Shown piece by piece: positions 1 through 64,000 of a DNA stretch of 64,000 nt. The stretch is from an uncultured Methylomirabilota bacterium. GTDB lineage: Bacteria; Methylomirabilota; Methylomirabilia; Methylomirabilales; 2-02-FULL-66-22. The stretch covers positions 3,104,001-3,168,000 of the forward strand of contig OY970067.1 of the NCBI GenBank assembly GCA_963705305.1, given 5' to 3'. Position 1 is the stretch's first letter. Each line of letters opens with the position of its first letter. Below the pieces are notes generated by a model. It was not told the origin of the DNA. It ran no database searches and saw nothing but the letters and a program-made list of their open reading frames with translations. The translations under genes were made by a program, and so were the position numbers.

Positions 1-68
1 TAGACGGTCGGGACTCCCGGGGCCCGCAGCTGGAACCCGCGATGGGTTCATGAGAAAGGGGGGATGGC

Positions 69-164
69 ATGGGCAGCGTTGTGAAGAAACGGCGAAAGAA
101 GATCGCCAAGCACAAGTATAAAAAGCTCCTGAAACGAACCAGGCACCAACGCCGGAACAAGTAG
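69..164 (+). CDS. Small basic ribosomal protein bS22 (AURKAIP1/COX24 domain)
   Basis: Manual translation MGSVVKKRRKKIAKHKYKKLLKRTRHQRRNK*; purine-rich RBS upstream; too short for the ORF track. Confidence 0.9.
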   Translation: MGSVVKKRRKKIAKHKYKKLLKRTRHQRRNK

Positions 165-475
165 GATGCCGGGACTGTGAGGGGCCGGATGTCCGCAAGG
201 GAGGCCACCCGGCGGCAGTCCGGCCCCTGTTTCTGCGGGCGCGTTCAACCTTTTCCGTTTGTCGGTGTCTCAAAAATCGAGGGGACCCCGTGGGTACTCG
301 GCGAAGCAATTCTTCCTCTGCCGGGTCCAGAGCGATATTGCCGGGCGGTCCGGCCGCCCCCCCGACGGGGCGACCGCGGACCGAGAATGCCTTCGATGTC
401 TCGCGGACCCACCCGGGCGAGGTCGCCGATCCTCCCGTGGATCGGCGGTCGCCGGACGTGGATTGAGGGCGGGTC

Positions 476-1078
476 TTGTCTCGCTCAGACTTCGAGGTGA
501 TCCGGCAGGTCCTGGACGGAGACAGGGAGGCGTTCGGGATCCTGGTCCGCCAGCACGAGCAGAGTATTTATCGGCTGGTGTATCGGATGACCCATAATGC
601 CGAGGATGCCCGGGACCTGGCCCAGGAGACCTTTCTGCACGCCTATCGGGCGCTGGGCACCTTCCAGCGTCAGGCCAGCTTTGCCACGTGGCTCTATCGG
701 ATTGCGATGAATCTCTGTCTCAATCATCGCAAGGCGGCTGCGCGGCAGGATCCGGCGGAGGTGGGGGATCGCCTTGCCGATGACCGCCCCGATTCCCTGG
801 AAGCCCTCCTGACGGCGGAGCGGGATCGGGCGCTGGCCGCGGCGATCCAGGCGCTGCCTCCACAACAGCGGGCGACCCTGACCCTGCGGGTCCACCAAGG
901 TCTCAGCCACCGGGAGATCGCCGAGGTCCTGGAATGCGCCGAGGGGACGGCGAAGGCGAACTACTTCCACGCCGTGCGGGCCCTCCAGCGGCAGCTTCGG
1001 GAGTTCCAGGAAAGCGGCGGGGCGGCAGGGCAGGGGAAGGGCGAAGCGGCGGAAGATCGGCATGACGCGACCCCCTGA
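476..1078 (+). CDS. ECF RNA polymerase sigma factor
   Basis: Region 2 DARDLAQETFLHAY..SFATWLYRIAMNLC; region 4 LPPQQR..GLSHREIAEVL..GTAK. Confidence 0.93.
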   Translation: MSRSDFEVIRQVLDGDREAFGILVRQHEQSIYRLVYRMTHNAEDARDLAQETFLHAYRALGTFQRQASFATWLYRIAMNLCLNHRKAAARQDPAEVGDRLADDRPDSLEALLTAERDRALAAAIQALPPQQRATLTLRVHQGLSHREIAEVLECAEGTAKANYFHAVRALQRQLREFQESGGAAGQGKGEAAEDRHDATP

Positions 1079-1106
1079 TCCTCACTGGAAAGCGACAGGT
1101 GCTGCG

Positions 1107-1649
1107 ATGAGCGAGTGCGACGAGATCGAGGAGTGCATACTGGATGGTCTGGAGACGAATCTCGCCCCGGCGCGGCGCGCCCGGATGGCCGCGCATCTTG
1201 ACCGCTGTCCGCGCTGCGCCCAGGAGGCGTCGCTCGTCCGCGAGCTGTTGGGAGGGGTGGAGCGCTTGCCGGTGCCTGAACCCCCACCGGACTTCTGGAG
1301 AGGTTTCGAGGAGTCCGTTCGGCGCCGCGTTGCTCAGGAACCTTTGCCCAGACCTCCCGCCCTGGGCTGGCTCGCGGACTGGCTGAGGCGGTTTGGCGGC
1401 CCCCAGGCGGTCCCGGTTCTGGCAACGGCCGCCGCCCTGGCATTGTTCCTCGCCATCGGACTGCTTCACACGCCGCGCCCGGCCCGCGAGCTGGCCATGG
1501 GAGAGGTGCCCGGATCGGCAGAAGAGCTGCAGATCGCGCAGAACCTGGACGTCCTCGAGCACTTCGATCTCCTGGAGAACCTGGATGTCCTGGAGCAGCT
1601 TCCGCTCCTCGGACCTCCGGCGGCAGGAAGCTCCCCGCAGATGGGCTGA
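1107..1649 (+). CDS. Zinc-binding (ZAS/zf-HC2) anti-sigma factor with one TM helix
   Basis: HLDRCPRC (HxxxCxxC) motif, hydrophobic segment, directly downstream of the ECF gene. Confidence 0.85.
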   Translation: MSECDEIEECILDGLETNLAPARRARMAAHLDRCPRCAQEASLVRELLGGVERLPVPEPPPDFWRGFEESVRRRVAQEPLPRPPALGWLADWLRRFGGPQAVPVLATAAALALFLAIGLLHTPRPARELAMGEVPGSAEELQIAQNLDVLEHFDLLENLDVLEQLPLLGPPAAGSSPQMG

Positions 1650-1996
1650 GGGCGCCGATGCGAGGACGGCGGCTTCCGGTTGGCGCCGGGAGCCCTGCTG
1701 AGCGTTCTGCCGGTCTGGCCGGGCGGGCCGATCGGCAGGTAGCGGCGGGCCCGCCTCCTGCGGTCGGCGTTTTATCCGGTCGCCGACTCTCCCGCACGCG
1801 ACCTTCCGATGGGGCGATTCTCCCTTCGGTGTCCGACCACAAATCTGCTACGATATTTGCGGGGCCGCAGGATGTCCCGGGCGACCCCCCAGAAAGGCGC
1901 GGGACCCTCCAACGCGAGACGGGCTTCCCGCGCCCGGCCGATGGATTTTCCGGGGAAACACGGCGAGTGCACCCCGAGCGAGCAGAAGGACAGGAG

Positions 1997-3367
1997 ATGA
2001 ATCGTCCATCCTCCTCTTCGATCGGCGATGAGACGGCGGTCGCACCGGGACGGCGGTTGCGCCTCGGAATCGAGCGGGTCGTGTTCCAAGGCGACGGGCT
2101 GGGCCGGCTGCCGGACGGTCGGGTGGCCTTCGTTCCGTACACCGCGCCGGGCGACGAGGTCGAGGTGGAGGTGGTGGGCGTCCGGGGGGACTTCATCCGG
2201 GCGGAGCTGGTGCGGGTTCTGACGCCCTCCCCGGCCCGCACCGATCCGCCCTGTCGGTACTTCGGCCGATGCGGCGGGTGCCAGTGGCAGCACATGGAGT
2301 ACGGCGCCCAGCTTTCCTGGAAGCGGGAGATGCTCCAGGAGCTCTTGGTGCGCGTCGGCAAGCTGCCGGGAGTCCCGGTGCTCCCGCCGATCCCCCTCGG
2401 CGAGCCCTGGAGGTACCGGGGGCGGGCCCAATTCAAGGTGGCGGCGGGGGAACGGCCCGCCATCGGCTTTCACCAGCGGGAGACCAATCGCGTGGTGGAT
2501 GTGGAGGCCTGCCCGCTCTTGCATCCCCAGCTGGAGGGCGTCCTGCGGGTGCTGCGGGGGATGCGGCACCCGACGCTCGCCGGCTTGTTCCCCGGGGCGC
2601 GGGATGTGTGGGCGAGCGTGGGCTCCGGCACGGGCGAGACGCTGGTCTCGCTCTTCGCCCGCGCCAGAGATCGCGGCGCCATCCGGCTGCTCTTCCATGC
2701 GATCCGGGAGGAGGTGTCCGGACTTCAGGGCCTGGTCCTGCTGGACGGCGACCCGCGCCACCAGCCGCGCTGCATTGACCGCCACGGGTCGGGGGCGCTT
2801 CACGAGCAGGTGGGGGAGCACCGCTTCCGGGTGGACGCCACCGCCTTCTTTCAGGTCAGCGGTCTGGCAGCCGAGGCGCTGACAGCCCAGGTCCTGGAAG
2901 CTGCGGAATTGACCGGCGCCGAGCGGGTCCTCGACCTCTACTGCGGGGTCGGCACCTTTACCGTCCCCCTAGCCCGCTCGGCCCGCGAGGTCGTGGGCAT
3001 CGAGGCCGTCGCGCCGGCCGCCGCCGATGCCGTCCACAACCTCTCGCTGAATGGCTGCCCGGCGGGGCGGGTGGTGCACGGGCAAGTGGAGCAGATCCTT
3101 CCCGGCATGGCTAGGAGCGGGGCGTGGGATGTGGTCCTGCTGGATCCTCCCCGCCAGGGGAGCAGCCGCCGCGTTCTGGAAACGATTGCCGGGATGGCCG
3201 TGCGGCGGCTGATCTACGTCTCCTGCGATCCCAGTACGCTCTCGCGGGACCTGGCTGTCCTAGCCGGGGTCGGATTCCGCTGCCTGCGGCTCCAGCCGAT
3301 CGATCTGTTCCCCCACACCTTCCACCTGGAATCGGTGGCGCTGCTGGAGCGGCCGGCCCCCGCGTGA
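1997..3367 (+). CDS. rlmD: 23S rRNA (uracil-5)-methyltransferase RlmD/RumA
   Basis: TRAM domain, CRYFGRCGGCQWQH Fe-S motif, DLYCGVG, LDPPRQG, YVSCDPSTL, DLFPHT; RBS AGGAG before ATG 1997. Confidence 0.92.
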   Translation: MNRPSSSSIGDETAVAPGRRLRLGIERVVFQGDGLGRLPDGRVAFVPYTAPGDEVEVEVVGVRGDFIRAELVRVLTPSPARTDPPCRYFGRCGGCQWQHMEYGAQLSWKREMLQELLVRVGKLPGVPVLPPIPLGEPWRYRGRAQFKVAAGERPAIGFHQRETNRVVDVEACPLLHPQLEGVLRVLRGMRHPTLAGLFPGARDVWASVGSGTGETLVSLFARARDRGAIRLLFHAIREEVSGLQGLVLLDGDPRHQPRCIDRHGSGALHEQVGEHRFRVDATAFFQVSGLAAEALTAQVLEAAELTGAERVLDLYCGVGTFTVPLARSAREVVGIEAVAPAAADAVHNLSLNGCPAGRVVHGQVEQILPGMARSGAWDVVLLDPPRQGSSRRVLETIAGMAVRRLIYVSCDPSTLSRDLAVLAGVGFRCLRLQPIDLFPHTFHLESVALLERPAPA

Positions 3368-3580
3368 CCGCGGGCTTGCCAACCGATCCCACTTCCCGCA
3401 TAATGCACCCGGCTGCCGCCGGGCCGCCCCGGGCGGGGGAGACGGCCGGACAGGCAGCCGGGCTTCCGGAGGCGGGACGGGAAGCCGCGGGGGCGGTGGC
3501 GCCAACGCAACCGCACATGGGGACGGACGAGCCCGGGTGCCTCCGGGCCTGCGTCCTCCCAACAGCGCGAGGGAATCAGG

Positions 3581-4102
3581 ATGCTCACGGGAACAGTCTC
3601 CTCGGTCTTCGGAAACGACATCAACACCGACGACATCGTTCCGGCGGCGTACCTGCAGCAAAGCGACGACCCCGAGTATTTTGCGACTTTTGCCTTCACC
3701 CGATATGACCCGGAATTCCGCGCGCGCTGCCTCCAGCGCCCCGCCAACATCGTGGTGGCGGGAAAGAACTTCGGCTGCGGCTCCAGCCGCGAGCAGGCCG
3801 TCTACGCCCTCCAGTTCAACCGGGTGGTCTGCGTCATCGCCGAGTCCTTCCCCGATATCTTCTACCGGAACAGCCTGGCCAACGGTCTGACGCTCGTCAG
3901 CATGGTCGATCGGAGCGGCCTGGCGGCGGGGGACCAGCTGGAGATCGATCTGGAGAACCGAGTGGTGATCAACCGGACCAAGGAGACCCGACACCCGTTT
4001 GAGATGAAGGGGGAGGACCTCCGGACATTTCATGCCGGCGGCATGACCGCGCGTGTCCGCGCGCACCTCGACGAGATGTTGGCGGGACGGCACGGCCGCT
4101 AA
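3581..4102 (+). CDS. leuD: 3-isopropylmalate dehydratase/homoaconitase small subunit
   Basis: DINTDDIVP and GKNFGCGSSREQA motifs. Confidence 0.85.
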   Translation: MLTGTVSSVFGNDINTDDIVPAAYLQQSDDPEYFATFAFTRYDPEFRARCLQRPANIVVAGKNFGCGSSREQAVYALQFNRVVCVIAESFPDIFYRNSLANGLTLVSMVDRSGLAAGDQLEIDLENRVVINRTKETRHPFEMKGEDLRTFHAGGMTARVRAHLDEMLAGRHGR

Positions 4103-4220
4103 GGAATTGCGGATTGGCGATTGCGGATTAAGGGAACGCCTCCTCGCGTCCCGCTTCCGCCCTCCGCCCTCCGCCCTCCGCAATCCGAAATCCGAAATTC
4201 GCAGTCCGCATTTCGAAATC
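4103..4220. repeat. Intergenic heptameric tandem repeats (AATCCGC/AATCCGA-like) in inverted arrangement
   Basis: ttgcggattggcgattgcggatt ... cgcaatccgaaatccgaaattcgcagtccgc; related tracts at 5648-5690 and 21361-21440. Confidence 0.7.
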
Positions 4221-4241
4221 GTAGCCAGATGGAGTGATCAC

Positions 4242-5588
4242 ATGGGACAGACGATGGCCGAGAAGATCGTGTCGCGGCGGGTCGGCCGGCCGGTGCGGGC
4301 CGGCGAGGGGATCGAGCGCCTGCCGATCAGCAAGCTGTTCTTCAACGACGTCATCGGTCCCCCCGCCATCAAGAGCCTGACCAGGCTCTTCGGAGAGACC
4401 TTCGCCAAGCACGGGACGCCGGTTCGGGCCTTCGACCCCCGGCGGGTCTTCATGATACCGGACCACTCCGTCCCCGCGCACTCGGTCGAGGTGGCGGAGG
4501 GGGTGGACCTCATGGAGTCCTTCGGTCGGGAGCAGGGGATCACGGTCCATCGGGAGGGCGACGGGATCGAGCATGTGGTGCTGATCGAGGGTGGGCACAT
4601 CGTTCCTTGGGACATCGTCCTGGGGACCGACTCCCACACGTGCACGAACGGCGCCATGGGCGCCCTGGCGTTCGGCGTGGGGACCACCGACGGCACCTAC
4701 GCCCTGGCCACGGGCCACCTCTACGATTTCGTGGTGCCCGAGACGCACCGCTTCGAGCTGACCGGGAGCTTCCGCAAGGGGGTGTACGCCAAGGACCTGA
4801 TCCTCTACATCATCGGCACCCTGGGGGCGGGGGGCTGCTCGCGGCGCGTGGCCGAGTTCGTGGGAGAGGGGGTGCGGCGCCTGGGAATGGATGCCCGGAC
4901 GACCATCTGCAACATGGCGGTGGAGATGAGCGCCCGCACCGCCATCATGCCCACCGACGAGACGCTGGAGGCCTACCTGCGGGGACGGGCGCAGTGGCCG
5001 GTGGAGCCCCTCGCCAGCGACCCCGACGCTTCCTACGCGGCCCAGCTCAAGGTGGATCTGTCCCAGCTGGAGCCCATGGTCTCGTTCCCCCACAAGCCGG
5101 CCAACGCCACGCCGGTATCCAAGGTGGCGGAGATGATGGCCAAGAGCCAGGCCCAGCCGACCCCGGACTTCCCGCCGGTCTCCAGCGACAGGATCACGGA
5201 TGCCTTCCTGGGGGCCTGCACCAATGGCCGTTACGAGGACCTGGTGGAGGCGGCAAGGGTTCTGCGCGGCCGCAAAGTTCACCCGGACGTGTCCTTCGTG
5301 GTCATCCCCGCTAGCCGGCAGGTCTACGAGCGCGCCATGGACGAGGGGATTCTCCAGGTGTTCATCAAGGCCGGGGCCAATGTCGAGTCATCCAACTGCG
5401 GGCCCTGCTTCGGCAGCCACATGGGCGTTCTGTCGCGGAAGGCCCAGATGATCAGCAGCAGCAATCGGAACTACCAGGGCCGCATGGGCTCGCGGGAGGC
5501 GCGGATCTTCCTGGCCAGCCCGGCCACGGTGACGGCCAGCGCCATCGAAGGGAGGATCGCCGACCCGCGCAAGTATCTCGACGGCTAG
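4242..5588 (+). CDS. leuC: 3-isopropylmalate dehydratase/homoaconitase large subunit (aconitase family)
   Basis: GTDSHTCT, GACTNGR, CGPCFG, SSSNRNYQGRMG, LASPATV motifs; substrate not resolvable from sequence. Confidence 0.85.
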   Translation: MGQTMAEKIVSRRVGRPVRAGEGIERLPISKLFFNDVIGPPAIKSLTRLFGETFAKHGTPVRAFDPRRVFMIPDHSVPAHSVEVAEGVDLMESFGREQGITVHREGDGIEHVVLIEGGHIVPWDIVLGTDSHTCTNGAMGALAFGVGTTDGTYALATGHLYDFVVPETHRFELTGSFRKGVYAKDLILYIIGTLGAGGCSRRVAEFVGEGVRRLGMDARTTICNMAVEMSARTAIMPTDETLEAYLRGRAQWPVEPLASDPDASYAAQLKVDLSQLEPMVSFPHKPANATPVSKVAEMMAKSQAQPTPDFPPVSSDRITDAFLGACTNGRYEDLVEAARVLRGRKVHPDVSFVVIPASRQVYERAMDEGILQVFIKAGANVESSNCGPCFGSHMGVLSRKAQMISSSNRNYQGRMGSREARIFLASPATVTASAIEGRIADPRKYLDG

Positions 5589-5647
5589 GCGGCGGGGCAG
5601 CTCGGCCGTCTCGCTGCCCGACTGCCTCGCCGGCTGGCGGCACTCGG

Positions 5648-5690
5648 AGATTTCCGACTGCGGACTGCGAATTTCGGGTTCCGGATTATC
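5648..5690. repeat. Heptameric repeat tract between convergent genes
   Basis: gatttccgactgcggactgcgaatttcgggttccggatt; same family as 4103-4220. Confidence 0.6.
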
Positions 5691-6366
5691 GCTGGGCGCT
5701 GCCGACGATGTGGGGGGACACGAAGGGCACGGGAACCCGGATGTGCTCGTAGCTGACGCGGGAGAATCCGTCCTGGTCCAGGATCTTCCAGGTCTCCCGG
5801 TCGGGCGAGCAGCCGTCTCCGAAGACGTGGAAGAGCGGCCGCACCCATCGCTGCGCGCGGCGAAGCCGCGTCCCGGCGGGGGCCGCCACGTGCTCGATGA
5901 ATACGAAGCGGCCGCCGGGCTTGAGGACGCGGCGGATCTCCGAGAGGGCCGCCTTGAGGTCGGAAACCGAGCACAGGACCAGCGTGCTCACGACAGCGTC
6001 CACGCTGGCATCCGGCAGCTCCAGGCGCTCAACGGTGCCACTCCGGATGTCGGCGTCGAGGCCCAGGCGGGCGGCCTCCCGCGCGAGATACGGGCGCATG
6101 AACGGATTGGGCTCGATCCCGATCCAGCGGATCCCGGGCGGGTAGTAGGGGAGGTTCGCGCCGGCCCCCGGGCCGATCTCCAGGATGTCACCGCCGAGGC
6201 CGCCGAGAAGCGCCCGCTTCCGATCGGCCACCAGCCGCTCGTAACGCCGCATGCCGTGCGCCAGCATGAAGGCCATGAGCCGTTTTCGCAGTGCCATGAC
6301 ACGACGCGTTGCGCCCCCCGCAACCCGTTGGTCCGAGGGGCGCATGCCGAGGCGATCGGGGTACAC
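5686..6366 (-). CDS. Class I SAM-dependent methyltransferase
   Basis: ILEIGPGAGAN motif I, DAVVSTLVLCSV, RVLKPGG; start codon uncertain. Confidence 0.88.
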   Translation of the reverse strand: MYPDRLGMRPSDQRVAGGATRRVMALRKRLMAFMLAHGMRRYERLVADRKRALLGGLGGDILEIGPGAGANLPYYPPGIRWIGIEPNPFMRPYLAREAARLGLDADIRSGTVERLELPDASVDAVVSTLVLCSVSDLKAALSEIRRVLKPGGRFVFIEHVAAPAGTRLRRAQRWVRPLFHVFGDGCSPDRETWKILDQDGFSRVSYEHIRVPVPFVSPHIVGSAQR

Positions 6367-6369
6367 GGT

Positions 6370-7263
6370 CTACGACTTCAGGTACTTCGTGAACCAGGCC
6401 ACGCAGCGCGCCCAGGCGTCCTTGGCCGCCTCGGGGCGGTAGCTGGGCCGATAGTCCGCGTTGAAGGCGTGGGGCGCGCCGGGGTACGTCACGAACTCGG
6501 CGGTCGTCCCGGCCGCCTTGAGCGCGGCCTCCATCTCTTTGACATCCGCGACGGGAATTCCCTGGTCCGCCTCCCCGTACAGGCCCAGGACCGGCGCATG
6601 GATCTGGGAGGCGATGTCGAGCGGGTCCACCGTCCGGATACCCGGCGTCTTGGCCGCCTTGATCGGGCCGTACCAGGCCACCACAGCCTCGACCTCGAGA
6701 TTATGAGCGGTAAAGAGGAGCGCGTACATGCCGCCGCGGCAGAAGCCGGTAACCCCGATCCGGTCGGCGCGGGCCGCCGGGTGCCGCTTGGCGTAGGCCA
6801 GGACCGCATCCAGGTCCCCCATCACCTGCGCGTCCGGAACGGAGTTGGCGACCGTCATGACCGATTGCTGATCGGGCAGCTGCATGGTGCCGCCCTGGCG
6901 GGCGTAGGGCTCGAAGGTGATCGCCAGGAAGCCCTCCCGGGCGAATCGGCGGGCGATGTCCTGAATGTGCTCGTGCATGCCCCACACCTCGGGGACGACC
7001 AGGACGACCGGGTACCGTCCCGCGCCCGCGGGCCGGGCCTCGTAGATGGGCACCTGGAAGTCGCCCACCCGGACCGTGGAGGCCACGGTTGCGAGTCCGT
7101 CGGCGGGGGTGTGGATCACCTGGGCTGCCACGGGACCGGCGGCGATGGCGAAGCCCGCCAGGCTCACCCCGGTGGCGCCTACGGTCGTGAGGAATTGTCG
7201 CCGAGAGACCCCCTCCCTCGCGTTCGACAGCCAGTCGTCGAAATCCGATTTCCGATTCTCCAT
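6370..7263 (-). CDS. Dienelactone hydrolase family protein with Tat signal
   Basis: SRRQFL twin-arginine motif, GFCRGG nucleophile, YGEAD, APHAF. Confidence 0.9.
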   Translation of the reverse strand: MENRKSDFDDWLSNAREGVSRRQFLTTVGATGVSLAGFAIAAGPVAAQVIHTPADGLATVASTVRVGDFQVPIYEARPAGAGRYPVVLVVPEVWGMHEHIQDIARRFAREGFLAITFEPYARQGGTMQLPDQQSVMTVANSVPDAQVMGDLDAVLAYAKRHPAARADRIGVTGFCRGGMYALLFTAHNLEVEAVVAWYGPIKAAKTPGIRTVDPLDIASQIHAPVLGLYGEADQGIPVADVKEMEAALKAAGTTAEFVTYPGAPHAFNADYRPSYRPEAAKDAWARCVAWFTKYLKS

Positions 7264-7485
7264 GCGGCTCGCTCCTCCGCTGTGGTTTGACACGCCGGTG
7301 ATGCGCATGACGCCTGCTGATCCGACCCCTCTCCGGCCGGGGCTGGCGCTTCTTTACGTTACACAGCTAATGGGACCTTGGCAATCGCGATTCTGCTTTC
7401 GTGATTCTTTCACGGGCCTGATCGGCTACAATACGCCGTCCGTGCGGACGGGTCGATCCCCCATTCACCCAAAGGAGGAGACGAG

Positions 7486-7782
7486 ATGGCCGGTATGAAA
7501 GAGTTTGCAAGCCTCTACTATCGCGAGGGCGCACTGGACCCGAAGACCATGCAGCTGGTGGCCATGGCCGCCATGGCGGCCGCCGGCTGCACGTCCTGAG
7601 TACCGGGACGCTTCGCGGCCGCGAAGCAAGCCGGCGCTACCGACGACGAGATCATGGAGACCCTGTACTACGCCATGCGCGGGGCGGCCCGGGCCGCCTG
7701 GAGCACCATCAAGCATATCGACGGCATCGAGGAGCTGAACAAGCGGTACCGGGAGAAGCTGGACCGCGAAGCCGGGAAGTAA
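7486..7782 (+). CDS. Carboxymuconolactone decarboxylase/AhpD-like selenoprotein (CxxU), 98 aa
   Basis: RBS AAGGAGGAG; MAGMKEFASLYYREGALDPKTMQLVAMAAMAAAGCTS[TGA 7597-7599]VPGRFAAAKQAGATDDEIMETL...*; CMD-type sequence continues past the TGA; hairpin follows. Confidence 0.85.
7603..7634 (+). promoter_or_regulatory. Putative bacterial SECIS element
   Basis: CCGG-GAC-GCTTCGC-GGCC-GCGAAGC-AAG-CCGG stem-loop; the G-starting apical loop begins 17 nt after the in-frame UGA. Confidence 0.7.
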
Positions 7783-7906
7783 TCCTGCGCCCGCGGTATA
7801 TTCGGCCGGCCCCTCCGCCGCGGCGGAGGGGCCGTCGCCTTCCTGGCGCCGATGGATCCCAGCCCCCGCGACGGCGCGGGCGGCTCACCGAGAATGGGGT
7901 CGGGTC

Positions 7907-9449
7907 ATGGACCAGAGCACTACCACTGCCTACGACGAGCTGATCCGGCGGGCGAAAGCGCTTGCCCTGCTGGAATCTTGCGGGATGCTGCTCTACTGGG
8001 ATCAGCAGACCTACATGCCTCCCAAGGGTTCCGCGCACCGGGCCGAGCAGTCGGCGTTGCTGGCGGGCCTGGTCCATCGGCAGCTCACCGATCCGCGCGT
8101 CGGGGATCTGCTGGCTGCGGCGGAGGGAATCGCAGCGACCGCGGCGGCAGATGCGCCCGTCGCGGTGAACACGCGGGAAATCCGGCGCATGTACGACCGG
8201 GCCGTCCGGATCCCGGAGGACCTGGTGACGGAGCTCGCGCGCACCGCGTCCCTGGCGCGGGATGCCTGGGTGGAGGCCCGGCGCGCCTCGGACTTTCTCC
8301 GCTTCCGGCCCTGGCTGGAGCGGGTCGTGACCCTCAAGCGCCAGGAGGCCCAGGCGGTGGGCTTTGGCGACACCCTGTACGATGCGCTGCTGGACGAGTA
8401 CGAGCCCGGCGAGCGGGCGGCCGGCCTGACGGCGCTTTTCGCCGACCTGCGCCGCGGGCTGGTGCCCCTGGTGGAGGCGATCCGGGGCTCGGATCGGCGG
8501 CCGGACCCTTCGATCCTGCACCGGGAGTATCCGCTCTCCGCCCAGGAGGCGTTCGGCAGGGCCGCCGCCGAAGTCATCGGATTCGACTTTCAAGCCGGCC
8601 GGCTGGAACGTCACGGTGCATCCGTTTTGCAGCGGCCTGGGCCCCGGGGACACGCGCATCACCACGCGCTACAACCTGCAGGATTTCGGGGACGCGTTCT
8701 TCAGCATCCTGCACGAGGCGGGGCACGGCCTCTACGATCAGGGGCTGGACCCGGCCCAGTTCGGAACCCCCCTGGGGACCGCCGTCTCGCTGGGCATCCA
8801 CGAGTCCCAGTCCCGCCTGTGGGAGAACTTGGTGGGACGCAGCCGGGCGTTCTGGGAGCACTTCTTTCCGAGAGCCCGGCGGGCGTTCCCCGGCGCCCTG
8901 GACGGGGTGGATGTGGACACCTTTGTCTTCGCCGTCAACGACGTCCGTCCCTCGTTCATCCGGGTGGACGCCGACGAAGCCACCTACAACCTGCACATCC
9001 TGCTGCGGTTCGAGCTGGAGCAGGCGCTGCTCGTGGGGGATCTGCGGGCGGCGGACCTGCCCGGGGCGTGGAATGAGGGATTCCGGCGACTCTTCGGGCT
9101 CACGCCGCCGGACGACGCCCGGGGATGCCTCCAGGACGTCCACTGGAGCGGAGGCGGAATCGGGTACTTTCCCACCTACGCCCTGGGGAACATGTATGCC
9201 GCCCAGTTCTTCGCACGGGCCCGCACCGATCTGAGCGGAGTGGAGGGTCAACTCCGGCGGGGCGACTTTGCGCCGCTACGGGAGTGGCTGCGGGCCAACA
9301 TCCACCGGCACGGCCAACGCTACCGGGCCGGCGATCTCGTGGTCGCCGTCACCGGCGAGCCGCTCAGCCCCCGCTTCTTACTAGACCACCTGTGGGGAAA
9401 GTTCGGCCCCCTGTACGGTGTCGGGTGCCCGGCGCAGTCCGGCGAGTAG
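7907..9449 (+). CDS. Carboxypeptidase M32 (Taq-like), +1 frameshift at ~8607
   Basis: WDQQTYMPP, HPFC, HEAGH, HESQS, IRVDADE, GYFPTY; removing one A restores RLDVTVHPFC. Confidence 0.88.
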
Positions 9450-9480
9450 ATTCGGCGCACGGGCGCACCGCTACGCTCGG

Positions 9481-9545
9481 GCGCAGGGGAGCAGGGAGGA
9501 GCGGGAGAAAGGGAGAATCGGAGAAGCGGGGAGCCGGGGTAACGA
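9481..9545. repeat. Purine-rich octamer-like tandem repeat between convergent genes
   Basis: gggagcag ggaggagc gggagaaa gggagaat cggagaag cggggagc cgggg. Confidence 0.5.
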
Positions 9546-9609
9546 AGAGGCGGTCGAACCGGTTCCCCGCTTGGCGGTCGTCGCGAGAGGGTGAATCTCG
9601 GATCGGCAC

Positions 9610-10662
9610 TCAGTCCGATGCGAAATCCACGGGGACTCCGAGCTCTCTGAGCACCGCCTCCAGGAGTATCCAGGCTTCGTCGCTGAACGGGATGCCCTCG
9701 CGGGCTCGCCGCGCCTCTTCCTCCCGGTCCGGCTCGCCCGGGATGAAGACCCGACCGGTTTCATGGGCAGGCCGCGCCGTCTTGACGTAGGCGGTGAGTT
9801 GATCCACACGGGCCCGGAACTGATCGGGCGGAAGGAAGGGGGTCACGTCCAGCGCGAGGAGAAAAATGCCGTTCATCTCCTGCGGTCCCGGGGCGGATGT
9901 GGGGAAGCCGGCCCCCGAGAGAATCCCCGCCAGGACCTCGACGGCCAAGCTCAATGCGTAGCCCTTGTGGCCGCCGGCCGGCAACAGGGCCCCGCGTGGC
10001 GTCGCGAACAGAGATGCCGGATCCGTGGTGGGGGAGCCGTCGGCATCCAAGAGCCAACCCGCCGGAGCGGGGTCGCCTTTCAGCAAGAGCTGCCGGACCT
10101 GGCCGGCGGCGGCGGCGCTGGTGGCAAAGTCGAAGACGATCCCCGGCCCGCGCGTCCCCGGAAATCCCATGGCGATCGGGTTCGTGGAGAGGCGGGGATC
10201 CCGGCCGCCCCACGGGACCACCACCTGGCCCGACCCGGCGTCATTGACGGCGGCCATCCCGACGAGGCCGGCCGCCATGATCCGCTCGGCATACTCCCCC
10301 AGGCGGCCCACATGGTTGCTGTTCATCCCGGTCACCACGGCGATGCCGCTGGCGGTCGCCTTCTGGATCACCAGCCGGGTCGCGTAGCCGGCCACGACCT
10401 GTCCGAAGGCCTGCCTGCCGTCCACCTTGGCACTGAAGATCGTCTCCGCGACGGTGAGCGGCCGGGCGGCGGGGTTCAAGAGCCCCTTCTTCCACCACTC
10501 GTGGTACTGGACCAGGCGGAACGCCCCGTGGGAGTCGACACCCCGCAGGTTCGCGCGGACTAGATGAACCGCCACCTCCTGCGCGTTCTCCCGGTTCGCG
10601 CCCATCCTCTGGCAGGCGTCGGTCACTGCATCCTGAAGCGCTGTCGCGTTTACGTGCCTCAT
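9610..10662 (-). CDS. Ldh_2 family (malate/L-lactate/ureidoglycolate) oxidoreductase
   Basis: RGVDSHG, NHVGRLG, STNPIA, DFATS, GGHKGYAL motifs. Confidence 0.9.
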   Translation of the reverse strand: MRHVNATALQDAVTDACQRMGANRENAQEVAVHLVRANLRGVDSHGAFRLVQYHEWWKKGLLNPAARPLTVAETIFSAKVDGRQAFGQVVAGYATRLVIQKATASGIAVVTGMNSNHVGRLGEYAERIMAAGLVGMAAVNDAGSGQVVVPWGGRDPRLSTNPIAMGFPGTRGPGIVFDFATSAAAAGQVRQLLLKGDPAPAGWLLDADGSPTTDPASLFATPRGALLPAGGHKGYALSLAVEVLAGILSGAGFPTSAPGPQEMNGIFLLALDVTPFLPPDQFRARVDQLTAYVKTARPAHETGRVFIPGEPDREEEARRAREGIPFSDEAWILLEAVLRELGVPVDFASD

Positions 10663-10736
10663 GGGTAAGCCTCGGAGTCACTTCGGAGTTGTGCGGCCGG
10701 AGCGCGCGCCCGCCGACGCGTCGGCGGGCCATCCCT

Positions 10737-11144
10737 TCACGCGGCCGTGCGCCCGGGACGGGGCAAGTTGGTGGAAATCTCGACCAGGTGGCCTTCGGGA
10801 TCGTGGAAGTGCGCCGACCGCTGCCTCCACGGGCGATCCTTGGGCGTATCGAGGAAGGGAACTCCACGGTCGGCCAATTCCCGATAGGTGCGGTCCACGT
10901 CCTCCACCAGCAGGGTCACGGCCGCCTCGTGGGCGCCGGCAGCCGGCCGCGCAGCCTGGCTCTCCCCCACCAGTCCGGGCACTCGCCCGCGAGCCAGCAG
11001 GGCGAGCTTCGCCCCCTCAACGGCCAGCTCCGCGTATCCCTCGTCGCGGAAGCGGACCGGCAGACCCACCTTGTCTCGGTAAAATCCCACCGCCCCTTCG
11101 AAATCGTTCACGAACAGCACCACATAGCCGAGGTAGCAGAACAT
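10737..11144 (-). CDS. VOC/glyoxalase family protein
   Basis: VVLFVNDF..FYRDKVG; DRPWRQRSAHFHDPEGHLVEI; RBS GAGGAG. Confidence 0.88.
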   Translation of the reverse strand: MFCYLGYVVLFVNDFEGAVGFYRDKVGLPVRFRDEGYAELAVEGAKLALLARGRVPGLVGESQAARPAAGAHEAAVTLLVEDVDRTYRELADRGVPFLDTPKDRPWRQRSAHFHDPEGHLVEISTNLPRPGRTAA

Positions 11145-11383
11145 CGTCTCCTCCTCTGGTGAGGGAATCGCCAGAATCTCTGGCGCTTCGTGAGCAGCAC
11201 CGACGGGGACTGGATACCCCACCCGCGCCCACCTTGTCAAGTCCGAGTGGCGGCAGCCGGGCCGCTGAGACCCAAAAGCCAACCCGGGTCATTCAGGAAC
11301 GGTTCGTCCGCCGCGAGGGTCCAATGGCCGATTGTCCAATAATCAAGCGTGATCGCCGATTCCCGGTTCCAGCAGCGGCCTAG

Positions 11384-11534
11384 CAGGATGCTGAAACACC
11401 CGCTTTCCCCCAGGCTGCTCAAAAGGGCCCAGATGCAAGGCGGCATGCGATCCGCGGCGCGAGGCGTACTTCCGGTACGCCGCAGCGTCGCGGGAGCGCG
11501 CCAACGCAGTAGATGGGCCTTTTTGAGCAGCCTG
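11384..11534. mobile_element. MITE/REP-like palindromic element, copy 1
   Basis: Ends CAGGATGCTGAAA (11384) and TTTTTGAGCAGCCTG (11534), internal CAGGCTGCTCAAAA (11411); flanked by CTAG and CTAA; inverted homologue at 28373-28583. Confidence 0.75.
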
Positions 11535-12374
11535 CTAATGGATCAGGCGGCGGCGGACCAGACGGGCGGCCAGGAGGGACGCGGCGATGATTGCCGGGAC
11601 CAATCCCAGCACCGGTAGAAGCGTCCCGAGGCTGGGCCGGCCCTCCATGAGGGATCGCGTGGCGCGCACGGCATAGGTGAGTGGAAGGAATCCGGCCGCC
11701 ACCCGGGCCCAGCGGGGCAGGGAGTCCAGCGGAAAGAAAACCCCGCAGAAGAGGAACATGGGGGTGATGACCAGGGTGAGGTAGTAATTGAAGAACTCGA
11801 AGCTTTGGGCCAGGGCGGCCACCATCAGGGAGAGCGCGGAGAAGAACAGGGCCAGCAGGGCCACGACGGCCGGCACCGCCACGGCCCACGGCGACGCGCT
11901 CAGCCCGAAGAGCCAGACCGCCGCCAGCATCACCGTGCCGTTAAAGACCCCCTTGGTCGCCCCCCAGAGAATGTCCCCGGCGACGATGTCTTCCATGCTG
12001 AGCGGCGTGGTGAAGATGGCCTCGTACGTCTTCTGGTGAATCATGCGCACGTACGCTCCGTAGGTGCACTCGTACGCCGCCGCGAACATCGCCGTCGAGA
12101 CGACCATCCCCGGCGCCACGAACGCCACGTACGGCCGGCCGCCGACCGTTCCCACCAGGGTTCCGAGGCCGAAGCCGAACCCCAGCAGGTAGAGCAGCGG
12201 CTCTCCGATGCTGGGGCCGACCAAGCTGGGGAGGGAATACTTCCGGAAGACGGCCAGGTTCCGCTGCCAGACGCGCACGGCGCGCCAGCCGGGAAGCGCG
12301 ACGCGCGGAGATCGGCGTCCCAACGTCCGGGAGAGCCCGGCCGGACCGGATTCGTCTCGGAGTTCCAGGCTCAT
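11535..12374 (-). CDS. ABC-2 type permease (NodJ-like)
   Basis: EPLLYLLGFGFGLG, FVAPGM, MFLFCGVFFP..LP; multiple TM segments. Confidence 0.9.
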   Translation of the reverse strand: MSLELRDESGPAGLSRTLGRRSPRVALPGWRAVRVWQRNLAVFRKYSLPSLVGPSIGEPLLYLLGFGFGLGTLVGTVGGRPYVAFVAPGMVVSTAMFAAAYECTYGAYVRMIHQKTYEAIFTTPLSMEDIVAGDILWGATKGVFNGTVMLAAVWLFGLSASPWAVAVPAVVALLALFFSALSLMVAALAQSFEFFNYYLTLVITPMFLFCGVFFPLDSLPRWARVAAGFLPLTYAVRATRSLMEGRPSLGTLLPVLGLVPAIIAASLLAARLVRRRLIH

Positions 12375-13312
12375 GCGCGTCGATCCTCCTCTTCCAGGGC
12401 GCGTCCCGCCAGCTTCAGGAACAGGTCCTCGAGGCTGGCCGGCCGGTGCAGGAGATGTGGGGGATCAAGGGCGCTCACCCGGGGGAGCAGGGCGCGGCCC
12501 TCGCGGCAGTAGAGGTAGAGCGTGTCGCCCACCCGCTCCCAGCGGAGTGGAAGGCCGTCGACCGCGGCCAGGACGCGCCGCTGCAGCGACTCGTCCGCGC
12601 GGAGCTCGATGACCTCCTCGCCGATCTCGGTGCGCACCAGCTCCAAGGGGGGGCCGTGCCGCAGGATGCGGCCGGCATGCATCAGGGCCACCCGGTCGCA
12701 AAGCTGGGCGGCCTCTTCCATGTAATGCGTGGTGAGAACCTGGGTCGTGCCGCGCGCCTTCAGCTCGCGCAGACGCTACCACACCAGATGGCGGGCCTGG
12801 GGGTCCAAGCCCGTGGTGGGCTCGTCCAGGATGAGCAGATCGGGTCGATTCATGAGGGCTCGGGCGATCAGGAGGCGCCGCTTCATGCCACCGGAGAGCT
12901 CACCCAGCGGACTGGCGGCCCGGCTGGCCAGCGCCATGAAATCCAGCAGCTCGGCCGCGCGCCGCCGGGCCTCGCGGCGTGGGATGTCGAAATAGCGGGC
13001 AAAGGTCAGCAGGTTCTCCTCTGCCGAGAGATCCGGGTCGAGATTCTCCTCCTGCGGGACCACTCCGAGCCGGCGCTTTACCGCAGCCGGCTCGCGGTCC
13101 ACCCGCATCCCCAGGACCTGGAGCTCCCCAGCCGTGATCGGCGTCACGGCATGGATCATGCGAACGGTGGTGGTCTTTCCGGCCCCATTGGGGCCGAGGA
13201 ACCCAAAGCACTCGCTGGCCCGGACCTCGAAGTCGATGCCGTCCACGGCAACGAGATGATCGAAATGCTTGCGTAGTTGGCGGGCGCGAATGGCCGGAGC
13301 AAACACAGGCAT
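12371..13312 (-). CDS. ABC transporter ATPase (NodI-like) with an in-frame TAG at 12776-12778
   Basis: GPNGAGKTT, LSGGMKRR, LDEPTTGLDP..HLVW[TAG]RLRELKARGTTQVLTTHYMEEA; both ORF pieces are in the same frame. Confidence 0.85.
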
Positions 13313-13364
13313 CACCAATCAGGGCCTGACCCTGGCCGGAGCCGGGGCGCCGGGCGGAGAGAAC

Positions 13365-13400
13365 AAAACCCCGGCGACTATCGTATGTCGCCGGGGTTTG
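13365..13400 (-). terminator. Rho-independent terminator after csp
   Basis: aaaaccccggcgac-tatcgtat-gtcgccggggttt hairpin with T-tract on the minus strand. Confidence 0.75.
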
Positions 13401-13429
13401 AACGTCAACGGACTCTGGTGCGCCGGGAG

Positions 13430-13645
13430 CTACTGGGCCTGCGCAACCTTCGTGACGTTGGCAGCCTGCTTCCCCTTGGGGCCGTCCACCACTTCGAACT
13501 CCACCTCCTGGCCCTCGCTTAGGGAACGGAAGCCTGTTCCCTGTATGGCAGTATAATGGACAAAGACATCATCGCCATCCGGCCGCTCGATGAATCCGTA
13601 TCCCTTTGCGTCGTTGAACCACTTCACTTTCCCGGTGAGCCTCAC
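13430..13645 (-). CDS. cspA: Cold-shock protein (CspA family)
   Basis: [24 protein letters not shown] start with RBS GAAGGAGG. Confidence 0.93.
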
Positions 13646-13864
13646 GTGCGAACCTCCTTCTTGCCATGCATGCCCATCCACACCGACGGACACCTCGCGC
13701 CAGCTGGCCCGTGTCCGCCCGCCGGCCTCCACACGACAGCGGCCGGCTCAATAAAAAAACCGCGACGGCGAAAGCCCGGCGCCGTCGCGGCCCTGGTCAG
13801 ATTCCCGGAAACAAAAGGCATACGCGAGCATGGACAAAACAGTTCTCAGGGTTAAACGGCGCGC

Positions 13865-13893
13865 ACATTACCCTGGGGTCAAAACATTGTCAA
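13865..13893 (-). promoter_or_regulatory. Sigma70-like promoter of csp (~210 nt 5' UTR)
   Basis: TTGACA-17nt-TAATGT on the minus strand. Confidence 0.65.
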
Positions 13894-14015
13894 GAACTTT
13901 CTCTGCTGCGTCATGGAAAAGGACGGGGTTCCTGACAGGCCGGGCGGTGTCGTCCCCCACAGCACTCCGGGTCGGACCGTCGGCGGCGGGATGCGGTCGG
14001 ACCTGGGAAATCGGG

Positions 14016-14044
14016 TTGACACCTCCGACGAGGGTGAGTACAGT
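14016..14044 (+). promoter_or_regulatory. Sigma70-like promoter of the NusG paralogue
   Basis: TTGACA-17nt-TACAGT. Confidence 0.65.
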
Positions 14045-14119
14045 CTCGCCGCGGCTTCTTCCCCGATGCCAGCGCGGGAGCCCCACATGGCCACATCCGC
14101 TGCGACGATGGCGAGAGCC

Positions 14120-14887
14120 ATGACCACCGTTCAGACAATTCCCGAATGGTACGCCCTCCGGACGCGCTCTCGCCACGAGAAGCTCGTCCGGGACCAGCTG
14201 ACCGCCAAGGGCATCGAGCCGTTCCTGCCGCTCGTGGAGCGGTGGCGGCAGTGGAAGGACCGGCGCAAGCAGGTGGCCTTCCCATTGTTCCCCGGCTATT
14301 GCTTCGCCCGGTTCTCACTCTCGGCGCGCCGCACCGTCCTCTTGGTGCACGGGGTTGTGCAGATCATCGGCAACCGGGACGGACCGCTGCCCGTCCCGGA
14401 GGCCGAAATCGAATCGGTTCGGCGCCTCGTGACGAGCACACTTCCGTACGATCCTCACCCCTATCTGCACGAGGGAATGTGGGTAGAAGTGATCCGCGGG
14501 CCCCTGGCCGGACTGCGTGGAGTACTCCTCCGCAAAGGCGCGCGGGCCCGGTTGGTGATCAGCGTGTCGTTGATCCAGCAGGCGGCCTCCGTCGAGCTAG
14601 ACGCCGAGGACGTTCTCGCCACTTCGCTGACTCCAGATATCGCCCGCCGAGGCGGTAAAGCGCGCAAAGAATCGCCACCCCTCGGCGCGGCCGTGGCCCG
14701 ACCGGGACGAGACGTTCCGACAGCCTCCGCGATTCCCTGTGCGCGGTCCGGATCCAGGAACGGCGCGGCCGGAGCGCGTGCAGCGCTCCGGCCGATGATT
14801 GCCGCCTTGTTACTGTCCCGTCCGCCCGGCGCTTGGAGCGCCGGGCCCCGGAGGGCGGAGGCTATTCGGGGCTTTGCGTGGGCGTGA
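14120..14887 (+). CDS. NusG paralogue (UpxY/RfaH-like transcription antiterminator)
   Basis: NGN domain WYALRTRSRHEK..PLFPGYCF plus KOW VEVIRGPLAGLRG; the tail after ~14630 looks non-conserved; start uncertain (14087-14120). Confidence 0.85.
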   Translation: MTTVQTIPEWYALRTRSRHEKLVRDQLTAKGIEPFLPLVERWRQWKDRRKQVAFPLFPGYCFARFSLSARRTVLLVHGVVQIIGNRDGPLPVPEAEIESVRRLVTSTLPYDPHPYLHEGMWVEVIRGPLAGLRGVLLRKGARARLVISVSLIQQAASVELDAEDVLATSLTPDIARRGGKARKESPPLGAAVARPGRDVPTASAIPCARSGSRNGAAGARAALRPMIAALLLSRPPGAWSAGPRRAEAIRGFAWA

Positions 14888-16760
14888 CAGCGGGAGCCAC
14901 CCCCAGGGCGTTCACCCCCCAGAAGCCCAGTCGCTCGCCGGCATGCGAGTACGCCGCACGCACCCGGCCGAGGTTGCGGGTGAAGACCAGGCCGATCTTG
15001 GCAAAGCTTTCGAAGATCGGGCCCTGCTCTTCGTTGATGGGAAGCTGGACGACCTTGGGCAGGCGATCCAGATTCTGCTGCAAGGTCTTGGAGAGGGCCT
15101 CCAGGCGGGCCGACAACTCCTCCTGGCCCTGCGTCGCGCGTTTGACGATGGGCGCGATGATCAGATCCACCCGCTCGCGCAGGCGGTGAAGGGAGTCGGC
15201 AGCCATCGGCATGAGGTACGCCTCGGGGGTGGGCTGCGCCTGCGTGGGCAGGGCGACCACCTCGACGCCCAGCTCGGCCAGGAAGCGCTGGAGCAGGAGG
15301 CCCAGACGGTCCTGCAGAAACACATCCGGGACGGCCACCCGCTTCCACGTCTTCACCAGGCCGGATTCGTGAACACGATCCACCTCGCCGTACAGGTCCT
15401 GGCGCAGCTTGGCCACGTAGCCGACGTTGGCCTTATACCATTCATGGATGAGCCGCTTGCCGTACAGCTGGATGCCGGCCGTATAGATATCCCGGCGCAG
15501 TACCAGGGTGCGGGCGATGTTCCCCCAGGAGTAGAACTTGCGCATGGCGTTCATGGCGCCCAGCTGCAGCTCGTAGGGGGACATCTTCCGCGGCTGGTGC
15601 ACGCAGTGGTGGCCGTCGTACAGGCTCCAGTCCGCACAGATGATGTCCTTGCTCCCCTTGGCGTAAATGTTGTCCCAGTCGGGAGAGCCGGGGCAGGGTG
15701 TGAGGATCATGAATTGCACCGACTCCACGCCGCGGGAGATGGCAAAGTTGGCCGTGGCGTCCAGGGTCTCCACCTCGTCCTCATCCGACCCCACGACGAA
15801 CATCCCGTGAATCTTGACATCGTGCTCGTGGAACTTCTCGATGGCCCGCTCGATCTTGGCCAGGTCCTGCTTCTTCTGGAAGAGCTTGAGAGTCTTGGGG
15901 TTGATGGACTCGAAGCCCACGTACACATTGAAGCAATTGCTGCGCCGCATCAAATCCAGCAGCTCGGGGTCGTCCACGGTTTCCGTGCGCACCTGGGCGC
16001 CCCACTCGGGCGTCAGCCCCTCGTCGATCATCCGGGAGAGAAGCTCCTTGATGCGGCGTCGGTTGGCCGTGAAGATGTCGTCGGCGAAGAAGATGTAGCT
16101 GGCGTCCCGATGCGCCCGGAGCTCCTCCAGGACCCGGTCCACGGAATGGGTCCGGAAGGCATGCCCGTACATGCCGGGGACGGAGCAGAAGGTGCAGGAG
16201 TACGGGCAGCCGCGCGAGGTGGCGACGCTGACGATCCCGCCCCGCCTCCAGCCGTGAACCAGGCTGAAGTCGGGAACGGGATTCACGTCCAGGTCCCGGA
16301 TCTTGGGTCGCTCCGGGTTGTGGACCATGACACCGTCCCGCCAGAAGGAGAGGTTCTGGATGCTGGCCAGGTCCCGCTTGCCCTGCAGCGCCTCGGCCAG
16401 CTCGACGAAGGCCGCCTCACCCTCTCCGCGGATCACGTAGTCGGCGTGTTGCAGTCCCTCCTCCGTCAAGAAGGAGGTGTGGGTTCCCCCCAGAACCACC
16501 GGGATCCCGGCGGCCCGGACCTTCTCCGCCAGCGCGTAGGAGGGGGGGGCGGTGGAGGTGATGGCGGACACCCCGACGAAATCCGCGCTCAGGACTTCCT
16601 GCATATTGATAGGGGCAATGTCCTCGATATAGACGCGGACGTCGTACCCCAGGTTCCGCATGATGGTCCCCAACAGCACGACTCCCAGGCGCGGAATGGC
16701 TACCCGGCTGTAGACGTGCAGGTGGGTAGACTTCGGCTCCACCAGGACGACTTTGCGCAT
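14862..16760 (-). CDS. B12-binding radical SAM protein with extra C-terminal domain
   Basis: VLGGTH, GEGE, TSRGCPYSCTFC, FADD, GFES motifs; C-terminal KRVAVPDVF..RFLAELGVEVV segment. Confidence 0.9.
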   Translation of the reverse strand: MRKVVLVEPKSTHLHVYSRVAIPRLGVVLLGTIMRNLGYDVRVYIEDIAPINMQEVLSADFVGVSAITSTAPPSYALAEKVRAAGIPVVLGGTHTSFLTEEGLQHADYVIRGEGEAAFVELAEALQGKRDLASIQNLSFWRDGVMVHNPERPKIRDLDVNPVPDFSLVHGWRRGGIVSVATSRGCPYSCTFCSVPGMYGHAFRTHSVDRVLEELRAHRDASYIFFADDIFTANRRRIKELLSRMIDEGLTPEWGAQVRTETVDDPELLDLMRRSNCFNVYVGFESINPKTLKLFQKKQDLAKIERAIEKFHEHDVKIHGMFVVGSDEDEVETLDATANFAISRGVESVQFMILTPCPGSPDWDNIYAKGSKDIICADWSLYDGHHCVHQPRKMSPYELQLGAMNAMRKFYSWGNIARTLVLRRDIYTAGIQLYGKRLIHEWYKANVGYVAKLRQDLYGEVDRVHESGLVKTWKRVAVPDVFLQDRLGLLLQRFLAELGVEVVALPTQAQPTPEAYLMPMAADSLHRLRERVDLIIAPIVKRATQGQEELSARLEALSKTLQQNLDRLPKVVQLPINEEQGPIFESFAKIGLVFTRNLGRVRAAYSHAGERLGFWGVNALGVAPAVTPTQSPE

Positions 16761-16881
16761 ATCCGGTCTCCTCCAGGCGGTGCGACCCCGGCAAACCAAG
16801 CCCCAGCGGGTCTCGCCCTGTGGATTTCCAAGACGGGCTCACCCTGAGCCCCGGGTGGAAGGAAATAGCCGCTATCCAAGC

Positions 16882-16910
16882 ACCTTAGCCCAGCCCCCGG
16901 CGCTTGTCAA
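16882..16910 (-). promoter_or_regulatory. Sigma70-like promoter of the radical SAM gene
   Basis: TTGACA-17nt-TAAGGT on the minus strand. Confidence 0.6.
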
Positions 16911-17073
16911 ACACTAATTTTTCCGCAGTTTCGCCGCCAGCGGGGCAGTCTGACGTCGGTGAATGGGGCCGTAGGCGCCGAAGCGCGGTGGGATCGCGCG
17001 AATTCGCATAACAATCCGGGGCCGGGGCCACGCCCCCGAAATCGGCCCGGCGGGCAGTAACCGGCATACCCGG

Positions 17074-17101
17074 TTGACAATCGTGGGTAAGCTGTTATAA
17101 A
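17074..17101 (+). promoter_or_regulatory. Sigma70-like promoter
   Basis: TTGACA-16nt-TATAAA with TGn extended -10. Confidence 0.6.
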
Positions 17102-17131
17102 GGTAACCGATTGAAAAATCAGGAAAGGCGG

Positions 17132-17518
17132 ATGTCCAACTTCCTGGTTCGATGGGCCACGACCGCCGTGGCCATTGGTGTGGCGGCTCAGATACTACCG
17201 GGAATCAGGGTGGATGGCCTATGGGCGGCCATCGTGGCGGCGCTGCTCCTCGGCCTTGTGAACGCCACGCTTCGTCCAATCCTCCTCCTCTTGACTCTTC
17301 CCATCACGGTGGTGACGCTGGGGCTGTTCGCCTTGATTGTCAACGGCGCAATGCTGGCCCTGGTCGCAAGCGTGGTCAAGGGGGTCCACGTGAGCGGTTT
17401 CGGCAGCGCGATCTTGGGCGCCCTGGTCATCAGTCTGGTGGGCGGCGTGTTGAACTCGCTGATTCGCCCGCAGCCGCGGCTGCACGTGCGGGTCTGGCGG
17501 TCGCGGGATGAATTCTAA
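17132..17518 (+). CDS. YvlD-like membrane protein ('phage holin family')
   Basis: LLGLVNATLRPIL..LTLPI..TLGLF..VNG motif; four TM segments. Confidence 0.85.
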   Translation: MSNFLVRWATTAVAIGVAAQILPGIRVDGLWAAIVAALLLGLVNATLRPILLLLTLPITVVTLGLFALIVNGAMLALVASVVKGVHVSGFGSAILGALVISLVGGVLNSLIRPQPRLHVRVWRSRDEF

Positions 17519-17536
17519 CAGCTGGAAGGAGGCGCC

Positions 17537-18472
17537 GTGGGCATTCGAAAAGCGGTGTTCCCTGCAGCGGGGCTCGGGACCCGGTTCCTGCCGGCGACCA
17601 AGGCACAACCCAAGGAAATGCTTCCCATCGTGGATCGACCCACGATCCAGTATGTTGTCGAGGAGGCGGTCGCGTCGGGCATCCAGGAGATTATCGTCGT
17701 CACCGGCCGGGGCAAGAACGCCATCGAGGATCACTTCGACCGCTGTCTCGAGCTGGAGATGATGCTCTCTCGAAGGGGCCGGCCGGACCTGGTAGAGACC
17801 GTGCGGCACCTCTCCGATCTTGTGACGATCTGCTACGTGAGGCAGAAGGAGCCGCTGGGACTGGGACACGCCGTCCTGGCTGCCAGGGAGCTGGTGGGGA
17901 ACGAGCCCTTTGCCGTCCTGCTGGGAGACGACATCCTGACCGGCGAGGTGCCGGCGCTCCGCCAGTTGATGGCCGTGCACGAGGAGCATGGCTGTTCGGT
18001 GCTCTGTGTGCAGCGGGTCCCCAAGGAGGTTGTCTCCCGCTACGGCGTCATCAAGGGGCGAAAGCTGTCGGAGGGCCTGTACCACATCATGGATCTTGTC
18101 GAGAAGCCGGAGGTGGACAAGGCCCCTTCCACGCTGGCGCTCATCGGCCGGTACATTCTGCCTCCCGAGATCTTTCCGATCCTGCAGCGCACGGCTCCGG
18201 ACCGGACCGGCGAGATCCAGCTGACTAATGCGCTCAAGACGCTGCTGAAGGACAGGCGGCACATGATCTACGCCATGGAATTTGCGGGGGAATGGCACGA
18301 TGCGGGGACCGTGCTGGGGTTCCTGAAGACCACGGTGCGGTTTGCGCTCCGGCGGCCGGACGTGGCCCCCGGATTCAAAGAGTTTCTGCGCGGCTTAGAT
18401 CTGGAATCAGATGAAGGCGCGGCCGGTCGGACGGGCAGACATTCACAGCACCCCGCGGCGCATCGGCGCTGA
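17537..18472 (+). CDS. galU: UTP--glucose-1-phosphate uridylyltransferase
   Basis: KAVFPAAGLGTRFLPATKAQPKEMLP, QKEPLGLGHAV, GEIQLT. Confidence 0.95.
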   Translation: MGIRKAVFPAAGLGTRFLPATKAQPKEMLPIVDRPTIQYVVEEAVASGIQEIIVVTGRGKNAIEDHFDRCLELEMMLSRRGRPDLVETVRHLSDLVTICYVRQKEPLGLGHAVLAARELVGNEPFAVLLGDDILTGEVPALRQLMAVHEEHGCSVLCVQRVPKEVVSRYGVIKGRKLSEGLYHIMDLVEKPEVDKAPSTLALIGRYILPPEIFPILQRTAPDRTGEIQLTNALKTLLKDRRHMIYAMEFAGEWHDAGTVLGFLKTTVRFALRRPDVAPGFKEFLRGLDLESDEGAAGRTGRHSQHPAAHRR

Positions 18473-18507
18473 TCCAGACAGTCATTTTGGAGGGCGTGCG
18501 AGGAGCA

Positions 18508-18767
18508 TGATCGACAAGAAGCCGCCACGTCAGCCAGCAGCCAGCAGGCCGGACGAGCCGGAGGGGACCGAGGAGCAGCCAGTCGCTCCGGGCCAGGAGG
18601 ACCGGGCGGAGGCCGACCCGTCGTCGACCGAGGTGCCCGAAGGGCCGGATCTGTATGAGGATCTCTGGGATCCGGACATGGACACGCGTCCGGCGCGCAT
18701 TCGCCGCACGCGGGCCCGAGCGCGCAGCGCAGCATCCACGAAGGGGAGGCGGCGTGAGAGCGCGTGA
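18508..18767 (+). CDS. Hypothetical acidic, low-complexity protein
   Basis: RBS GAGGAG; fills the galU-lon gap; no recognisable motif. Confidence 0.4.
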
Positions 18768-18830
18768 ACCTCGAGGACCGTGTGCGAGTCGCGTCCACGT
18801 CCGAGGGCGAACCAACAAGGAGAATGGTGC

Positions 18831-21332
18831 GTGAAAGACCAGGAGCCGGTGGAGGCGGTGGAGCAGCCGTTCGCCGAAAAAGAGACAGACGCCATCGATG
18901 AGGCGATGGACAGCGGTGCAGGGATCGAGCGCCCGCAGGCCGATCGCAAGATGCCGACCGATATCCCGGTCCTGCCGGTGCGCGATGTGGTGGTGTATCC
19001 CTTCATGATCCTCCCCCTCTTCGTCGGGCGGGACAAATCCATTCGGGCGGTGGACGAGGCGCTGTCGCGGGAACGGCTGATCCTCTTGGTGGCCCAGCGC
19101 GATGCGGAGGCGGAGGATCCGGCGCCGGAGGGTCTCCACCCCGTGGGCACCGTGGCCATGATCATGCGGATGCTGAAGATGCCCGACGGCCGCGTGAAGA
19201 TCCTGGTCCAGGGAGTCTCCCGCGCCACGGTGCTGTCGTTCGTGCGGCGGGATCCCTACTTCGAGGCCAAGATCAGCGAGGTCGCGGAGCCTGAGAACGC
19301 TCCGCAGGGGTTGGAGGCGGAAGCGTTGATCCGGTCGGTGAAAGAGCAGATCCAGAAGGGCATCAATCTCGGCAAGGGCGTATCCCCGGATGTGCAGGTC
19401 ATCATCAACAATCTGGAGCACGCCGGGCGCCTGGCGGATCTGGTGGCCAGCAACATGGATCTCCGGGTCGAGCAGGCCCAGCAGATCCTGGAGACCTTCG
19501 ATCCGGTAGAGCGGCTGCGCAGGCTCTCCGAGCTTCTGGGCAAGGAGCTCGAGGTTCTGGAGATGCAGCACAAGATCCAGAGCCAGGCCCGCGAGGAGAT
19601 GGACAAGACCCATCGGGAATACTACCTCCGGGAGCAGCTCAAGGCCATCCAGAAGGAGCTGGGCGAGGCCGACGAGCGGGGGCAGGAGATACAGGAGCTG
19701 GAGCAAAAGATCGAAAAAGCCAAGATGCCCCCGCCGGTGCTGCAGGAGGCCAAGACGCAGCTGGGCCGCCTGTCCCGCATGCATCCGGATGCCGCGGAGG
19801 CCTCCGTCATCCGGACCTATCTGGACTGGCTCATCGATCTGCCGTGGGCCAAACAGACCCACGACAAACTGAGTATCAAGCAGGCCCAGAAGATCCTCGA
19901 CGAGGACCACTACGACCTGGAGAAGGTCAAGGAGCGCATCCTCGAATACCTGGCGGTCCGGTCGCTCAAGAAGAAGCTGCAGAAGAAGATGAAGGGGCCG
20001 ATCCTGTGCTTCGTCGGACCGCCCGGCGTGGGAAAGACCTCGCTGGGGCGCTCCATCGCCCGCGCGCTGGGACGCAAGTTCGTGCGGATCTCCCTGGGAG
20101 GCGTCCGGGATGAGGCGGAGATCCGGGGACATCGGCGCACCTATATCGGGGCGCTGCCGGGCAAGATCATCCAGAGCATCAAGCAGTCCGGGACCAACAA
20201 TCCCGTCTTCATGATGGATGAGATCGACAAGGTGGGGGCCGACTTCCGTGGCGACCCGTCGGCGGCCCTGCTGGAGGTCCTGGATCCTGAGCAGAACGAA
20301 TCGTTCACGGATCACTACCTGGGGGTGCCATTCGACCTCCGCAACACCATGTTCATCACCACGGCCAACCTGGCCGATCCGATCATTCCGGCCCTGAAGG
20401 ATCGAATGGAGATCATCGAGATCTCGGGCTATACCGAAGAGGAGAAGCTGCATATCGCCCGCCGCTACATTCTCCCGCGCCAGCTGGAGGAGCACGGCAT
20501 CACGGGGCGGCACCTGGAGCTGCCCGACGAAGCCATCCTCAAGATCATCCAGAGCTACACCCGGGAGGCGGGACTTCGCAATCTGGAGCGGGAGGTGGCG
20601 CAGGTGTGCCGGAAGGTGGCCCGGGAGGTGGCGGCCGGCAAGAAGGGCACGATGCGCGTCACGCCCGCCGGATTGGACCGGTTCCTGGGCTCGCCCAAGT
20701 TTCTCCCCGAGCCCGAGCAGGAGCGGGACGAGGTCGGCGTGGCCACCGGGCTGGTGTGGACCCAGACCGGCGGAGACATCCAGTACATCGAATGTACCAT
20801 GATGCGCGGCAAGGGGAACCTGTCGCTCACCGGCCACCTGGGGGATGTCATCAAGGAGTCGGCCCAGGCGGCCATGAGTTACGCGCGGTCCCGGGCGGCC
20901 GGCCTCCGCATCAAAGAGGAGACCTTTTCCAAACACGACTTTCACATTCACCTTCCGGCCGGGGCTATCCCCAAGGACGGCCCCTCGGCTGGCATTACCA
21001 TGGCCACGGTTCTGATCTCTTGCCTGACCCGGACGCCGGTCCGCCGGGACGTGGCCATGACCGGGGAGATCACGCTGCGCGGCAAGGTGTTGCCCATCGG
21101 CGGCCTCAAGGAGAAGGTCCTGGCGGCTCGCCGCATGGGGATCAAGACGGTCGTCATCCCGACCAAGAATGACAAGGACGTGAAGGAGCTCCCCGCCAAC
21201 GTTCGGCGGGGGATGCGCTTCGTCTATGTGGACCACATGGACCAGGTGCTGGATGTCGCCTTGGTAAAGGGGGTCGGGGCCCGCAGGCGCCCGGCCCCGC
21301 CCGTCGAGCCACGGGTGGCGGCCCGCGCCTGA
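18831..21332 (+). CDS. lon: ATP-dependent protease La
   Basis: Lon N-domain, [29 protein letters not shown]. Confidence 0.97.
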
Positions 21333-21360
21333 GTGACCGGTGAGACAGCCGGGCGGCCAG

Positions 21361-21440
21361 CGGATTGCGGAGTGCGGATTTCGGAATCGAGGGACGAGCA
21401 GGCTTTCCCCCAATCCGCAATGCCCAATCCGCATTGCGAA
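21361..21440. repeat. Heptameric inverted repeat tract
   Basis: cggattgcggagtgcggatttcggaat ... caatccgcaatgcccaatccgca. Confidence 0.65.
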
Positions 21441-21479
21441 AATGGCGAGTTTCAGCCAGCAAGGAGGAGCGCACTCGTT

Positions 21480-23147
21480 TTGAGCCAGCCTGAACCGTGG
21501 ATGCGGATCATTCCCTTGGGGGGACTAGGCGAGATCGGCATGAACATGACCCTCCTCGAGACCGAGAAGGATCTGCTGGTCATCGATGTCGGCCTCATGT
21601 TTCCCGAGGAGGAGATGCTGGGGATCGACCTCGTCCTCCCCGAAGTGACCTACCTCCTGGACCATCCGGACAAAGTCCGCGGCGTCGTCCTCACCCATGG
21701 CCACGAAGACCACTGCGGCGGCCTGCCGTACCTCTTGCCGCGGCTGTCCGTGCCTGTCTTCGGAACCCGCCTGGCGCTCGGCCTGGTGCAGGAGAAGCTG
21801 CGAGAGTTCGGCCTGGTCGGCACCGCCGATCTCCGGCCCGTGCAGGCGAAGGACGTCATCCAGCTCGGCGGCCTGGCGGTGGAATTCATCCGGGTCAGCC
21901 ACAGCATTCCGGACGGGGTTGCGGTCGCCGTCCAGACTCCAGCCGGCCTCCTCGTCCACACCGGCGACTTCAAGTTCGATCAGGCCCCGGTGGACGGTGA
22001 GCTGACGGACATCCAGCGCTTTACCGAGCTCGGCATCCAGGGCGTACAGGTGCTCCTCTCCGACAGCACCAACGCCACGCGACCGGGATTCACCCCCTCC
22101 GAGTCGGCCATCGGGCAGACCTTCGAGCAGGTCTTCCGGGAGGCTCCCCGCCGGATCATCGTGGCCTGTTTCGCCAGCAACATCCACCGCATCCAGCAGA
22201 TCCTGGATGTGGCTGCGCGCCTCGGAAAGAAGGTGGCGGTCAACGGCAAGAGCATGCTGGCCAATACCCGGATCGCCGCCGAGCTGGGGTACCTCCGGGT
22301 TCCTGCGGACACGCTCGTTCGGCTGGAAGAGCTGCAGCGACATCCCCCGAACCAGGGGGTGATCGTCACCACCGGCAGTCAGGGTGAGCCCCTATCCGCA
22401 GTGGCCCGCATGGCCGTGGGGGAGCACCGGCAGCTGGATATCCAGCCGGGGGATACGGTGATCTTCTCGGCCCGCGTGATCCCGGGCAACGAGCAGTCGA
22501 TCGCCCGCACCATCAATCAGCTCTTCAGGCGGGGGGCCCAGGTCATTACGGAGGACGTCATGCCGAACGTCCATGTCTCCGGGCATCCCAGCCGGGAGGA
22601 GCTGAAGCTGATGCTGAACCTCACCCGGCCGCGATTCTTCGTCCCGGTCCACGGCGAGCTCCGGCATCTGCACGCCCATGCCAGACTGGCCCGGGAGACG
22701 GGCGTGCCGGACGATCAGATCGTGCTCCTGGAGGACGGCGACGTGCTGGAGGTGACGCCGAGTCGCGCCGCCGTCGTGGGCAGCGTCCCGATCGGGCGCG
22801 TCCTGGTCGACGGCAAGGGGGTCGGGGTCGTCGGGGACACCATCCTGCGGGATCGGCAGCATCTGGCCCAGGATGGCATGGTGGTGGTCGTCCTCGGCTT
22901 TGACAAGACGGGCGCCGTGGTGGCCGGTCCGGACATCATCTCGCGGGGCGTGGGTCACCTGTCGGAGGACGATCCCCTGTGCGAGGAGGCCCGCCAGCTC
23001 ATCCTGACGGTCCTGGAGGGGTGCAGCGTCGAGGAGAAGACCGACTGGGCCCTCATCAAGCAGCGGATCCGATCGGTGCTCCGGAAGTTCCTGAAGAAGC
23101 TGGTGGACCGCCACCCCATGATTCTCCCCGTGATCATCGAATTGTAG
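21480..23147 (+). CDS. rnj: Ribonuclease J
   Basis: PLGGLGEIGMN, THGHEDH, HSIPD, GDFK, HVSGH; RBS AAGGAGGAG before TTG. Confidence 0.95.
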   Translation: MSQPEPWMRIIPLGGLGEIGMNMTLLETEKDLLVIDVGLMFPEEEMLGIDLVLPEVTYLLDHPDKVRGVVLTHGHEDHCGGLPYLLPRLSVPVFGTRLALGLVQEKLREFGLVGTADLRPVQAKDVIQLGGLAVEFIRVSHSIPDGVAVAVQTPAGLLVHTGDFKFDQAPVDGELTDIQRFTELGIQGVQVLLSDSTNATRPGFTPSESAIGQTFEQVFREAPRRIIVACFASNIHRIQQILDVAARLGKKVAVNGKSMLANTRIAAELGYLRVPADTLVRLEELQRHPPNQGVIVTTGSQGEPLSAVARMAVGEHRQLDIQPGDTVIFSARVIPGNEQSIARTINQLFRRGAQVITEDVMPNVHVSGHPSREELKLMLNLTRPRFFVPVHGELRHLHAHARLARETGVPDDQIVLLEDGDVLEVTPSRAAVVGSVPIGRVLVDGKGVGVVGDTILRDRQHLAQDGMVVVVLGFDKTGAVVAGPDIISRGVGHLSEDDPLCEEARQLILTVLEGCSVEEKTDWALIKQRIRSVLRKFLKKLVDRHPMILPVIIEL

Positions 23148-23264
23148 GCACGGACGGGTCTCGCCGGCGGTTGAGCCGCCGGGGTGCGCGCGAAAGAAAG
23201 GGCTTGGCGATTGCCCGGCCGCACGTTATAAGGTGAGATCGTTGGGATGCCTGCGGGAGGACCC

Positions 23265-25523
23265 GTGGCTGCGGATCTGAGCCGGCCGAGTGTGTGGATC
23301 AGGAGCCTGCTGGCCTTCTGGCGCCATGACAAGACGCGGGAGGGGGCGGGCGTCCTGGCCATGGCGGGGGCTGTGCTCGTTCTCGCCAGCCTGGCCACCT
23401 TCGACCCCCAGGATCCCTCCTTCTTCACCTTCGCCAGCGCCGATCGGCTGGTTCGCAACGCCGTCGGGCGCGTCGGGGCGGAGGTCGCGGGAGATCTCCT
23501 AGGCCTCCTGGGCGTCTCGGCCCTTCTCCTGCCGCCGGCCCTGTTCGTCTGGGGCTGGATCTCCATCGGGGGGCGGCGAATCACCCACGCCTGGCGCCGG
23601 GCCCTCGGGCTGGCCCTGATCGCCCCGTCGCTGAGCCTCCTGGCCAGCGTCCTGCACCACATGAATGTCATGCCGGGCGGACGAGTGGATCGACCGGGGG
23701 GATTCCTGGGCGATGAGGCTTTCCGCCTGCTGGCGTATTCCTTCGGGACATTCGGCATGGGGGTCCTGGCCGTGACGGGGATTGCCCTGGCGGTCATCTT
23801 TCTCTCGGAGCGCTCATTCGCTTCGCTGATGAGCTGGCCCTCGCTGGGCCTGGCCTGGCTCTCCGCCAAGGCGAAGGGGACCCTGGCGGCCTCCCGGGCC
23901 TGGTGGATTTCCCGCTCCGTGCCTCGGTCGGCGCCACCCCCGGTCCAAGGGGAGGCGACCCCGCCACCGCCGGCCGCAGCCGAGACTCCGGAGGCGGAAG
24001 AGGCCAGCTCCTCCCTGCGCCGGGAGTCCAAACCGCCCAAGTCGGCCAAGGCACACCAGCAGACGTTTCCCTTTGCGGCGTCCAAGGAGGGCTACGTGCG
24101 GCCTTCCCTGAAGCTCCTGGACGTGCCCCCGAGCGAGGCGGCGGGGTCGAGTCCAGAAGAGATGGCGCAGAACTCGCGCCTGCTGGAGAAGAAGCTCCAG
24201 GAATTCGGGGTGGAGGGCCGGGTCACGGCGGTGAATCCCGGCCCCGTGATCACCAGTTACGAGCTGGAGCCGGGCCCCGGCATCAAGATCAACCGGATCG
24301 TGGCGCTGGCAGACGATCTGGCGCTGGGCCTGAAGGCGATGAGCGTCCGCGTGGTGGCGCCGATCCCGGGCAAGGCGGCGGTGGGCGTCGAGATTCCCAA
24401 CCAGCACCGGGCCACCGTCTACCTACGGGAGGTGCTGGCGGGCAAGGAGTTTGCCGCCGAGGGCCTGCAGCTACCGCTGGCGTTGGGGAAGGACATTGGG
24501 GGGGGGCCGGTGGTGGCGGACCTGGCGCAGATGCCCCACCTGTTGATCGCCGGGGAGACCGGATCGGGGAAGAGCGTCTGCATCAGCTCGCTCATCCTCA
24601 GCCTAGTCTTCCGATCCAAGCCGAAGGAGATCCGCCTGCTGCTCATCGACCCCAAGCGCGTCGAGCTCTCTGCCTACAACGGCATCCCGCAGCTGGCCGA
24701 CAAGGTCGTGGTCGACTCCAAGGAGGCCGCCCGGCGGCTGCAGCGGGTCGTCCTGCACATGGAGGAGCGATACAAGCTGTTTGCCCAAGTCGGGGCGCGC
24801 AACCTCCAGAGCTACAATCGGCGCATGGCGCTGGACCCGCCCAAAGAGGACGAGTTGACCCAGGGCTCCCACCGCGGGCAGCTCCCCATGCTGGTCGTGG
24901 TGATCGACGAGCTGGCCGACCTAATGATAACCGGGCAGAGCGACGTGGAGAACGCCATCATGCGGCTGGCCCAGATGGCTCGGGCGGTCGGCATCCACTT
25001 GATCGTGGCAACCCAGCGGCCCTCGGTGGATGTGCTCACGGGTGTCATCAAGGCCAACTTTCCCGCCCGGATCTCGTTCCGGGTGGCCACCAAAGTCGAT
25101 TCCCGGACTATTCTGGACATGAACGGGGCGGAGGCCCTGCTGGGCAAGGGGGACATGCTGTTCGTGCCCCCCGGCAGCTCGAAGCCCATCCGGATCCACG
25201 GCTGCAACGTGACCGAGGTGGAGATCCGGCGCGTGGTGGAATTCCTGGCGGCGCAGCCCCGGCCGGAGGAGTTCGTCTGGGGGCTGCTCCCGCCAGAGCC
25301 GGAAGCCTCGCCGGACGAGGAGGCAACGGACGAGCTGTACCGGCAGGCCGTGGAGATGGTGGTCCAAACCCAACAGGCGTCCATCTCAATGATCCAGCGT
25401 CGCCTGCGGGTGGGGTTCAATCGCGCCGCCCGCATGATCGAGCGAATGGAGCAGGAGGGCATTGTCAGTCCGATGGACGGGACCAGGCCCCGCGAGGTCC
25501 TGGTGTCCCGCACGGAGTCCTGA
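23265..25523 (+). CDS. ftsK: DNA translocase FtsK
   Basis: N-terminal TMs, AGETGSGKS, IDELADLM, ATQRPSVDV, gamma domain GFNRAARMIE. Confidence 0.96.
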   Translation: MAADLSRPSVWIRSLLAFWRHDKTREGAGVLAMAGAVLVLASLATFDPQDPSFFTFASADRLVRNAVGRVGAEVAGDLLGLLGVSALLLPPALFVWGWISIGGRRITHAWRRALGLALIAPSLSLLASVLHHMNVMPGGRVDRPGGFLGDEAFRLLAYSFGTFGMGVLAVTGIALAVIFLSERSFASLMSWPSLGLAWLSAKAKGTLAASRAWWISRSVPRSAPPPVQGEATPPPPAAAETPEAEEASSSLRRESKPPKSAKAHQQTFPFAASKEGYVRPSLKLLDVPPSEAAGSSPEEMAQNSRLLEKKLQEFGVEGRVTAVNPGPVITSYELEPGPGIKINRIVALADDLALGLKAMSVRVVAPIPGKAAVGVEIPNQHRATVYLREVLAGKEFAAEGLQLPLALGKDIGGGPVVADLAQMPHLLIAGETGSGKSVCISSLILSLVFRSKPKEIRLLLIDPKRVELSAYNGIPQLADKVVVDSKEAARRLQRVVLHMEERYKLFAQVGARNLQSYNRRMALDPPKEDELTQGSHRGQLPMLVVVIDELADLMITGQSDVENAIMRLAQMARAVGIHLIVATQRPSVDVLTGVIKANFPARISFRVATKVDSRTILDMNGAEALLGKGDMLFVPPGSSKPIRIHGCNVTEVEIRRVVEFLAAQPRPEEFVWGLLPPEPEASPDEEATDELYRQAVEMVVQTQQASISMIQRRLRVGFNRAARMIERMEQEGIVSPMDGTRPREVLVSRTES

Positions 25524-25524
25524 C

Positions 25525-26226
25525 GTGGCGTTTCGCAATGTCGTGGCGGGCGTGGCGGGGCTCGCAGTCGGCCTGGCCCTGTGTGCGGGGGGGGTCGGGC
25601 ACGCCGCGGGCGCCGAGACCGCCCCTCCTCTCGAGCAGGTGGTCACGCGCGTGCAGGAGACGTGCGCGCGGACCCGGGATCTCAGCGCCCATTTCCAGCA
25701 GACCGCCACGAACCGGGCGCTCGGGCAGGTCCAGGAGGCCAGCGGCCGCTTCCTCCTGAAGCGGCCCGGCAAGATGCGGTGGGAGTACGAGAAGCCGGAC
25801 CCCCGTCTGTTCGTCACCGACGGGAAGACCCTGTGGGCCTACAGCCCCAGGGACAAGCAGGTCGTCAGGCAGACCCTGGGCGAGGCGCTGCCCTCGCGGA
25901 TTCCCCTGTCGTTTCTGGCCGGGGACTGCGACCTGCGCCGGGATTTCCGCATCGGCGAGGTCGAGAACGCAGCCACCCGTTCGGCCGCGGCCTCCAGCAT
26001 GATCCTGGATCTGACGCCCAAGCGCCCGGAGGGCGGGATCGCCCGCATCTTGCTGGAGGTGAATCTGGCAACGTATACCGTCGCGCGGACGACGCTGTTC
26101 GACGCCTACGGCAACACTACGGTGATCGCCCTGACGGATCTCAAGTTAAATCCGGGGGTGCCCGAATCGGAGTTCGAGTTCACGCCGCCGCCGGGCGTGG
26201 CCGTGACCGCCCCCCCGGGGCAATAG
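25525..26226 (+). CDS. lolA: Outer-membrane lipoprotein carrier LolA
   Basis: Signal peptide, KRPGKMRWEY..DGKTLW, F.FTPPPG; follows ftsK. Confidence 0.9.
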   Translation: MAFRNVVAGVAGLAVGLALCAGGVGHAAGAETAPPLEQVVTRVQETCARTRDLSAHFQQTATNRALGQVQEASGRFLLKRPGKMRWEYEKPDPRLFVTDGKTLWAYSPRDKQVVRQTLGEALPSRIPLSFLAGDCDLRRDFRIGEVENAATRSAAASSMILDLTPKRPEGGIARILLEVNLATYTVARTTLFDAYGNTTVIALTDLKLNPGVPESEFEFTPPPGVAVTAPPGQ

Positions 26227-26280
26227 CCGAGGGTCCGGCCGCCAGCGCTTGCCCGGCCCGGCGCAGTTGGCAGGGAGGCC

Positions 26281-26775
26281 ATGAGCAAGGAGTGTTCGTT
26301 CGACATCGTCTCCAAGATCGAGCTGCAGGAGGTCGACAACGCGATCAACCAGACGGCCCGCGAGATCGGCCAGCGTTTCGACTTCAAAGGCAGTCACGCC
26401 GCGGTGACGCGGGAGGAGTATGCCCTGGTGCTCACCGCCGAGGACGAGTTCAAGCTGAAACAGATGCTGGACATCCTGGAGTCCAAGTTGGTTAAGCGCC
26501 AGGTGCCGCTGAAGGCGCTCAGCCGGGAAAAGGTCGAGCCCGCCGCGGGCGGCCGGGTGCGCCAGCAGATCCGGATCCAGCAGGGGATTCCGACGGAGAA
26601 GGCGCGCGAGATCGCCAAGCTCATCAAGGGGACGAAGCGCAGGGTTCAGGCGCAGATCCAGGATGACCAGGTCCGAGTGTTCGGGCGGGACAAGGACGAG
26701 CTGCAGGCCGTGATCCAGCACCTGCGCGAGCAGGAGCTGGGCATTCACATGCAGTTCGTCAACTTCCGGTCCTGA
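26281..26775 (+). CDS. yajQ: YajQ family nucleotide/c-di-GMP-binding protein
   Basis: SFDIVS..QEVDNAINQ..RFDFKGS..QFVNFR. Confidence 0.95.
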   Translation: MSKECSFDIVSKIELQEVDNAINQTAREIGQRFDFKGSHAAVTREEYALVLTAEDEFKLKQMLDILESKLVKRQVPLKALSREKVEPAAGGRVRQQIRIQQGIPTEKAREIAKLIKGTKRRVQAQIQDDQVRVFGRDKDELQAVIQHLREQELGIHMQFVNFRS

Positions 26776-26833
26776 GGCGATAGCCGCCCGTGCAGCCCCC
26801 GCCTCGGGAGGGGCGGCGGGGACGGAGGCTGGG

Positions 26834-28372
26834 ATGTCCAAGCACGTGTTGGTCGTGGACAACGACCGGTTCTGCGTGGAGGTCCTGGCCGACTTTCTGG
26901 CCGAGTCGGGCCACACGGTCAGCAGGGCTTTCGACGGCATGGAGGCGATCGAGGCGCTGCAACGGCAGCGGCCGGACGTGGTCCTCCTCGATATGGTCAT
27001 GCCCAAGATCGATGGGGACCAGGTCCTGCGCTACATCCGGGAAAATCCCGAGACCTGTGACATCCGGGTGGTCATCGTCTCGGGAACGCTGGTCGAGGAG
27101 AACCGGGAACGGCTCCTGGCCATGGGGGCCGACGGCTACGTGGCCAAGGGGCGGCTGGAAGATCTGCGGCGCAACGTCCAGGCGGTCCTCGAGCGGCTGG
27201 ACCGCGACGGCGCGAGGGCGCGGCGGGAGGTGCTGGGACTCGAGAAGCTGGTTCCCCGCGAGAAGGTGCGGGAGCTCCTGGCCACGCGCCGGTACAAGGC
27301 AGCCATCCTCCGTACCATCGGGGAGGGCGTGGTGGAGGTTGACGAGCAGGGCCGAATCCTGGCAATCAACCGGGCGGGGGTGGAGATCCTGGGGCAGTCC
27401 GAGGGGCAGTTGATCGGCAAGCCGCTCACCACCTTGCTGGGTGACGCGCATCGGACCACGCTGGAGAACATTCTGGCCCGCTCCATGGCCGACACCGGCG
27501 CGGCGGATACCGCAACGGTTCGCTACCGGGACCGGACGCTGCGAATCAACCTGGCCCGGGTGGCGCCGGAGGATCCTGCCAGCGGCCTCTTCCTTATCTT
27601 GCACGACATCACGGATCTGGCCGAGAAAATCGAAGAGCTTTCCACCCTCAACGCCCGCCTGCAGGCCATGGACGGGATGCGCTCCGAGCTCCTGACCATG
27701 GTCTCCCACGACCTCCACACGCCCTTGACGGCCATCAAGGGCTCGCTGGAGGTTCTGCTGCACGAGGGGGTCGGCGTCGAGCTGGGGCGGGAGCTTCTGG
27801 GCATTGCCCAACAGAACGCCGACCGGCTCTTTCGGATGGTCAGCGATATCCTGGATCTGGCCCGGATCGAGGCCGGGCGGTTCTCCCGGCCGAGAGAGCC
27901 GTTCGACGTGGTGGTGTCCCTCCGGGGCACCATCGATCGGCTCCAGCGGATGGGGGCGGACAAGGGGATTACGTTCAGCCTCACGGCGCCGCAGCAGGTT
28001 CCCTTGGTCCTGGCCGATGGCTTCCGGATGGAGCAGGTCTTCACCAACCTCATGGGGAACGCGTTGAAGTTCACGCCCCGCGGCGGCCAGATCCGGGTCG
28101 TGGTCGAGGAGCTGGAGGGCGACATTCTAGTGGAGGTGCAGGACACCGGGGTGGGCATTCCGGCCGAGCACCTGGAGCGGATCTTCGATCGGTTCTACCG
28201 CGTTCCCTTGCCGGCCGGGGCGGCGGTGGACGGGACCGGTCTGGGCTTGACGATCTGCAAGGCGGTGGTCGAGGATCACGGGGGCCGCATCTGGGTGGAG
28301 AGCAAGGTCGGCCAGGGGACGACGTTCTTCGTGACGATTCCCAAGCAGGCGCCCGCCCCGACGCGGTCCTAG
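26834..28372 (+). CDS. REC-PAS-histidine kinase
   Basis: N-terminal receiver, PAS, SHDLHTPLT H-box, NALKF, DTGVGI, GTGLGL. Confidence 0.92.
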   Translation: MSKHVLVVDNDRFCVEVLADFLAESGHTVSRAFDGMEAIEALQRQRPDVVLLDMVMPKIDGDQVLRYIRENPETCDIRVVIVSGTLVEENRERLLAMGADGYVAKGRLEDLRRNVQAVLERLDRDGARARREVLGLEKLVPREKVRELLATRRYKAAILRTIGEGVVEVDEQGRILAINRAGVEILGQSEGQLIGKPLTTLLGDAHRTTLENILARSMADTGAADTATVRYRDRTLRINLARVAPEDPASGLFLILHDITDLAEKIEELSTLNARLQAMDGMRSELLTMVSHDLHTPLTAIKGSLEVLLHEGVGVELGRELLGIAQQNADRLFRMVSDILDLARIEAGRFSRPREPFDVVVSLRGTIDRLQRMGADKGITFSLTAPQQVPLVLADGFRMEQVFTNLMGNALKFTPRGGQIRVVVEELEGDILVEVQDTGVGIPAEHLERIFDRFYRVPLPAGAAVDGTGLGLTICKAVVEDHGGRIWVESKVGQGTTFFVTIPKQAPAPTRS

Positions 28373-28583
28373 CAGGCTGCTGAAAAAGCCCCATCTGCCG
28401 GGTACCCATCTGATGGGTGCCCAGCCTGCGGCCAGGTACCCGCGCGCTCGCGTAGCGCTGCAGCGTACGAGCGAAGTAGGCCTCGCGCCTTGCCGTTCGA
28501 CAGGCCCACGGCCCCGAGCGACGTCGAGGGGCATCTGGACCTTTTTGAGCAGCCTGGGCGAATACGGGCATTTCAGCATCCTG
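28373..28583. mobile_element. MITE/REP-like palindromic element, copy 2
   Basis: CAGGCTGCTGAAAAAG ... CTTTTTGAGCAGCCTG ... TTTCAGCATCCTG; flanked by CTAG and GTAG; inverted relative to 11384-11534. Confidence 0.75.
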
Positions 28584-28627
28584 GTAGGCTCCGGGTAACG
28601 CGACCGGCCGGGCTCCCGGCAGGGACC

Positions 28628-29137
28628 TCACCAGCCGTTCCGGTGGATCCGTGATGCATCGTAGCGGGCTGCCGGAGGAACTCGCTCGGCCGGGCGGCCC
28701 AGCGGGACCAGCGCCAGGGGGACAACCTCTGGCGGCAGCCGCAGCAGCCGCTGCATCCGCGCGACGCGCTCTTCCCCGGGATAGATTCCCACCCAGACGG
28801 CCCCCAAACCCTCCGCATGCGCGGCCAGCAAGAGGTTTTGCGTGGCGGCGGCGCAGTCCTGAGCCCAGTAGCCTTCGTACCGCTCCAGCCGGCGATCTCC
28901 ACAGACCAGCACGGCCACGGGCGCATGCCGCAGCATGTCCGCGTACGGGTGGAAGGCAGGGATGGCGTCGAGCAGCTTCCGATCGGTGATGATGACGAAC
29001 TGCCAGGGCTGCTCATTGCCTGCGGACGGGGCGCTCATCGCCGCTTCCAGGAGCTTCCGGATTATTTGATCGGGGACCGGCTCCGGGGCATACTGCCGGA
29101 TACTGCGGCGGGTGAGAAGAGCCTCCATGGCATCCAT
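28628..29137 (-). CDS. Nitroreductase family protein
   Basis: TRRSIR, APSAGNEQPW, GLGAVWVG. Confidence 0.92.
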   Translation of the reverse strand: MDAMEALLTRRSIRQYAPEPVPDQIIRKLLEAAMSAPSAGNEQPWQFVIITDRKLLDAIPAFHPYADMLRHAPVAVLVCGDRRLERYEGYWAQDCAAATQNLLLAAHAEGLGAVWVGIYPGEERVARMQRLLRLPPEVVPLALVPLGRPAERVPPAARYDASRIHRNGW

Positions 29138-29239
29138 GCGTCCCTCCTGCCACTGCCGGTGAGTCGCCGGCGGGATGAAGCGAGATCGGCCGTTGCTCCG
29201 GGCCCCCGCCCTGCGCCGCCGCCGGCCGGGCGGACGGCC

Positions 29240-30262
29240 TCACAGCCGGATGGGGTACCGGCCGAACTCCTCCACGGCCTGCGACAGGGCCCGCACGTTG
29301 TCCGGCAGGAGGTATCCCGCCAGGCTGTTCCCGCTGGTGACGATGTAGCCGCCGCCGGGGGCGATGTCGCGAATCAACTCCCGCACCTCCTGTCGCACCA
29401 ACTCCGGCTCCCCCATGCCCAAGAGGTTCAGGTCCACATTCCCCAGGAGGCAGAGCCGCCTGCCGTAGGCTCGCTTCATGGCCCGGATGTCCATGGCGCC
29501 CTTTTCGTTGGGATGCAGGCCGGCAATCCCGATGCCGAGGAGGTCGTCCACGAAGGGGAGCACGTTGCCGTCGCTGTGGATGACCCACGGCAGGGAGATT
29601 TTCCGGGCCACGCGTCGATACCGGGGGAGCACCAGGTCGCGAAACACCCCGGGCGAGAAAAAGGGAGCCGTGTTGAAGGCCATATCGTCGGTGGAGACGA
29701 AAACGTCAAATCCGAGCCGGCACACGCGCTCCGCGACGGTTTCGATCCAGTCGCAGTACCGGTCCAGCACCGTCTCGATAAACGTCCGATTGTCGAAGAG
29801 GGCCAGGCAGAAGGTCTCCGTCCCCAGGCTGAGCATCGTGGGGAAAATGCCGATGCGCGTGACAAACCAGGCGGCGTAGCTCTCCTTCTGCCGCGCGAAT
29901 GTCTCGGCCTCGGCGTAGAGGGCGTCGTCGTGCGGATCGGGGAGGACCAGGGCGACTAGGTCGGCCTCGGTCTTAATCAGCCCTTCTCCGTAGAAAAGTC
30001 GGCCGTCCCGGCCGGCGTCCTTCCGGGCGAAGACGGGGGCCCTGAGAACATAACAAATATTGTCCATCTTGAGAGCCGCGGCCAGCGCCTTGGCCTCGTC
30101 CACCGTGTAGGCGTTCCCTTCCAGGTTGGCAGCCTGGCTCGTCGGCGCCCCCCATCCCAGCAGTCGCTCTGCCAGGCTGCGATCCACCCCCAGCTCGCAG
30201 TACGGGACGCGATCCGGCTCCTTCCGCTGCAGCGCCGCCAGCACTCTTTCGCGCGAGGTCAT
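29240..30262 (-). CDS. Uroporphyrinogen decarboxylase/MtaA-CmuA-like family protein
   Basis: MTSRERV..EPDRVP, DDMA, HSDGN, GNVD, GGGYIVTSGN. Confidence 0.85.
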   Translation of the reverse strand: MTSRERVLAALQRKEPDRVPYCELGVDRSLAERLLGWGAPTSQAANLEGNAYTVDEAKALAAALKMDNICYVLRAPVFARKDAGRDGRLFYGEGLIKTEADLVALVLPDPHDDALYAEAETFARQKESYAAWFVTRIGIFPTMLSLGTETFCLALFDNRTFIETVLDRYCDWIETVAERVCRLGFDVFVSTDDMAFNTAPFFSPGVFRDLVLPRYRRVARKISLPWVIHSDGNVLPFVDDLLGIGIAGLHPNEKGAMDIRAMKRAYGRRLCLLGNVDLNLLGMGEPELVRQEVRELIRDIAPGGGYIVTSGNSLAGYLLPDNVRALSQAVEEFGRYPIRL

Positions 30263-30761
30263 TGTCTGCACGCCTCCTCTTCTGTTTCCCGAGCATCCCG
30301 GATGGGGGCGGGTGGCTGCCCCATCGGAGTCGGAGCTCCGCGGGGACGTTCCAGATGAAATCCTTCGGGCTGCTAGCAGGCGCAGCATACGGCTGTCCTG
30401 CTGGACGCGCCAATGGCCCCGGGCAGCCCAGCTGAATGAGGCTGACGCTATCCAAAGCTCTTCAGTCTGTCAAGAGGTCAGGTCGTAAAGGTCGTGAGAG
30501 GGGTTTCGGCCAAACCTCGAGAGGAGACCGGATAGAAAGCCCTAGAGGGCAAACGGTCGGCGTGCGGGCCCCGGTCTTGATACGGGGGAGCCACCGCGCG
30601 CCTCACACCATTTTTTTATTGCGCATTTCATATGTTGTACGCTATTGATTCAGTGTATCTTGAAGGACCTCCGGCACTCCGGTGCGTCGTCGCCGGCCGC
30701 CTCCACAGGAGGCAGGCAGCGGGCGGCCCGTATCGGAGCAGCCGGAGGCAGAGGAGAGGGC

Positions 30762-32726
30762 GTGCCCACATTGGCGGCGGCGCCTGCGGGAACCCGATCG
30801 ACCATCCTTGTGGTCGAGGATGAGGTCGGCATCGCGCGCATGATCCAGGTCTTGCTGGAGGCGCGAGGGTTTGCCACGGCTGTGGCTCATTCCGGAGACG
30901 AGGCCCTGGCGAAGGTGGCCGATCATCCAGCGGATCTGGTGCTGCTCGACGTCATGATGCCGGGCATGGACGGGTACGAGGTCTGCCGCCGCCTGAAGGC
31001 CGACGAGCGATGGCGGCGGATTCCCGTGATGATGCTGACCGCCAAGGACGCGGTCCGGGACATGGTCCAGGGGCTGGAAATCGGGGCCGACGACTACATC
31101 ACCAAGCCGTTCAATAGCGACGAGCTGGTGGCCCGGATCAAAGTCCTGCTCCGCATCCAGTCCATGAGCACAGAGCTGGTGCGGCGCAACCGGGAGCTGC
31201 AGACATTGAACGCGGTGGCGGTGGCGGTGAATCGGTCCCTGGGTCTGGACGAGATCCTGGAAGGCGCGCTGGCGCAGATCCTGGAGAACCTCGCGCTGGC
31301 CCACGGATTCGTCCACCTGCTGGATGCGAAGACCGGCCAGCTCGTGCTGCGGGCTTGGCGCGGCCTAAAGGGCCTTCCGGACGGGCGGCTCGTCCGCCTC
31401 TCCCCCGGGACGCATTGGCTGTGGCAGGCCCTGGTGGGGGAGGAGCCCCAGATCCTGCCCGATCCCGCCCAGCCCGACGCCGTTCCCCCGCCTCCGGCCG
31501 GAATGTCGCTGCCCCTGGCCGCCGTCCCTCTGCGGTTTCAGCAGCGGCCGCTGGGGGTTCTCAGCGTCGTGGGCACGTCCCACAGGCAGCTGTCCCAGGA
31601 CGAGGCAAGCCTCCTGAGCGCCATCGGACGCCAGATCGCCGTGGCGCTGGAGAACTGCCTGCTATATGCCGAGAGCCGGCGCAAGGCTCGAGAATCGGAC
31701 GCGCTGTACCAGGTCACCCGGACCATGTCCTCCAGTCTGGACCTGCAGGATATCTTGGGCCGCATCAGCGAGGCGGTCTCCACCCTGCTGGAGACGCGAG
31801 CCATGTCGCTCATGCTGCTCAGCGGGGACGGCCAGACGCTCACGACGGTGGCCGGGTACAACCCGTCGGACAATTCCCCGCAGGAGCGGGAGACCATCCG
31901 GACATACGAGGGAAACAACCCCAGCCTGGTGGCCGTCCTGGAGCGGCGGCCGGTAGCGATTCCCGATCTGGCCGCGGAGACCAGCTTTGCGCCCTGGCTG
32001 CCCACCGTGCGGGATCGGGGCTACCGGTCGTTCGTGGCCGTGCCGCTGGTCGTCCAGGACCGGCCGGTGGGCTGCCTGAACCTGTATATGGCCGAGCCGC
32101 GCCAGCTGGGCGAGGATGAGATGCAGTTGCTCTTGACCTTCGCCAGCCAGGCGGCCATCTCCATCGAGAATGCGCGGCTGTTCGAGGAGGCCCGGCAGCT
32201 GGCGATCACCGATCCGCTGACCGGGCTGGTCAATCACCGCCAGTTCTACCATCAGCTTGGACTGGAAGTTCGGCGCGCCCAGCGGTATAATCGCGACCTG
32301 ACAATGCTCATGCTCGACCTGGATCATTTCAAGCAGTTCAACGACCGCTACGGACACCTGGCGGGTGACCAGGCGCTGCGGGAAGTGGCAGAGGTCCTGC
32401 GGCAGAACGCGCGATCCGTGGACATCCTGGCCCGCTACGGCGGTGAGGAGTTCGCCATCGTCCTGCCGGAGACCGACCTGCGGCGGGCCGCCTTCCAGGC
32501 CGAGCGTATCCGCGCTGCCGTGGCGGCCCACGTTTTCCTGCGGGACCGAGGGGCCGAAGGCAAGACTCTGACGGTGAGTGTCGGTGTGGCCGGTTTGACC
32601 CCCCGACACCAGAAGATCGAGGATCTGGTGCACGACGCCGACCAGGCGCTCTACCGCGCCAAGGCGGCCGGCCGCAATCGACTGGAGCTTTCCCCGGCTC
32701 TCGAGGAGACGGCGGGCTCCTCGTAG
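30762..32726 (+). CDS. Diguanylate cyclase REC-GAF-GAF-GGDEF
   Basis: Receiver, two GAF domains, DLDHFKQFNDRYGH, RSVD I-site, GGEEF, ADQALYRAK. Confidence 0.93.
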   Translation: MPTLAAAPAGTRSTILVVEDEVGIARMIQVLLEARGFATAVAHSGDEALAKVADHPADLVLLDVMMPGMDGYEVCRRLKADERWRRIPVMMLTAKDAVRDMVQGLEIGADDYITKPFNSDELVARIKVLLRIQSMSTELVRRNRELQTLNAVAVAVNRSLGLDEILEGALAQILENLALAHGFVHLLDAKTGQLVLRAWRGLKGLPDGRLVRLSPGTHWLWQALVGEEPQILPDPAQPDAVPPPPAGMSLPLAAVPLRFQQRPLGVLSVVGTSHRQLSQDEASLLSAIGRQIAVALENCLLYAESRRKARESDALYQVTRTMSSSLDLQDILGRISEAVSTLLETRAMSLMLLSGDGQTLTTVAGYNPSDNSPQERETIRTYEGNNPSLVAVLERRPVAIPDLAAETSFAPWLPTVRDRGYRSFVAVPLVVQDRPVGCLNLYMAEPRQLGEDEMQLLLTFASQAAISIENARLFEEARQLAITDPLTGLVNHRQFYHQLGLEVRRAQRYNRDLTMLMLDLDHFKQFNDRYGHLAGDQALREVAEVLRQNARSVDILARYGGEEFAIVLPETDLRRAAFQAERIRAAVAAHVFLRDRGAEGKTLTVSVGVAGLTPRHQKIEDLVHDADQALYRAKAAGRNRLELSPALEETAGSS

Positions 32727-32859
32727 ACCGGTCGGTCCGCGGCAGCCGCCTCCCTGTCGTTCTCGACGCCTTCTCCCGGACAGTCCAGGTGACCGACGCG
32801 CAGGGGAATCTGTGCCGACGCGTGCGGACCCGGCGGCCCGCATCGAGTGACGGTGAACC

Positions 32860-34233
32860 ATGGGGCGTGACGGTAATCAGGCCGAGCGGCCGACCTCGGT
32901 CAGTGTGGTGAATCTCGGCTGTCCGAAAAATCAGGTGGACGCCGAAGTCATGCTGGGCCGGCTGGCGGCGGCGGGTTATCGCATTGCGGACGAGCCGCAA
33001 CAGGCGGACCTCGTCGTCGTCAACACCTGCAGCTTCATCCGGGAGGCGAAGGAAGAGTCCATCCAGAGCATCCTGCAGGCTGCGGCCCTGAAGCGGACGG
33101 GCCGTTGCCGGGCCGTGGTGGTGAGCGGCTGCCTCCCCCAGCGGTATGCCGAGGAGCTGCCGGGGCTGCTTCCCGAGGTGGACGCCTTCGTCGGCACGGG
33201 GGAGTTCCCCCGCATCGTCGAGGTCGCCGCGGCCGCGCTGGGACGGACGGGCAACGCCGCGCAGTGGATCACCGGCCACACTGCGCTGATGCATGCGGCC
33301 ATGCCGCGGCGGCGACTGAGCGCCCCCCATATGGCCTACCTGAAGATCGCCGAGGGATGCGATCATGCCTGCCGGTTCTGCGCCATTCCCGCCATCCGAG
33401 GCCGGCTGCAGAGCCGGCCCCGCGCGGATATCCTCGCGGAGGCCCGGCAGCTGGCGACCGAGGGTGTGCGCGAGCTGGCAGTGGTCTCGCAGGATACGAC
33501 CAGCTACGGGATGGATCGGGGCGGGCGGCCCGCGCTCGCGGCGCTGCTCCGGGACCTTCTGACGATCCGGTCGCTCGCGTGGATCCGCTTGCTCTACCTG
33601 TATCCGACGCGCATCACCCCCGAGCTGGTGGCCCTCATGAGGACGGAGCCGCGCCTGTGCCGCTATCTCGACCTCCCGCTGCAGCATAGCGATGGGACGA
33701 TCCTCAAGGCCATGGGCCGCGGCGGGGATACCGCCGGCCTGCGGCGGCTGGTCCAGCGGCTGCGCGCCGCCATCCCGGGTCTGGTGGTTCGGACGTCGTT
33801 CATCACCGGCTTTCCCGGCGAGACGGCGGCGCAGTTCGCCGGCCTGCTCCGCTTCGTCCGGGAGATGCGGTTCGACCGGGTGGGGGCCTTCTGCTACTCG
33901 GAGGAGGAAGGGACGCCGGCGGCGCGGCTCGTCCCGAAGGTGCCCCGGCGGGTCGCCGAGGCGCGGCGGGCCCGCCTCATGGCCGCCCAGGCACGAATCG
34001 CCGAGACGCAGGGGCGCGCCTTGATCGGAAGCGTGCAGGAGGCCATGGTGGACGGTCCGGCGGTAGAATTCCCCGGCCTGCAATGCGGGCGGACGGCCGG
34101 ACAGGCGCCCGATGTGGACGGGCGGATCTTCCTGCAGGGGCCCCGCACGGCTCCGGGGACGCTGGTTCGAGTGCGGATCCGGGAGGCGTTCGAGCACGAC
34201 CTCGCCGGGGACATCCTGGAGTGTGTGGGGTAG
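32860..34233 (+). CDS. rimO: Ribosomal protein S12 methylthiotransferase
   Basis: LGCPKNQVD, AYLKIAEGCDHACRFC, QAPDVDG. Confidence 0.95.
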   Translation: MGRDGNQAERPTSVSVVNLGCPKNQVDAEVMLGRLAAAGYRIADEPQQADLVVVNTCSFIREAKEESIQSILQAAALKRTGRCRAVVVSGCLPQRYAEELPGLLPEVDAFVGTGEFPRIVEVAAAALGRTGNAAQWITGHTALMHAAMPRRRLSAPHMAYLKIAEGCDHACRFCAIPAIRGRLQSRPRADILAEARQLATEGVRELAVVSQDTTSYGMDRGGRPALAALLRDLLTIRSLAWIRLLYLYPTRITPELVALMRTEPRLCRYLDLPLQHSDGTILKAMGRGGDTAGLRRLVQRLRAAIPGLVVRTSFITGFPGETAAQFAGLLRFVREMRFDRVGAFCYSEEEGTPAARLVPKVPRRVAEARRARLMAAQARIAETQGRALIGSVQEAMVDGPAVEFPGLQCGRTAGQAPDVDGRIFLQGPRTAPGTLVRVRIREAFEHDLAGDILECVG

Positions 34234-34235
34234 CC

Positions 34236-34736
34236 ATGGCCAAGCATTCCTCCTCCCGATCGACACCGCCGCGGCCTCCGATCGGATCGGCGCTCCGCCT
34301 GGTGGCGACGGGTGCCGGGCTCGGGAACCTTCCCGTGGCCCCCGGCACCGCCGGCAGCCTGGCGGGCGCTCTGCTCTGCTATCCCCTGCTGTGGTTGGGA
34401 TGGCCGCTCTACCTGGCGGCCGCCGTCGCGCTGACGGGCGTCGCCGTCTACGCCTCGGACCGGATGGCCGCCGCCCTGAACCAGCCGGATCCCCCGTCCG
34501 TGGTCATCGATGAGATCGCCGGGATGTGGCTGGCCGCCCTGGCGATCCCGCCGGATCTCTACAACCTCACCGCCGTCTTCCTGCTGTTCCGCCTCTTCGA
34601 CGTGGTCAAGCCGGCGCCGATTCCGGCGATCGAGCGACTGCCGGGCGGATGGGGGATCGTGCTGGACGACCTGGCCGCCGGGCTGCTGGCGTGCGCCGCC
34701 TGGTGGCTGCTGAGGACGAACTTCACTTTTTTGTGA
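34236..34736 (+). CDS. pgpA: Phosphatidylglycerophosphatase A
   Basis: APGTAGS, DPPSVVIDEIAG, FRLFDVVKP, GIVLDD. Confidence 0.93.
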   Translation: MAKHSSSRSTPPRPPIGSALRLVATGAGLGNLPVAPGTAGSLAGALLCYPLLWLGWPLYLAAAVALTGVAVYASDRMAAALNQPDPPSVVIDEIAGMWLAALAIPPDLYNLTAVFLLFRLFDVVKPAPIPAIERLPGGWGIVLDDLAAGLLACAAWWLLRTNFTFL

Positions 34737-34843
34737 TTCCTGCATTCATGAGGGGAGGCAGGGAGGCCCGCCGACAGCCGGCCCGCCAGCGCATCCGGCG
34801 GGATGCTTCGGCCGGTCTCCCGTCGCCGTCCACGGGTGAGACA

Positions 34844-36100
34844 ATGGGGGCAGAGATCCTGACGGTGGGCACGGAGCTTCTCCTCGGCCAGATCGTGGAC
34901 ACCAACGCGAGCTGGATCTCCCAGCGGCTGGCCGAGGCGGGCATCGATGTCTTCTACCAGAGCACAGTGGGGGACAACTGGGGCCGGATTGAGGAAGCCA
35001 TCCGCCTGGCCATGGCCCGCGCCGATGTTCTGATCATCACGGGAGGCCTGGGGCCGACCGAGGACGATCTGACGCGGGACGTCCTGGCGGGCGTCCTGGG
35101 ACGCCCGCTCCGGCTGGACCCGGAGGTTCTGCAGCACATCCAGCGGCGCTTCGCCCACCGCCGGACTCCCATGGCGGAGAACAACCGCAAGCAGGCCATG
35201 GTGCCCGAAGGGTTTGAGGTGCTGCCCAACCCGCGGGGGACCGCTCCGGGACTCTTCGTCCGGCATCCGGGCGGCGTCATCACATGCATGCCGGGCGTGC
35301 CCGCCGAGATGAAGCCCATGCTGCTCGAACAGGTGATCCCGCGCATCCGGGAGGCCTTCGGCATCCGGGGGCGGATCGTCTCTCGCGTCCTGAAGACCTG
35401 CGGGGTCAGTGAGTCCACGGTGGATCATCGCATCGGCGACTACTTCCGCGACATGCGGAACCCGACCATCGGCGTCCTGGCCCACGCCGGCGAGATCCAT
35501 ATCCGGCTGACCTGCAAAGGGGACGACCCGGCCATCATCGCCGGTCAGCTGGACGACCTGGAGGCAAAGATCCGCGAGCGGCTGGGCCACCTGATCTTCG
35601 GCCGGGACGACGAGCGGCTGGAGGCGCTGGTGGGCGGCCTGCTCCGGGCGCGCCAGGCCTCCCTGGCGGTGGCCGAATCATGCACCGGCGGCCTGGTGGC
35701 CAACCGCCTCACCGACATCCCGGGGAGCTCGGACTACTTCGAGCGGGGGGTGGTGGCCTACAGTCCGGCGGCCAAAGAGAGCGTCCTGGGGGTTCCGCCG
35801 GCGCTGATCCGGGAGCACGGCACAGTCAGCCTGGAGACGGCCCGCGCCATGGCCGAGGGCGTTCAACGTTTGGCCGGGAGCACCTTCGGGCTGTCCACGA
35901 CCGGGATCGCCGGACCGACCGGCGGGACGGCCGAGAAACCGGTGGGCCTCGTCTGCCTGGCCCTGACCTGGGAGGGCGGCGCGGAATGCCGCGAGACCCG
36001 GCTCCTGGGCGATCGAGAGATCGTCAAGTACCGGGCCGCCCAGATGGCCCTGGAACTTCTGCGGCGGCATCTCCTTGGCGTCCCGGTCGAGGAGAGCTGA
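34844..36100 (+). CDS. cinA: Competence/damage-inducible protein CinA (NMN deamidase)
   Basis: GTELLLG..DTN, GGLGPTEDD, AESCTGG, TGIAGP. Confidence 0.95.
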   Translation: MGAEILTVGTELLLGQIVDTNASWISQRLAEAGIDVFYQSTVGDNWGRIEEAIRLAMARADVLIITGGLGPTEDDLTRDVLAGVLGRPLRLDPEVLQHIQRRFAHRRTPMAENNRKQAMVPEGFEVLPNPRGTAPGLFVRHPGGVITCMPGVPAEMKPMLLEQVIPRIREAFGIRGRIVSRVLKTCGVSESTVDHRIGDYFRDMRNPTIGVLAHAGEIHIRLTCKGDDPAIIAGQLDDLEAKIRERLGHLIFGRDDERLEALVGGLLRARQASLAVAESCTGGLVANRLTDIPGSSDYFERGVVAYSPAAKESVLGVPPALIREHGTVSLETARAMAEGVQRLAGSTFGLSTTGIAGPTGGTAEKPVGLVCLALTWEGGAECRETRLLGDREIVKYRAAQMALELLRRHLLGVPVEES

Positions 36101-36115
36101 GAAGGGGCGCGGGCC

Positions 36116-36745
36116 GTGGGCCGGACGGGGACGACCGCGAGCAGCCTGCGACTGTTCGTCGCGGTGACGCTGCCGGCGGAAATCCGGGACCAGCTCGCCG
36201 AGGTGCAGGGGCGGCTCCGCGCGGCCCAGGCGGACGTGGGCTGGGTGCGTCCGGAGAACATCCACCTCACCCTGAAATTCCTAGGGGAGATCGACCGCAA
36301 GCGGGTCGACCGAATCCGGGCTGCTCTGGCGGAGGCGGCCGCATCCGCAGCCCCGTTTGTCCTGACGCTGTCGGGGGTGGGGACATTCGGCGGATCGCTT
36401 CCGCGGGTGGTGTGGGTCGGTGTCACGGAAGGTGCTCCGCGCCTGGCGGACCTGGCCCGGCGCGTGGAGGTCGGCCTGGGCCGGGCGGGCGTCCCCAAGG
36501 AGCGGCGGGAATTCTCGGGCCATCTCACCCTGGGTCGGGTGCGGTCTCCGCGAAACGTGGAAAGGCTTCGGGCGGCGCTGGCAGCCGAGCCGGCGACGCC
36601 GATCGGAACGGTACGCGTCGGCGAGTTCGTGCTGATGCAAAGCCAGCTTCAACCCGGCGGCTCGATCTATACGGCCCTGCAGCGCTATGGGCTGCGCGAG
36701 CCTTCGGAGGGAGGGCTCCTGAATGGCGAGACCAACGGACACTGA
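36116..36745 (+). CDS. thpR: RNA 2',3'-cyclic phosphodiesterase
   Basis: RLFVA and two HxT motifs (HLTLKFLG, HLTLGR). Confidence 0.92.
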   Translation: MGRTGTTASSLRLFVAVTLPAEIRDQLAEVQGRLRAAQADVGWVRPENIHLTLKFLGEIDRKRVDRIRAALAEAAASAAPFVLTLSGVGTFGGSLPRVVWVGVTEGAPRLADLARRVEVGLGRAGVPKERREFSGHLTLGRVRSPRNVERLRAALAAEPATPIGTVRVGEFVLMQSQLQPGGSIYTALQRYGLREPSEGGLLNGETNGH

Positions 36746-38063
36746 CCAGCTGCGGCAGGCCGCCCGGCAGATCTTCGCCGCGGCCGTGCGCGCGGTGGAT
36801 CCGGCGGAGGCGATCCGCCGCCATCTCGTGCGCGAGGGGCACCGGCTGCGCGCGGGAACAGAGGAGGTGGATCTGACCCAGGTGGGTCGGGTCGTGGTCG
36901 TGGGATTGGGCAAGGCGGGGGCCCCCATGGCGGCGGCCGTGGAGGAGATCCTGGGCGAGCGGATCAGCCGGGGGGTGGTCGTGACGAAATACGGTCACGT
37001 GCTGCCGACAAAGTTGATCCGCATCCACGAGGCCGGCCACCCCGTGCCCGACCAGAACGGCGTGGCCGGCGCGCGGGCGATCCTGGAGCATGTGCAGGGC
37101 CTGGCCCCGGAGGATCTCGTCCTGGTCCTCATCTCGGGTGGCGGGTCCGCCCTGACGCCGGCGCCGACGGCGGGCATCCGGCTGGAGGAGAAGCAGGCCC
37201 TGACCAAGACGCTCCTCGCCTGCGGCGCGGACATCCGGGAGATAAATACGCTCCGCAAGCATATCTCGGAGATCAAAGGGGGGCAGCTGGGCCGGGCGGC
37301 GGCCCCCGCCTGTGTGATTACCCTGATCCTCTCGGACATCGTGGGCGATCCGCTGGACGCCATCGCGTCGGGCCCCACCGTGCCCGACCCCACCAGCTAC
37401 GCGGATGCCCTGGCCATCCTGGACAAATACCGCATTCGTGCAGAGATCCCCGCTGCGATTCGATCCCACCTGGAGGCGGGCGCCCGTGGGGAGATCCCCG
37501 AGACACCCAAGCCCGATGATCCCCTGTTCCGACGGATCAGGAGCGTGATGGTGGGGAGCAACATCCAGGCCCTGACGGCGGCGTCCGCCGAGGCCGAGCG
37601 TCTGGGGCTGACGCCCCTGATCCTGTCCTCCTTCATCGAGGGAGAGACACGCGACGTGGCCCGGATGCATGCGGCCCTGGCCCGGGAGGTCCGGAGCAGC
37701 GGCCATCCGCTGCCGCCGCCCTGCTGTCTCATCTCCGGCGGCGAGACCACCGTGACCCTGCGCGGCCAGGGGAAAGGCGGACGCAATCAGGAGTTCTCCG
37801 TGGCCGCCGCCCTGGACATCGCCGGGTTGCGGGATGTGGTGATTCTCAGCGCGGGGACCGACGGGACGGACGGCCCCACGGATGCGGCGGGAGCCCTGGC
37901 CGACGGACAGACGTGCGCGCGGGCGGCCGCCCTGGGGCTGAATCCCCGCGCGGCCCTGGACGACAACGACGCCTACCCGTTTTTCGAGCGGGTGGGGGAT
38001 TTGATCCTGACCGGTCCGACCAACACCAACGTGATGGATGTGCGGCTGGTGCTGGTCGGATAG
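36723..38063 (+). CDS. Glycerate 2-kinase (MOFRL family)
   Basis: GHPVPD, ISGGGSAL, GGETTV, GGRNQE, GTDGTDG, TGPTNTNVMD. Confidence 0.93.
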   Translation: MARPTDTDQLRQAARQIFAAAVRAVDPAEAIRRHLVREGHRLRAGTEEVDLTQVGRVVVVGLGKAGAPMAAAVEEILGERISRGVVVTKYGHVLPTKLIRIHEAGHPVPDQNGVAGARAILEHVQGLAPEDLVLVLISGGGSALTPAPTAGIRLEEKQALTKTLLACGADIREINTLRKHISEIKGGQLGRAAAPACVITLILSDIVGDPLDAIASGPTVPDPTSYADALAILDKYRIRAEIPAAIRSHLEAGARGEIPETPKPDDPLFRRIRSVMVGSNIQALTAASAEAERLGLTPLILSSFIEGETRDVARMHAALAREVRSSGHPLPPPCCLISGGETTVTLRGQGKGGRNQEFSVAAALDIAGLRDVVILSAGTDGTDGPTDAAGALADGQTCARAAALGLNPRAALDDNDAYPFFERVGDLILTGPTNTNVMDVRLVLVG

Positions 38064-38119
38064 GCGGCGGCGCGCGGGAGTATGTGGTCGGCGAGATGAG
38101 GCCAGAAAGGCAGGAGCAT

Positions 38120-38344
38120 ATGGCCCAGAGTCGAGAACTCCGGCTGCGGGTGACCGGCATGACCTGCGGGGGCTGCGAGCGGGGGGTGACACAGGCACTG
38201 CAGGGGCTTGCCGGCGTGACCGTGCTGTCGGTGGATCGGACCAAGGACGAGGCGCACGTCCGGGTGGAGGGGGCGGCCACCTCGACGGAGGCGATGATCG
38301 CCGCCGTTGAGGCGGCGGGACGCTTCCACGCCACGCTCGCCTAA
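38120..38344 (+). CDS. Heavy-metal-associated (CopZ-like) chaperone
   Basis: GMTCGGC motif; RBS AGGAG. Confidence 0.88.
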   Translation: MAQSRELRLRVTGMTCGGCERGVTQALQGLAGVTVLSVDRTKDEAHVRVEGAATSTEAMIAAVEAAGRFHATLA

Positions 38345-38371
38345 AGCCGGGCCGGCATCTCCGGAGCTTGC

Positions 38372-39071
38372 TCAGATAGCGAGGAACGGGAGGATCTCGG
38401 GGGGGACGGAGATCGGCCACCGGATCGCCTCGCCGGAGGCGGGTCCGCACCTCTGTGGCGGAGATCGCCGCGATATGGTCCGGGAGCCGGACCTGCCGGA
38501 TGCGGCCGGCGTATGGCGTGACCTCCGGGCGAACCAAGAAGCGCTCGACCGCCTCGGGCCCCTCCGGCGCCCGATTGGCGACCACCAGCTCGCAGGCAGC
38601 GAACAGTTGAGACAGGGCCGTCTCCCGCTCGGTGTAGTACTTCGGATCGAAGAGCCGCACGAGGGTGTCGAGCCCCAGCAGGAACACCACACGGGTTCCC
38701 TCCGGGTACTGCCGCCGAATCACCCCCAGCTTGTCCACGAACCGGCCATGGCTGCAGGCGGCGACCGAGAAGGTCGGACGGGAGGCGACGAAGCGGCAGA
38801 GCAGGTCCAGGCGCCGCGCCAGGGACAGGCCGGTGGCGGCCTTGTCCACGTTGGCCTTGGCCAGCACCAGGAGCACTTCGTCCGGGGGATGGATGCGGCC
38901 GCCCTCCTGGATCAGCCAGAGGTGGGCGGCCGTCAACGGGTTGAAGGAGGCCGAGAGGCACAGGAGGGTTCCGCCGGTGTTCGACAGCCCCGCCGGGGCG
39001 CGGCGCAGGAATGCCAGGCGGGGCTCCGCCTGGGGGTCGAGCCCCGCTAGTACATCGAACACATTCTTCAT
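38372..39071 (-). CDS. NadD-like nucleotidyltransferase, +1 frameshift near the 3' end (~38408)
   Basis: SASFNPLTAAH, FLLGLDT..RLFDPKYY, ISATEVR; removing one base gives ..DLVPPEILPFLAI*. Confidence 0.8.
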
Positions 39072-39973
39072 CTCCCGCGATTGGCGTGACGTCACCGGCC
39101 TCTTCGAGCCCATGCAGACCTTTCCCGCGCCGGGACGGGCCCGGGCGGCGCCTCCGGAGGAGAGGTGGCGCACAGTGGACTCGTGTCCAGGAACCGGAGG
39201 CAGAATACCCGGGCCCGGCGGGATGGTCAAGCGCACCGGATTGCCGGTGTATCAGCAGGCGGGCGAAGCGTGCCAATATCTCCAATGGCGACGCGGGGTT
39301 GTGGCTTCGCAGGGGGGATTTTCGGGTCCTACGTGTCTGATTCGGGAGGCAGGTCCGGTATTAGTCCTGAAGGCGATACCGCGCCATTTCTCTACTGAAA
39401 TCAGAACTCATCGAGGGGACCAGACCCCTCGACACCGTAGAGTCGCTCGACCTCCCAATTCACAGCCAGTTCAAGGATACAGAGGCAGTCTGCGGCGGTG
39501 GTCACCCTATCCCATTCGGTTGGTGGTCCCCCATACTGACCGCCAGCTCCCCCCTCCCTCTTCGGTCTCCGTGCCTCACGTTTGCTCGGAGGGCCACTTT
39601 GCGGTAGATTGCGGCCCTCCCCAGGGGCCTCGATCAACGGAGCTCAGCGCCGGGATGGACGTGGTGTCTCGTAGGCACGCGGGAATCCAGCTTTCTCATC
39701 TTGGAAGTCCGGCAGGTCACCGCCGCTGCCGAGGTCTTCGGCGGTACCGAGAGAGCGCGCTGGCCGCGTGACCCCCGATGTCAAGGTCGCCTTTCGCTTA
39801 CTGACCTGAGCTGGTTAGCGATGATTTTGCTCACACAGATTGGGGGTGCAGTCTCCACCACAACCCCACTACCCGCGACATTGCCACCCGGGTGAGATAA
39901 GAGGCACCTCTCTTCACCAACCCTCCTGCCCCTCCTTCGCTGTCCTTCCGGTTGAAGGCTTCCGCCGAATCGC

Positions 39974-40198
39974 TCAGTACGTCCTCATCCGCAGGCTGAG
40001 GGTCTTCCGGGCTTTGGCGCTCATCGGCCTTTGGGTCCGCTTGGGGCGTGCCGCTTCCCGTCTGCTCACCCGCAGACGCCCCGGCCCTTCAGCGGCCAGC
40101 ACCCGTTGGATGGCCGCAATCTGCTGGAGGATCTTTGTCCCCTCCGCCTGGAACTCCGCCAGCGACTTCCGCAAGGTGGTTCCGAGGTCGATGGCCAT
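39974..40198 (-). CDS. Small basic protein, possibly truncated by TGG>TGA
   Basis: RBS AGGAGG; ends MSAKARKTLSLRMRTY*AIRRK, resembling MSxxARKxxSxRMKxYWAxRR-type basic proteins. Confidence 0.5.
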   Translation of the reverse strand: MAIDLGTTLRKSLAEFQAEGTKILQQIAAIQRVLAAEGPGRLRVSRREAARPKRTQRPMSAKARKTLSLRMRTY

Positions 40199-40359
40199 GT
40201 GTCCTCCTGTGTGGGGACCTTCGGGTGTTGGGTCGGGCCGCCGACCTGCGGCCTTGCCGGCCGAAGGGATTAGCAACAACCGGGGGCGATCTCCGGTAGT
40301 GTCTCAGTTTGAATCCGGGCCCCCTGTTCGGGTCGGTCGGGACGTGCTATACTCTCAGC

Positions 40360-40593
40360 ATGCCAAGAGGACCGCAAGGCCAAAGACGACCGGCCGACGT
40401 GATCGGAGCCGCCATCAAGGTGGCGAAGATCGCAACCGGGGAGATTGAGGACACCACGGGGCTGGAGGGGAAAGAATACGCCAGCCGAGGAGGAAAAATA
40501 GGGGGGCCAGCGCGGGCGAAGAAACTCTCCGCTAAAAGGCGTATCCTGATTGCACGGAAGGCCGCAAGATCAAGGTGGAGGAAATCTAGATAG
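40360..40593 (+). CDS. Small basic IS-associated protein (KGG-like motif)
   Basis: MPRGPQGQRRPADVIGAAIKVAKIATGEIED..RGGKIGGPARAKKLS..IARKAARSRW; TGnTATACT just upstream suggests a leaderless transcript. Confidence 0.8.
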   Translation: MPRGPQGQRRPADVIGAAIKVAKIATGEIEDTTGLEGKEYASRGGKIGGPARAKKLSAKRRILIARKAARSRWRKSR

Positions 40594-40900
40594 ACAGAGG
40601 AACTACCTCCTTCGATCCCACCGGTTCTGGAATCGGTCCATATTTTTCTTCGTAGGCTTTTATCAGCCTCTCAATCAAGTGGGAGAATACCTTTGCGTGT
40701 TGGGGTGAAATATAGATGCATATTTCTTCCTGAACCTTCACCTTCTCTGGAGTCGATTCAAGCACTTGACCAAATTGGATCGCGAAATCCCAAGGCGTAA
40801 TCGTAATTGAGGTGTTATTCGCGTAGACAACGGGCCTTGGATCCTTTCGTACGGTATTGATCTTTCTTACTTTCTGCGCCGCCTTCTTTGGAGTTGGCAT
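40586..40900 (-). CDS. DUF3467-like protein
   Basis: YANN..ITPWDFAIQFG..ISPQHAKVF..YEEKYGPI pattern; RBS AGGAG; starts 1 nt after the HTH gene stop. Confidence 0.75.
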   Translation of the reverse strand: MPTPKKAAQKVRKINTVRKDPRPVVYANNTSITITPWDFAIQFGQVLESTPEKVKVQEEICIYISPQHAKVFSHLIERLIKAYEEKYGPIPEPVGSKEVVPLSI

Positions 40901-40901
40901 C

Positions 40902-41459
40902 TCAAACTCCTGTAGATTGAGAGAAGGGTGTTGATTCATATGTGTAGGCCATGCTCTTGCCCATCGGACGAATTTGTGCATGGTACCTATGGGTAGGAGT
41001 TGAAAGTCGAGCCTTCGACTGACTTGTTAGAGTCGTATTCGCAGTGATACTGGGTGGTATCGCCGGAGCCGCTGCTACCACCGGAACTCGGATCTCCACG
41101 TTGAGGAACGTCGGATCTTGCTCAAAGGTCGGCTTAATAAGCGCGCGCTTACTAAAGCCCTCTATTTCCGCTAAGGCCTCCCCAAACGATACGAACTTCA
41201 CGGAAAGAACCACTTCCAGGGCTTTTGCGATGGATTTAAGGGTGCTTATGTTCCATTTTGAATAGTTTACGTTTTCGTATTTCGATACACCTGATTGCTT
41301 CGTTCCGATCAGTTTGGCGAGTTGAGCCTGAGTTAAATTTCTCGCGTCTCGCAATGCTTTAATTTGTGCGGCAAGAGCCGAGTCCAAGAACTCCTCTACG
41401 TAAGCATTCCGGTATTCCTCGTCTCGAAATTCTTTAATTAGATCACGCCGGCCGGGCAT
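40902..41459 (-). CDS. XRE-family HTH protein (HigA-like antitoxin) with long S/T/P-rich C-terminal tail
   Basis: QIKALRDARNLTQAQLAKLIGTKQSGVSKYEN..STLKSIAKAL; RBS AAGGAGG. Confidence 0.85.
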   Translation of the reverse strand: MPGRRDLIKEFRDEEYRNAYVEEFLDSALAAQIKALRDARNLTQAQLAKLIGTKQSGVSKYENVNYSKWNISTLKSIAKALEVVLSVKFVSFGEALAEIEGFSKRALIKPTFEQDPTFLNVEIRVPVVAAAPAIPPSITANTTLTSQSKARLSTPTHRYHAQIRPMGKSMAYTYESTPFSQSTGV

Positions 41460-41829
41460 ATACCCTCCTTCTGTTTGGATCGGCCGCGATTTGTTGCCTC
41501 CTCTGTTCAGCGAGTAATGGAGCGTTGGACGGGACCAGTTTCCAATTTTCTTCTCTGGCTCGGCACAACACCGTAATCCCGTCAGGCGGGTCAACAGATA
41601 CCATCGGACGAAGACGTATTATTTCTCCAATTTGCAGTTTGAAAATATGCGGCGTTTTATACTTTTTCCCTGCTCCCACGATGATTCCGGGGAGATCGTT
41701 CACATCATCGACCTGGAGTAGCATCCTGGTTTTTGTATCGAGCTGAGCTCGCTGTTTCTTCTGGAGATGGTCCCTCCAATCGGTTAGCTCCCATGTCCCA
41801 TTATCGTGTACGAATTCGAAAATTATCAC
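41443..41829 (-). CDS. Putative RelE/HigB-like toxin (divergent)
   Basis: ~128 aa, overlaps the HTH start; IFEFVHDNG..DW..L.KKQRAQLD..HIFKLQIG..RLRPM pattern; start codon uncertain. Confidence 0.55.
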   Translation of the reverse strand: MIIFEFVHDNGTWELTDWRDHLQKKQRAQLDTKTRMLLQVDDVNDLPGIIVGAGKKYKTPHIFKLQIGEIIRLRPMVSVDPPDGITVLCRAREENWKLVPSNAPLLAEQRRQQIAADPNRRRVYARPA

Positions 41830-41975
41830 TTTTTTTCTATACTGGCTACATAATTTTTTTGTTATAATCGTTGTTCGGACATAACCATTGAGTATTGAAG
41901 GGGATTTTGTTATCGACCGTGACAATATCACCAAACGTAGAGCAGACGCGAAAAAATCTTGTTTAAATGAAATTA

Positions 41976-42008
41976 ATGCTTGATACTCAAGCATAATGTT
42001 CATATACT
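41976..42008 (+). promoter_or_regulatory. Transposase promoter overlapped by a palindromic operator
   Basis: ATGCTTGA-TAC-TCAAGCAT (41976-41994) overlaps TTGATA-17nt-TATACT; ATG at 42015. Confidence 0.7.
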
Positions 42009-42014
42009 ATGATC

Positions 42015-42866
42015 ATGAACAAGCTGCCGACAGAGAAGCGAATACAGATCCTCCAGATGCTCTGCGAAGGGTCTTCAATGCGCAGCATCGCCCGAATTGT
42101 CGGGGTGTCGATCAACACCGTAACCAAGCTCTTGGAGGATGCGGGGGCCGCGTGCGCGGCTTATCATGACAAGGCCGTGCGGAACCTTAAGACCGCTCGC
42201 GTTCAGTGCGATGAGATTTGGTCATTCTGCTACGCCAAGGAAAAGAACGTTCCCCAGGAGAAGCGCGGCCAGGTGGGATATGGGGACGTGTGGACCTGGA
42301 CGGCCATTGACGCGGATAACAAGCTGATGATGTCCTGGCTGGTCGGGGATCGGGACGCGGGCACGGCGACAGATTTTATCGCCGATGTGAAGGACCGCCT
42401 TGCTAGCCGCGTTCAACTCACGACGGACGGACTCAAGGCGTATTTGACCGCTGTCGAGGATGCGTTCGGAGCAGACATCGATTACGCCCAACTCGTGAAG
42501 CTCTACGGCGAAGCGCCAGAAGCGGAGAAGCGGTACAGCCCGCCCGTTTGCACGGGCACACACAAGACCCGCGTTGAGGGTCATCCCGATCCGCGCCATG
42601 TCTCTACGTCCTACGTGGAGCGCCAAAACCTAAATATGCGGATGGGGATGCGCCGATTTACTCGCCTGACCAATGCGTTTTCAAAGAAGATCGAAAACCA
42701 CTGCCACGCCCTGGCGCTGTACTTCACGTTCTACAATTTCGTGCGGATTCACAAGACGCTGAGAGTCAGCCCGGCGATGGCGGCCGGAATCGAAACCCGG
42801 CTGTGGGAGATGGCGGATATCGTGCGGCTGATCGATGAGCACGAAGCGGAAAGAAAATCAAACTGA
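42015..42866 (+). CDS. IS1-family DDE transposase
   Basis: N-terminal [37 protein letters not shown]. Confidence 0.9.
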
Positions 42867-42953
42867 GACACTACCGATTTTCCGATTGACAGGAGCGTTT
42901 TACAGGAAGTACGTTAACATCGCCTAAAAGAGAGCAAGAAGGGGTCCCAGAGC

Positions 42954-43517
42954 GTGCCCGACGAGAAGCCGCTCAGCACCGGCGAGATCGCCCGGCTTCT
43001 GCACGTCACCCGGGTCGCGGTCTTCGGTTGGATTCGCGCGGGGAAGCTCCAGGCCTACCGAATCCCAGGGGGGCATTACCGGGTTACCCGGGCGGAGTTC
43101 CGCCGGCTCGTCGCCGAATATCACATCCCCCTGGCGCTCGAACCTCCCGCTCTGCCAAGGCGCATCCTCGTGGTGGATGATGAGGCCGTGGTGCGCGAAG
43201 CGTTCGAAGCGGCCCTCACCGCGCAGGGATACCAGGTGGCTGTAGCGGCCGACGGCCGGCAAGCCCTCCGGGTGCTCCGGCGGGACCACTTCGACCTGAT
43301 CTTCCTCGATATCCTCTTGCCTGGCATCAGCGGCGCCTTCCTCCTCAAGGCTGTGAAGCGACGGGACCCCAACGCGCTCGTCGTCTTGATCACCGGCTTC
43401 CCCGATCACGACAAGACCCTGGCCGCCCTGGACTACGGGCCGGCTATGCTTTTGCGGAAGCCGATCAAGCTCGCGGACATCCAGGCAGTTCTGGAGATCG
43501 TGTTCAAGGAGTCCTAG
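42954..43517 (+). CDS. Excisionase-type HTH fused to a receiver domain
   Basis: LSTGEIARLLHV..WIRAGKLQAYRIPGGHYRV followed by ILVVDDE..FLDILLP. Confidence 0.88.
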   Translation: MPDEKPLSTGEIARLLHVTRVAVFGWIRAGKLQAYRIPGGHYRVTRAEFRRLVAEYHIPLALEPPALPRRILVVDDEAVVREAFEAALTAQGYQVAVAADGRQALRVLRRDHFDLIFLDILLPGISGAFLLKAVKRRDPNALVVLITGFPDHDKTLAALDYGPAMLLRKPIKLADIQAVLEIVFKES

Positions 43518-43574
43518 CCCGGCCAGGCGTGCGGCGATCCCCATCGTGCCCGGCCGTCAGCGAGAAGGAGGTGG

Positions 43575-46500
43575 GTGAGGACGGAAGAAACCAGGGTCTC
43601 TCCTGCGCCTGCCGCCGAGCCCGCCCGGCCCGATGAGCGCATGGAGAAACGCGTGAGGCGCCACTGGCTCTCGCGGCTGCGCATCCGCTTGCTCGTTCTC
43701 GTCCTCCTCGCCGTGGTGCCGGCCGCGGGCGTGATCCTCTACGCGGGGTGGGAGGGGCGCGACCAGGCCACCCTCCGGGCCCAGGCGGATCTCCAGCGGC
43801 AGGCGCGCCTGGCGGCCAGCCAGGGCGGGCCCCTGCTCGAGGGGGCCCGGGAGCTGCTCCACGCCCTCGTCGTGCTCCCCCCGGTGCAGCAGGGGGACGC
43901 CCAGGCCTGCAGCGCCCTGTTCAACACCCTCCTCGCGCAGTACCCCCAGTACGCCAATCTCGGCGTGAGCCGGGCCAACGGCAACGTCTTCTGCAGCGCC
44001 CTCGCACTGCCGGGCCCGGTGAGCCTCGCCGATCGCGGCTACTTCCGCCGGGCCCGGGCCGACCGCACCTTCGCCGTGGGCAGGTACCAAGTGGGCCGCA
44101 TCACCGGCCGGCCCGGCCTCAACTTCGGCCTCCCCGTGGTCGCGCCGGCCGGGACGGTCGCGGGGGTGGCCTTCGCGGCCCTGGACCTCGCGTGGCTCAA
44201 CGCGCTCGTGGCGCGACTGGAGCTGCCGCCGGGGACCACCCTCACCATCCTGGACCGGCAGGGAGTGCTCCTGGCCCGCGGCGAGGGGGCCGGCGCCGCC
44301 ACCGACCTGGACGGCACGCCGAGCCTCGTGGCCTTCGCGCCCCTGGGCGCGCCGGCCGCGCCCAGGGGGGTCTTCGTGAGTATCGGCGTCCCCCAGGCGC
44401 TGGTGGTGGCGGCGGCCAACCGGCTCCTCCGCCGCAGCCTCATCTGGCTGGGGGTCGTCGCCGTCCTGGCGCTCGCCGTGGCCTGGACGGGGGGCGACCT
44501 CTTCCTCCTGCGCCAGATCCAGGCGCTCCTCGCCGCCGCCCGGCGCCTGGCCGCGGGGGACCTCCGCGCCCGGAGCGGGCTGCCGGCGGGGCCGGGGGAG
44601 CTGTACCAGTTGGCCCGCGCCTTTGACGAGATGGCCGCGGCCCTGGAGGACCGGATCACCGCGCACGAACGGGCCCTGGCCGACATCGAGAGCCTGGCGC
44701 GGTTCCCCGGCGAGGACCCCAATCCCGTCCTGCGGATCCGGGAAGACGGGGCCCTGCTGTACGCCAACGAGCCCAGCGGCCCGCTCCTCCGGCTGTGGGG
44801 GATCGCCCCCGGCGGGCCGGTCCCGGCGGAGTGGGGGGTGAAAGTCCGGCAGGCCCTGGAGACAGGCGGCCAAGAGACCATAGAGCTCCTCTGCGGCGAT
44901 CGGATCTATTCGATCGACCTAACGCCCGTCTCGGCGACCCGGTACGTGAACCTCTACGGCCGGGACGTCACCGATCGCAGGCTGGCGGAGGAGACGCTGC
45001 AGCTGCGGACCCGGCAGCTCGAGACGGTCCGGGCGGTGACTGCGGAGATCACCCGCGAGCTGGACCTGACGGCGGTGCTCCTGCTCATCAGCCAACGGGC
45101 CGCGGAGCTGGCGGGGGTGGGCTTGACCACCGTCTGGTTGTGGGACGAGGCCAGCCAGACCCTGGCCCCGGGGGCGTCGTACGGCATGGGGGACTGGATG
45201 GGGAACCGGCGCCTCCGGCTAGGAGAGGGGGTCTCGGGTATCGCCGCCCAGCGGCGCGAGGGGCTCATCGTCAACGACTACCGGACTTGGCCGGCCCGCG
45301 ACCCACGGGTGATCGACCACAGCGGGGTCACCGCCATGCTCGCCGAGCCCCTGCTCTACCGGGACCAGCTCTTGGGCGTCATCCGCCTCGCCGACCAGGG
45401 GACCGGGCGGCAGTTCACAGCCGAGGACCAGGCGATGCTCCGGCTCTTCGCCGCCCAGGCCGCCATTGCCATCGAGAACGCCCGGCTGTTCCAGGGAGAG
45501 CTGAGGCGGTGGAGCCAGCTCGAGGCCATGCGCGCGGCGGGGCTGGAACTCATCCGGGAATTAGATCTTTCCGTTCTCCTCGACCTGATCCTGCACCGCG
45601 CCATGGAGCCATTGGGAAGCCAGAGCGGAACAGTATTCTTGTGGGATGAGGAGGCCCAGGTCCTTGTGCCGGCGACCTGGGTGGGGTTTGATGAGCGGCG
45701 GCACGCAGATCGCCTCCGCCTCGGCGAGGGGGTGGCCGGGACGGTGGCGCAGCGGCGGGCAGGGATGATCGTCAACGACTTCCGCACCTCTCCCTACGCG
45801 CGCTCGACCATCTTGGCGCGGACCCAGATCGCCTCCGTTCTCGCTGAGCCGCTCCTGTACCGAGAGCGGCTGGTGGGTGTGATCATCGTCAACCGTGAGA
45901 CGGGCCAGCCAGCCTTTGTGGAAGAGGAGCTGAAACTGCTCACCCTCTTTGCCCCGCTTGCCGCCACGGCCATTGAGAACGCACAGCTGTACGAGGACAC
46001 CCGTCGTCACGCCGCTGACCTCGAGGAGCGGGTGGCTGCCCGCACGGCGGAGCTCGCGGCGGCCAACGAGGAGCTCGCCGCCGCCTCCCGGCACAAGTCC
46101 GAGTTCCTCGCGAACATGTCCCACGAGCTCCGGACCCCCCTGAACGGGATCCTCGGCTTCGCCCAGATCCTCCAGGAGCAGGCGGGGCCCGCCCTGTCGG
46201 AGAAGCAGCGCCGCTACCTGGGCCACATCTACGGGAGCGGCCAGCACCTCCTCACCCTCATCAACGACATCCTCGACCTCGCGAAGGTGGAGGCGGGGAA
46301 GATCGCCCTCCAGCCCGAGCCCCTCCCGGTGGCCCAGACTCTGGAGGACCTCCTCGTCATCGCCCGGGGCCTGGCCAGCGAGAAGGGGCAGGTCCTCACG
46401 GCCGCCATTGCCCCCGACCTCCCCCCCCTCACGGCCGACCCCGTCCGGGTCAAGCAGATCCTGTTCAACCTCCTCTCGAACGCCGTGAAGTTCACCCCCG

Positions 46501-46871
46501 AGCAGGGCACCATCACCCTCACCGCCCGCGCGCTCGCAGAGGCGCCAGGGCGCGGAGACGCCGAGACAGCGGGTGATACGCGAGACACCTCACCCCAGCT
46601 CCCCGGCACCCCAGCTCCCCGGCAGTTCCTCGAACTCGCCGTGACCGACACCGGGGTCGGCATCAAGGCGGGGGACCTCCCCAAGCTCTTCCACGAGTTC
46701 ACCCAGCTCGAGACCACCCGTACGCAGGCGCACGAGGGCACCGGCCTTGGCCTCGCCCTCACCAAGCGCCTGGTCGAGCTCCACGGCGGCCGGATCTGGG
46801 CCGCCTCCCCGGGCGAGGGCCAGGGGAGCACCTTCACGGTGGTCCTGCCCCTGGGAGGGTTTCCCGCATGA
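43575..46871 (+). CDS. Sensor histidine kinase Cache-HAMP-PAS-GAF-GAF-HisKA-HATPase
   Basis: Two TMs around a Cache-like region, HAMP, GAF repeats, FLANMSHELRTPLN, NAVKF, GTGLGL. Confidence 0.92.
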   Translation: MRTEETRVSPAPAAEPARPDERMEKRVRRHWLSRLRIRLLVLVLLAVVPAAGVILYAGWEGRDQATLRAQADLQRQARLAASQGGPLLEGARELLHALVVLPPVQQGDAQACSALFNTLLAQYPQYANLGVSRANGNVFCSALALPGPVSLADRGYFRRARADRTFAVGRYQVGRITGRPGLNFGLPVVAPAGTVAGVAFAALDLAWLNALVARLELPPGTTLTILDRQGVLLARGEGAGAATDLDGTPSLVAFAPLGAPAAPRGVFVSIGVPQALVVAAANRLLRRSLIWLGVVAVLALAVAWTGGDLFLLRQIQALLAAARRLAAGDLRARSGLPAGPGELYQLARAFDEMAAALEDRITAHERALADIESLARFPGEDPNPVLRIREDGALLYANEPSGPLLRLWGIAPGGPVPAEWGVKVRQALETGGQETIELLCGDRIYSIDLTPVSATRYVNLYGRDVTDRRLAEETLQLRTRQLETVRAVTAEITRELDLTAVLLLISQRAAELAGVGLTTVWLWDEASQTLAPGASYGMGDWMGNRRLRLGEGVSGIAAQRREGLIVNDYRTWPARDPRVIDHSGVTAMLAEPLLYRDQLLGVIRLADQGTGRQFTAEDQAMLRLFAAQAAIAIENARLFQGELRRWSQLEAMRAAGLELIRELDLSVLLDLILHRAMEPLGSQSGTVFLWDEEAQVLVPATWVGFDERRHADRLRLGEGVAGTVAQRRAGMIVNDFRTSPYARSTILARTQIASVLAEPLLYRERLVGVIIVNRETGQPAFVEEELKLLTLFAPLAATAIENAQLYEDTRRHAADLEERVAARTAELAAANEELAAASRHKSEFLANMSHELRTPLNGILGFAQILQEQAGPALSEKQRRYLGHIYGSGQHLLTLINDILDLAKVEAGKIALQPEPLPVAQTLEDLLVIARGLASEKGQVLTAAIAPDLPPLTADPVRVKQILFNLLSNAVKFTPEQGTITLTARALAEAPGRGDAETAGDTRDTSPQLPGTPAPRQFLELAVTDTGVGIKAGDLPKLFHEFTQLETTRTQAHEGTGLGLALTKRLVELHGGRIWAASPGEGQGSTFTVVLPLGGFPA

Positions 46872-49800
46872 GCCGCCAGCGCAACCGGGACGACCGCCTT
46901 GCTGCCTTCTTGCAGGCCAGCCAGGCCATGGCGTCGTCTCTGGACCTGGATCAAGTCCTGCGGACGGTCGTCGAGGCCGCCGCCGCCATTTCGGGTGCCC
47001 CCTTCGTCCGTCTATTTCTCCTGGAGGGCGCCCCCCCGATGCTGCACTGGCGGGTGGGAGTGGGCCTCTCTCCGGAGGGGGAGCCCAACCGCCCGATCCG
47101 GATCGGCGAGAGCTTCTCGGGGCAGGTGGCGGTCACCGGGCAGCCCCTGGCCGTGGCCGATTGCCGGGAGGACCCCCGCCTCCGGTTCCCCGAGCACATC
47201 CAGCGATACAGCCTCATCTCGTACCTGGGCCTGCCGGTGAAGACGGGCGACCGCCTTCTGGGTGTCCTCTGCTTCAATACGAATGCTCCCCATGTATACA
47301 CGGAGGAGGAGATCTCCTTCCTAAACGCCTTCGCGCAGCAGGCGGCCGTGGCCATCCAGAACGCCCAGCTTCACCGGGAAGAGCAGCGTCGCCGGCAGCA
47401 GCTCGAGGCCGTACGGGCGGTGGCCGCCGAGATTACGCGGGAGCTGGATCTCACCCTGCTCCTCCAGCTCATCATCCGCCGGGCGGTGGACCTGACGGGG
47501 GCCCAGGCGGGGTCGCTCTCCCTCTGGGACGAGGGGGCGCAGATCCTCCGGCACCGGGCGTGGGTCGGATACGACGACTGGCTGGCGAACGTCACACTCC
47601 GCCCTGGCGAGGGCGTGAAGGGGGCGGTGGCGCAGCGCCGCGCCGGAATGATCGTCAACGACTACCCCGCCTCGCCCGTCGCCTACCCCCCCTTCGTGGA
47701 GCGCCTGGGCACCACGGCGGTCCTGGCGGAGCCGCTGCTCTACCAAAATCGCCTCCTGGGGGTGGTCTCGGTGGACATGCGAGAGCCGGGGCGCAGGTTC
47801 AGCGGGGAAGACCGGAAAGTCCTGGCCCTCTTCGCCGACCAAGCGGCCGTCGCGATCGAGAACGCCCGATTGCACGAGGCGACCCAACAGGAGTTGGCCG
47901 ATCGGATCCGGGCCGAGGAGGGTCTCCGGCACAGCGAGGAGCAGGCGAGACGCCTGGCCCAGGAAAACGCGACCATGGCGGAGCTGGGCCGCCTCATCAG
48001 CTCGACGCCGAATATCGAAGACGTCTACGAGAACTTTGCCGCGGAAGTCCGGAAGATCCTGCCCTTTGACCGCATTGTCATCAACCACATCGATGCGGAA
48101 AAGAATATCGTCCGGAATCTGTTCATCGCGGGTGAAGCGCTTCCAGGTCGAACCACCTCCGACCCCTACCCCCTGGAGGGATCCAGCAACGTCGAGATGA
48201 TCCGCACCCGGGCCAGTCTCCTCATTCAGACGGACGACTTCGGCCCATATACAGCGCGGTTCCCGGGCCTCGTCTCGACGTTTAAAGCGGGCTTCCGGTC
48301 GATCCTGAATGTGCCCCTGTTCGCCAAGGGGCAGGTCATCGGGGGGCTGCTCTTGCGGTCGCGGCAGCCCAATGCCTATACCGATGGGGACGTGCGCTTG
48401 GCCGAGCGCATTGCCTCGCAGATCGCCGGAGCCGTGACCAACGCCCAGCTCTACCTGGAGAATGTCCATCTTTACGAGGCCGCCCAGCGGGAGATCGCAG
48501 AGCGCCGGCAGGCCGAGGAGATCCTAGCGGTCCGCACCCGGCACCTGGAAGCCATCCGGAGCATCAGCGAGGAGATTACCCGCGAGTTGGACCTCGCTGT
48601 AGTGCTCGACCTCATTGTTCAGCGGGCCGTGGTCCTCGTGGGTGCGACGTTCCGGCAGTATCCGGCTCTGGGACGAAGGGCAGCAACTGCTCACTCCAGT
48701 GGCGTGGACGGGGAGCGACAGGCACGCGCCTACGGTTCCCCTGCGGCTCGGCGAAGGGGTGGCGGGGGCCGCCGCCCAGCAGCGCCGAGGGCTCATCGTC
48801 AATGACTTCCGCACCTCGGTGTATGCGATTCCCAAACTTCTCCAGGGCACCACGCATACCGCTGTGATGGCCACGCCGCTGCTGTATGGCGAGCACCTCG
48901 TGGGGGTGCTGGTGATCAGCAGGGAGGAAACTGGGCCGCCCTTCGCGGAGGCAGATCTCGAAGCCCTCAACCTCTTCACCGCCCACGCCGCCATCGCCAT
49001 CGAGAACGCCCGGCTGTACGAGCAGATTCAACAGCACGCCAGCGACCTCGAAACTCGAGTGAAAGAGCGAACCGTCAAGCTGGAGCACGCCCTGCGCGTG
49101 AAGGCGGAGTTCCTGGACCGGATGTCCCACGAACTACGCACCCCGCTGAATTTTGTCCTCGGCTTCTCCGAACTGCTGAAAGAGCAGCTTGCCGGACCTC
49201 TCACTGCCAAGCAGGAGCGGTTCGTGGATCGGATCCAGCTCGGCGGGCGCCACCTGCTGGCTCTTGTGAGCGACCTCCTGGAATTGTCCCAGGCCGAAAC
49301 CGGCCAGGACGAATTACGCCTGGAGCGCGTCCTGCTGACCCCTCTCATCCGGGAGATCGTGGATGTCTATGCGGCGCAGGCGGTCCAGAAACGGCTGCAG
49401 ATCGAGACGGAGTGTCCCCCGGCCCTCAGTGTCGTGGCCGACCGTCGGCGGCTCAGCCAGATCCTCGGCAACCTCGTGAGCAACGCCGTGAGGTTCACCC
49501 GGGAGGGCGCCGCAATCAGAGTTACCGCCAAACAAGCTGAATATCTCCGGAGCGAGGATGGAGATGAGCGGGGGGGCGCGGGAGATCACTCACCCCAGCT
49601 CCCCGGCACCCCTGCCCCCCAGCAGAGCGTTGAGATTGCCATCGAGGACACAGGCATTGGGCTGGCGCCGGGGGATGTGGAGCGGATCTTCCTGGGCTTT
49701 GAGCAGGTGGATGGATCCTCGACGCGACGGCATGAGGGTGCGGGAATCGGCTTGGCGCTCGTTCGGACCCTGGTCGCTCTCCACGGCGGGCGAGTGTGGG

Positions 49801-50315
49801 CCGAGAGCCCCGGCCTGGGACGAGGGTCCCGCTTCGTCGTCCGGCTCCCGGTGCTGACGATCCCCCCTGCGCAGCGCGTCCTGGTGGTGGAGGACGAGCT
49901 GGCGGTGGCGCGGCCGGTCGCGATCCTCCTCCGTGACGCCGGCTTTGCCGTCGAGGTGGCGGCGACGGGGGCCGAGGCCCTCGCGAGTCTGGCCGCCCAG
50001 CGCCCGGACCTCCTGGTCCTGGACCTCGGCCTTCCGGATGTGGACGGCTGGGAGGTCCTGAAAACCGTGCGGGCGGGCGCGCAGACCCGCACTCTCCCGG
50101 TGGTGGTCCTCACCGGGCTCGGCGCGGAGCAGGTCGACCAAGCCGCCGCCCGGGGTGCCGATGAGTTCCTGACGAAGCCGATCTCGCCGAGCGTCCTGGC
50201 CGGGGTGGTGAAATCGCTCCTGACCCGGCCTAGACAGGCCGCCCTCTCGCCTGAGCGCGCAGAGGTGGATGGCGGGCAGGAGGAGATGGGAGAGACGGGA
50301 AGAGCCGAGGGATGA
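46868..50315 (+). CDS. Hybrid histidine kinase GAFx4-HisKA-HATPase-REC, +1 frameshift at ~48650
   Basis: ORFs 46868-48805 and 48615-50315 join on removing one T (VLVGAT-SGSIRLWDEG); MSHELRTPLN; C-terminal receiver. Confidence 0.85.
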
Positions 50316-50332
50316 GAACGTGATGCCGCCGT

Positions 50333-50485
50333 ATGGGAGTCCACCATCCCTCGAACGTCCGGCTCAGCCGGATCCTCACCGCGGAGGACGATCCGACGAG
50401 GCGGGAGCTGCAGGCCGCGATGGTGGGAGGCCTGGGGTACACCGTGATCGCGGTGGAGGATGGGTAAACCGCGCTGGAGGCGGGC
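50333..50485 (+). pseudogene. Receiver-domain remnant
   Basis: RILTAEDDPTRRELQAAMVGGLGYTVIAVEDG*TALEA. Confidence 0.55.
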
Positions 50486-50589
50486 CCTGCTTCCGATCGA
50501 CGCATTCGAGATCCCGGCAAGCGAGGGGCGGAAGAAGTGGCGCGACCCGGGAATCCTCCGAGCGGCCCATGCAGCCCTGAAAGATTCCG

Positions 50590-51003
50590 GTGACTGAAAG
50601 AGAGTCGAGGACCGCAGTAAGACCGCGCATTCTGGTCGTCGAGGACAATCCGGTGAACCGAGAGTTCATGCTGGCCTTGCTCGAGGGGGAGGGGTACGAG
50701 GTCCTCACGGCGGAGACGGCGGAAGCCGCCATCACCCTGGCCCGGCAGGAGCGGCCCGCCCTCATCCTGATGGACATCCAGCTCCCGGGCAAGACCGGGT
50801 ACGAGGCGACCCGACAGCTCAAGGCGGACGCGGCCACGGCCGCGATCTCGATCGTGGCGGTGACCGCTCAGGCCATGCGGGGCGAAGAGGCCAAGGCCCG
50901 GGCGGCCGGCTGCGACGCCTTCGTGGCTAAACCCGTGAACACCCAGACGCTTCGCGCCACGCTGCGGCGGCTCCTGGCACATCCGGGCGGCGGCCACGAA
51001 TGA
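50590..51003 (+). CDS. Single-domain response regulator (DivK-like)
   Basis: ILVVEDN, LMDIQLP, VTAQAM..AGCDAFVAKP. Confidence 0.9.
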   Translation: MTERESRTAVRPRILVVEDNPVNREFMLALLEGEGYEVLTAETAEAAITLARQERPALILMDIQLPGKTGYEATRQLKADAATAAISIVAVTAQAMRGEEAKARAAGCDAFVAKPVNTQTLRATLRRLLAHPGGGHE

Positions 51004-51066
51004 GACAGGTGGCGCACTGCCTGCGATGGCCGGCAGGCCGGTCCCACACCACAGAGGAGGCTCCTG

Positions 51067-52002
51067 ATGGCGCACCGCATTCTGGTCGTGGATGACGAGA
51101 TCGTAGTCCGGGAGCTGGTGGAGGCCCTCCTCACGTCGGCGGGCTACGAGGTCAGGCTCGCCCCGGATGGCCCGGCTGCCCTGGCGCTGGCACAGGCGGA
51201 TTCGCCGGACCTCGTCCTGCTCGACCTCCTCATGCCCGGGATGCACGGCCAGGAGGTCTGCGAAATGCTGAAGGCCGAGCCGCGAACCGCCGACCTTCCG
51301 GTGATTGTCGTCACGGCCGCCGGCCAGGTCGCGACCAAGGAGGCCCTGCTGACGAGCGGGGCCGACGACTTCGTCACCAAGCCGTTTCAGCCCGGCGATC
51401 TCCTGGCCCGGGTCGAGGCCCTGCTGAAGGTCCGCAGCATCCGCCGGGAGCTCGACCGCACCCTGGCCTACCTGCACGAGCTCGAGGCGGTTCGCCATAC
51501 CCATCGGCGGGCGGTCCTGAGCGAGGCCGGGGGTGCCCAGACCCTGACGGCTCCGGCGGCCATTCCCGTGCTCCTCGTGGACGATGAAGCTCTCACCCGG
51601 GACTTCTACGGGGACCTCCTGACCTCCCACGGTTTCCAGGTCTTCCTCGCCGCATCCGGCCAGGAAGGCCTGGCCCTGGCCCACCAGCACCGGGTCGAAG
51701 CGGTGATCCTGGACATCATGATGCCCGAGATGTCCGGCCTCGAGGTCCTGGAGCGGCTCCGCACCGCCCAGCCCGATCTCCCCGTCATCATGCTGACCGC
51801 CGTCCCCACCTCCCAGAATGCCATCGCCGCCCTCAAACTGGGGGCCTTCGATTTCATCGTGAAGGGACTGGACCACAGCCTGGTGGTCCTAGCGGTCCAC
51901 CGGGCCGTGCGGCACCGCCGGGAAACGCTCGAGGCCAAGGCAGAGGTTGCGCAGCTCAAGGCCCAAGTCGCTGCATTGATGGAGAGTCAAGCCGGTCGGT
52001 GA
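51067..52002 (+). CDS. Tandem double-receiver response regulator
   Basis: Two REC domains (LLDLLMP and ILDIMMP), no output domain. Confidence 0.88.
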   Translation: MAHRILVVDDEIVVRELVEALLTSAGYEVRLAPDGPAALALAQADSPDLVLLDLLMPGMHGQEVCEMLKAEPRTADLPVIVVTAAGQVATKEALLTSGADDFVTKPFQPGDLLARVEALLKVRSIRRELDRTLAYLHELEAVRHTHRRAVLSEAGGAQTLTAPAAIPVLLVDDEALTRDFYGDLLTSHGFQVFLAASGQEGLALAHQHRVEAVILDIMMPEMSGLEVLERLRTAQPDLPVIMLTAVPTSQNAIAALKLGAFDFIVKGLDHSLVVLAVHRAVRHRRETLEAKAEVAQLKAQVAALMESQAGR

Positions 52003-52367
52003 GCGATCGTGACCTGCCTCCTCCAGAAAATGGACCCGTTGCTACCTAGTGTTTGCAGTAAATGCAACTAGCCGTTCCATTCCTAACCGGCGTGAACGGT
52101 CTCATCCCCCGTGTCCCCGCAAGTGGGGATCCTCGGTTGGGAGCATCAGGTGAACGCCGAGCGATGCGGCGCCCACCTGCGCTCCCTTGAGTCCGCCTCT
52201 TGGTGTCATGGCTGCCTATGGCAGTGGGCCCCGCCGGAGGGACTCGCACCCTCGTGGGTCTCTCGGGCGGGCACTTCGAGCCACGCTCATGCAGATCGGT
52301 CCGAGGTCACGGACGCCATTGTACGGGTCAAGCAGCGCCAGGAACTCAGCGGTCAAGAGAGAGTGGC

Positions 52368-52893
52368 TCACGAGCTCGCACCAGTGCTGGACAGCCCTCC
52401 GAGACTTCCGGGGCGTCGGAGGGGCCAACTCGCACCAGTTCTCTTCTGTTGCGAGTTGTGGAGGAGCTGGGTGAGGGCGTTGGCCGCCCGCAGCTTGTCC
52501 TCCTTGGTGACCCTGGCGTCGATCGTGGTCGTCTTGATGCTCGCGTGCACCACTTACTCCTGGACGACCGCCAGGTCGTTCCCGCTGGCCCGGTCCAGGT
52601 GCGTCGCATAGGTGTGGCGACACGAATGGGTGGCGTACCGCGGATCCAGCCCCACGGCCGCCATGAGGCCTTTCACCACCCGCCAGACCCCATTCCGGGT
52701 GAGGGGCCCCCGCTGGCCGAGGAAGACCGGGGCCTCCTCGGACACATTCTCCCCAAGGTCCCGCTTCCAGGTCAGGAAGGCTTTCAGGTGCGTCTTGAGG
52801 TCCGGGGGGATGAAGACCTCCCGCTGCTTGTTCCCCTTGCCCTGGCGGACCGCCAGTGAGGCCTGGCCGTAGCCCAGGAGGCAGTCCCGGAGT
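52368..52893 (-). pseudogene. Tyrosine recombinase, C-terminal half (decayed)
   Basis: LRDCLL..VRQGKGNKQREV..HSCRHTYATHL..VVQE*VVHASIKTTTIDARV; in-frame TAA, and the catalytic Tyr position is Asp. Confidence 0.85.
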
Positions 52894-53154
52894 TGTCAAG
52901 GGGACGTGTCAAGGGGACGTTGCATTATCTGTCATATCTTGCCTTCCCCGGACCACTTCTCCCGAGGAGGGGAGGGACTCGGATGGCGCGCACGGCCGGG
53001 TCTAGCCCATCATGCCTGCATCCTGCGGATTTCCCACCCCCCCTCCCTTGCCCTAACCCGCGGGCTTCCCCTATTGCCCCCGCTGGCCAGAAACGCAGAA
53101 GATTATACAAATAATGCTACGTCCCGTATTTCCTTGCTACGTCCCGTATTTCCT
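52894..53154. repeat. REP-like inverted-repeat element with tandemly duplicated ends
   Basis: 2x TGTCAAGGGGACG (52894-52919); 2x TGCTACGTCCCGTATTTCCT (53115-53154); 17/19 inverted match GGGACGTTGCATTATCTGT / ACAAATAATGCTACGTCCC. Confidence 0.75.
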
Positions 53155-53298
53155 GCTCCGGAGCCACGCCGTCGCCGGGAGGGGGGCGGTGGCCTGGACG
53201 AGGGCGGCCTCCAGGGTGGCGATCCGCTGCTGCACGGCGGCACATCGGGCGGCGAGGTCCACCACCTCGGCCGCGGGCCCGGGGGCGGCCCCGGCCAG

Positions 53299-53928
53299 TC
53301 ACACGCGCCCCTCTTTCCCCCGGCGCTGCAGGGCACGGTACCCCAGGTACAGCAGGCCCAGCAGGGCCGCCCCGAGCAGGAGGGACTGCTGCGCCTTGGC
53401 CGCCGCGCGCCAGATCGGCTCCACGTAGCCCCCCAGTCCGACCCCCACGGCATAGCCCATCCCGACCATGATCGGCACGTACACCAGCGCGCCGCACGCG
53501 TTGGCCATGAGGAAGGAGTGCCAGCGGAGATCCAAGCTCCCCGCCAGGGGGCCGGCCAGGAAGCGGAACCCGATGACGAACCGCGCCAGAAACACGGCGC
53601 CTGGCCCGTAGCGCTGGACGAAGTGGTGCATCGTGGCGAGGCGGGGTGGCGTGAGGCGCGCCCAGAGTCCGTAGCGCGCGACGACGGGCTGCCCGTACCG
53701 GCGGCCGACCCAGTAGCCGAGACTATCCCCGGCCACGGCGCTCACGATCCCGGCCAGGAGGACCAGCGGGAGCTGGAACCCGCCCTGCCACACCAGGTAG
53801 CCCGCCACCCAGAGCACCGACTCCTCCGGGACGGGGAGCCCGAGGTTGCCGAGCAGGACAAACACCAGCAGCCCGAGGTAGCCCCATTGGCTCATCAGGC
53901 CCTGGAGACTTTCCACGGTAGCATGCAA
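53299..53928 (-). CDS. dedA: DedA family membrane protein
   Basis: GLPVPEE, GDSLGYWVGRRYG, RYG..VFLARFV.GFR. Confidence 0.9.
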   Translation of the reverse strand: MHATVESLQGLMSQWGYLGLLVFVLLGNLGLPVPEESVLWVAGYLVWQGGFQLPLVLLAGIVSAVAGDSLGYWVGRRYGQPVVARYGLWARLTPPRLATMHHFVQRYGPGAVFLARFVIGFRFLAGPLAGSLDLRWHSFLMANACGALVYVPIMVGMGYAVGVGLGGYVEPIWRAAAKAQQSLLLGAALLGLLYLGYRALQRRGKEGRV

Positions 53929-54051
53929 CGGGGAGCCTCACGCAGCCCGCGACAGGGCCGCGGCTCGGGGTACGGGGGCGCACGCAGCGCACACGGACGG
54001 ACTGAGGAGGAGTTTCGCATGCCAGGGGTGAAGATGTAAAGCCCATCGACT

Positions 54052-55577
54052 CCCCCCTAATCTCCGGCTAAGAAGTTGAGGGGGATCGCGAATCACGCAG
54101 CGGCCCGCAGTGCGCGCGGCCCGCGGGGTTGGCATCGGCCTTGCTTGGTTTCACCCAGTGGGTGCAAACACCACAAGGAGGAGAGCGATGCCCGACACCT
54201 CGCCCCGGTTGCCGTTCGAGATCGATGACGCGATCGACCCCACGCTGGTCACGGGCCGGGCCGGGGTCCCGCTCGTGATCGAGCTGTTCCGCCAGCTCGG
54301 GGTGGCCCAGGCCGTCGACACCCACGTTGCGGTCAAGCAGCGGCAGCGCGGATTACCCCCCTCGCAGCTCGTGGAGAGTCTCGTCGCGTTGTGGACGAGC
54401 GGCGGGGACCGCTGCCAGGACCTCACGACGCTCCGGGAGGATCAGGCCCTGGCCACGCTGCTCGGCTACCCCCTGCCGGCCGCGACCACGGTCCGGGACT
54501 TCCTCGAGGCCTTCCACGTGGAGGACGGGCCGCTCTGGGTGGCCGGGCCCGCGGCCACGGTCCCCCTGGAGTCCGCCCCCTTGGCGGGCCTCGGACAGGC
54601 GAACCGGACGCTGGTCGCGGGCGTCCAGCGCGGGGCCCGGGCGGCGACGGCCACCCTGGATGTGGACGCGACGCTCGTCGAGAGCCACAAGGACGCGGCG
54701 ACCGTGGCCTACGACGGGACCCGGGGCTACCAGCCCGTCGTGGTCCTCTGGGCCGAGCACGATGTCATCGTGCACGACCAGTTCCGCGATGGCCAGGTGC
54801 CCGCCGGGTGCGGCAACGTGCGCGTCCTCGAACAGGCGGTGGCCAACTTGCCCCAGGGCGTGGACCGCATCTCCCTGCGGGCCGACAGCGCCCTCTACGA
54901 GACGGAGGTCCTCCGCTGGTGCGAGGAGAAGAAAATCGCCTACGCGATTAGCGCCGATATGTCCGCGCAGCTCCAGGCCGAGATCCGGCGCCTCCCCGCG
55001 GCCGCCTGGCAGCTCGAGCGGGAGGAGCCCGAGGCGATCCGGGCCTGGGCCGAAGTCCCCTACGTCCCCGAGGATGGCGATCACCGGAAGGCGCGGCCGT
55101 GCGTTCGCCGCTACCTCGCGGTGCGTATCCAGCGACGCCAGGGGAGCCTCTTCGCCGACGGGAGTAGCGTGCAGTACTTCGCCGTGGTCACCAATCGGCC
55201 GGAGGATGGGCTCACGATCCTCCGGTGGCACCGGGAGAAAGCAGGGACCATCGAGCACACCCATCACGTCCTCAAGACCGAGCTGGCGGCCGCCGCGCTG
55301 CCCAGTGGGAAGTTCGGGGCGAACGCCGCCTGGTTCCGGCTGAACGTGCTCACCTACAACCTGCTCACCGCGCTCAAGCGGTTGACCTTACCCGGAGATC
55401 TCCGGACCGCCCGGCCGAAGCGTCTCCGGTTCCTGCTGTTCAACACCGTCGGGAAGGTCGTCGCGCATGCCCGACGGACGCTCTTGCGGCTCTCGGGCGC
55501 CCTGCAGCACGCCTTGCTCGTCCGGGCGCGGCGCAAGATCGCCCGGCTGGCCACCGCTTAGCCGGAGATTAGGGGGG
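54052..55577 (+). mobile_element. IS1380-family insertion sequence
   Basis: Perfect 21-bp IRs CCCCCCTAATCTCCGGCTAAG (54052-54072 and 55557-55577); no target-site duplication visible. Confidence 0.9.
54188..55561 (+). CDS. IS1380-family DDE transposase
   Basis: TLDVDAT, GYQP, LRADSA, IEHTHHVLK, LPSGKFGANAAW; RBS AAGGAGGAG. Confidence 0.9.
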   Translation: MPDTSPRLPFEIDDAIDPTLVTGRAGVPLVIELFRQLGVAQAVDTHVAVKQRQRGLPPSQLVESLVALWTSGGDRCQDLTTLREDQALATLLGYPLPAATTVRDFLEAFHVEDGPLWVAGPAATVPLESAPLAGLGQANRTLVAGVQRGARAATATLDVDATLVESHKDAATVAYDGTRGYQPVVVLWAEHDVIVHDQFRDGQVPAGCGNVRVLEQAVANLPQGVDRISLRADSALYETEVLRWCEEKKIAYAISADMSAQLQAEIRRLPAAAWQLEREEPEAIRAWAEVPYVPEDGDHRKARPCVRRYLAVRIQRRQGSLFADGSSVQYFAVVTNRPEDGLTILRWHREKAGTIEHTHHVLKTELAAAALPSGKFGANAAWFRLNVLTYNLLTALKRLTLPGDLRTARPKRLRFLLFNTVGKVVAHARRTLLRLSGALQHALLVRARRKIARLATA

Positions 55578-56149
55578 CCCCTTGGGGGGCGCTCCCCCTT
55601 GCAGGCGAACATCAACTCCTTGGTTCAGTTCGCGCCCGCAGCATGATGTGCACCGGTATGCGAGTTGGTGCCGGGAGAGCGGACTCATAATGGAGCGAGC
55701 CGTCCGGTCCACCACCGGTAGGTACTGGAAGGAGATCGGCATCAGCTAGCCTAATCGGATAGCCTGTGCCTCTTGGCACGTAGGCGAGACCCTTGCGGGG
55801 CACAAGGGGCTGGAGGCGGGCCTACGGCGATCCCTACACGGGCGCGAAGCCGGAACCGGTGGATACGGCCAGAGGGGCGCCTCCGGGAACCGCGCCAGTT
55901 CTCGATCCTACCTGGTTGCGAGGTCCCGCTTGACCCACCACTCCTCGAGTGGTAGCGTCCCCCTCAACGCCGGGTTTCCCGTGCTCGTTGTCCCTGGCTG
56001 GGCCGTCTCGGCGGTCATCTGTTCCCTGGGATCCGCCACTCCCGGCCGCCCTCGGATCGGGTTGATCATCGAGTGATTTTCCAACCAGCGGATTGTGGGG
56101 CTCTGGCCGCTCGTCGCTCAGGTGCCGAACCCGCGTACGACACGCAGGC

Positions 56150-56320
56150 TGCCGGGCATTCCGTAAGGACTATCGGATACCCGGCGGTCACGTGCACGGT
56201 TCCCGGGACCGCACAAGTCAAGTACGCCGCCTGGACTCTCGGCGCCGCACGCGGTCGATTGCCGAGCGCGGAGATGAGGGCGCGAATGGAACGGGTGATC
56301 CACAGCGTGGAAGAGAGCCT
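56150..56320 (+). pseudogene. Aldo/keto reductase C-terminal remnant
   Basis: IGYPAVTCTVPGT..LGAARGRLPSAEMRARME resembles an AKR C-terminus; 5' part absent. Confidence 0.55.
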
Positions 56321-56377
56321 AAGCCCTGAGCCCCTATCCCTGACCCCTGAGTTCCGCGCCTACACGGATTCCCGTCC

Positions 56378-57688
56378 ATGACCCGATCCCATGTGTCGCC
56401 GCTCGCCCGGCTCTTGACGTCCGCCGCCGCCATCGAACCCTACGAGATGAAGGCGGTGGTCCTCTCGTTCATCTATTTCGCCTGCTTGATGGCCAGCTAC
56501 TTCGTCCTGCGGCCGGTGCGGGACGCCATGGGCACCGTCTACGGTATGCGCCATCTGCAGGAGCTGTTCACCGGCACGTTCGTGGTCAGCTTCCTGCTCG
56601 CGCCGGTGTACGCCGGGCTGACCTCGCGGGTCAAGCTGTCGAACTTCCTCCCGTGGGTCTATGGCGTCATCGCGCTCACGATGCTGGTCTTCTACGCGCT
56701 GTTCGCGCGCGTGGCGCACGACCGGTGGGTGGCCGCCGCCTTCTTCGTCTGGGTCAGCACCTTCAACGTCCTGACAATCTCGGTCTTCTGGAGCCTCATG
56801 GCTGACACGTTTTCGCGCACCCAGGCCAAGCGGCTGTTCGGCGTCATCGCGGCGGGAGGCACCCTCGGGACCGTGGCGGGCCCGGCGGTCACGACGCTCT
56901 TCGTGAACCTGGTGGGGACGAACACGCTGCTCGTGATCTCGGCGGCCGGCTTCGTCGTAACGGCGTGGCTGGTGCGCCTGCTCGAGCGAGAAAAGCAGAA
57001 GCTGCGTGCGAGGGGCGATGCGCAGGAGACGACGCTCGATCGCACGCTGGCGGGGAATCCGTTCGACGGCTTCAGCCTGCTGGTCAAATCGCGGTACCTG
57101 CTGCTGCTCTCGCTGTTCCTCCTCTTGATGACCTGGATCTCCACGATCGTCTACTTCCAGCTGGGAGCCTTGATTTCGGACGCGTTCGCCAGCCGCGAGG
57201 CGCGCACCCAGGCCTTTGCGGCCATCGACCTCGTCGTGAACGGCGCCGCCTTTTTCATCCAGCTGTTCGGAACGGGCCGGATCATCCGCCGGTACGGGGT
57301 GACCGCGGGCTTGCTGCTGAACCCGGTCATCATGGTCATCGCGTTCCTGTCCATCGCGTTCTCACCCGTGCTGATGGTGCTCGCGGTGATGCAGGTATCC
57401 CGGCGCGTGGCCGAATACGCGGTCGCGAAGCCGACACGCGAGATGCTGTTCACGGTCGTCGATCAGGAAAGCAAATACAAGGCGAAGAACGTGATCGATA
57501 CGGTCGTCTACCGGTTCGGTGATGTCAGCTCGGCCTGGTTCAGCGCGGCCGTGCTCCCGTACGGCGTGGCCGGGCTCGCCATCTCCGGCATCGTCGTCTC
57601 AGCGATCTGGTTCCCGATCGCCCTGATGCTGGGGAGACAATACGAGCACGTCCGCAGCGGAGAGCTCGTGGGTAGCGCGGCGACGTAG
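56378..57688 (+). CDS. MFS-fold transporter (NTP/NDP exchanger-like)
   Basis: YFVLRPVRDAM, SVFWSLMAD.F..QAKRLFG, KPTREMLF..KYKAKNVIDTVVYRFGD; ~12 TM. Confidence 0.88.
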   Translation: MTRSHVSPLARLLTSAAAIEPYEMKAVVLSFIYFACLMASYFVLRPVRDAMGTVYGMRHLQELFTGTFVVSFLLAPVYAGLTSRVKLSNFLPWVYGVIALTMLVFYALFARVAHDRWVAAAFFVWVSTFNVLTISVFWSLMADTFSRTQAKRLFGVIAAGGTLGTVAGPAVTTLFVNLVGTNTLLVISAAGFVVTAWLVRLLEREKQKLRARGDAQETTLDRTLAGNPFDGFSLLVKSRYLLLLSLFLLLMTWISTIVYFQLGALISDAFASREARTQAFAAIDLVVNGAAFFIQLFGTGRIIRRYGVTAGLLLNPVIMVIAFLSIAFSPVLMVLAVMQVSRRVAEYAVAKPTREMLFTVVDQESKYKAKNVIDTVVYRFGDVSSAWFSAAVLPYGVAGLAISGIVVSAIWFPIALMLGRQYEHVRSGELVGSAAT

Positions 57689-57883
57689 GAGCGCCACCGG
57701 CACGGCGGAGGTCTTGTGCCGACCGTCGTGGGCGCCAGGCCCGGTCAGTATCTCAGCTTCGGATTTCCCGGCGACTGCATCTTCTCACCCGCGGCGCCGT
57801 GGCATATGCATGGATGGTGCTCCTTGGACGCCGCGTGACCCCCGGGGACCCGCAGGAGCCCAACGCCTGGAGCCCGCAGTCCG

Positions 57884-59032
57884 CTAGTACCCCCGCTCCG
57901 GGTCCACCACCGACAGCATCTTGTCGCCCGCCACGTACCGGCGGACGTTCTCCTTCACCACCGCGTCCAGGCGCTCCCGCGGGACGTTGGCGCGGCCCGC
58001 GACGTGGGGGGTGATGAGGACGTGGGGGGCGCGGAAGAGCGGATGGCCGTCCGGGAGCGGCTCCGGGTCGGTGACGTCGAGGCCGGCGCCCGCCAGTTTC
58101 CTGCTCGTGAGCGCCTCGATCAGGTCGGCCGTGACGACGCTCTTGCCCCGGGCGACATTGATGAAGAGCGCGGTCGGCTTCAGGACGGCGAAGAACGTCG
58201 CGTTGAACAGCCCGGTGGTTTCGGCGGTCAACGGCGTCGCATTCACGATGACGTCCGCGGCCCGCGCGAGCGGCAGCAGCTCGCCGGGCAGCCCGACGTA
58301 GCTCACGAACTCGGGCCCCTCGTGCCCGCTGTGCCGCGTCGCGAGCACCCGCATCCCCAGCGCGTGCGCCCGTTGCGCCACCTCGGTGCCGATCCCGCCC
58401 AACCCGACCACGAGCAGCGTCTTGCCGGCGAGCACTTCCAGGCCGGCGGCCGGCGCGGCGGCCCGCGCCCAGTGCCCCGCCGCCTGCGCGGGCAGCCACA
58501 CGGGGAGGCCCCGGCTGAGCCCGAACATCAGGGCCAGCACGTGCTCGGCGATGATCGGGGCCTGGACATGCTGCGCGTTGGTCAGGAGGATCTTCCGCTG
58601 GCGCAGCTCCGGGCGCGCGACGCACCCCTCGACGCCGGCGCCGCCGGTCTGGAGCCAGAACAGGTGCGGCGCGGCGGCCAGGACGGCCGGATCGCACGCG
58701 CCGATGTAGGCGTCGGCGTCCGCCACCGCGGCGAGCGTCTCCGCGCGATCCTCCGCCAGCACGATCTGGACGCCCGGCGCAGCGGCCCGCAGCTCCGCGA
58801 TGCTGGCCCCGAGCCCCAGGGCGGCGCTGACGACGATCTTTCTCGGCGGCTTCCAGCCCGGCACCTGGCGGACCGGCGTGCTCGCCTCAATGAGCCGCAG
58901 GTCCGACAGCACCGCGTGTTCCGAGGGCGCCGCCGGCTCCGCCGCCTGCGCCACCCCCATCGCGCCCGACACGACAACTATGATCGCAGCCGCGAGCGCC
59001 CACCCTCCAGCCGCCACACGTGATCGATCCAT
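57884..59032 (-). CDS. D-2-hydroxyacid dehydrogenase with N-terminal signal peptide
   Basis: GLGGIG, INVARG, GLDVTDPEPL, ITPHVAG; hydrophobic N-terminus ending AQA. Confidence 0.88.
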   Translation of the reverse strand: MDRSRVAAGGWALAAAIIVVVSGAMGVAQAAEPAAPSEHAVLSDLRLIEASTPVRQVPGWKPPRKIVVSAALGLGASIAELRAAAPGVQIVLAEDRAETLAAVADADAYIGACDPAVLAAAPHLFWLQTGGAGVEGCVARPELRQRKILLTNAQHVQAPIIAEHVLALMFGLSRGLPVWLPAQAAGHWARAAAPAAGLEVLAGKTLLVVGLGGIGTEVAQRAHALGMRVLATRHSGHEGPEFVSYVGLPGELLPLARAADVIVNATPLTAETTGLFNATFFAVLKPTALFINVARGKSVVTADLIEALTSRKLAGAGLDVTDPEPLPDGHPLFRAPHVLITPHVAGRANVPRERLDAVVKENVRRYVAGDKMLSVVDPERGY

Positions 59033-59223
59033 CGATGTCCTCCAGGCCTTCGGAGACACAAGGCCACGCGGATCCCACCTACGACGACCGGGATGTCTCC
59101 ATTTGCAGGAGAGATGACCCGTCCAAGCGTCGGAGAAACTCCCGGTATATTCATAGAGGCCTCAGCGCGCAACAGATGTTTGACCGGACGCGGACTCGTG
59201 CCTTCCCGAAATGAGGGGTACGG

Positions 59224-59405
59224 CCGCGGCGACCTCGGAGGCGCGTAGGCCGGAGGACAGGAGCGTGTCGAGGAGCGCCCAGGACCGGACCGCCCCCGCA
59301 GTGCCCTTCTGGAGGGCCTGGGCAGCCCTAGATTCGGCGAACAGGCGGAGGCGGGTTTTCCTCCCGCGCGGTGAGGTAGCGGATCTCGTGCTGGACGGTA
59401 GGCAT
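59224..59405 (-). pseudogene. Tyrosine recombinase, N-terminal half
   Basis: RBS AAGGAG; MPTVQHEIRYLTAREE/(+1 frameshift)TRLRLFAE..LLDTLLSSGLRASEVAA (box I Arg). Confidence 0.8.
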
Positions 59406-59750
59406 GATCGCATCTCCTTGCATCGCATCTGGCCCAACCGCCGACGGCCGCGGGCCAGGGTGGAGATCATTCCCCGGGACCCCCGAAGTGGCTACGCCTC
59501 TATATAGCCACCCCGGGGGGATCGGTCGTCAGGCCACAGTACCGGCCAGGTGGAGCAGATGTGCGCCTGTCGATCCTGGCGATCGAGCCGGATCGTGATC
59601 TCCATCTCGTCCTGTGAGTTTCCACCGAAGTTCATCCGCTCTCCTTTTCCGGTTGCGCGGGGGTTGCGTCCCGTGCGATGAAATGCCGTCCTTTGCAACC
59701 CCACCCCCCTTAAGTTCTCGTATCTTATGGCCTCGCAAGGCACTTTCATC

Positions 59751-59779
59751 TTGACAAATGGCCACCCCCCGGGTAAGGT
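59751..59779 (+). promoter_or_regulatory. Sigma70-like promoter of the ffh operon
   Basis: TTGACA-17nt-TAAGGT. Confidence 0.65.
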
Positions 59780-59806
59780 CCAGTTTTGCCTTTCGAGGGG
59801 TTTTCG

Positions 59807-61147
59807 ATGTTTCAGGGGCTGAGCGACAGGCTCAACGAGATCTTCAAGCGCCTCCGCGGCTACGGCAGCCTCACCGAGGAGAATATCGGCGAGTCGCTCC
59901 GCGAAGTGCGCCTGGCCCTTCTGGAGGCGGATGTCAACTTCAAGGTTGTCCGCTCCTTCCTGGAGCGCGTGCGAGAGCGGGCCGTCGGGCGCGAGGTTCT
60001 CGAGAGCCTGACCCCCGGCCAGCAAGTTGTGAAGGTCGTCTACGAAGAGATGGCGGCGCTCATGGGCGGGGCGGCCAGCCGCCTGCTCACGGCCGGGGCC
60101 CCGCCGACCGTCATCATGCTGGTCGGGCTGCAGGGGTCGGGCAAGACCACCACGGCCGGCAAGCTGGCCAGGCATCTCCGCGAGCAGGGACAGCGTCCCC
60201 TGCTGGTGGCGGCCGACCTCCAGCGGCCGGCCGCGCAGGAACAGCTGGCGACCCTGGCCAAGACCCTGGGTATCGAGGTCTACCGGGATGCCGGAGCGGG
60301 CTCGCCGATGGCGGTCTGCCGTGAGGCCATGCGGCAGGCGCGGTCCCGGCTCCTGGATCCGGTGATCCTGGACACCGCCGGGCGCCTGCACGTGGACGAA
60401 CCGCTCATGCAGGAACTGGGGGCCGTCAAGGCCGAGGTGAAGCCGACGGAAATCCTGATGGTCGCCGACGCCATGACGGGCCAGGATGCGGTGAACTCCG
60501 CCACGGCCTTCAACCAGGCTCTGGGGATCACCGGCTACATCCTCACCAAGCTGGACGGGGATACGCGCGGCGGGGCGGCTCTCTCCATCCGGGCCGTCAC
60601 GGGGGCCCCCATCAAGTTCATCGGGGTCGGAGAGAAGCTGGACGCCCTGGAGGTGTTCCACCCGGACCGGATGGCCTCCAGGATCCTGGGCATGGGCAAC
60701 GTCCTGAGCCTGGTGGAGCGGGCCGAGCAGGTGGTGGATGCCCGGAAGGCCGCCGACCTCGAGAAGAAGATCAAGGCGCAGAGCTTCACCTTGGAGGACT
60801 TTCGGGACCAGCTTCGCCAGATCCGCGGCATGGGCTCGTTGGAGCAGCTGGTGGGAATGATTCCGGGCCTCTCCCGGATGAAAGGGCTGCCCGACGCCAC
60901 CGCCCAGGAGCGAGAGCTCAAGCGGGTCGAGGCCATCATCGATTCCATGACTCCCGGAGAGCGCCACCGCCCCGAGATCCTGAACGGCGGCCGGCGCAAG
61001 CGAATCGCCGACGGCTCGGGAACCAGCGTGACCGAGGTGAACCGGCTGCTCAAGCAGTTCGGCGAGATGCAGAAAATGATGCGGCAGCTCATGCAGGCGG
61101 GGAAGAAGGGACGCCTGCCGCGCAGCCTGCCGTTCTCCCTTCGTTAA
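59807..61147 (+). CDS. ffh: Signal recognition particle protein
   Basis: ALLEADV, GLQGSGKTT, DTAGR, TKLDGD, M domain. Confidence 0.97.
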   Translation: MFQGLSDRLNEIFKRLRGYGSLTEENIGESLREVRLALLEADVNFKVVRSFLERVRERAVGREVLESLTPGQQVVKVVYEEMAALMGGAASRLLTAGAPPTVIMLVGLQGSGKTTTAGKLARHLREQGQRPLLVAADLQRPAAQEQLATLAKTLGIEVYRDAGAGSPMAVCREAMRQARSRLLDPVILDTAGRLHVDEPLMQELGAVKAEVKPTEILMVADAMTGQDAVNSATAFNQALGITGYILTKLDGDTRGGAALSIRAVTGAPIKFIGVGEKLDALEVFHPDRMASRILGMGNVLSLVERAEQVVDARKAADLEKKIKAQSFTLEDFRDQLRQIRGMGSLEQLVGMIPGLSRMKGLPDATAQERELKRVEAIIDSMTPGERHRPEILNGGRRKRIADGSGTSVTEVNRLLKQFGEMQKMMRQLMQAGKKGRLPRSLPFSLR

Positions 61148-61210
61148 CCCGAGTCCCGTCCCGCTCCCATGCCGGGGGCGGAGGCGTCCGACGATCCGCG
61201 AGGAGGATGC

Positions 61211-61492
61211 ATGGCAGTCAAGATTCGATTGCGGCGCATGGGCACCAAGAAGACGCCCTTCTATCGGGTGGTGGTGGCGGACGAGCGGGCGGCGCGGGAC
61301 GGGCGCTTCCTCGAGAGCCTGGGGACCTACGATCCGCTGAAACGGCCGCATGTGCTGAATATCAATGCCGACAAGGTGCTGCGCTGGCTGGAGAAGGGTG
61401 CGCAGCCCACCGATACGGTGCGGGCCCTGTTGGCCAAGGCCGGTGTCATGCGTCGGCGGGCCGAGGATCGCGCCAAGCCACCGGCGGCCTAG
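61211..61492 (+). CDS. rpsP: 30S ribosomal protein S16
   Basis: [33 protein letters not shown]. Confidence 0.97.
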
Positions 61493-61538
61493 CGGCCCGG
61501 ACCTGTCGGGTCGCCGTCCGAGAAAGCCCGGGGTGCCC

Positions 61539-62087
61539 ATGCCGCGGCCGGAGTTCCTGGTGCTCGGGCGTGTGGTGAAGCCGCATGGGATCCGCGGCCT
61601 TGTGAAGGCGATCCTGTACGCGGAGAGCTGGGATCCTTTCTCCGCCATGGACGGGTGCTGGCTCGGACCTCCCGGGGGTCCCTATCGCCGCTTCGGGTTG
61701 GAGCGGGGAACGGGGCAGGGACAGGCGGTCCTCCTCAAGTTGGCCGGTGTGGACTCGCCCGAGACGGCGGCGGGTTTGGTCGGCTGCGAGATCGCCATCC
61801 CGCGCAGCCAGGCCCCTCCGCCCCCGGAGGGGAGCTTCTATCACTACGACATCCTGGGGCTCGAGGTGGTAGAAGACGGCACCCCGCTCGGATCCGTTCA
61901 GGAGATCATGGAGACGCCGGCCCACGATGTGTACGTGATCCGGGGTCCGCGGGGCGAATGGCTGCTGCCCGGCACGCGGGCGTATATTCGACGAATCGAT
62001 CTGGAGGCCGGTCGCATCGAGGTGGCGGCTGCGGCAGGCCTGTTGGCGGCGTCGGCGGAAGGGGACGAGGACGCTGAGTCAGTTTGA
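61539..62087 (+). CDS. rimM: Ribosome maturation factor RimM
   Basis: GRVVKPHGIRG, FYHYDILG, AHDVYV; operon position. Confidence 0.93.
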   Translation: MPRPEFLVLGRVVKPHGIRGLVKAILYAESWDPFSAMDGCWLGPPGGPYRRFGLERGTGQGQAVLLKLAGVDSPETAAGLVGCEIAIPRSQAPPPPEGSFYHYDILGLEVVEDGTPLGSVQEIMETPAHDVYVIRGPRGEWLLPGTRAYIRRIDLEAGRIEVAAAAGLLAASAEGDEDAESV

Positions 62088-62826
62088 TATCCTGACCCTC
62101 TTCCCGGGGATGTTCGAAGGACCGCTCCGGGAGAGCATCCTGCAGCGGGCCCAGGACAAGGGGGCGGTCGCCATCCGGGTGCACGATCTCCGCTCCTGGA
62201 CCTCCGACCGGCACCACGTGGTGGACGATGCGCCTTACGGGGGCGGATCCGGCATGGTCCTGAAGCCGGAGCCCGTCTTCGAGGCGGTGGAGAGCTTGCG
62301 GCGGGGGGCGGAGAGCACGGTCGTCGTGCTCACTCCCCAGGGGATCCCGTTCCGGCAGCGGTTGGCCGTCGAGCTGGCGCGGCAGCCGCACCTGATTCTC
62401 GTCTGCGGCCGCTACGAGGGATTCGACGACCGCATTCCGCATGGGCTCCGTGCGTTGGAGCTGTCCATCGGCGACTATGTCCTGACGGGGGGGGAACTGC
62501 CCGCGCTGGTGGTGCTGGATGCGGTGGTCCGCTTGATCCCGGGGGTGCTGGGCGCCGAGGATTCCGCCCAGGCGGATTCGTTCGCGGCGGGGCTCCTGGA
62601 GTATCCGCACTACACCCGGCCCCTCGTGTACCGCGGGATGGCGGTGCCGTCGGTGCTGCTTTCGGGGGATCACCAGGCCGTCGCCCGCTGGCGGCGCAAG
62701 GAGGCGATCCGGCGGACCAGGGAGCGACGGCCCGATCTGTTGGCGGCGGCCAGCCTCTCCGGAGAAGACCGGGAACTCCTGGCCGAAGTTGAGGCGGAAG
62801 AGTCGGAGCCGGGCCGCACCGCTTGA
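62074..62826 (+). CDS. trmD: tRNA (guanine-N1)-methyltransferase, probable CTG start
   Basis: FDILTLFP lies upstream of the first ATG (62110); DDAPYGGGSGM, CGRYEG, SIGDYVLTGGE. Confidence 0.95.
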   Translation: MSQFDILTLFPGMFEGPLRESILQRAQDKGAVAIRVHDLRSWTSDRHHVVDDAPYGGGSGMVLKPEPVFEAVESLRRGAESTVVVLTPQGIPFRQRLAVELARQPHLILVCGRYEGFDDRIPHGLRALELSIGDYVLTGGELPALVVLDAVVRLIPGVLGAEDSAQADSFAAGLLEYPHYTRPLVYRGMAVPSVLLSGDHQAVARWRRKEAIRRTRERRPDLLAAASLSGEDRELLAEVEAEESEPGRTA

Positions 62827-62918
62827 ACGACAGGGGGTCCGGCCCACGACGGGGTCGTGAACTCATCCTCGCTGGCCCGGGGGACAGGGCCTGAGAAAAA
62901 GTACTGGAGGGCACGCAC

Positions 62919-63269
62919 ATGTCGGCACTGATCCAGGCGGTCGAAGAGAAGCACCTGCGGACTGATCTGCCTCCCTTCAAGCCGGGGGACACGGTGAAGG
63001 TTCAGGTGCGGGTGGTGGAGGGAGACAAGGAGCGCTTGCAGGCCTTCGAGGGCATCTGCATCCGGAAGCGGGGCGGCGGCCTCAGCGCCACCTTCACCGT
63101 CCGCAAGGTGACCTACGGCGTCGGGGTCGAGCGCACCTTCCCTATCCACTCTCCGAGCATCGACCGCATCGAAGTTCTGCGGCACGGCCAGGTGCGGCGG
63201 GCCAAGCTCTACTATCTGCGCGGGCTCCGCGGCAAGGCCGCTCGTCTCAAGGAGCGGCGCATCTCCTAG
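62919..63269 (+). CDS. rplS: 50S ribosomal protein L19
   Basis: [36 protein letters not shown]. Confidence 0.97.
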
Positions 63270-63301
63270 CCGGCCGATGCCGGAGGGTGGGCGCGTTCTG
63301 C

Positions 63302-64000
63302 ATGTCCAATTCCCGCACGGTCCGGCGCTCCCAACGCCGCGGGCTGGCGGTGGGGCTCCCGGTGCTGCCGGGGTCCGACGAGGAGCCGCCGGGCTGCCGC
63401 TCCGGGCATCCCAGGCTTGCCGGCGTGGACGAGGCGGGACGCGGCTGCCTGGCGGGACCGGTCGTTGCCGCGGCGGTCATCTTGCCCCTGCGGTACGCCC
63501 TGCCGGGACTGACGGACAGCAAGCTCCTGACCCCCCGTGGGCGAGAGCGGCTGGCAGAGGCGATCCGGGCGGTGGCCGTGTCCATCGGTGTGGCGTCCGT
63601 GGAGGCGCCCGAGATCGACGCCACCAATATCCTGCGCGCGACGCTCCGGGCCATGACGGCGGCGGTCGAGCGGCTGGATCCCCGCCCCGAGGTGGTCCTG
63701 GTGGATGGGAATGTGGCGCCTCCCCTGTCGATACCGGCCCGTGCGGTGATTCGCGGCGACCTGACCGTCCCGGCGATTTCCGCCGCCTCGATCATCGCCA
63801 AGGTGAACCGGGACCACCTCATGGAGCAGTGGGGGATCCGGTTTCCCGACTACCAGTTCGCACGCCACAAGGGATACGGGACAGCGGTGCACCGTGCGCT
63901 CATCGCCAAGCACGGGCCGTGTCCGATCCACCGCCTGAGCTTCGCCGGCGTAAGAGAGTACGCGACATCCGCCCCGACGCGACAGAGGAGCCTGTGGTGA
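63302..64000 (+). CDS. rnhB: Ribonuclease HII
   Basis: GVDEAGRG.LAGPV, DSK, VDG, AASIIAKV.RD, HKGYGT, IHRLSF. Confidence 0.95.
   Translation: MSNSRTVRRSQRRGLAVGLPVLPGSDEEPPGCRSGHPRLAGVDEAGRGCLAGPVVAAAVILPLRYALPGLTDSKLLTPRGRERLAEAIRAVAVSIGVASVEAPEIDATNILRATLRAMTAAVERLDPRPEVVLVDGNVAPPLSIPARAVIRGDLTVPAISAASIIAKVNRDHLMEQWGIRFPDYQFARHKGYGTAVHRALIAKHGPCPIHRLSFAGVREYATSAPTRQRSLW

Follow-up and report, generated by a model that had tools for sequence, protein, structure and literature searches.

Two kinds of described modules come closest to the locus reported here, and both combine a HigB-type toxin with an HTH antitoxin. The first is TAC (toxin-antitoxin-chaperone), represented by HigB1-HigA1-SecB(TA) of M. 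tuberculosis (Rv1955-1957), in which the toxin gene comes first, then the antitoxin gene and then a third one with a SecB-like product, and in which one chaperone family is combined with several toxin-antitoxin families. Its antitoxin consists, according to PMC5105189, of an HTH domain and a C-terminal extension which varies in length and sequence. For HigC, 10.1101/2024.02.24.581848 reports that it senses lambda gpV and fires the toxin. The second kind comprises the HigBA-type pairs of Gp49 (PF05973) and HTH_37 (PF13744) proteins on Tn3-family transposons; according to PMC7157771, their toxin-first operon and the transposition gene point away from each other ('<A <T tnpR> tnpA>'), and a role in stable transposon invasion has been proposed for them. 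In addition, IS1-family elements on plasmids of Mesorhizobium loti (CP050295) and Acidiphilium multivorum (NZ_CP041717) bear a cargo operon divergent from the transposase gene (tnp), made up of an XRE-M78 peptidase protein with an unknown protein, or of an SDH/ClpP-like protease, and containing no HigB or DUF3467. A literature search for toxin-antitoxin genes as passengers of IS1-family elements found no description of such an arrangement among the papers listed.

The element studied here lies in the window, that is, the whole 64,000-nt stretch of DNA analysed, which comes from an uncultured Methylomirabilota bacterium. It holds three coupled minus-strand genes, encoding a toxin, an antitoxin and a DUF3467 protein; a small basic ORF converges on them, and a transposase gene points away from them. 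That it is an insertion sequence with a HigBA pair is very likely; the full reading, an IS1-family transporter insertion sequence that carries a three-part toxin-antitoxin module of HigBA type, is advanced tentatively, with the balance lying close to even. The order toxin, antitoxin, third gene, likened to TAC in the original prediction, is seen in the window and in three relatives (loci L003, L004 and L035). Unlike in TAC, the third protein shows no sequence likeness to SecB, being a DUF3467 protein of ~100 aa with a modelled beta-beta-beta-alpha arrangement, and here one toxin-antitoxin family goes with several unrelated third genes. The toxin and antitoxin appear to belong to the same families as the Tn3-borne pairs and share their orientation relative to the transposition gene; the carrier, by contrast, is a 2.5-4.1-kb IS1-family element, and the module is extended by a third gene and by a tail on the antitoxin.

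IS1 elements typically have GGnnnTG ends and produce target duplications of 8-9 bp. In the window the element spans 40295-42875 (~2.6 kb). A perfect inverted repeat of 19 nt is present at 40294-40312 and 42858-42876; we set the boundaries at GGTAGTG..., namely 40295 and 42875, which gives perfect 18-nt terminal repeats, the left at 40295..40312 (GGTAGTGTCTCAGTTTGA) and the right at 42858..42875, overlapping the transposase stop codon. The GGTAGTG... ends are common to L003, L035, L067, L069, L090 and L112. The five-gene layout is repeated in three other sources (L003, L004 and L035). Clean 8-bp target-site duplications flank the insertions L003 and L035, and such duplications are also found at L067, L069, L090 and L112; with L113 and L118, which join them once GGTAGTG is read as the beginning of the repeat, the total is 6 to 8 insertions. 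The window copy has no clean target duplication, its flanks being CGATCTCC and GATTTTCC. On the whole, this is an insertion sequence with inverted repeats whose relatives moved as whole units and left 8-bp target duplications. Its G+C content is 51.3%, and that of the operon 47.8%, against 68.8% and 68.7% in the flanking 10 kb. The earlier claims of an operon richer in A+T than its host, enclosed by the inverted repeats of an IS1-family element and spread by such a carrier, are thus borne out.

The transposase (42009..42866, plus strand) is encoded by a single ORF of 285 aa and is placed in the IS1-family DDE group by Pfam, NCBIfam and annotated plasmid relatives. The match to Pfam DDE_Tnp_IS1 (PF03400) is marginal, at 25.3 bits with a cut-off of 24.1, and the NCBIfam IS1 model (NF033558) gives E 3.5e-19 but 69.5 bits, under the model cut-off of 100; the plasmid relatives, among them those of M. 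loti and A. multivorum, are 62-68% identical and carry the annotation 'IS1 family transposase'. A literature search for ISMhu11 by name found nothing. Between the transposase gene and the toxin operon lies an AT-rich divergent control region of 179 bp (41830..42008; 31.8% GC). It contains a promoter-like site at 41980-42008 pointing toward tnp, with 10 of 12 positions matching, and a DNA alignment of the window with L003 and L004 reveals a conserved block ATTATAACAAAAAAAT...AAAGTG upstream of gene 1.

The three operon genes are as tightly coupled as first described: gene 1 runs 17 nt into gene 2 (41443-41459), and a single nucleotide (40901) lies between gene 2 and gene 3. Ribosome-binding sites precede gene 2 (AGGAGG) and gene 3 (AGGAG). 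Gene 1 (41443..41829, minus strand) encodes a HigB-type (Gp49-like) toxin of the RelE/ParE superfamily with 128 aa, and its GTG start agrees with the N-termini of the homologues, a family of 239 representatives. The AlphaFold model (pLDDT 95.4) displays an alpha/beta fold of RelE/ParE type, in the form seen in the long HigB subclass. Its best structural match is HigB of the two-gene S. pneumoniae HigBA module (6af3/6af4), with Z 14.1 and rmsd 2.2 Å to 6af4 over 109 of 118 residues at only 15% identity; the M. tuberculosis TAC toxin HigB1 (7awk), of the same subclass, follows with Z 11.8 and rmsd 2.6 Å over 108 residues. Overall, 72 of 339 chains have Z>=5, almost all of the matches listed being RelE, HigB, YoeB and ParE toxins, and Foldseek, also run on the model, supports the HigB match. 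At the level of profiles, the window protein has no match to Pfam Gp49 (PF05973) at E<=0.1, and 5 of 104 family members match it, with a best E of 9.7e-10. As judged from the model, then, gene 1 has the fold of a HigB (Gp49-type) member of the RelE superfamily, and the RelE-like toxin call, regarded at first as the weakest link, is supported by the structural matches and by the five Gp49 relatives.

By prediction, the toxin would be a ribosome-dependent mRNA endonuclease. The near-invariant family residues R74, E93, K64 and R121 are all present in the window copy. At two other near-invariant positions it deviates: S78 replaces the C of 99 of 104 relatives, and D80 the G of 96 of 104. This copy of the toxin may be weakened. 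Further searches added little: for genes 1 and 3, single-sequence searches of solved structures gave chance-level rows only, PADLOC gave nothing beyond chance-level Cas6b rows, and NCBIfam gave no match, while gene 1 had no match in the plasmid collection. A weak row for ATP synthase epsilon, obtained with the gene-1 family profile against solved structures, was taken as chance.

Gene 2 (40902..41459, minus strand) encodes an XRE/HigA-type antitoxin of 185 aa, with HTH_3 (E 1.3e-11, 44.8 bits, cut-off 23), HTH_31 and HTH_37 (29.2 bits, cut-off 27) all over their cut-offs. An N-terminal helix and the HTH occupy residues 1-~90, a conserved segment extends to ~120, and a tail of 65 aa (121-185) follows, in which S/T/P/A make up 49% of residues, compared with 25% in residues 1-120. 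The XRE antitoxin with a tail rich in these residues is accordingly just as it had been described. Conservation stops at a DPxF motif near residue 118, beyond which the tails cannot be aligned (alignments A5 and A7); they are present yet unalignable in 28 relatives, even among DUF3467-type modules, and are in this sense hypervariable. Gene 2 therefore carries the TAC-type C-terminal extension of variable sequence by which a ChAD is recognised, ChAD function being putative here.

Gene 3 (40586..40900, minus strand) encodes the DUF3467 protein of 104 aa. As proposed, it belongs to PF11950, with E 3e-14 and 53.3 bits (cut-off 25) over profile positions 15-90 of 92; its start was fixed because the homologues begin with MPxPKK, and its N-terminus is basic (MPTPKKAAQKVRK). 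The AlphaFold model (pLDDT 83) has three strands (29-34, 39-49, 54-64) followed by a helix (66-87). The SecB-like fold that had been considered for this protein was not seen: PF11950 is the only Pfam family matched at E<=0.1, with no SecB (PF02556), and SecB is absent from the best 50 of the 240 chains with Z>=2 when the model is compared with 48,161 chains. Screening of the host genome (98.9% complete) brought up nothing resembling SecB at E<=0.01, a point in favour of the tripartite reading. The best score for gene 3 in the ESM Atlas is 0.81, among unnamed clusters, and a literature search for DUF3467 by name found no relevant study.

Among the matches listed, the best structural likenesses of gene 3 are weak, namely COMM (Z 5.4-4.9), Pur-alpha (4.8) and PC4 (4.0); Sub1 and BPSL1147 score with PC4 at Z 3.9-4.0, a PC4 homologue of phage T5 reaches Z 3.2, and all of these Z scores fall below the level at which, by the tool's own statement, a shared simple arrangement is common. 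COMM, Pur-alpha and PC4 folds serve in nucleic-acid binding or in building oligomers. The three-stranded sheet with one long helix, the Pur-alpha, PC4, Sub1, BPSL1147 and T5 likenesses and the basic N-terminus would all suit a PC4/Pur-alpha-type nucleic-acid-binding accessory, which is not a chaperone of the tail and would either co-regulate the operon or the transposase promoter, or bind the RNA substrate of the toxin; the position of one plasmid DUF3467 gene behind a LexA-type repressor, described below, points the same way. We consider this rather unlikely, because the COMM domains, with equal or higher scores, are not nucleic-acid binders, the Z scores lie under the level just mentioned, and long tails occurring only where a third gene follows would be left unexplained.

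To view the operon in other genomes, we searched contigs with a profile of the gene-2 alignment, by which 146 loci were confirmed, and 80 of them, from genomes of other species, were kept. A gene-1 relative is present in 72 of the 80 loci and a gene-2 ORF in 79, of which 71 also have a gene-1 relative upstream; an IS1-type transposase adjoins 30 of the 79. DUF3467 lies directly downstream of gene 2 in 21 of the 79 loci; Pfam called it in 17 of 77 scanned ORFs (13 over cut-off), and a custom HMM added 4. The trio therefore does co-occur in genomes beyond the window, in the close copies as well as in these distant loci. In 34 of the 79 the same position is taken by a protein of ~220 aa which matches nothing in Pfam, NCBIfam, PADLOC or PDB sequences and falls into unnamed clusters only in the ESM Atlas. 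This family and DUF3467 are judged unrelated because hhalign gives a probability of 0.24%. The third gene switches at least 11 times between the two on the antitoxin tree; on well-supported branches alone, the DUF3467 label must have changed at least 6 times and the ~220-aa label at least 3 times. The original prediction that DUF3467 replaces SecB in the third slot is too narrow, since the slot is variable and more often filled by the ~220-aa protein. Because relatives swap the third gene for other unknowns, DUF3467 may represent a new helper or sensor for toxin-antitoxin cassettes.

DUF3467 is found in 34 of 251 genomes of the phylum, and none of its 29 other loci there has a gene-1-like or gene-2-like neighbour; their neighbours are varied, including glycosyltransferases, sigma-54 activators and proteases. 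The idea that the family is generally tied to toxin-antitoxin genes is contradicted by these loci. On an Anoxybacillus plasmid, a DUF3467 gene lies directly downstream of a LexA-type repressor gene in a prophage-like stretch. Such wide occurrence apart from toxin-antitoxin genes agrees with a simpler picture, in which an ordinary two-component HigBA module provides addiction for the insertion sequence and gene 3 is a separate passenger whose role in the cell has nothing to do with the pair; two-gene Gp49/HTH_37 modules do function on Tn3-family transposons (PMC7157771). We regard this picture as improbable. The tight coupling of genes 2 and 3 is conserved, with 1 nt here and, in the 21 further DUF3467 modules, anything between 8 nt of overlap and a gap of 52 nt; 10 of these 21 keep the trio with no transposase within 4 kb; and in modules with tailed antitoxins the third slot always holds something small and co-directional. 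That DUF3467 is an accessory of the toxin-antitoxin pair is probable in our view.

How it would act is less firm. The median length beyond the HTH is 117 aa in DUF3467-type loci and 91 aa in ~220-aa-type loci, and the extension is only 1-13 aa in five full-length toxin-bearing loci with no coupled downstream gene (four from Legionella, and L121); phylogeny is a confounder of this link between extension and third gene, the antitoxins without tails being distant relatives. Uncontrolled modelling of residues 88-185 of gene 2 in a complex with two copies of DUF3467 scored 0.07, 0.38 and 0.15 (mark 0.32), which speaks neither for nor against binding. It is plausible that DUF3467 serves as a helper or sensor of the TAC kind, and action through the antitoxin tail in a TAC-like way is a possibility which we hold with some reserve. 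The antitoxin would neutralise the toxin through its N-terminal helix and HTH domain, and would repress the common divergent control region, so perhaps the transposase promoter as well. DUF3467 would act on the antitoxin by way of the hypervariable tail, stabilising or guarding it as the SecB-like chaperone does in TAC, here by means of an unrelated small beta-beta-beta-alpha protein. The toxin would be freed if the element were lost or if some trigger titrated DUF3467 away, and the gain for the insertion sequence would be addiction; a role of the trio in phage defence is possible. A wider conjecture, unlikely as it stands, is that DUF3467, the ~220-aa protein and perhaps DUF6941 are interchangeable guards or sensors which grip a HigA-type antitoxin by its hypervariable tail, forming a SecB-independent counterpart of TAC moved between phyla on IS1-family elements, in which a phage or stress protein displaces the guard and the toxin fires, as with HigC.

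If confirmed, these results would make IS1-family insertion sequences regular carriers of toxin-antitoxin genes across Acidobacteriota, Desulfobacterota-type and other phyla, and would extend to simple insertion sequences a notion hitherto put forward for Tn3-family transposons, namely that toxin-antitoxin genes belong to the transposition module. They would also define a tripartite HigBA family in which unrelated uncharacterised proteins hold the third slot and the antitoxin tail varies freely, offer a first testable role for DUF3467, and suggest that SecB is no prerequisite for addiction to a chaperone or sensor.

The remaining gene of the element is the small basic ORF (40360..40593, plus strand, 77 aa), which carries the motif GGxxGGPARAxxLSxxRR...ARW, is convergent with the operon and shares 8 nt with the end of gene 3. 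In all four close copies (the window, L003, L004 and L035) it lies with the other four genes inside the inverted repeats, and it is conserved at the end of the insertion sequence even in relatives with other cargo, both of which would suit a service of gene 3, and perhaps of this ORF, in transposition (target choice or end binding) instead of to the toxin-antitoxin pair. We consider such a service highly improbable, given that unrelated proteins replace the third gene while the transposase type stays constant and that nearly half (10/21) of the DUF3467-type trios have no transposase nearby. The ORF matches no Pfam family; it is kept in L003, L004 and L035 and in 6 of the 80 further loci. A homologue stands at the far end of the related M. 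loti element, in the equivalent position, where an ORF annotated as 'histone H1' on the Mesorhizobium plasmid is 51% identical to it over 51 aa.

Our analysis shows an IS1-family transporter IS that carries a HigBA-type toxin-antitoxin pair together with a conserved, coupled third gene. The IS occupies positions 40295-42875 of the window (2581 bp), with the perfect inverted repeat GGTAGTGTCTCAGTTTGA at both ends. Inside it lie a small basic ORF (40360-40593, plus strand), the DUF3467 gene or gene 3 (40586-40900, minus), the antitoxin gene or gene 2 (40902-41459, minus), the toxin gene or gene 1 (41443-41829, minus) and, beyond a 179-bp spacer of 31.8% GC, the transposase gene (42009-42866, plus). 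The original prediction gave the operon's overlap (17 nt) and gap (1 nt) correctly. The G+C content is 51.3% for the IS and 47.8% for the operon, against 68.8% and 68.7% in the 10-kb flanks. The 5.65-Mb host genome has one copy, and its sole other match to the IS is 342 nt with 71% identity, within the transposase gene. The five-gene element is also found on two metagenome contigs (loci L003 and L004) and in G017, a genome of the same genus as the host (locus L035). The GGTAGTG... ends are common to L003 and L035, and the two are flanked by exact target duplications of 8 bp, CGGCCGCC and ACAAGCCG respectively; a clean target duplication was looked for at the flanks of the window copy and none was found. 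The transposase frame of L003 (4992-5855) is broken into two ORFs of 142 and 135 aa, the cargo genes being intact. A response-regulator gene (HTH_17 and receiver, 42954-43517) begins 78 bp downstream of the IS in the window, and next comes the gene of a large sensor histidine kinase (43575-46871); the IS insertion may affect their promoter.

The transposase is barely over the cut-off of Pfam DDE_Tnp_IS1 (25.3 against 24.1 bits), and its match to NCBIfam IS1 (E 3.5e-19) is under the equivalog cut-off of that model. Plasmid proteins of cultured Alphaproteobacteria, 62-68% identical to it, are annotated as IS1 family transposases. Long members of the IS1 family that carry passenger genes are listed in ISfinder. 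A homologue of the small basic ORF (L131:1078-1287, 51% over 51 aa, E 2e-5), annotated 'histone H1', holds the equivalent position in a related IS1-family element on a plasmid of Mesorhizobium loti; this ORF may be a backbone gene of the IS group and not cargo. The plasmid relatives carry different cargo in the same divergent slot, namely an XRE-HTH/M78 (IrrE-like) peptidase protein with a 159-aa unknown protein in M. loti (L131:1284-2879), and an SDH/ClpP-like serine protease with a 68-aa unknown in Acidiphilium (L130:1755-2893), where a RES/Xre toxin-antitoxin pair adjoins the element. The same divergent layout relative to the transposition gene is described in PMC7157771 for Gp49/HTH_37 pairs on Tn3-family transposons, for which a role in stable invasion is proposed there. 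The present element appears to be a variant of two things already known, transposon-borne toxin-antitoxin pairs and toxin-antitoxin modules that are tripartite. In the searched literature, 'ISMhu11' is not mentioned, and the combination of an IS1-family element with toxin-antitoxin cargo is absent from the papers listed; most subscription papers and ISfinder lay outside this search, so that an earlier description is possible.

The toxin call for gene 1, already made in the original prediction, appears sound because its model matches HigB/RelE-type toxin structures. As a single protein, gene 1 has no match in Pfam, NCBIfam, PADLOC or PDB sequence searches, and an index of 5.8 billion proteins gives four, three relatives and the window's own ORF with an upstream start. 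Among 1.84 billion representatives searched with a profile, 239 proteins match at E<=1e-3 (81 at E<=1e-10), and five of 104 aligned family members match Pfam Gp49 (best E 9.7e-10). The AlphaFold model built from this 104-member alignment (pLDDT 95.4) has Streptococcus pneumoniae HigB (TM 0.70/0.74, probability 1.0) and Mycobacterium tuberculosis HigB1 as top Foldseek matches. VIA-align aligns it to the former with Z 14.1 and rmsd 2.2 A over 109 residues, and to the latter with Z 11.8 and 2.6 A over 108; Cami1, E. coli HigB, RelE, YoeB and ParE come next below (Z 8.7-5.6). Judged by its sequence, the window toxin may be an attenuated allele: it alone among the 104 members has S at 78 (C in 99) and D at 80 (G in 96).

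The trio was expected to recur in other genomes, and it does so. The gene 2 alignment was scanned against one genome per species, and 146 loci were confirmed. The 80 retained include 72 with a gene 1 relative, 79 with a gene 2 ORF and 30 with an upstream, divergent IS1-type transposase. Both genes are present in 71 of 79 loci, and the co-directional gene just downstream of gene 2 encodes DUF3467 in 21 (17 backed by Pfam, with 77 ORFs scanned and 13 over cut-off, and four added by our own HMM). Commoner than DUF3467 is a protein of about 220 aa, present in 34 of 79 loci downstream of the tailed HigA-type antitoxin (L049:4574-5218, L055:4549-5223, L058:4511-5176, L067:4579-5241 and 30 more), with the C-terminal motif F.FER....PF.ENRYYS.APL.T..H...L.ELE and no match in Pfam, NCBIfam, PADLOC or, by sequence, PDB. 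It was considered as a DUF3467 relative and rejected, there being no profile similarity between the two. One locus has a DUF6941 protein in the third slot (L059:4421-4828, E 1.5e-10), and the remaining 23 have another small ORF, nothing or a contig end downstream of gene 2. In L087 and L112 the slot has other unknown proteins, about 132-135 aa long. The transposase is present in 11 of 21 DUF3467-type loci, 13 of 34 of the 220-aa type and six of 24 others, the DUF6941 locus included. In these 30 loci, flanking inverted repeats were sought with exact seeds of at least 12 nt, and pairs were recovered in nine; the other 21 have no such seed and may have imperfect repeats. The 8-bp flanks are identical as printed in L067, L069, L090 and L112 (element length 3.05-4.08 kb), and also in L113 and L118 if the repeat start is set at GGTAGTG. 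On a quickly built maximum-likelihood tree from the conserved portion of gene 2 (76 rows, after removal of seven whose matched profile positions numbered under 80), in which many forks lack resolution, at least 11 changes are needed between the DUF3467 and 220-aa labels; well-supported branches alone need at least six DUF3467-label and three 220-aa-label changes.

Gene 2 is over the cut-offs for HTH_3, HTH_31 and HTH_37. Conservation among its homologues extends as far as a DPxF motif around residue 118; past it they are unalignable, yet nearly all have a tail, tens of residues long. In the window, residues 121-185 are 49% S/T/P/A and include Y159, Y172, Y174 and F179. The median extension beyond the HTH is 117 aa in DUF3467-type and 91 aa in 220-aa-type loci, and it is only 1-13 aa in five full-length loci with a toxin and without a coupled downstream gene (four Legionella and L121). 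This contrast is suggestive of a relation between extension length and the third gene, and is not an independent test because the tail-less cases are distant relatives. By analogy with toxin-antitoxin-chaperone (TAC) systems, in which a SecB-like chaperone acts on the antitoxin tail, the third protein would act on the antitoxin via this variable tail; the mycobacterial TAC toxin, HigB1, is among the nearest solved relatives of gene 1. TAC systems are capable of anti-phage defence in which the chaperone is the sensor, according to 10.1101/2024.02.24.581848.

Gene 3 matches DUF3467 with 53.3 bits, and was originally proposed to stand in for SecB. No SecB is among the best 50 matches listed when its model (pLDDT 83; three strands and one 22-residue helix) is compared with 48,161 chains, and the predicted fold lends no support to SecB kinship. 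The host genome has no SecB match. Foldseek gives no match at E<=1e-3, and among the matches listed are COMM (Z 5.4-4.9), Pur-alpha (4.8) and PC4-type proteins (about 4), values in the range that the comparison tool deems common for simple arrangements. The modelled fold would suit a nucleic-acid-binding or an oligomerising unit equally. The searched literature holds nothing on 'DUF3467' beyond an unrelated mention. In the phylum, DUF3467 is present in 34 of 251 genomes, counting the window's genome and an unpublished one (G217). The suggestion that the family at large partners toxin-antitoxin pairs does not hold there: no ORF like gene 1 or gene 2 is found at 29 other loci, and the Pfam neighbours (28 loci, 93 ORFs) are varied, including glycosyltransferases, sigma-54 activators, M4 protease with emfourin, papain-like proteases and others. 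Therefore DUF3467 as a family is not a toxin-antitoxin partner, and the IS-borne gene is a recruitment from the wider family. Chromosomal DUF3467 genes adjoin sigma-54 activators in three loci (L021, L027, L031), M4 protease and emfourin pairs in two (L022, L023) and papain-like proteases in three (L021, L024, L025), and GT4 glycosyltransferases repeatedly in other lineages. Within the phylum, genome G191 has four DUF3467 genes on a single contig in a span of about 30 kb (C6:7724-38054), and another genome has two in tandem (L016:896-1773). In a prophage-like stretch of an Anoxybacillus plasmid (L129:2735-4364), DUF3467 comes immediately after the gene for a LexA-type repressor, with a hypothetical gene, a DUF2283 gene and a recombinase gene beyond.
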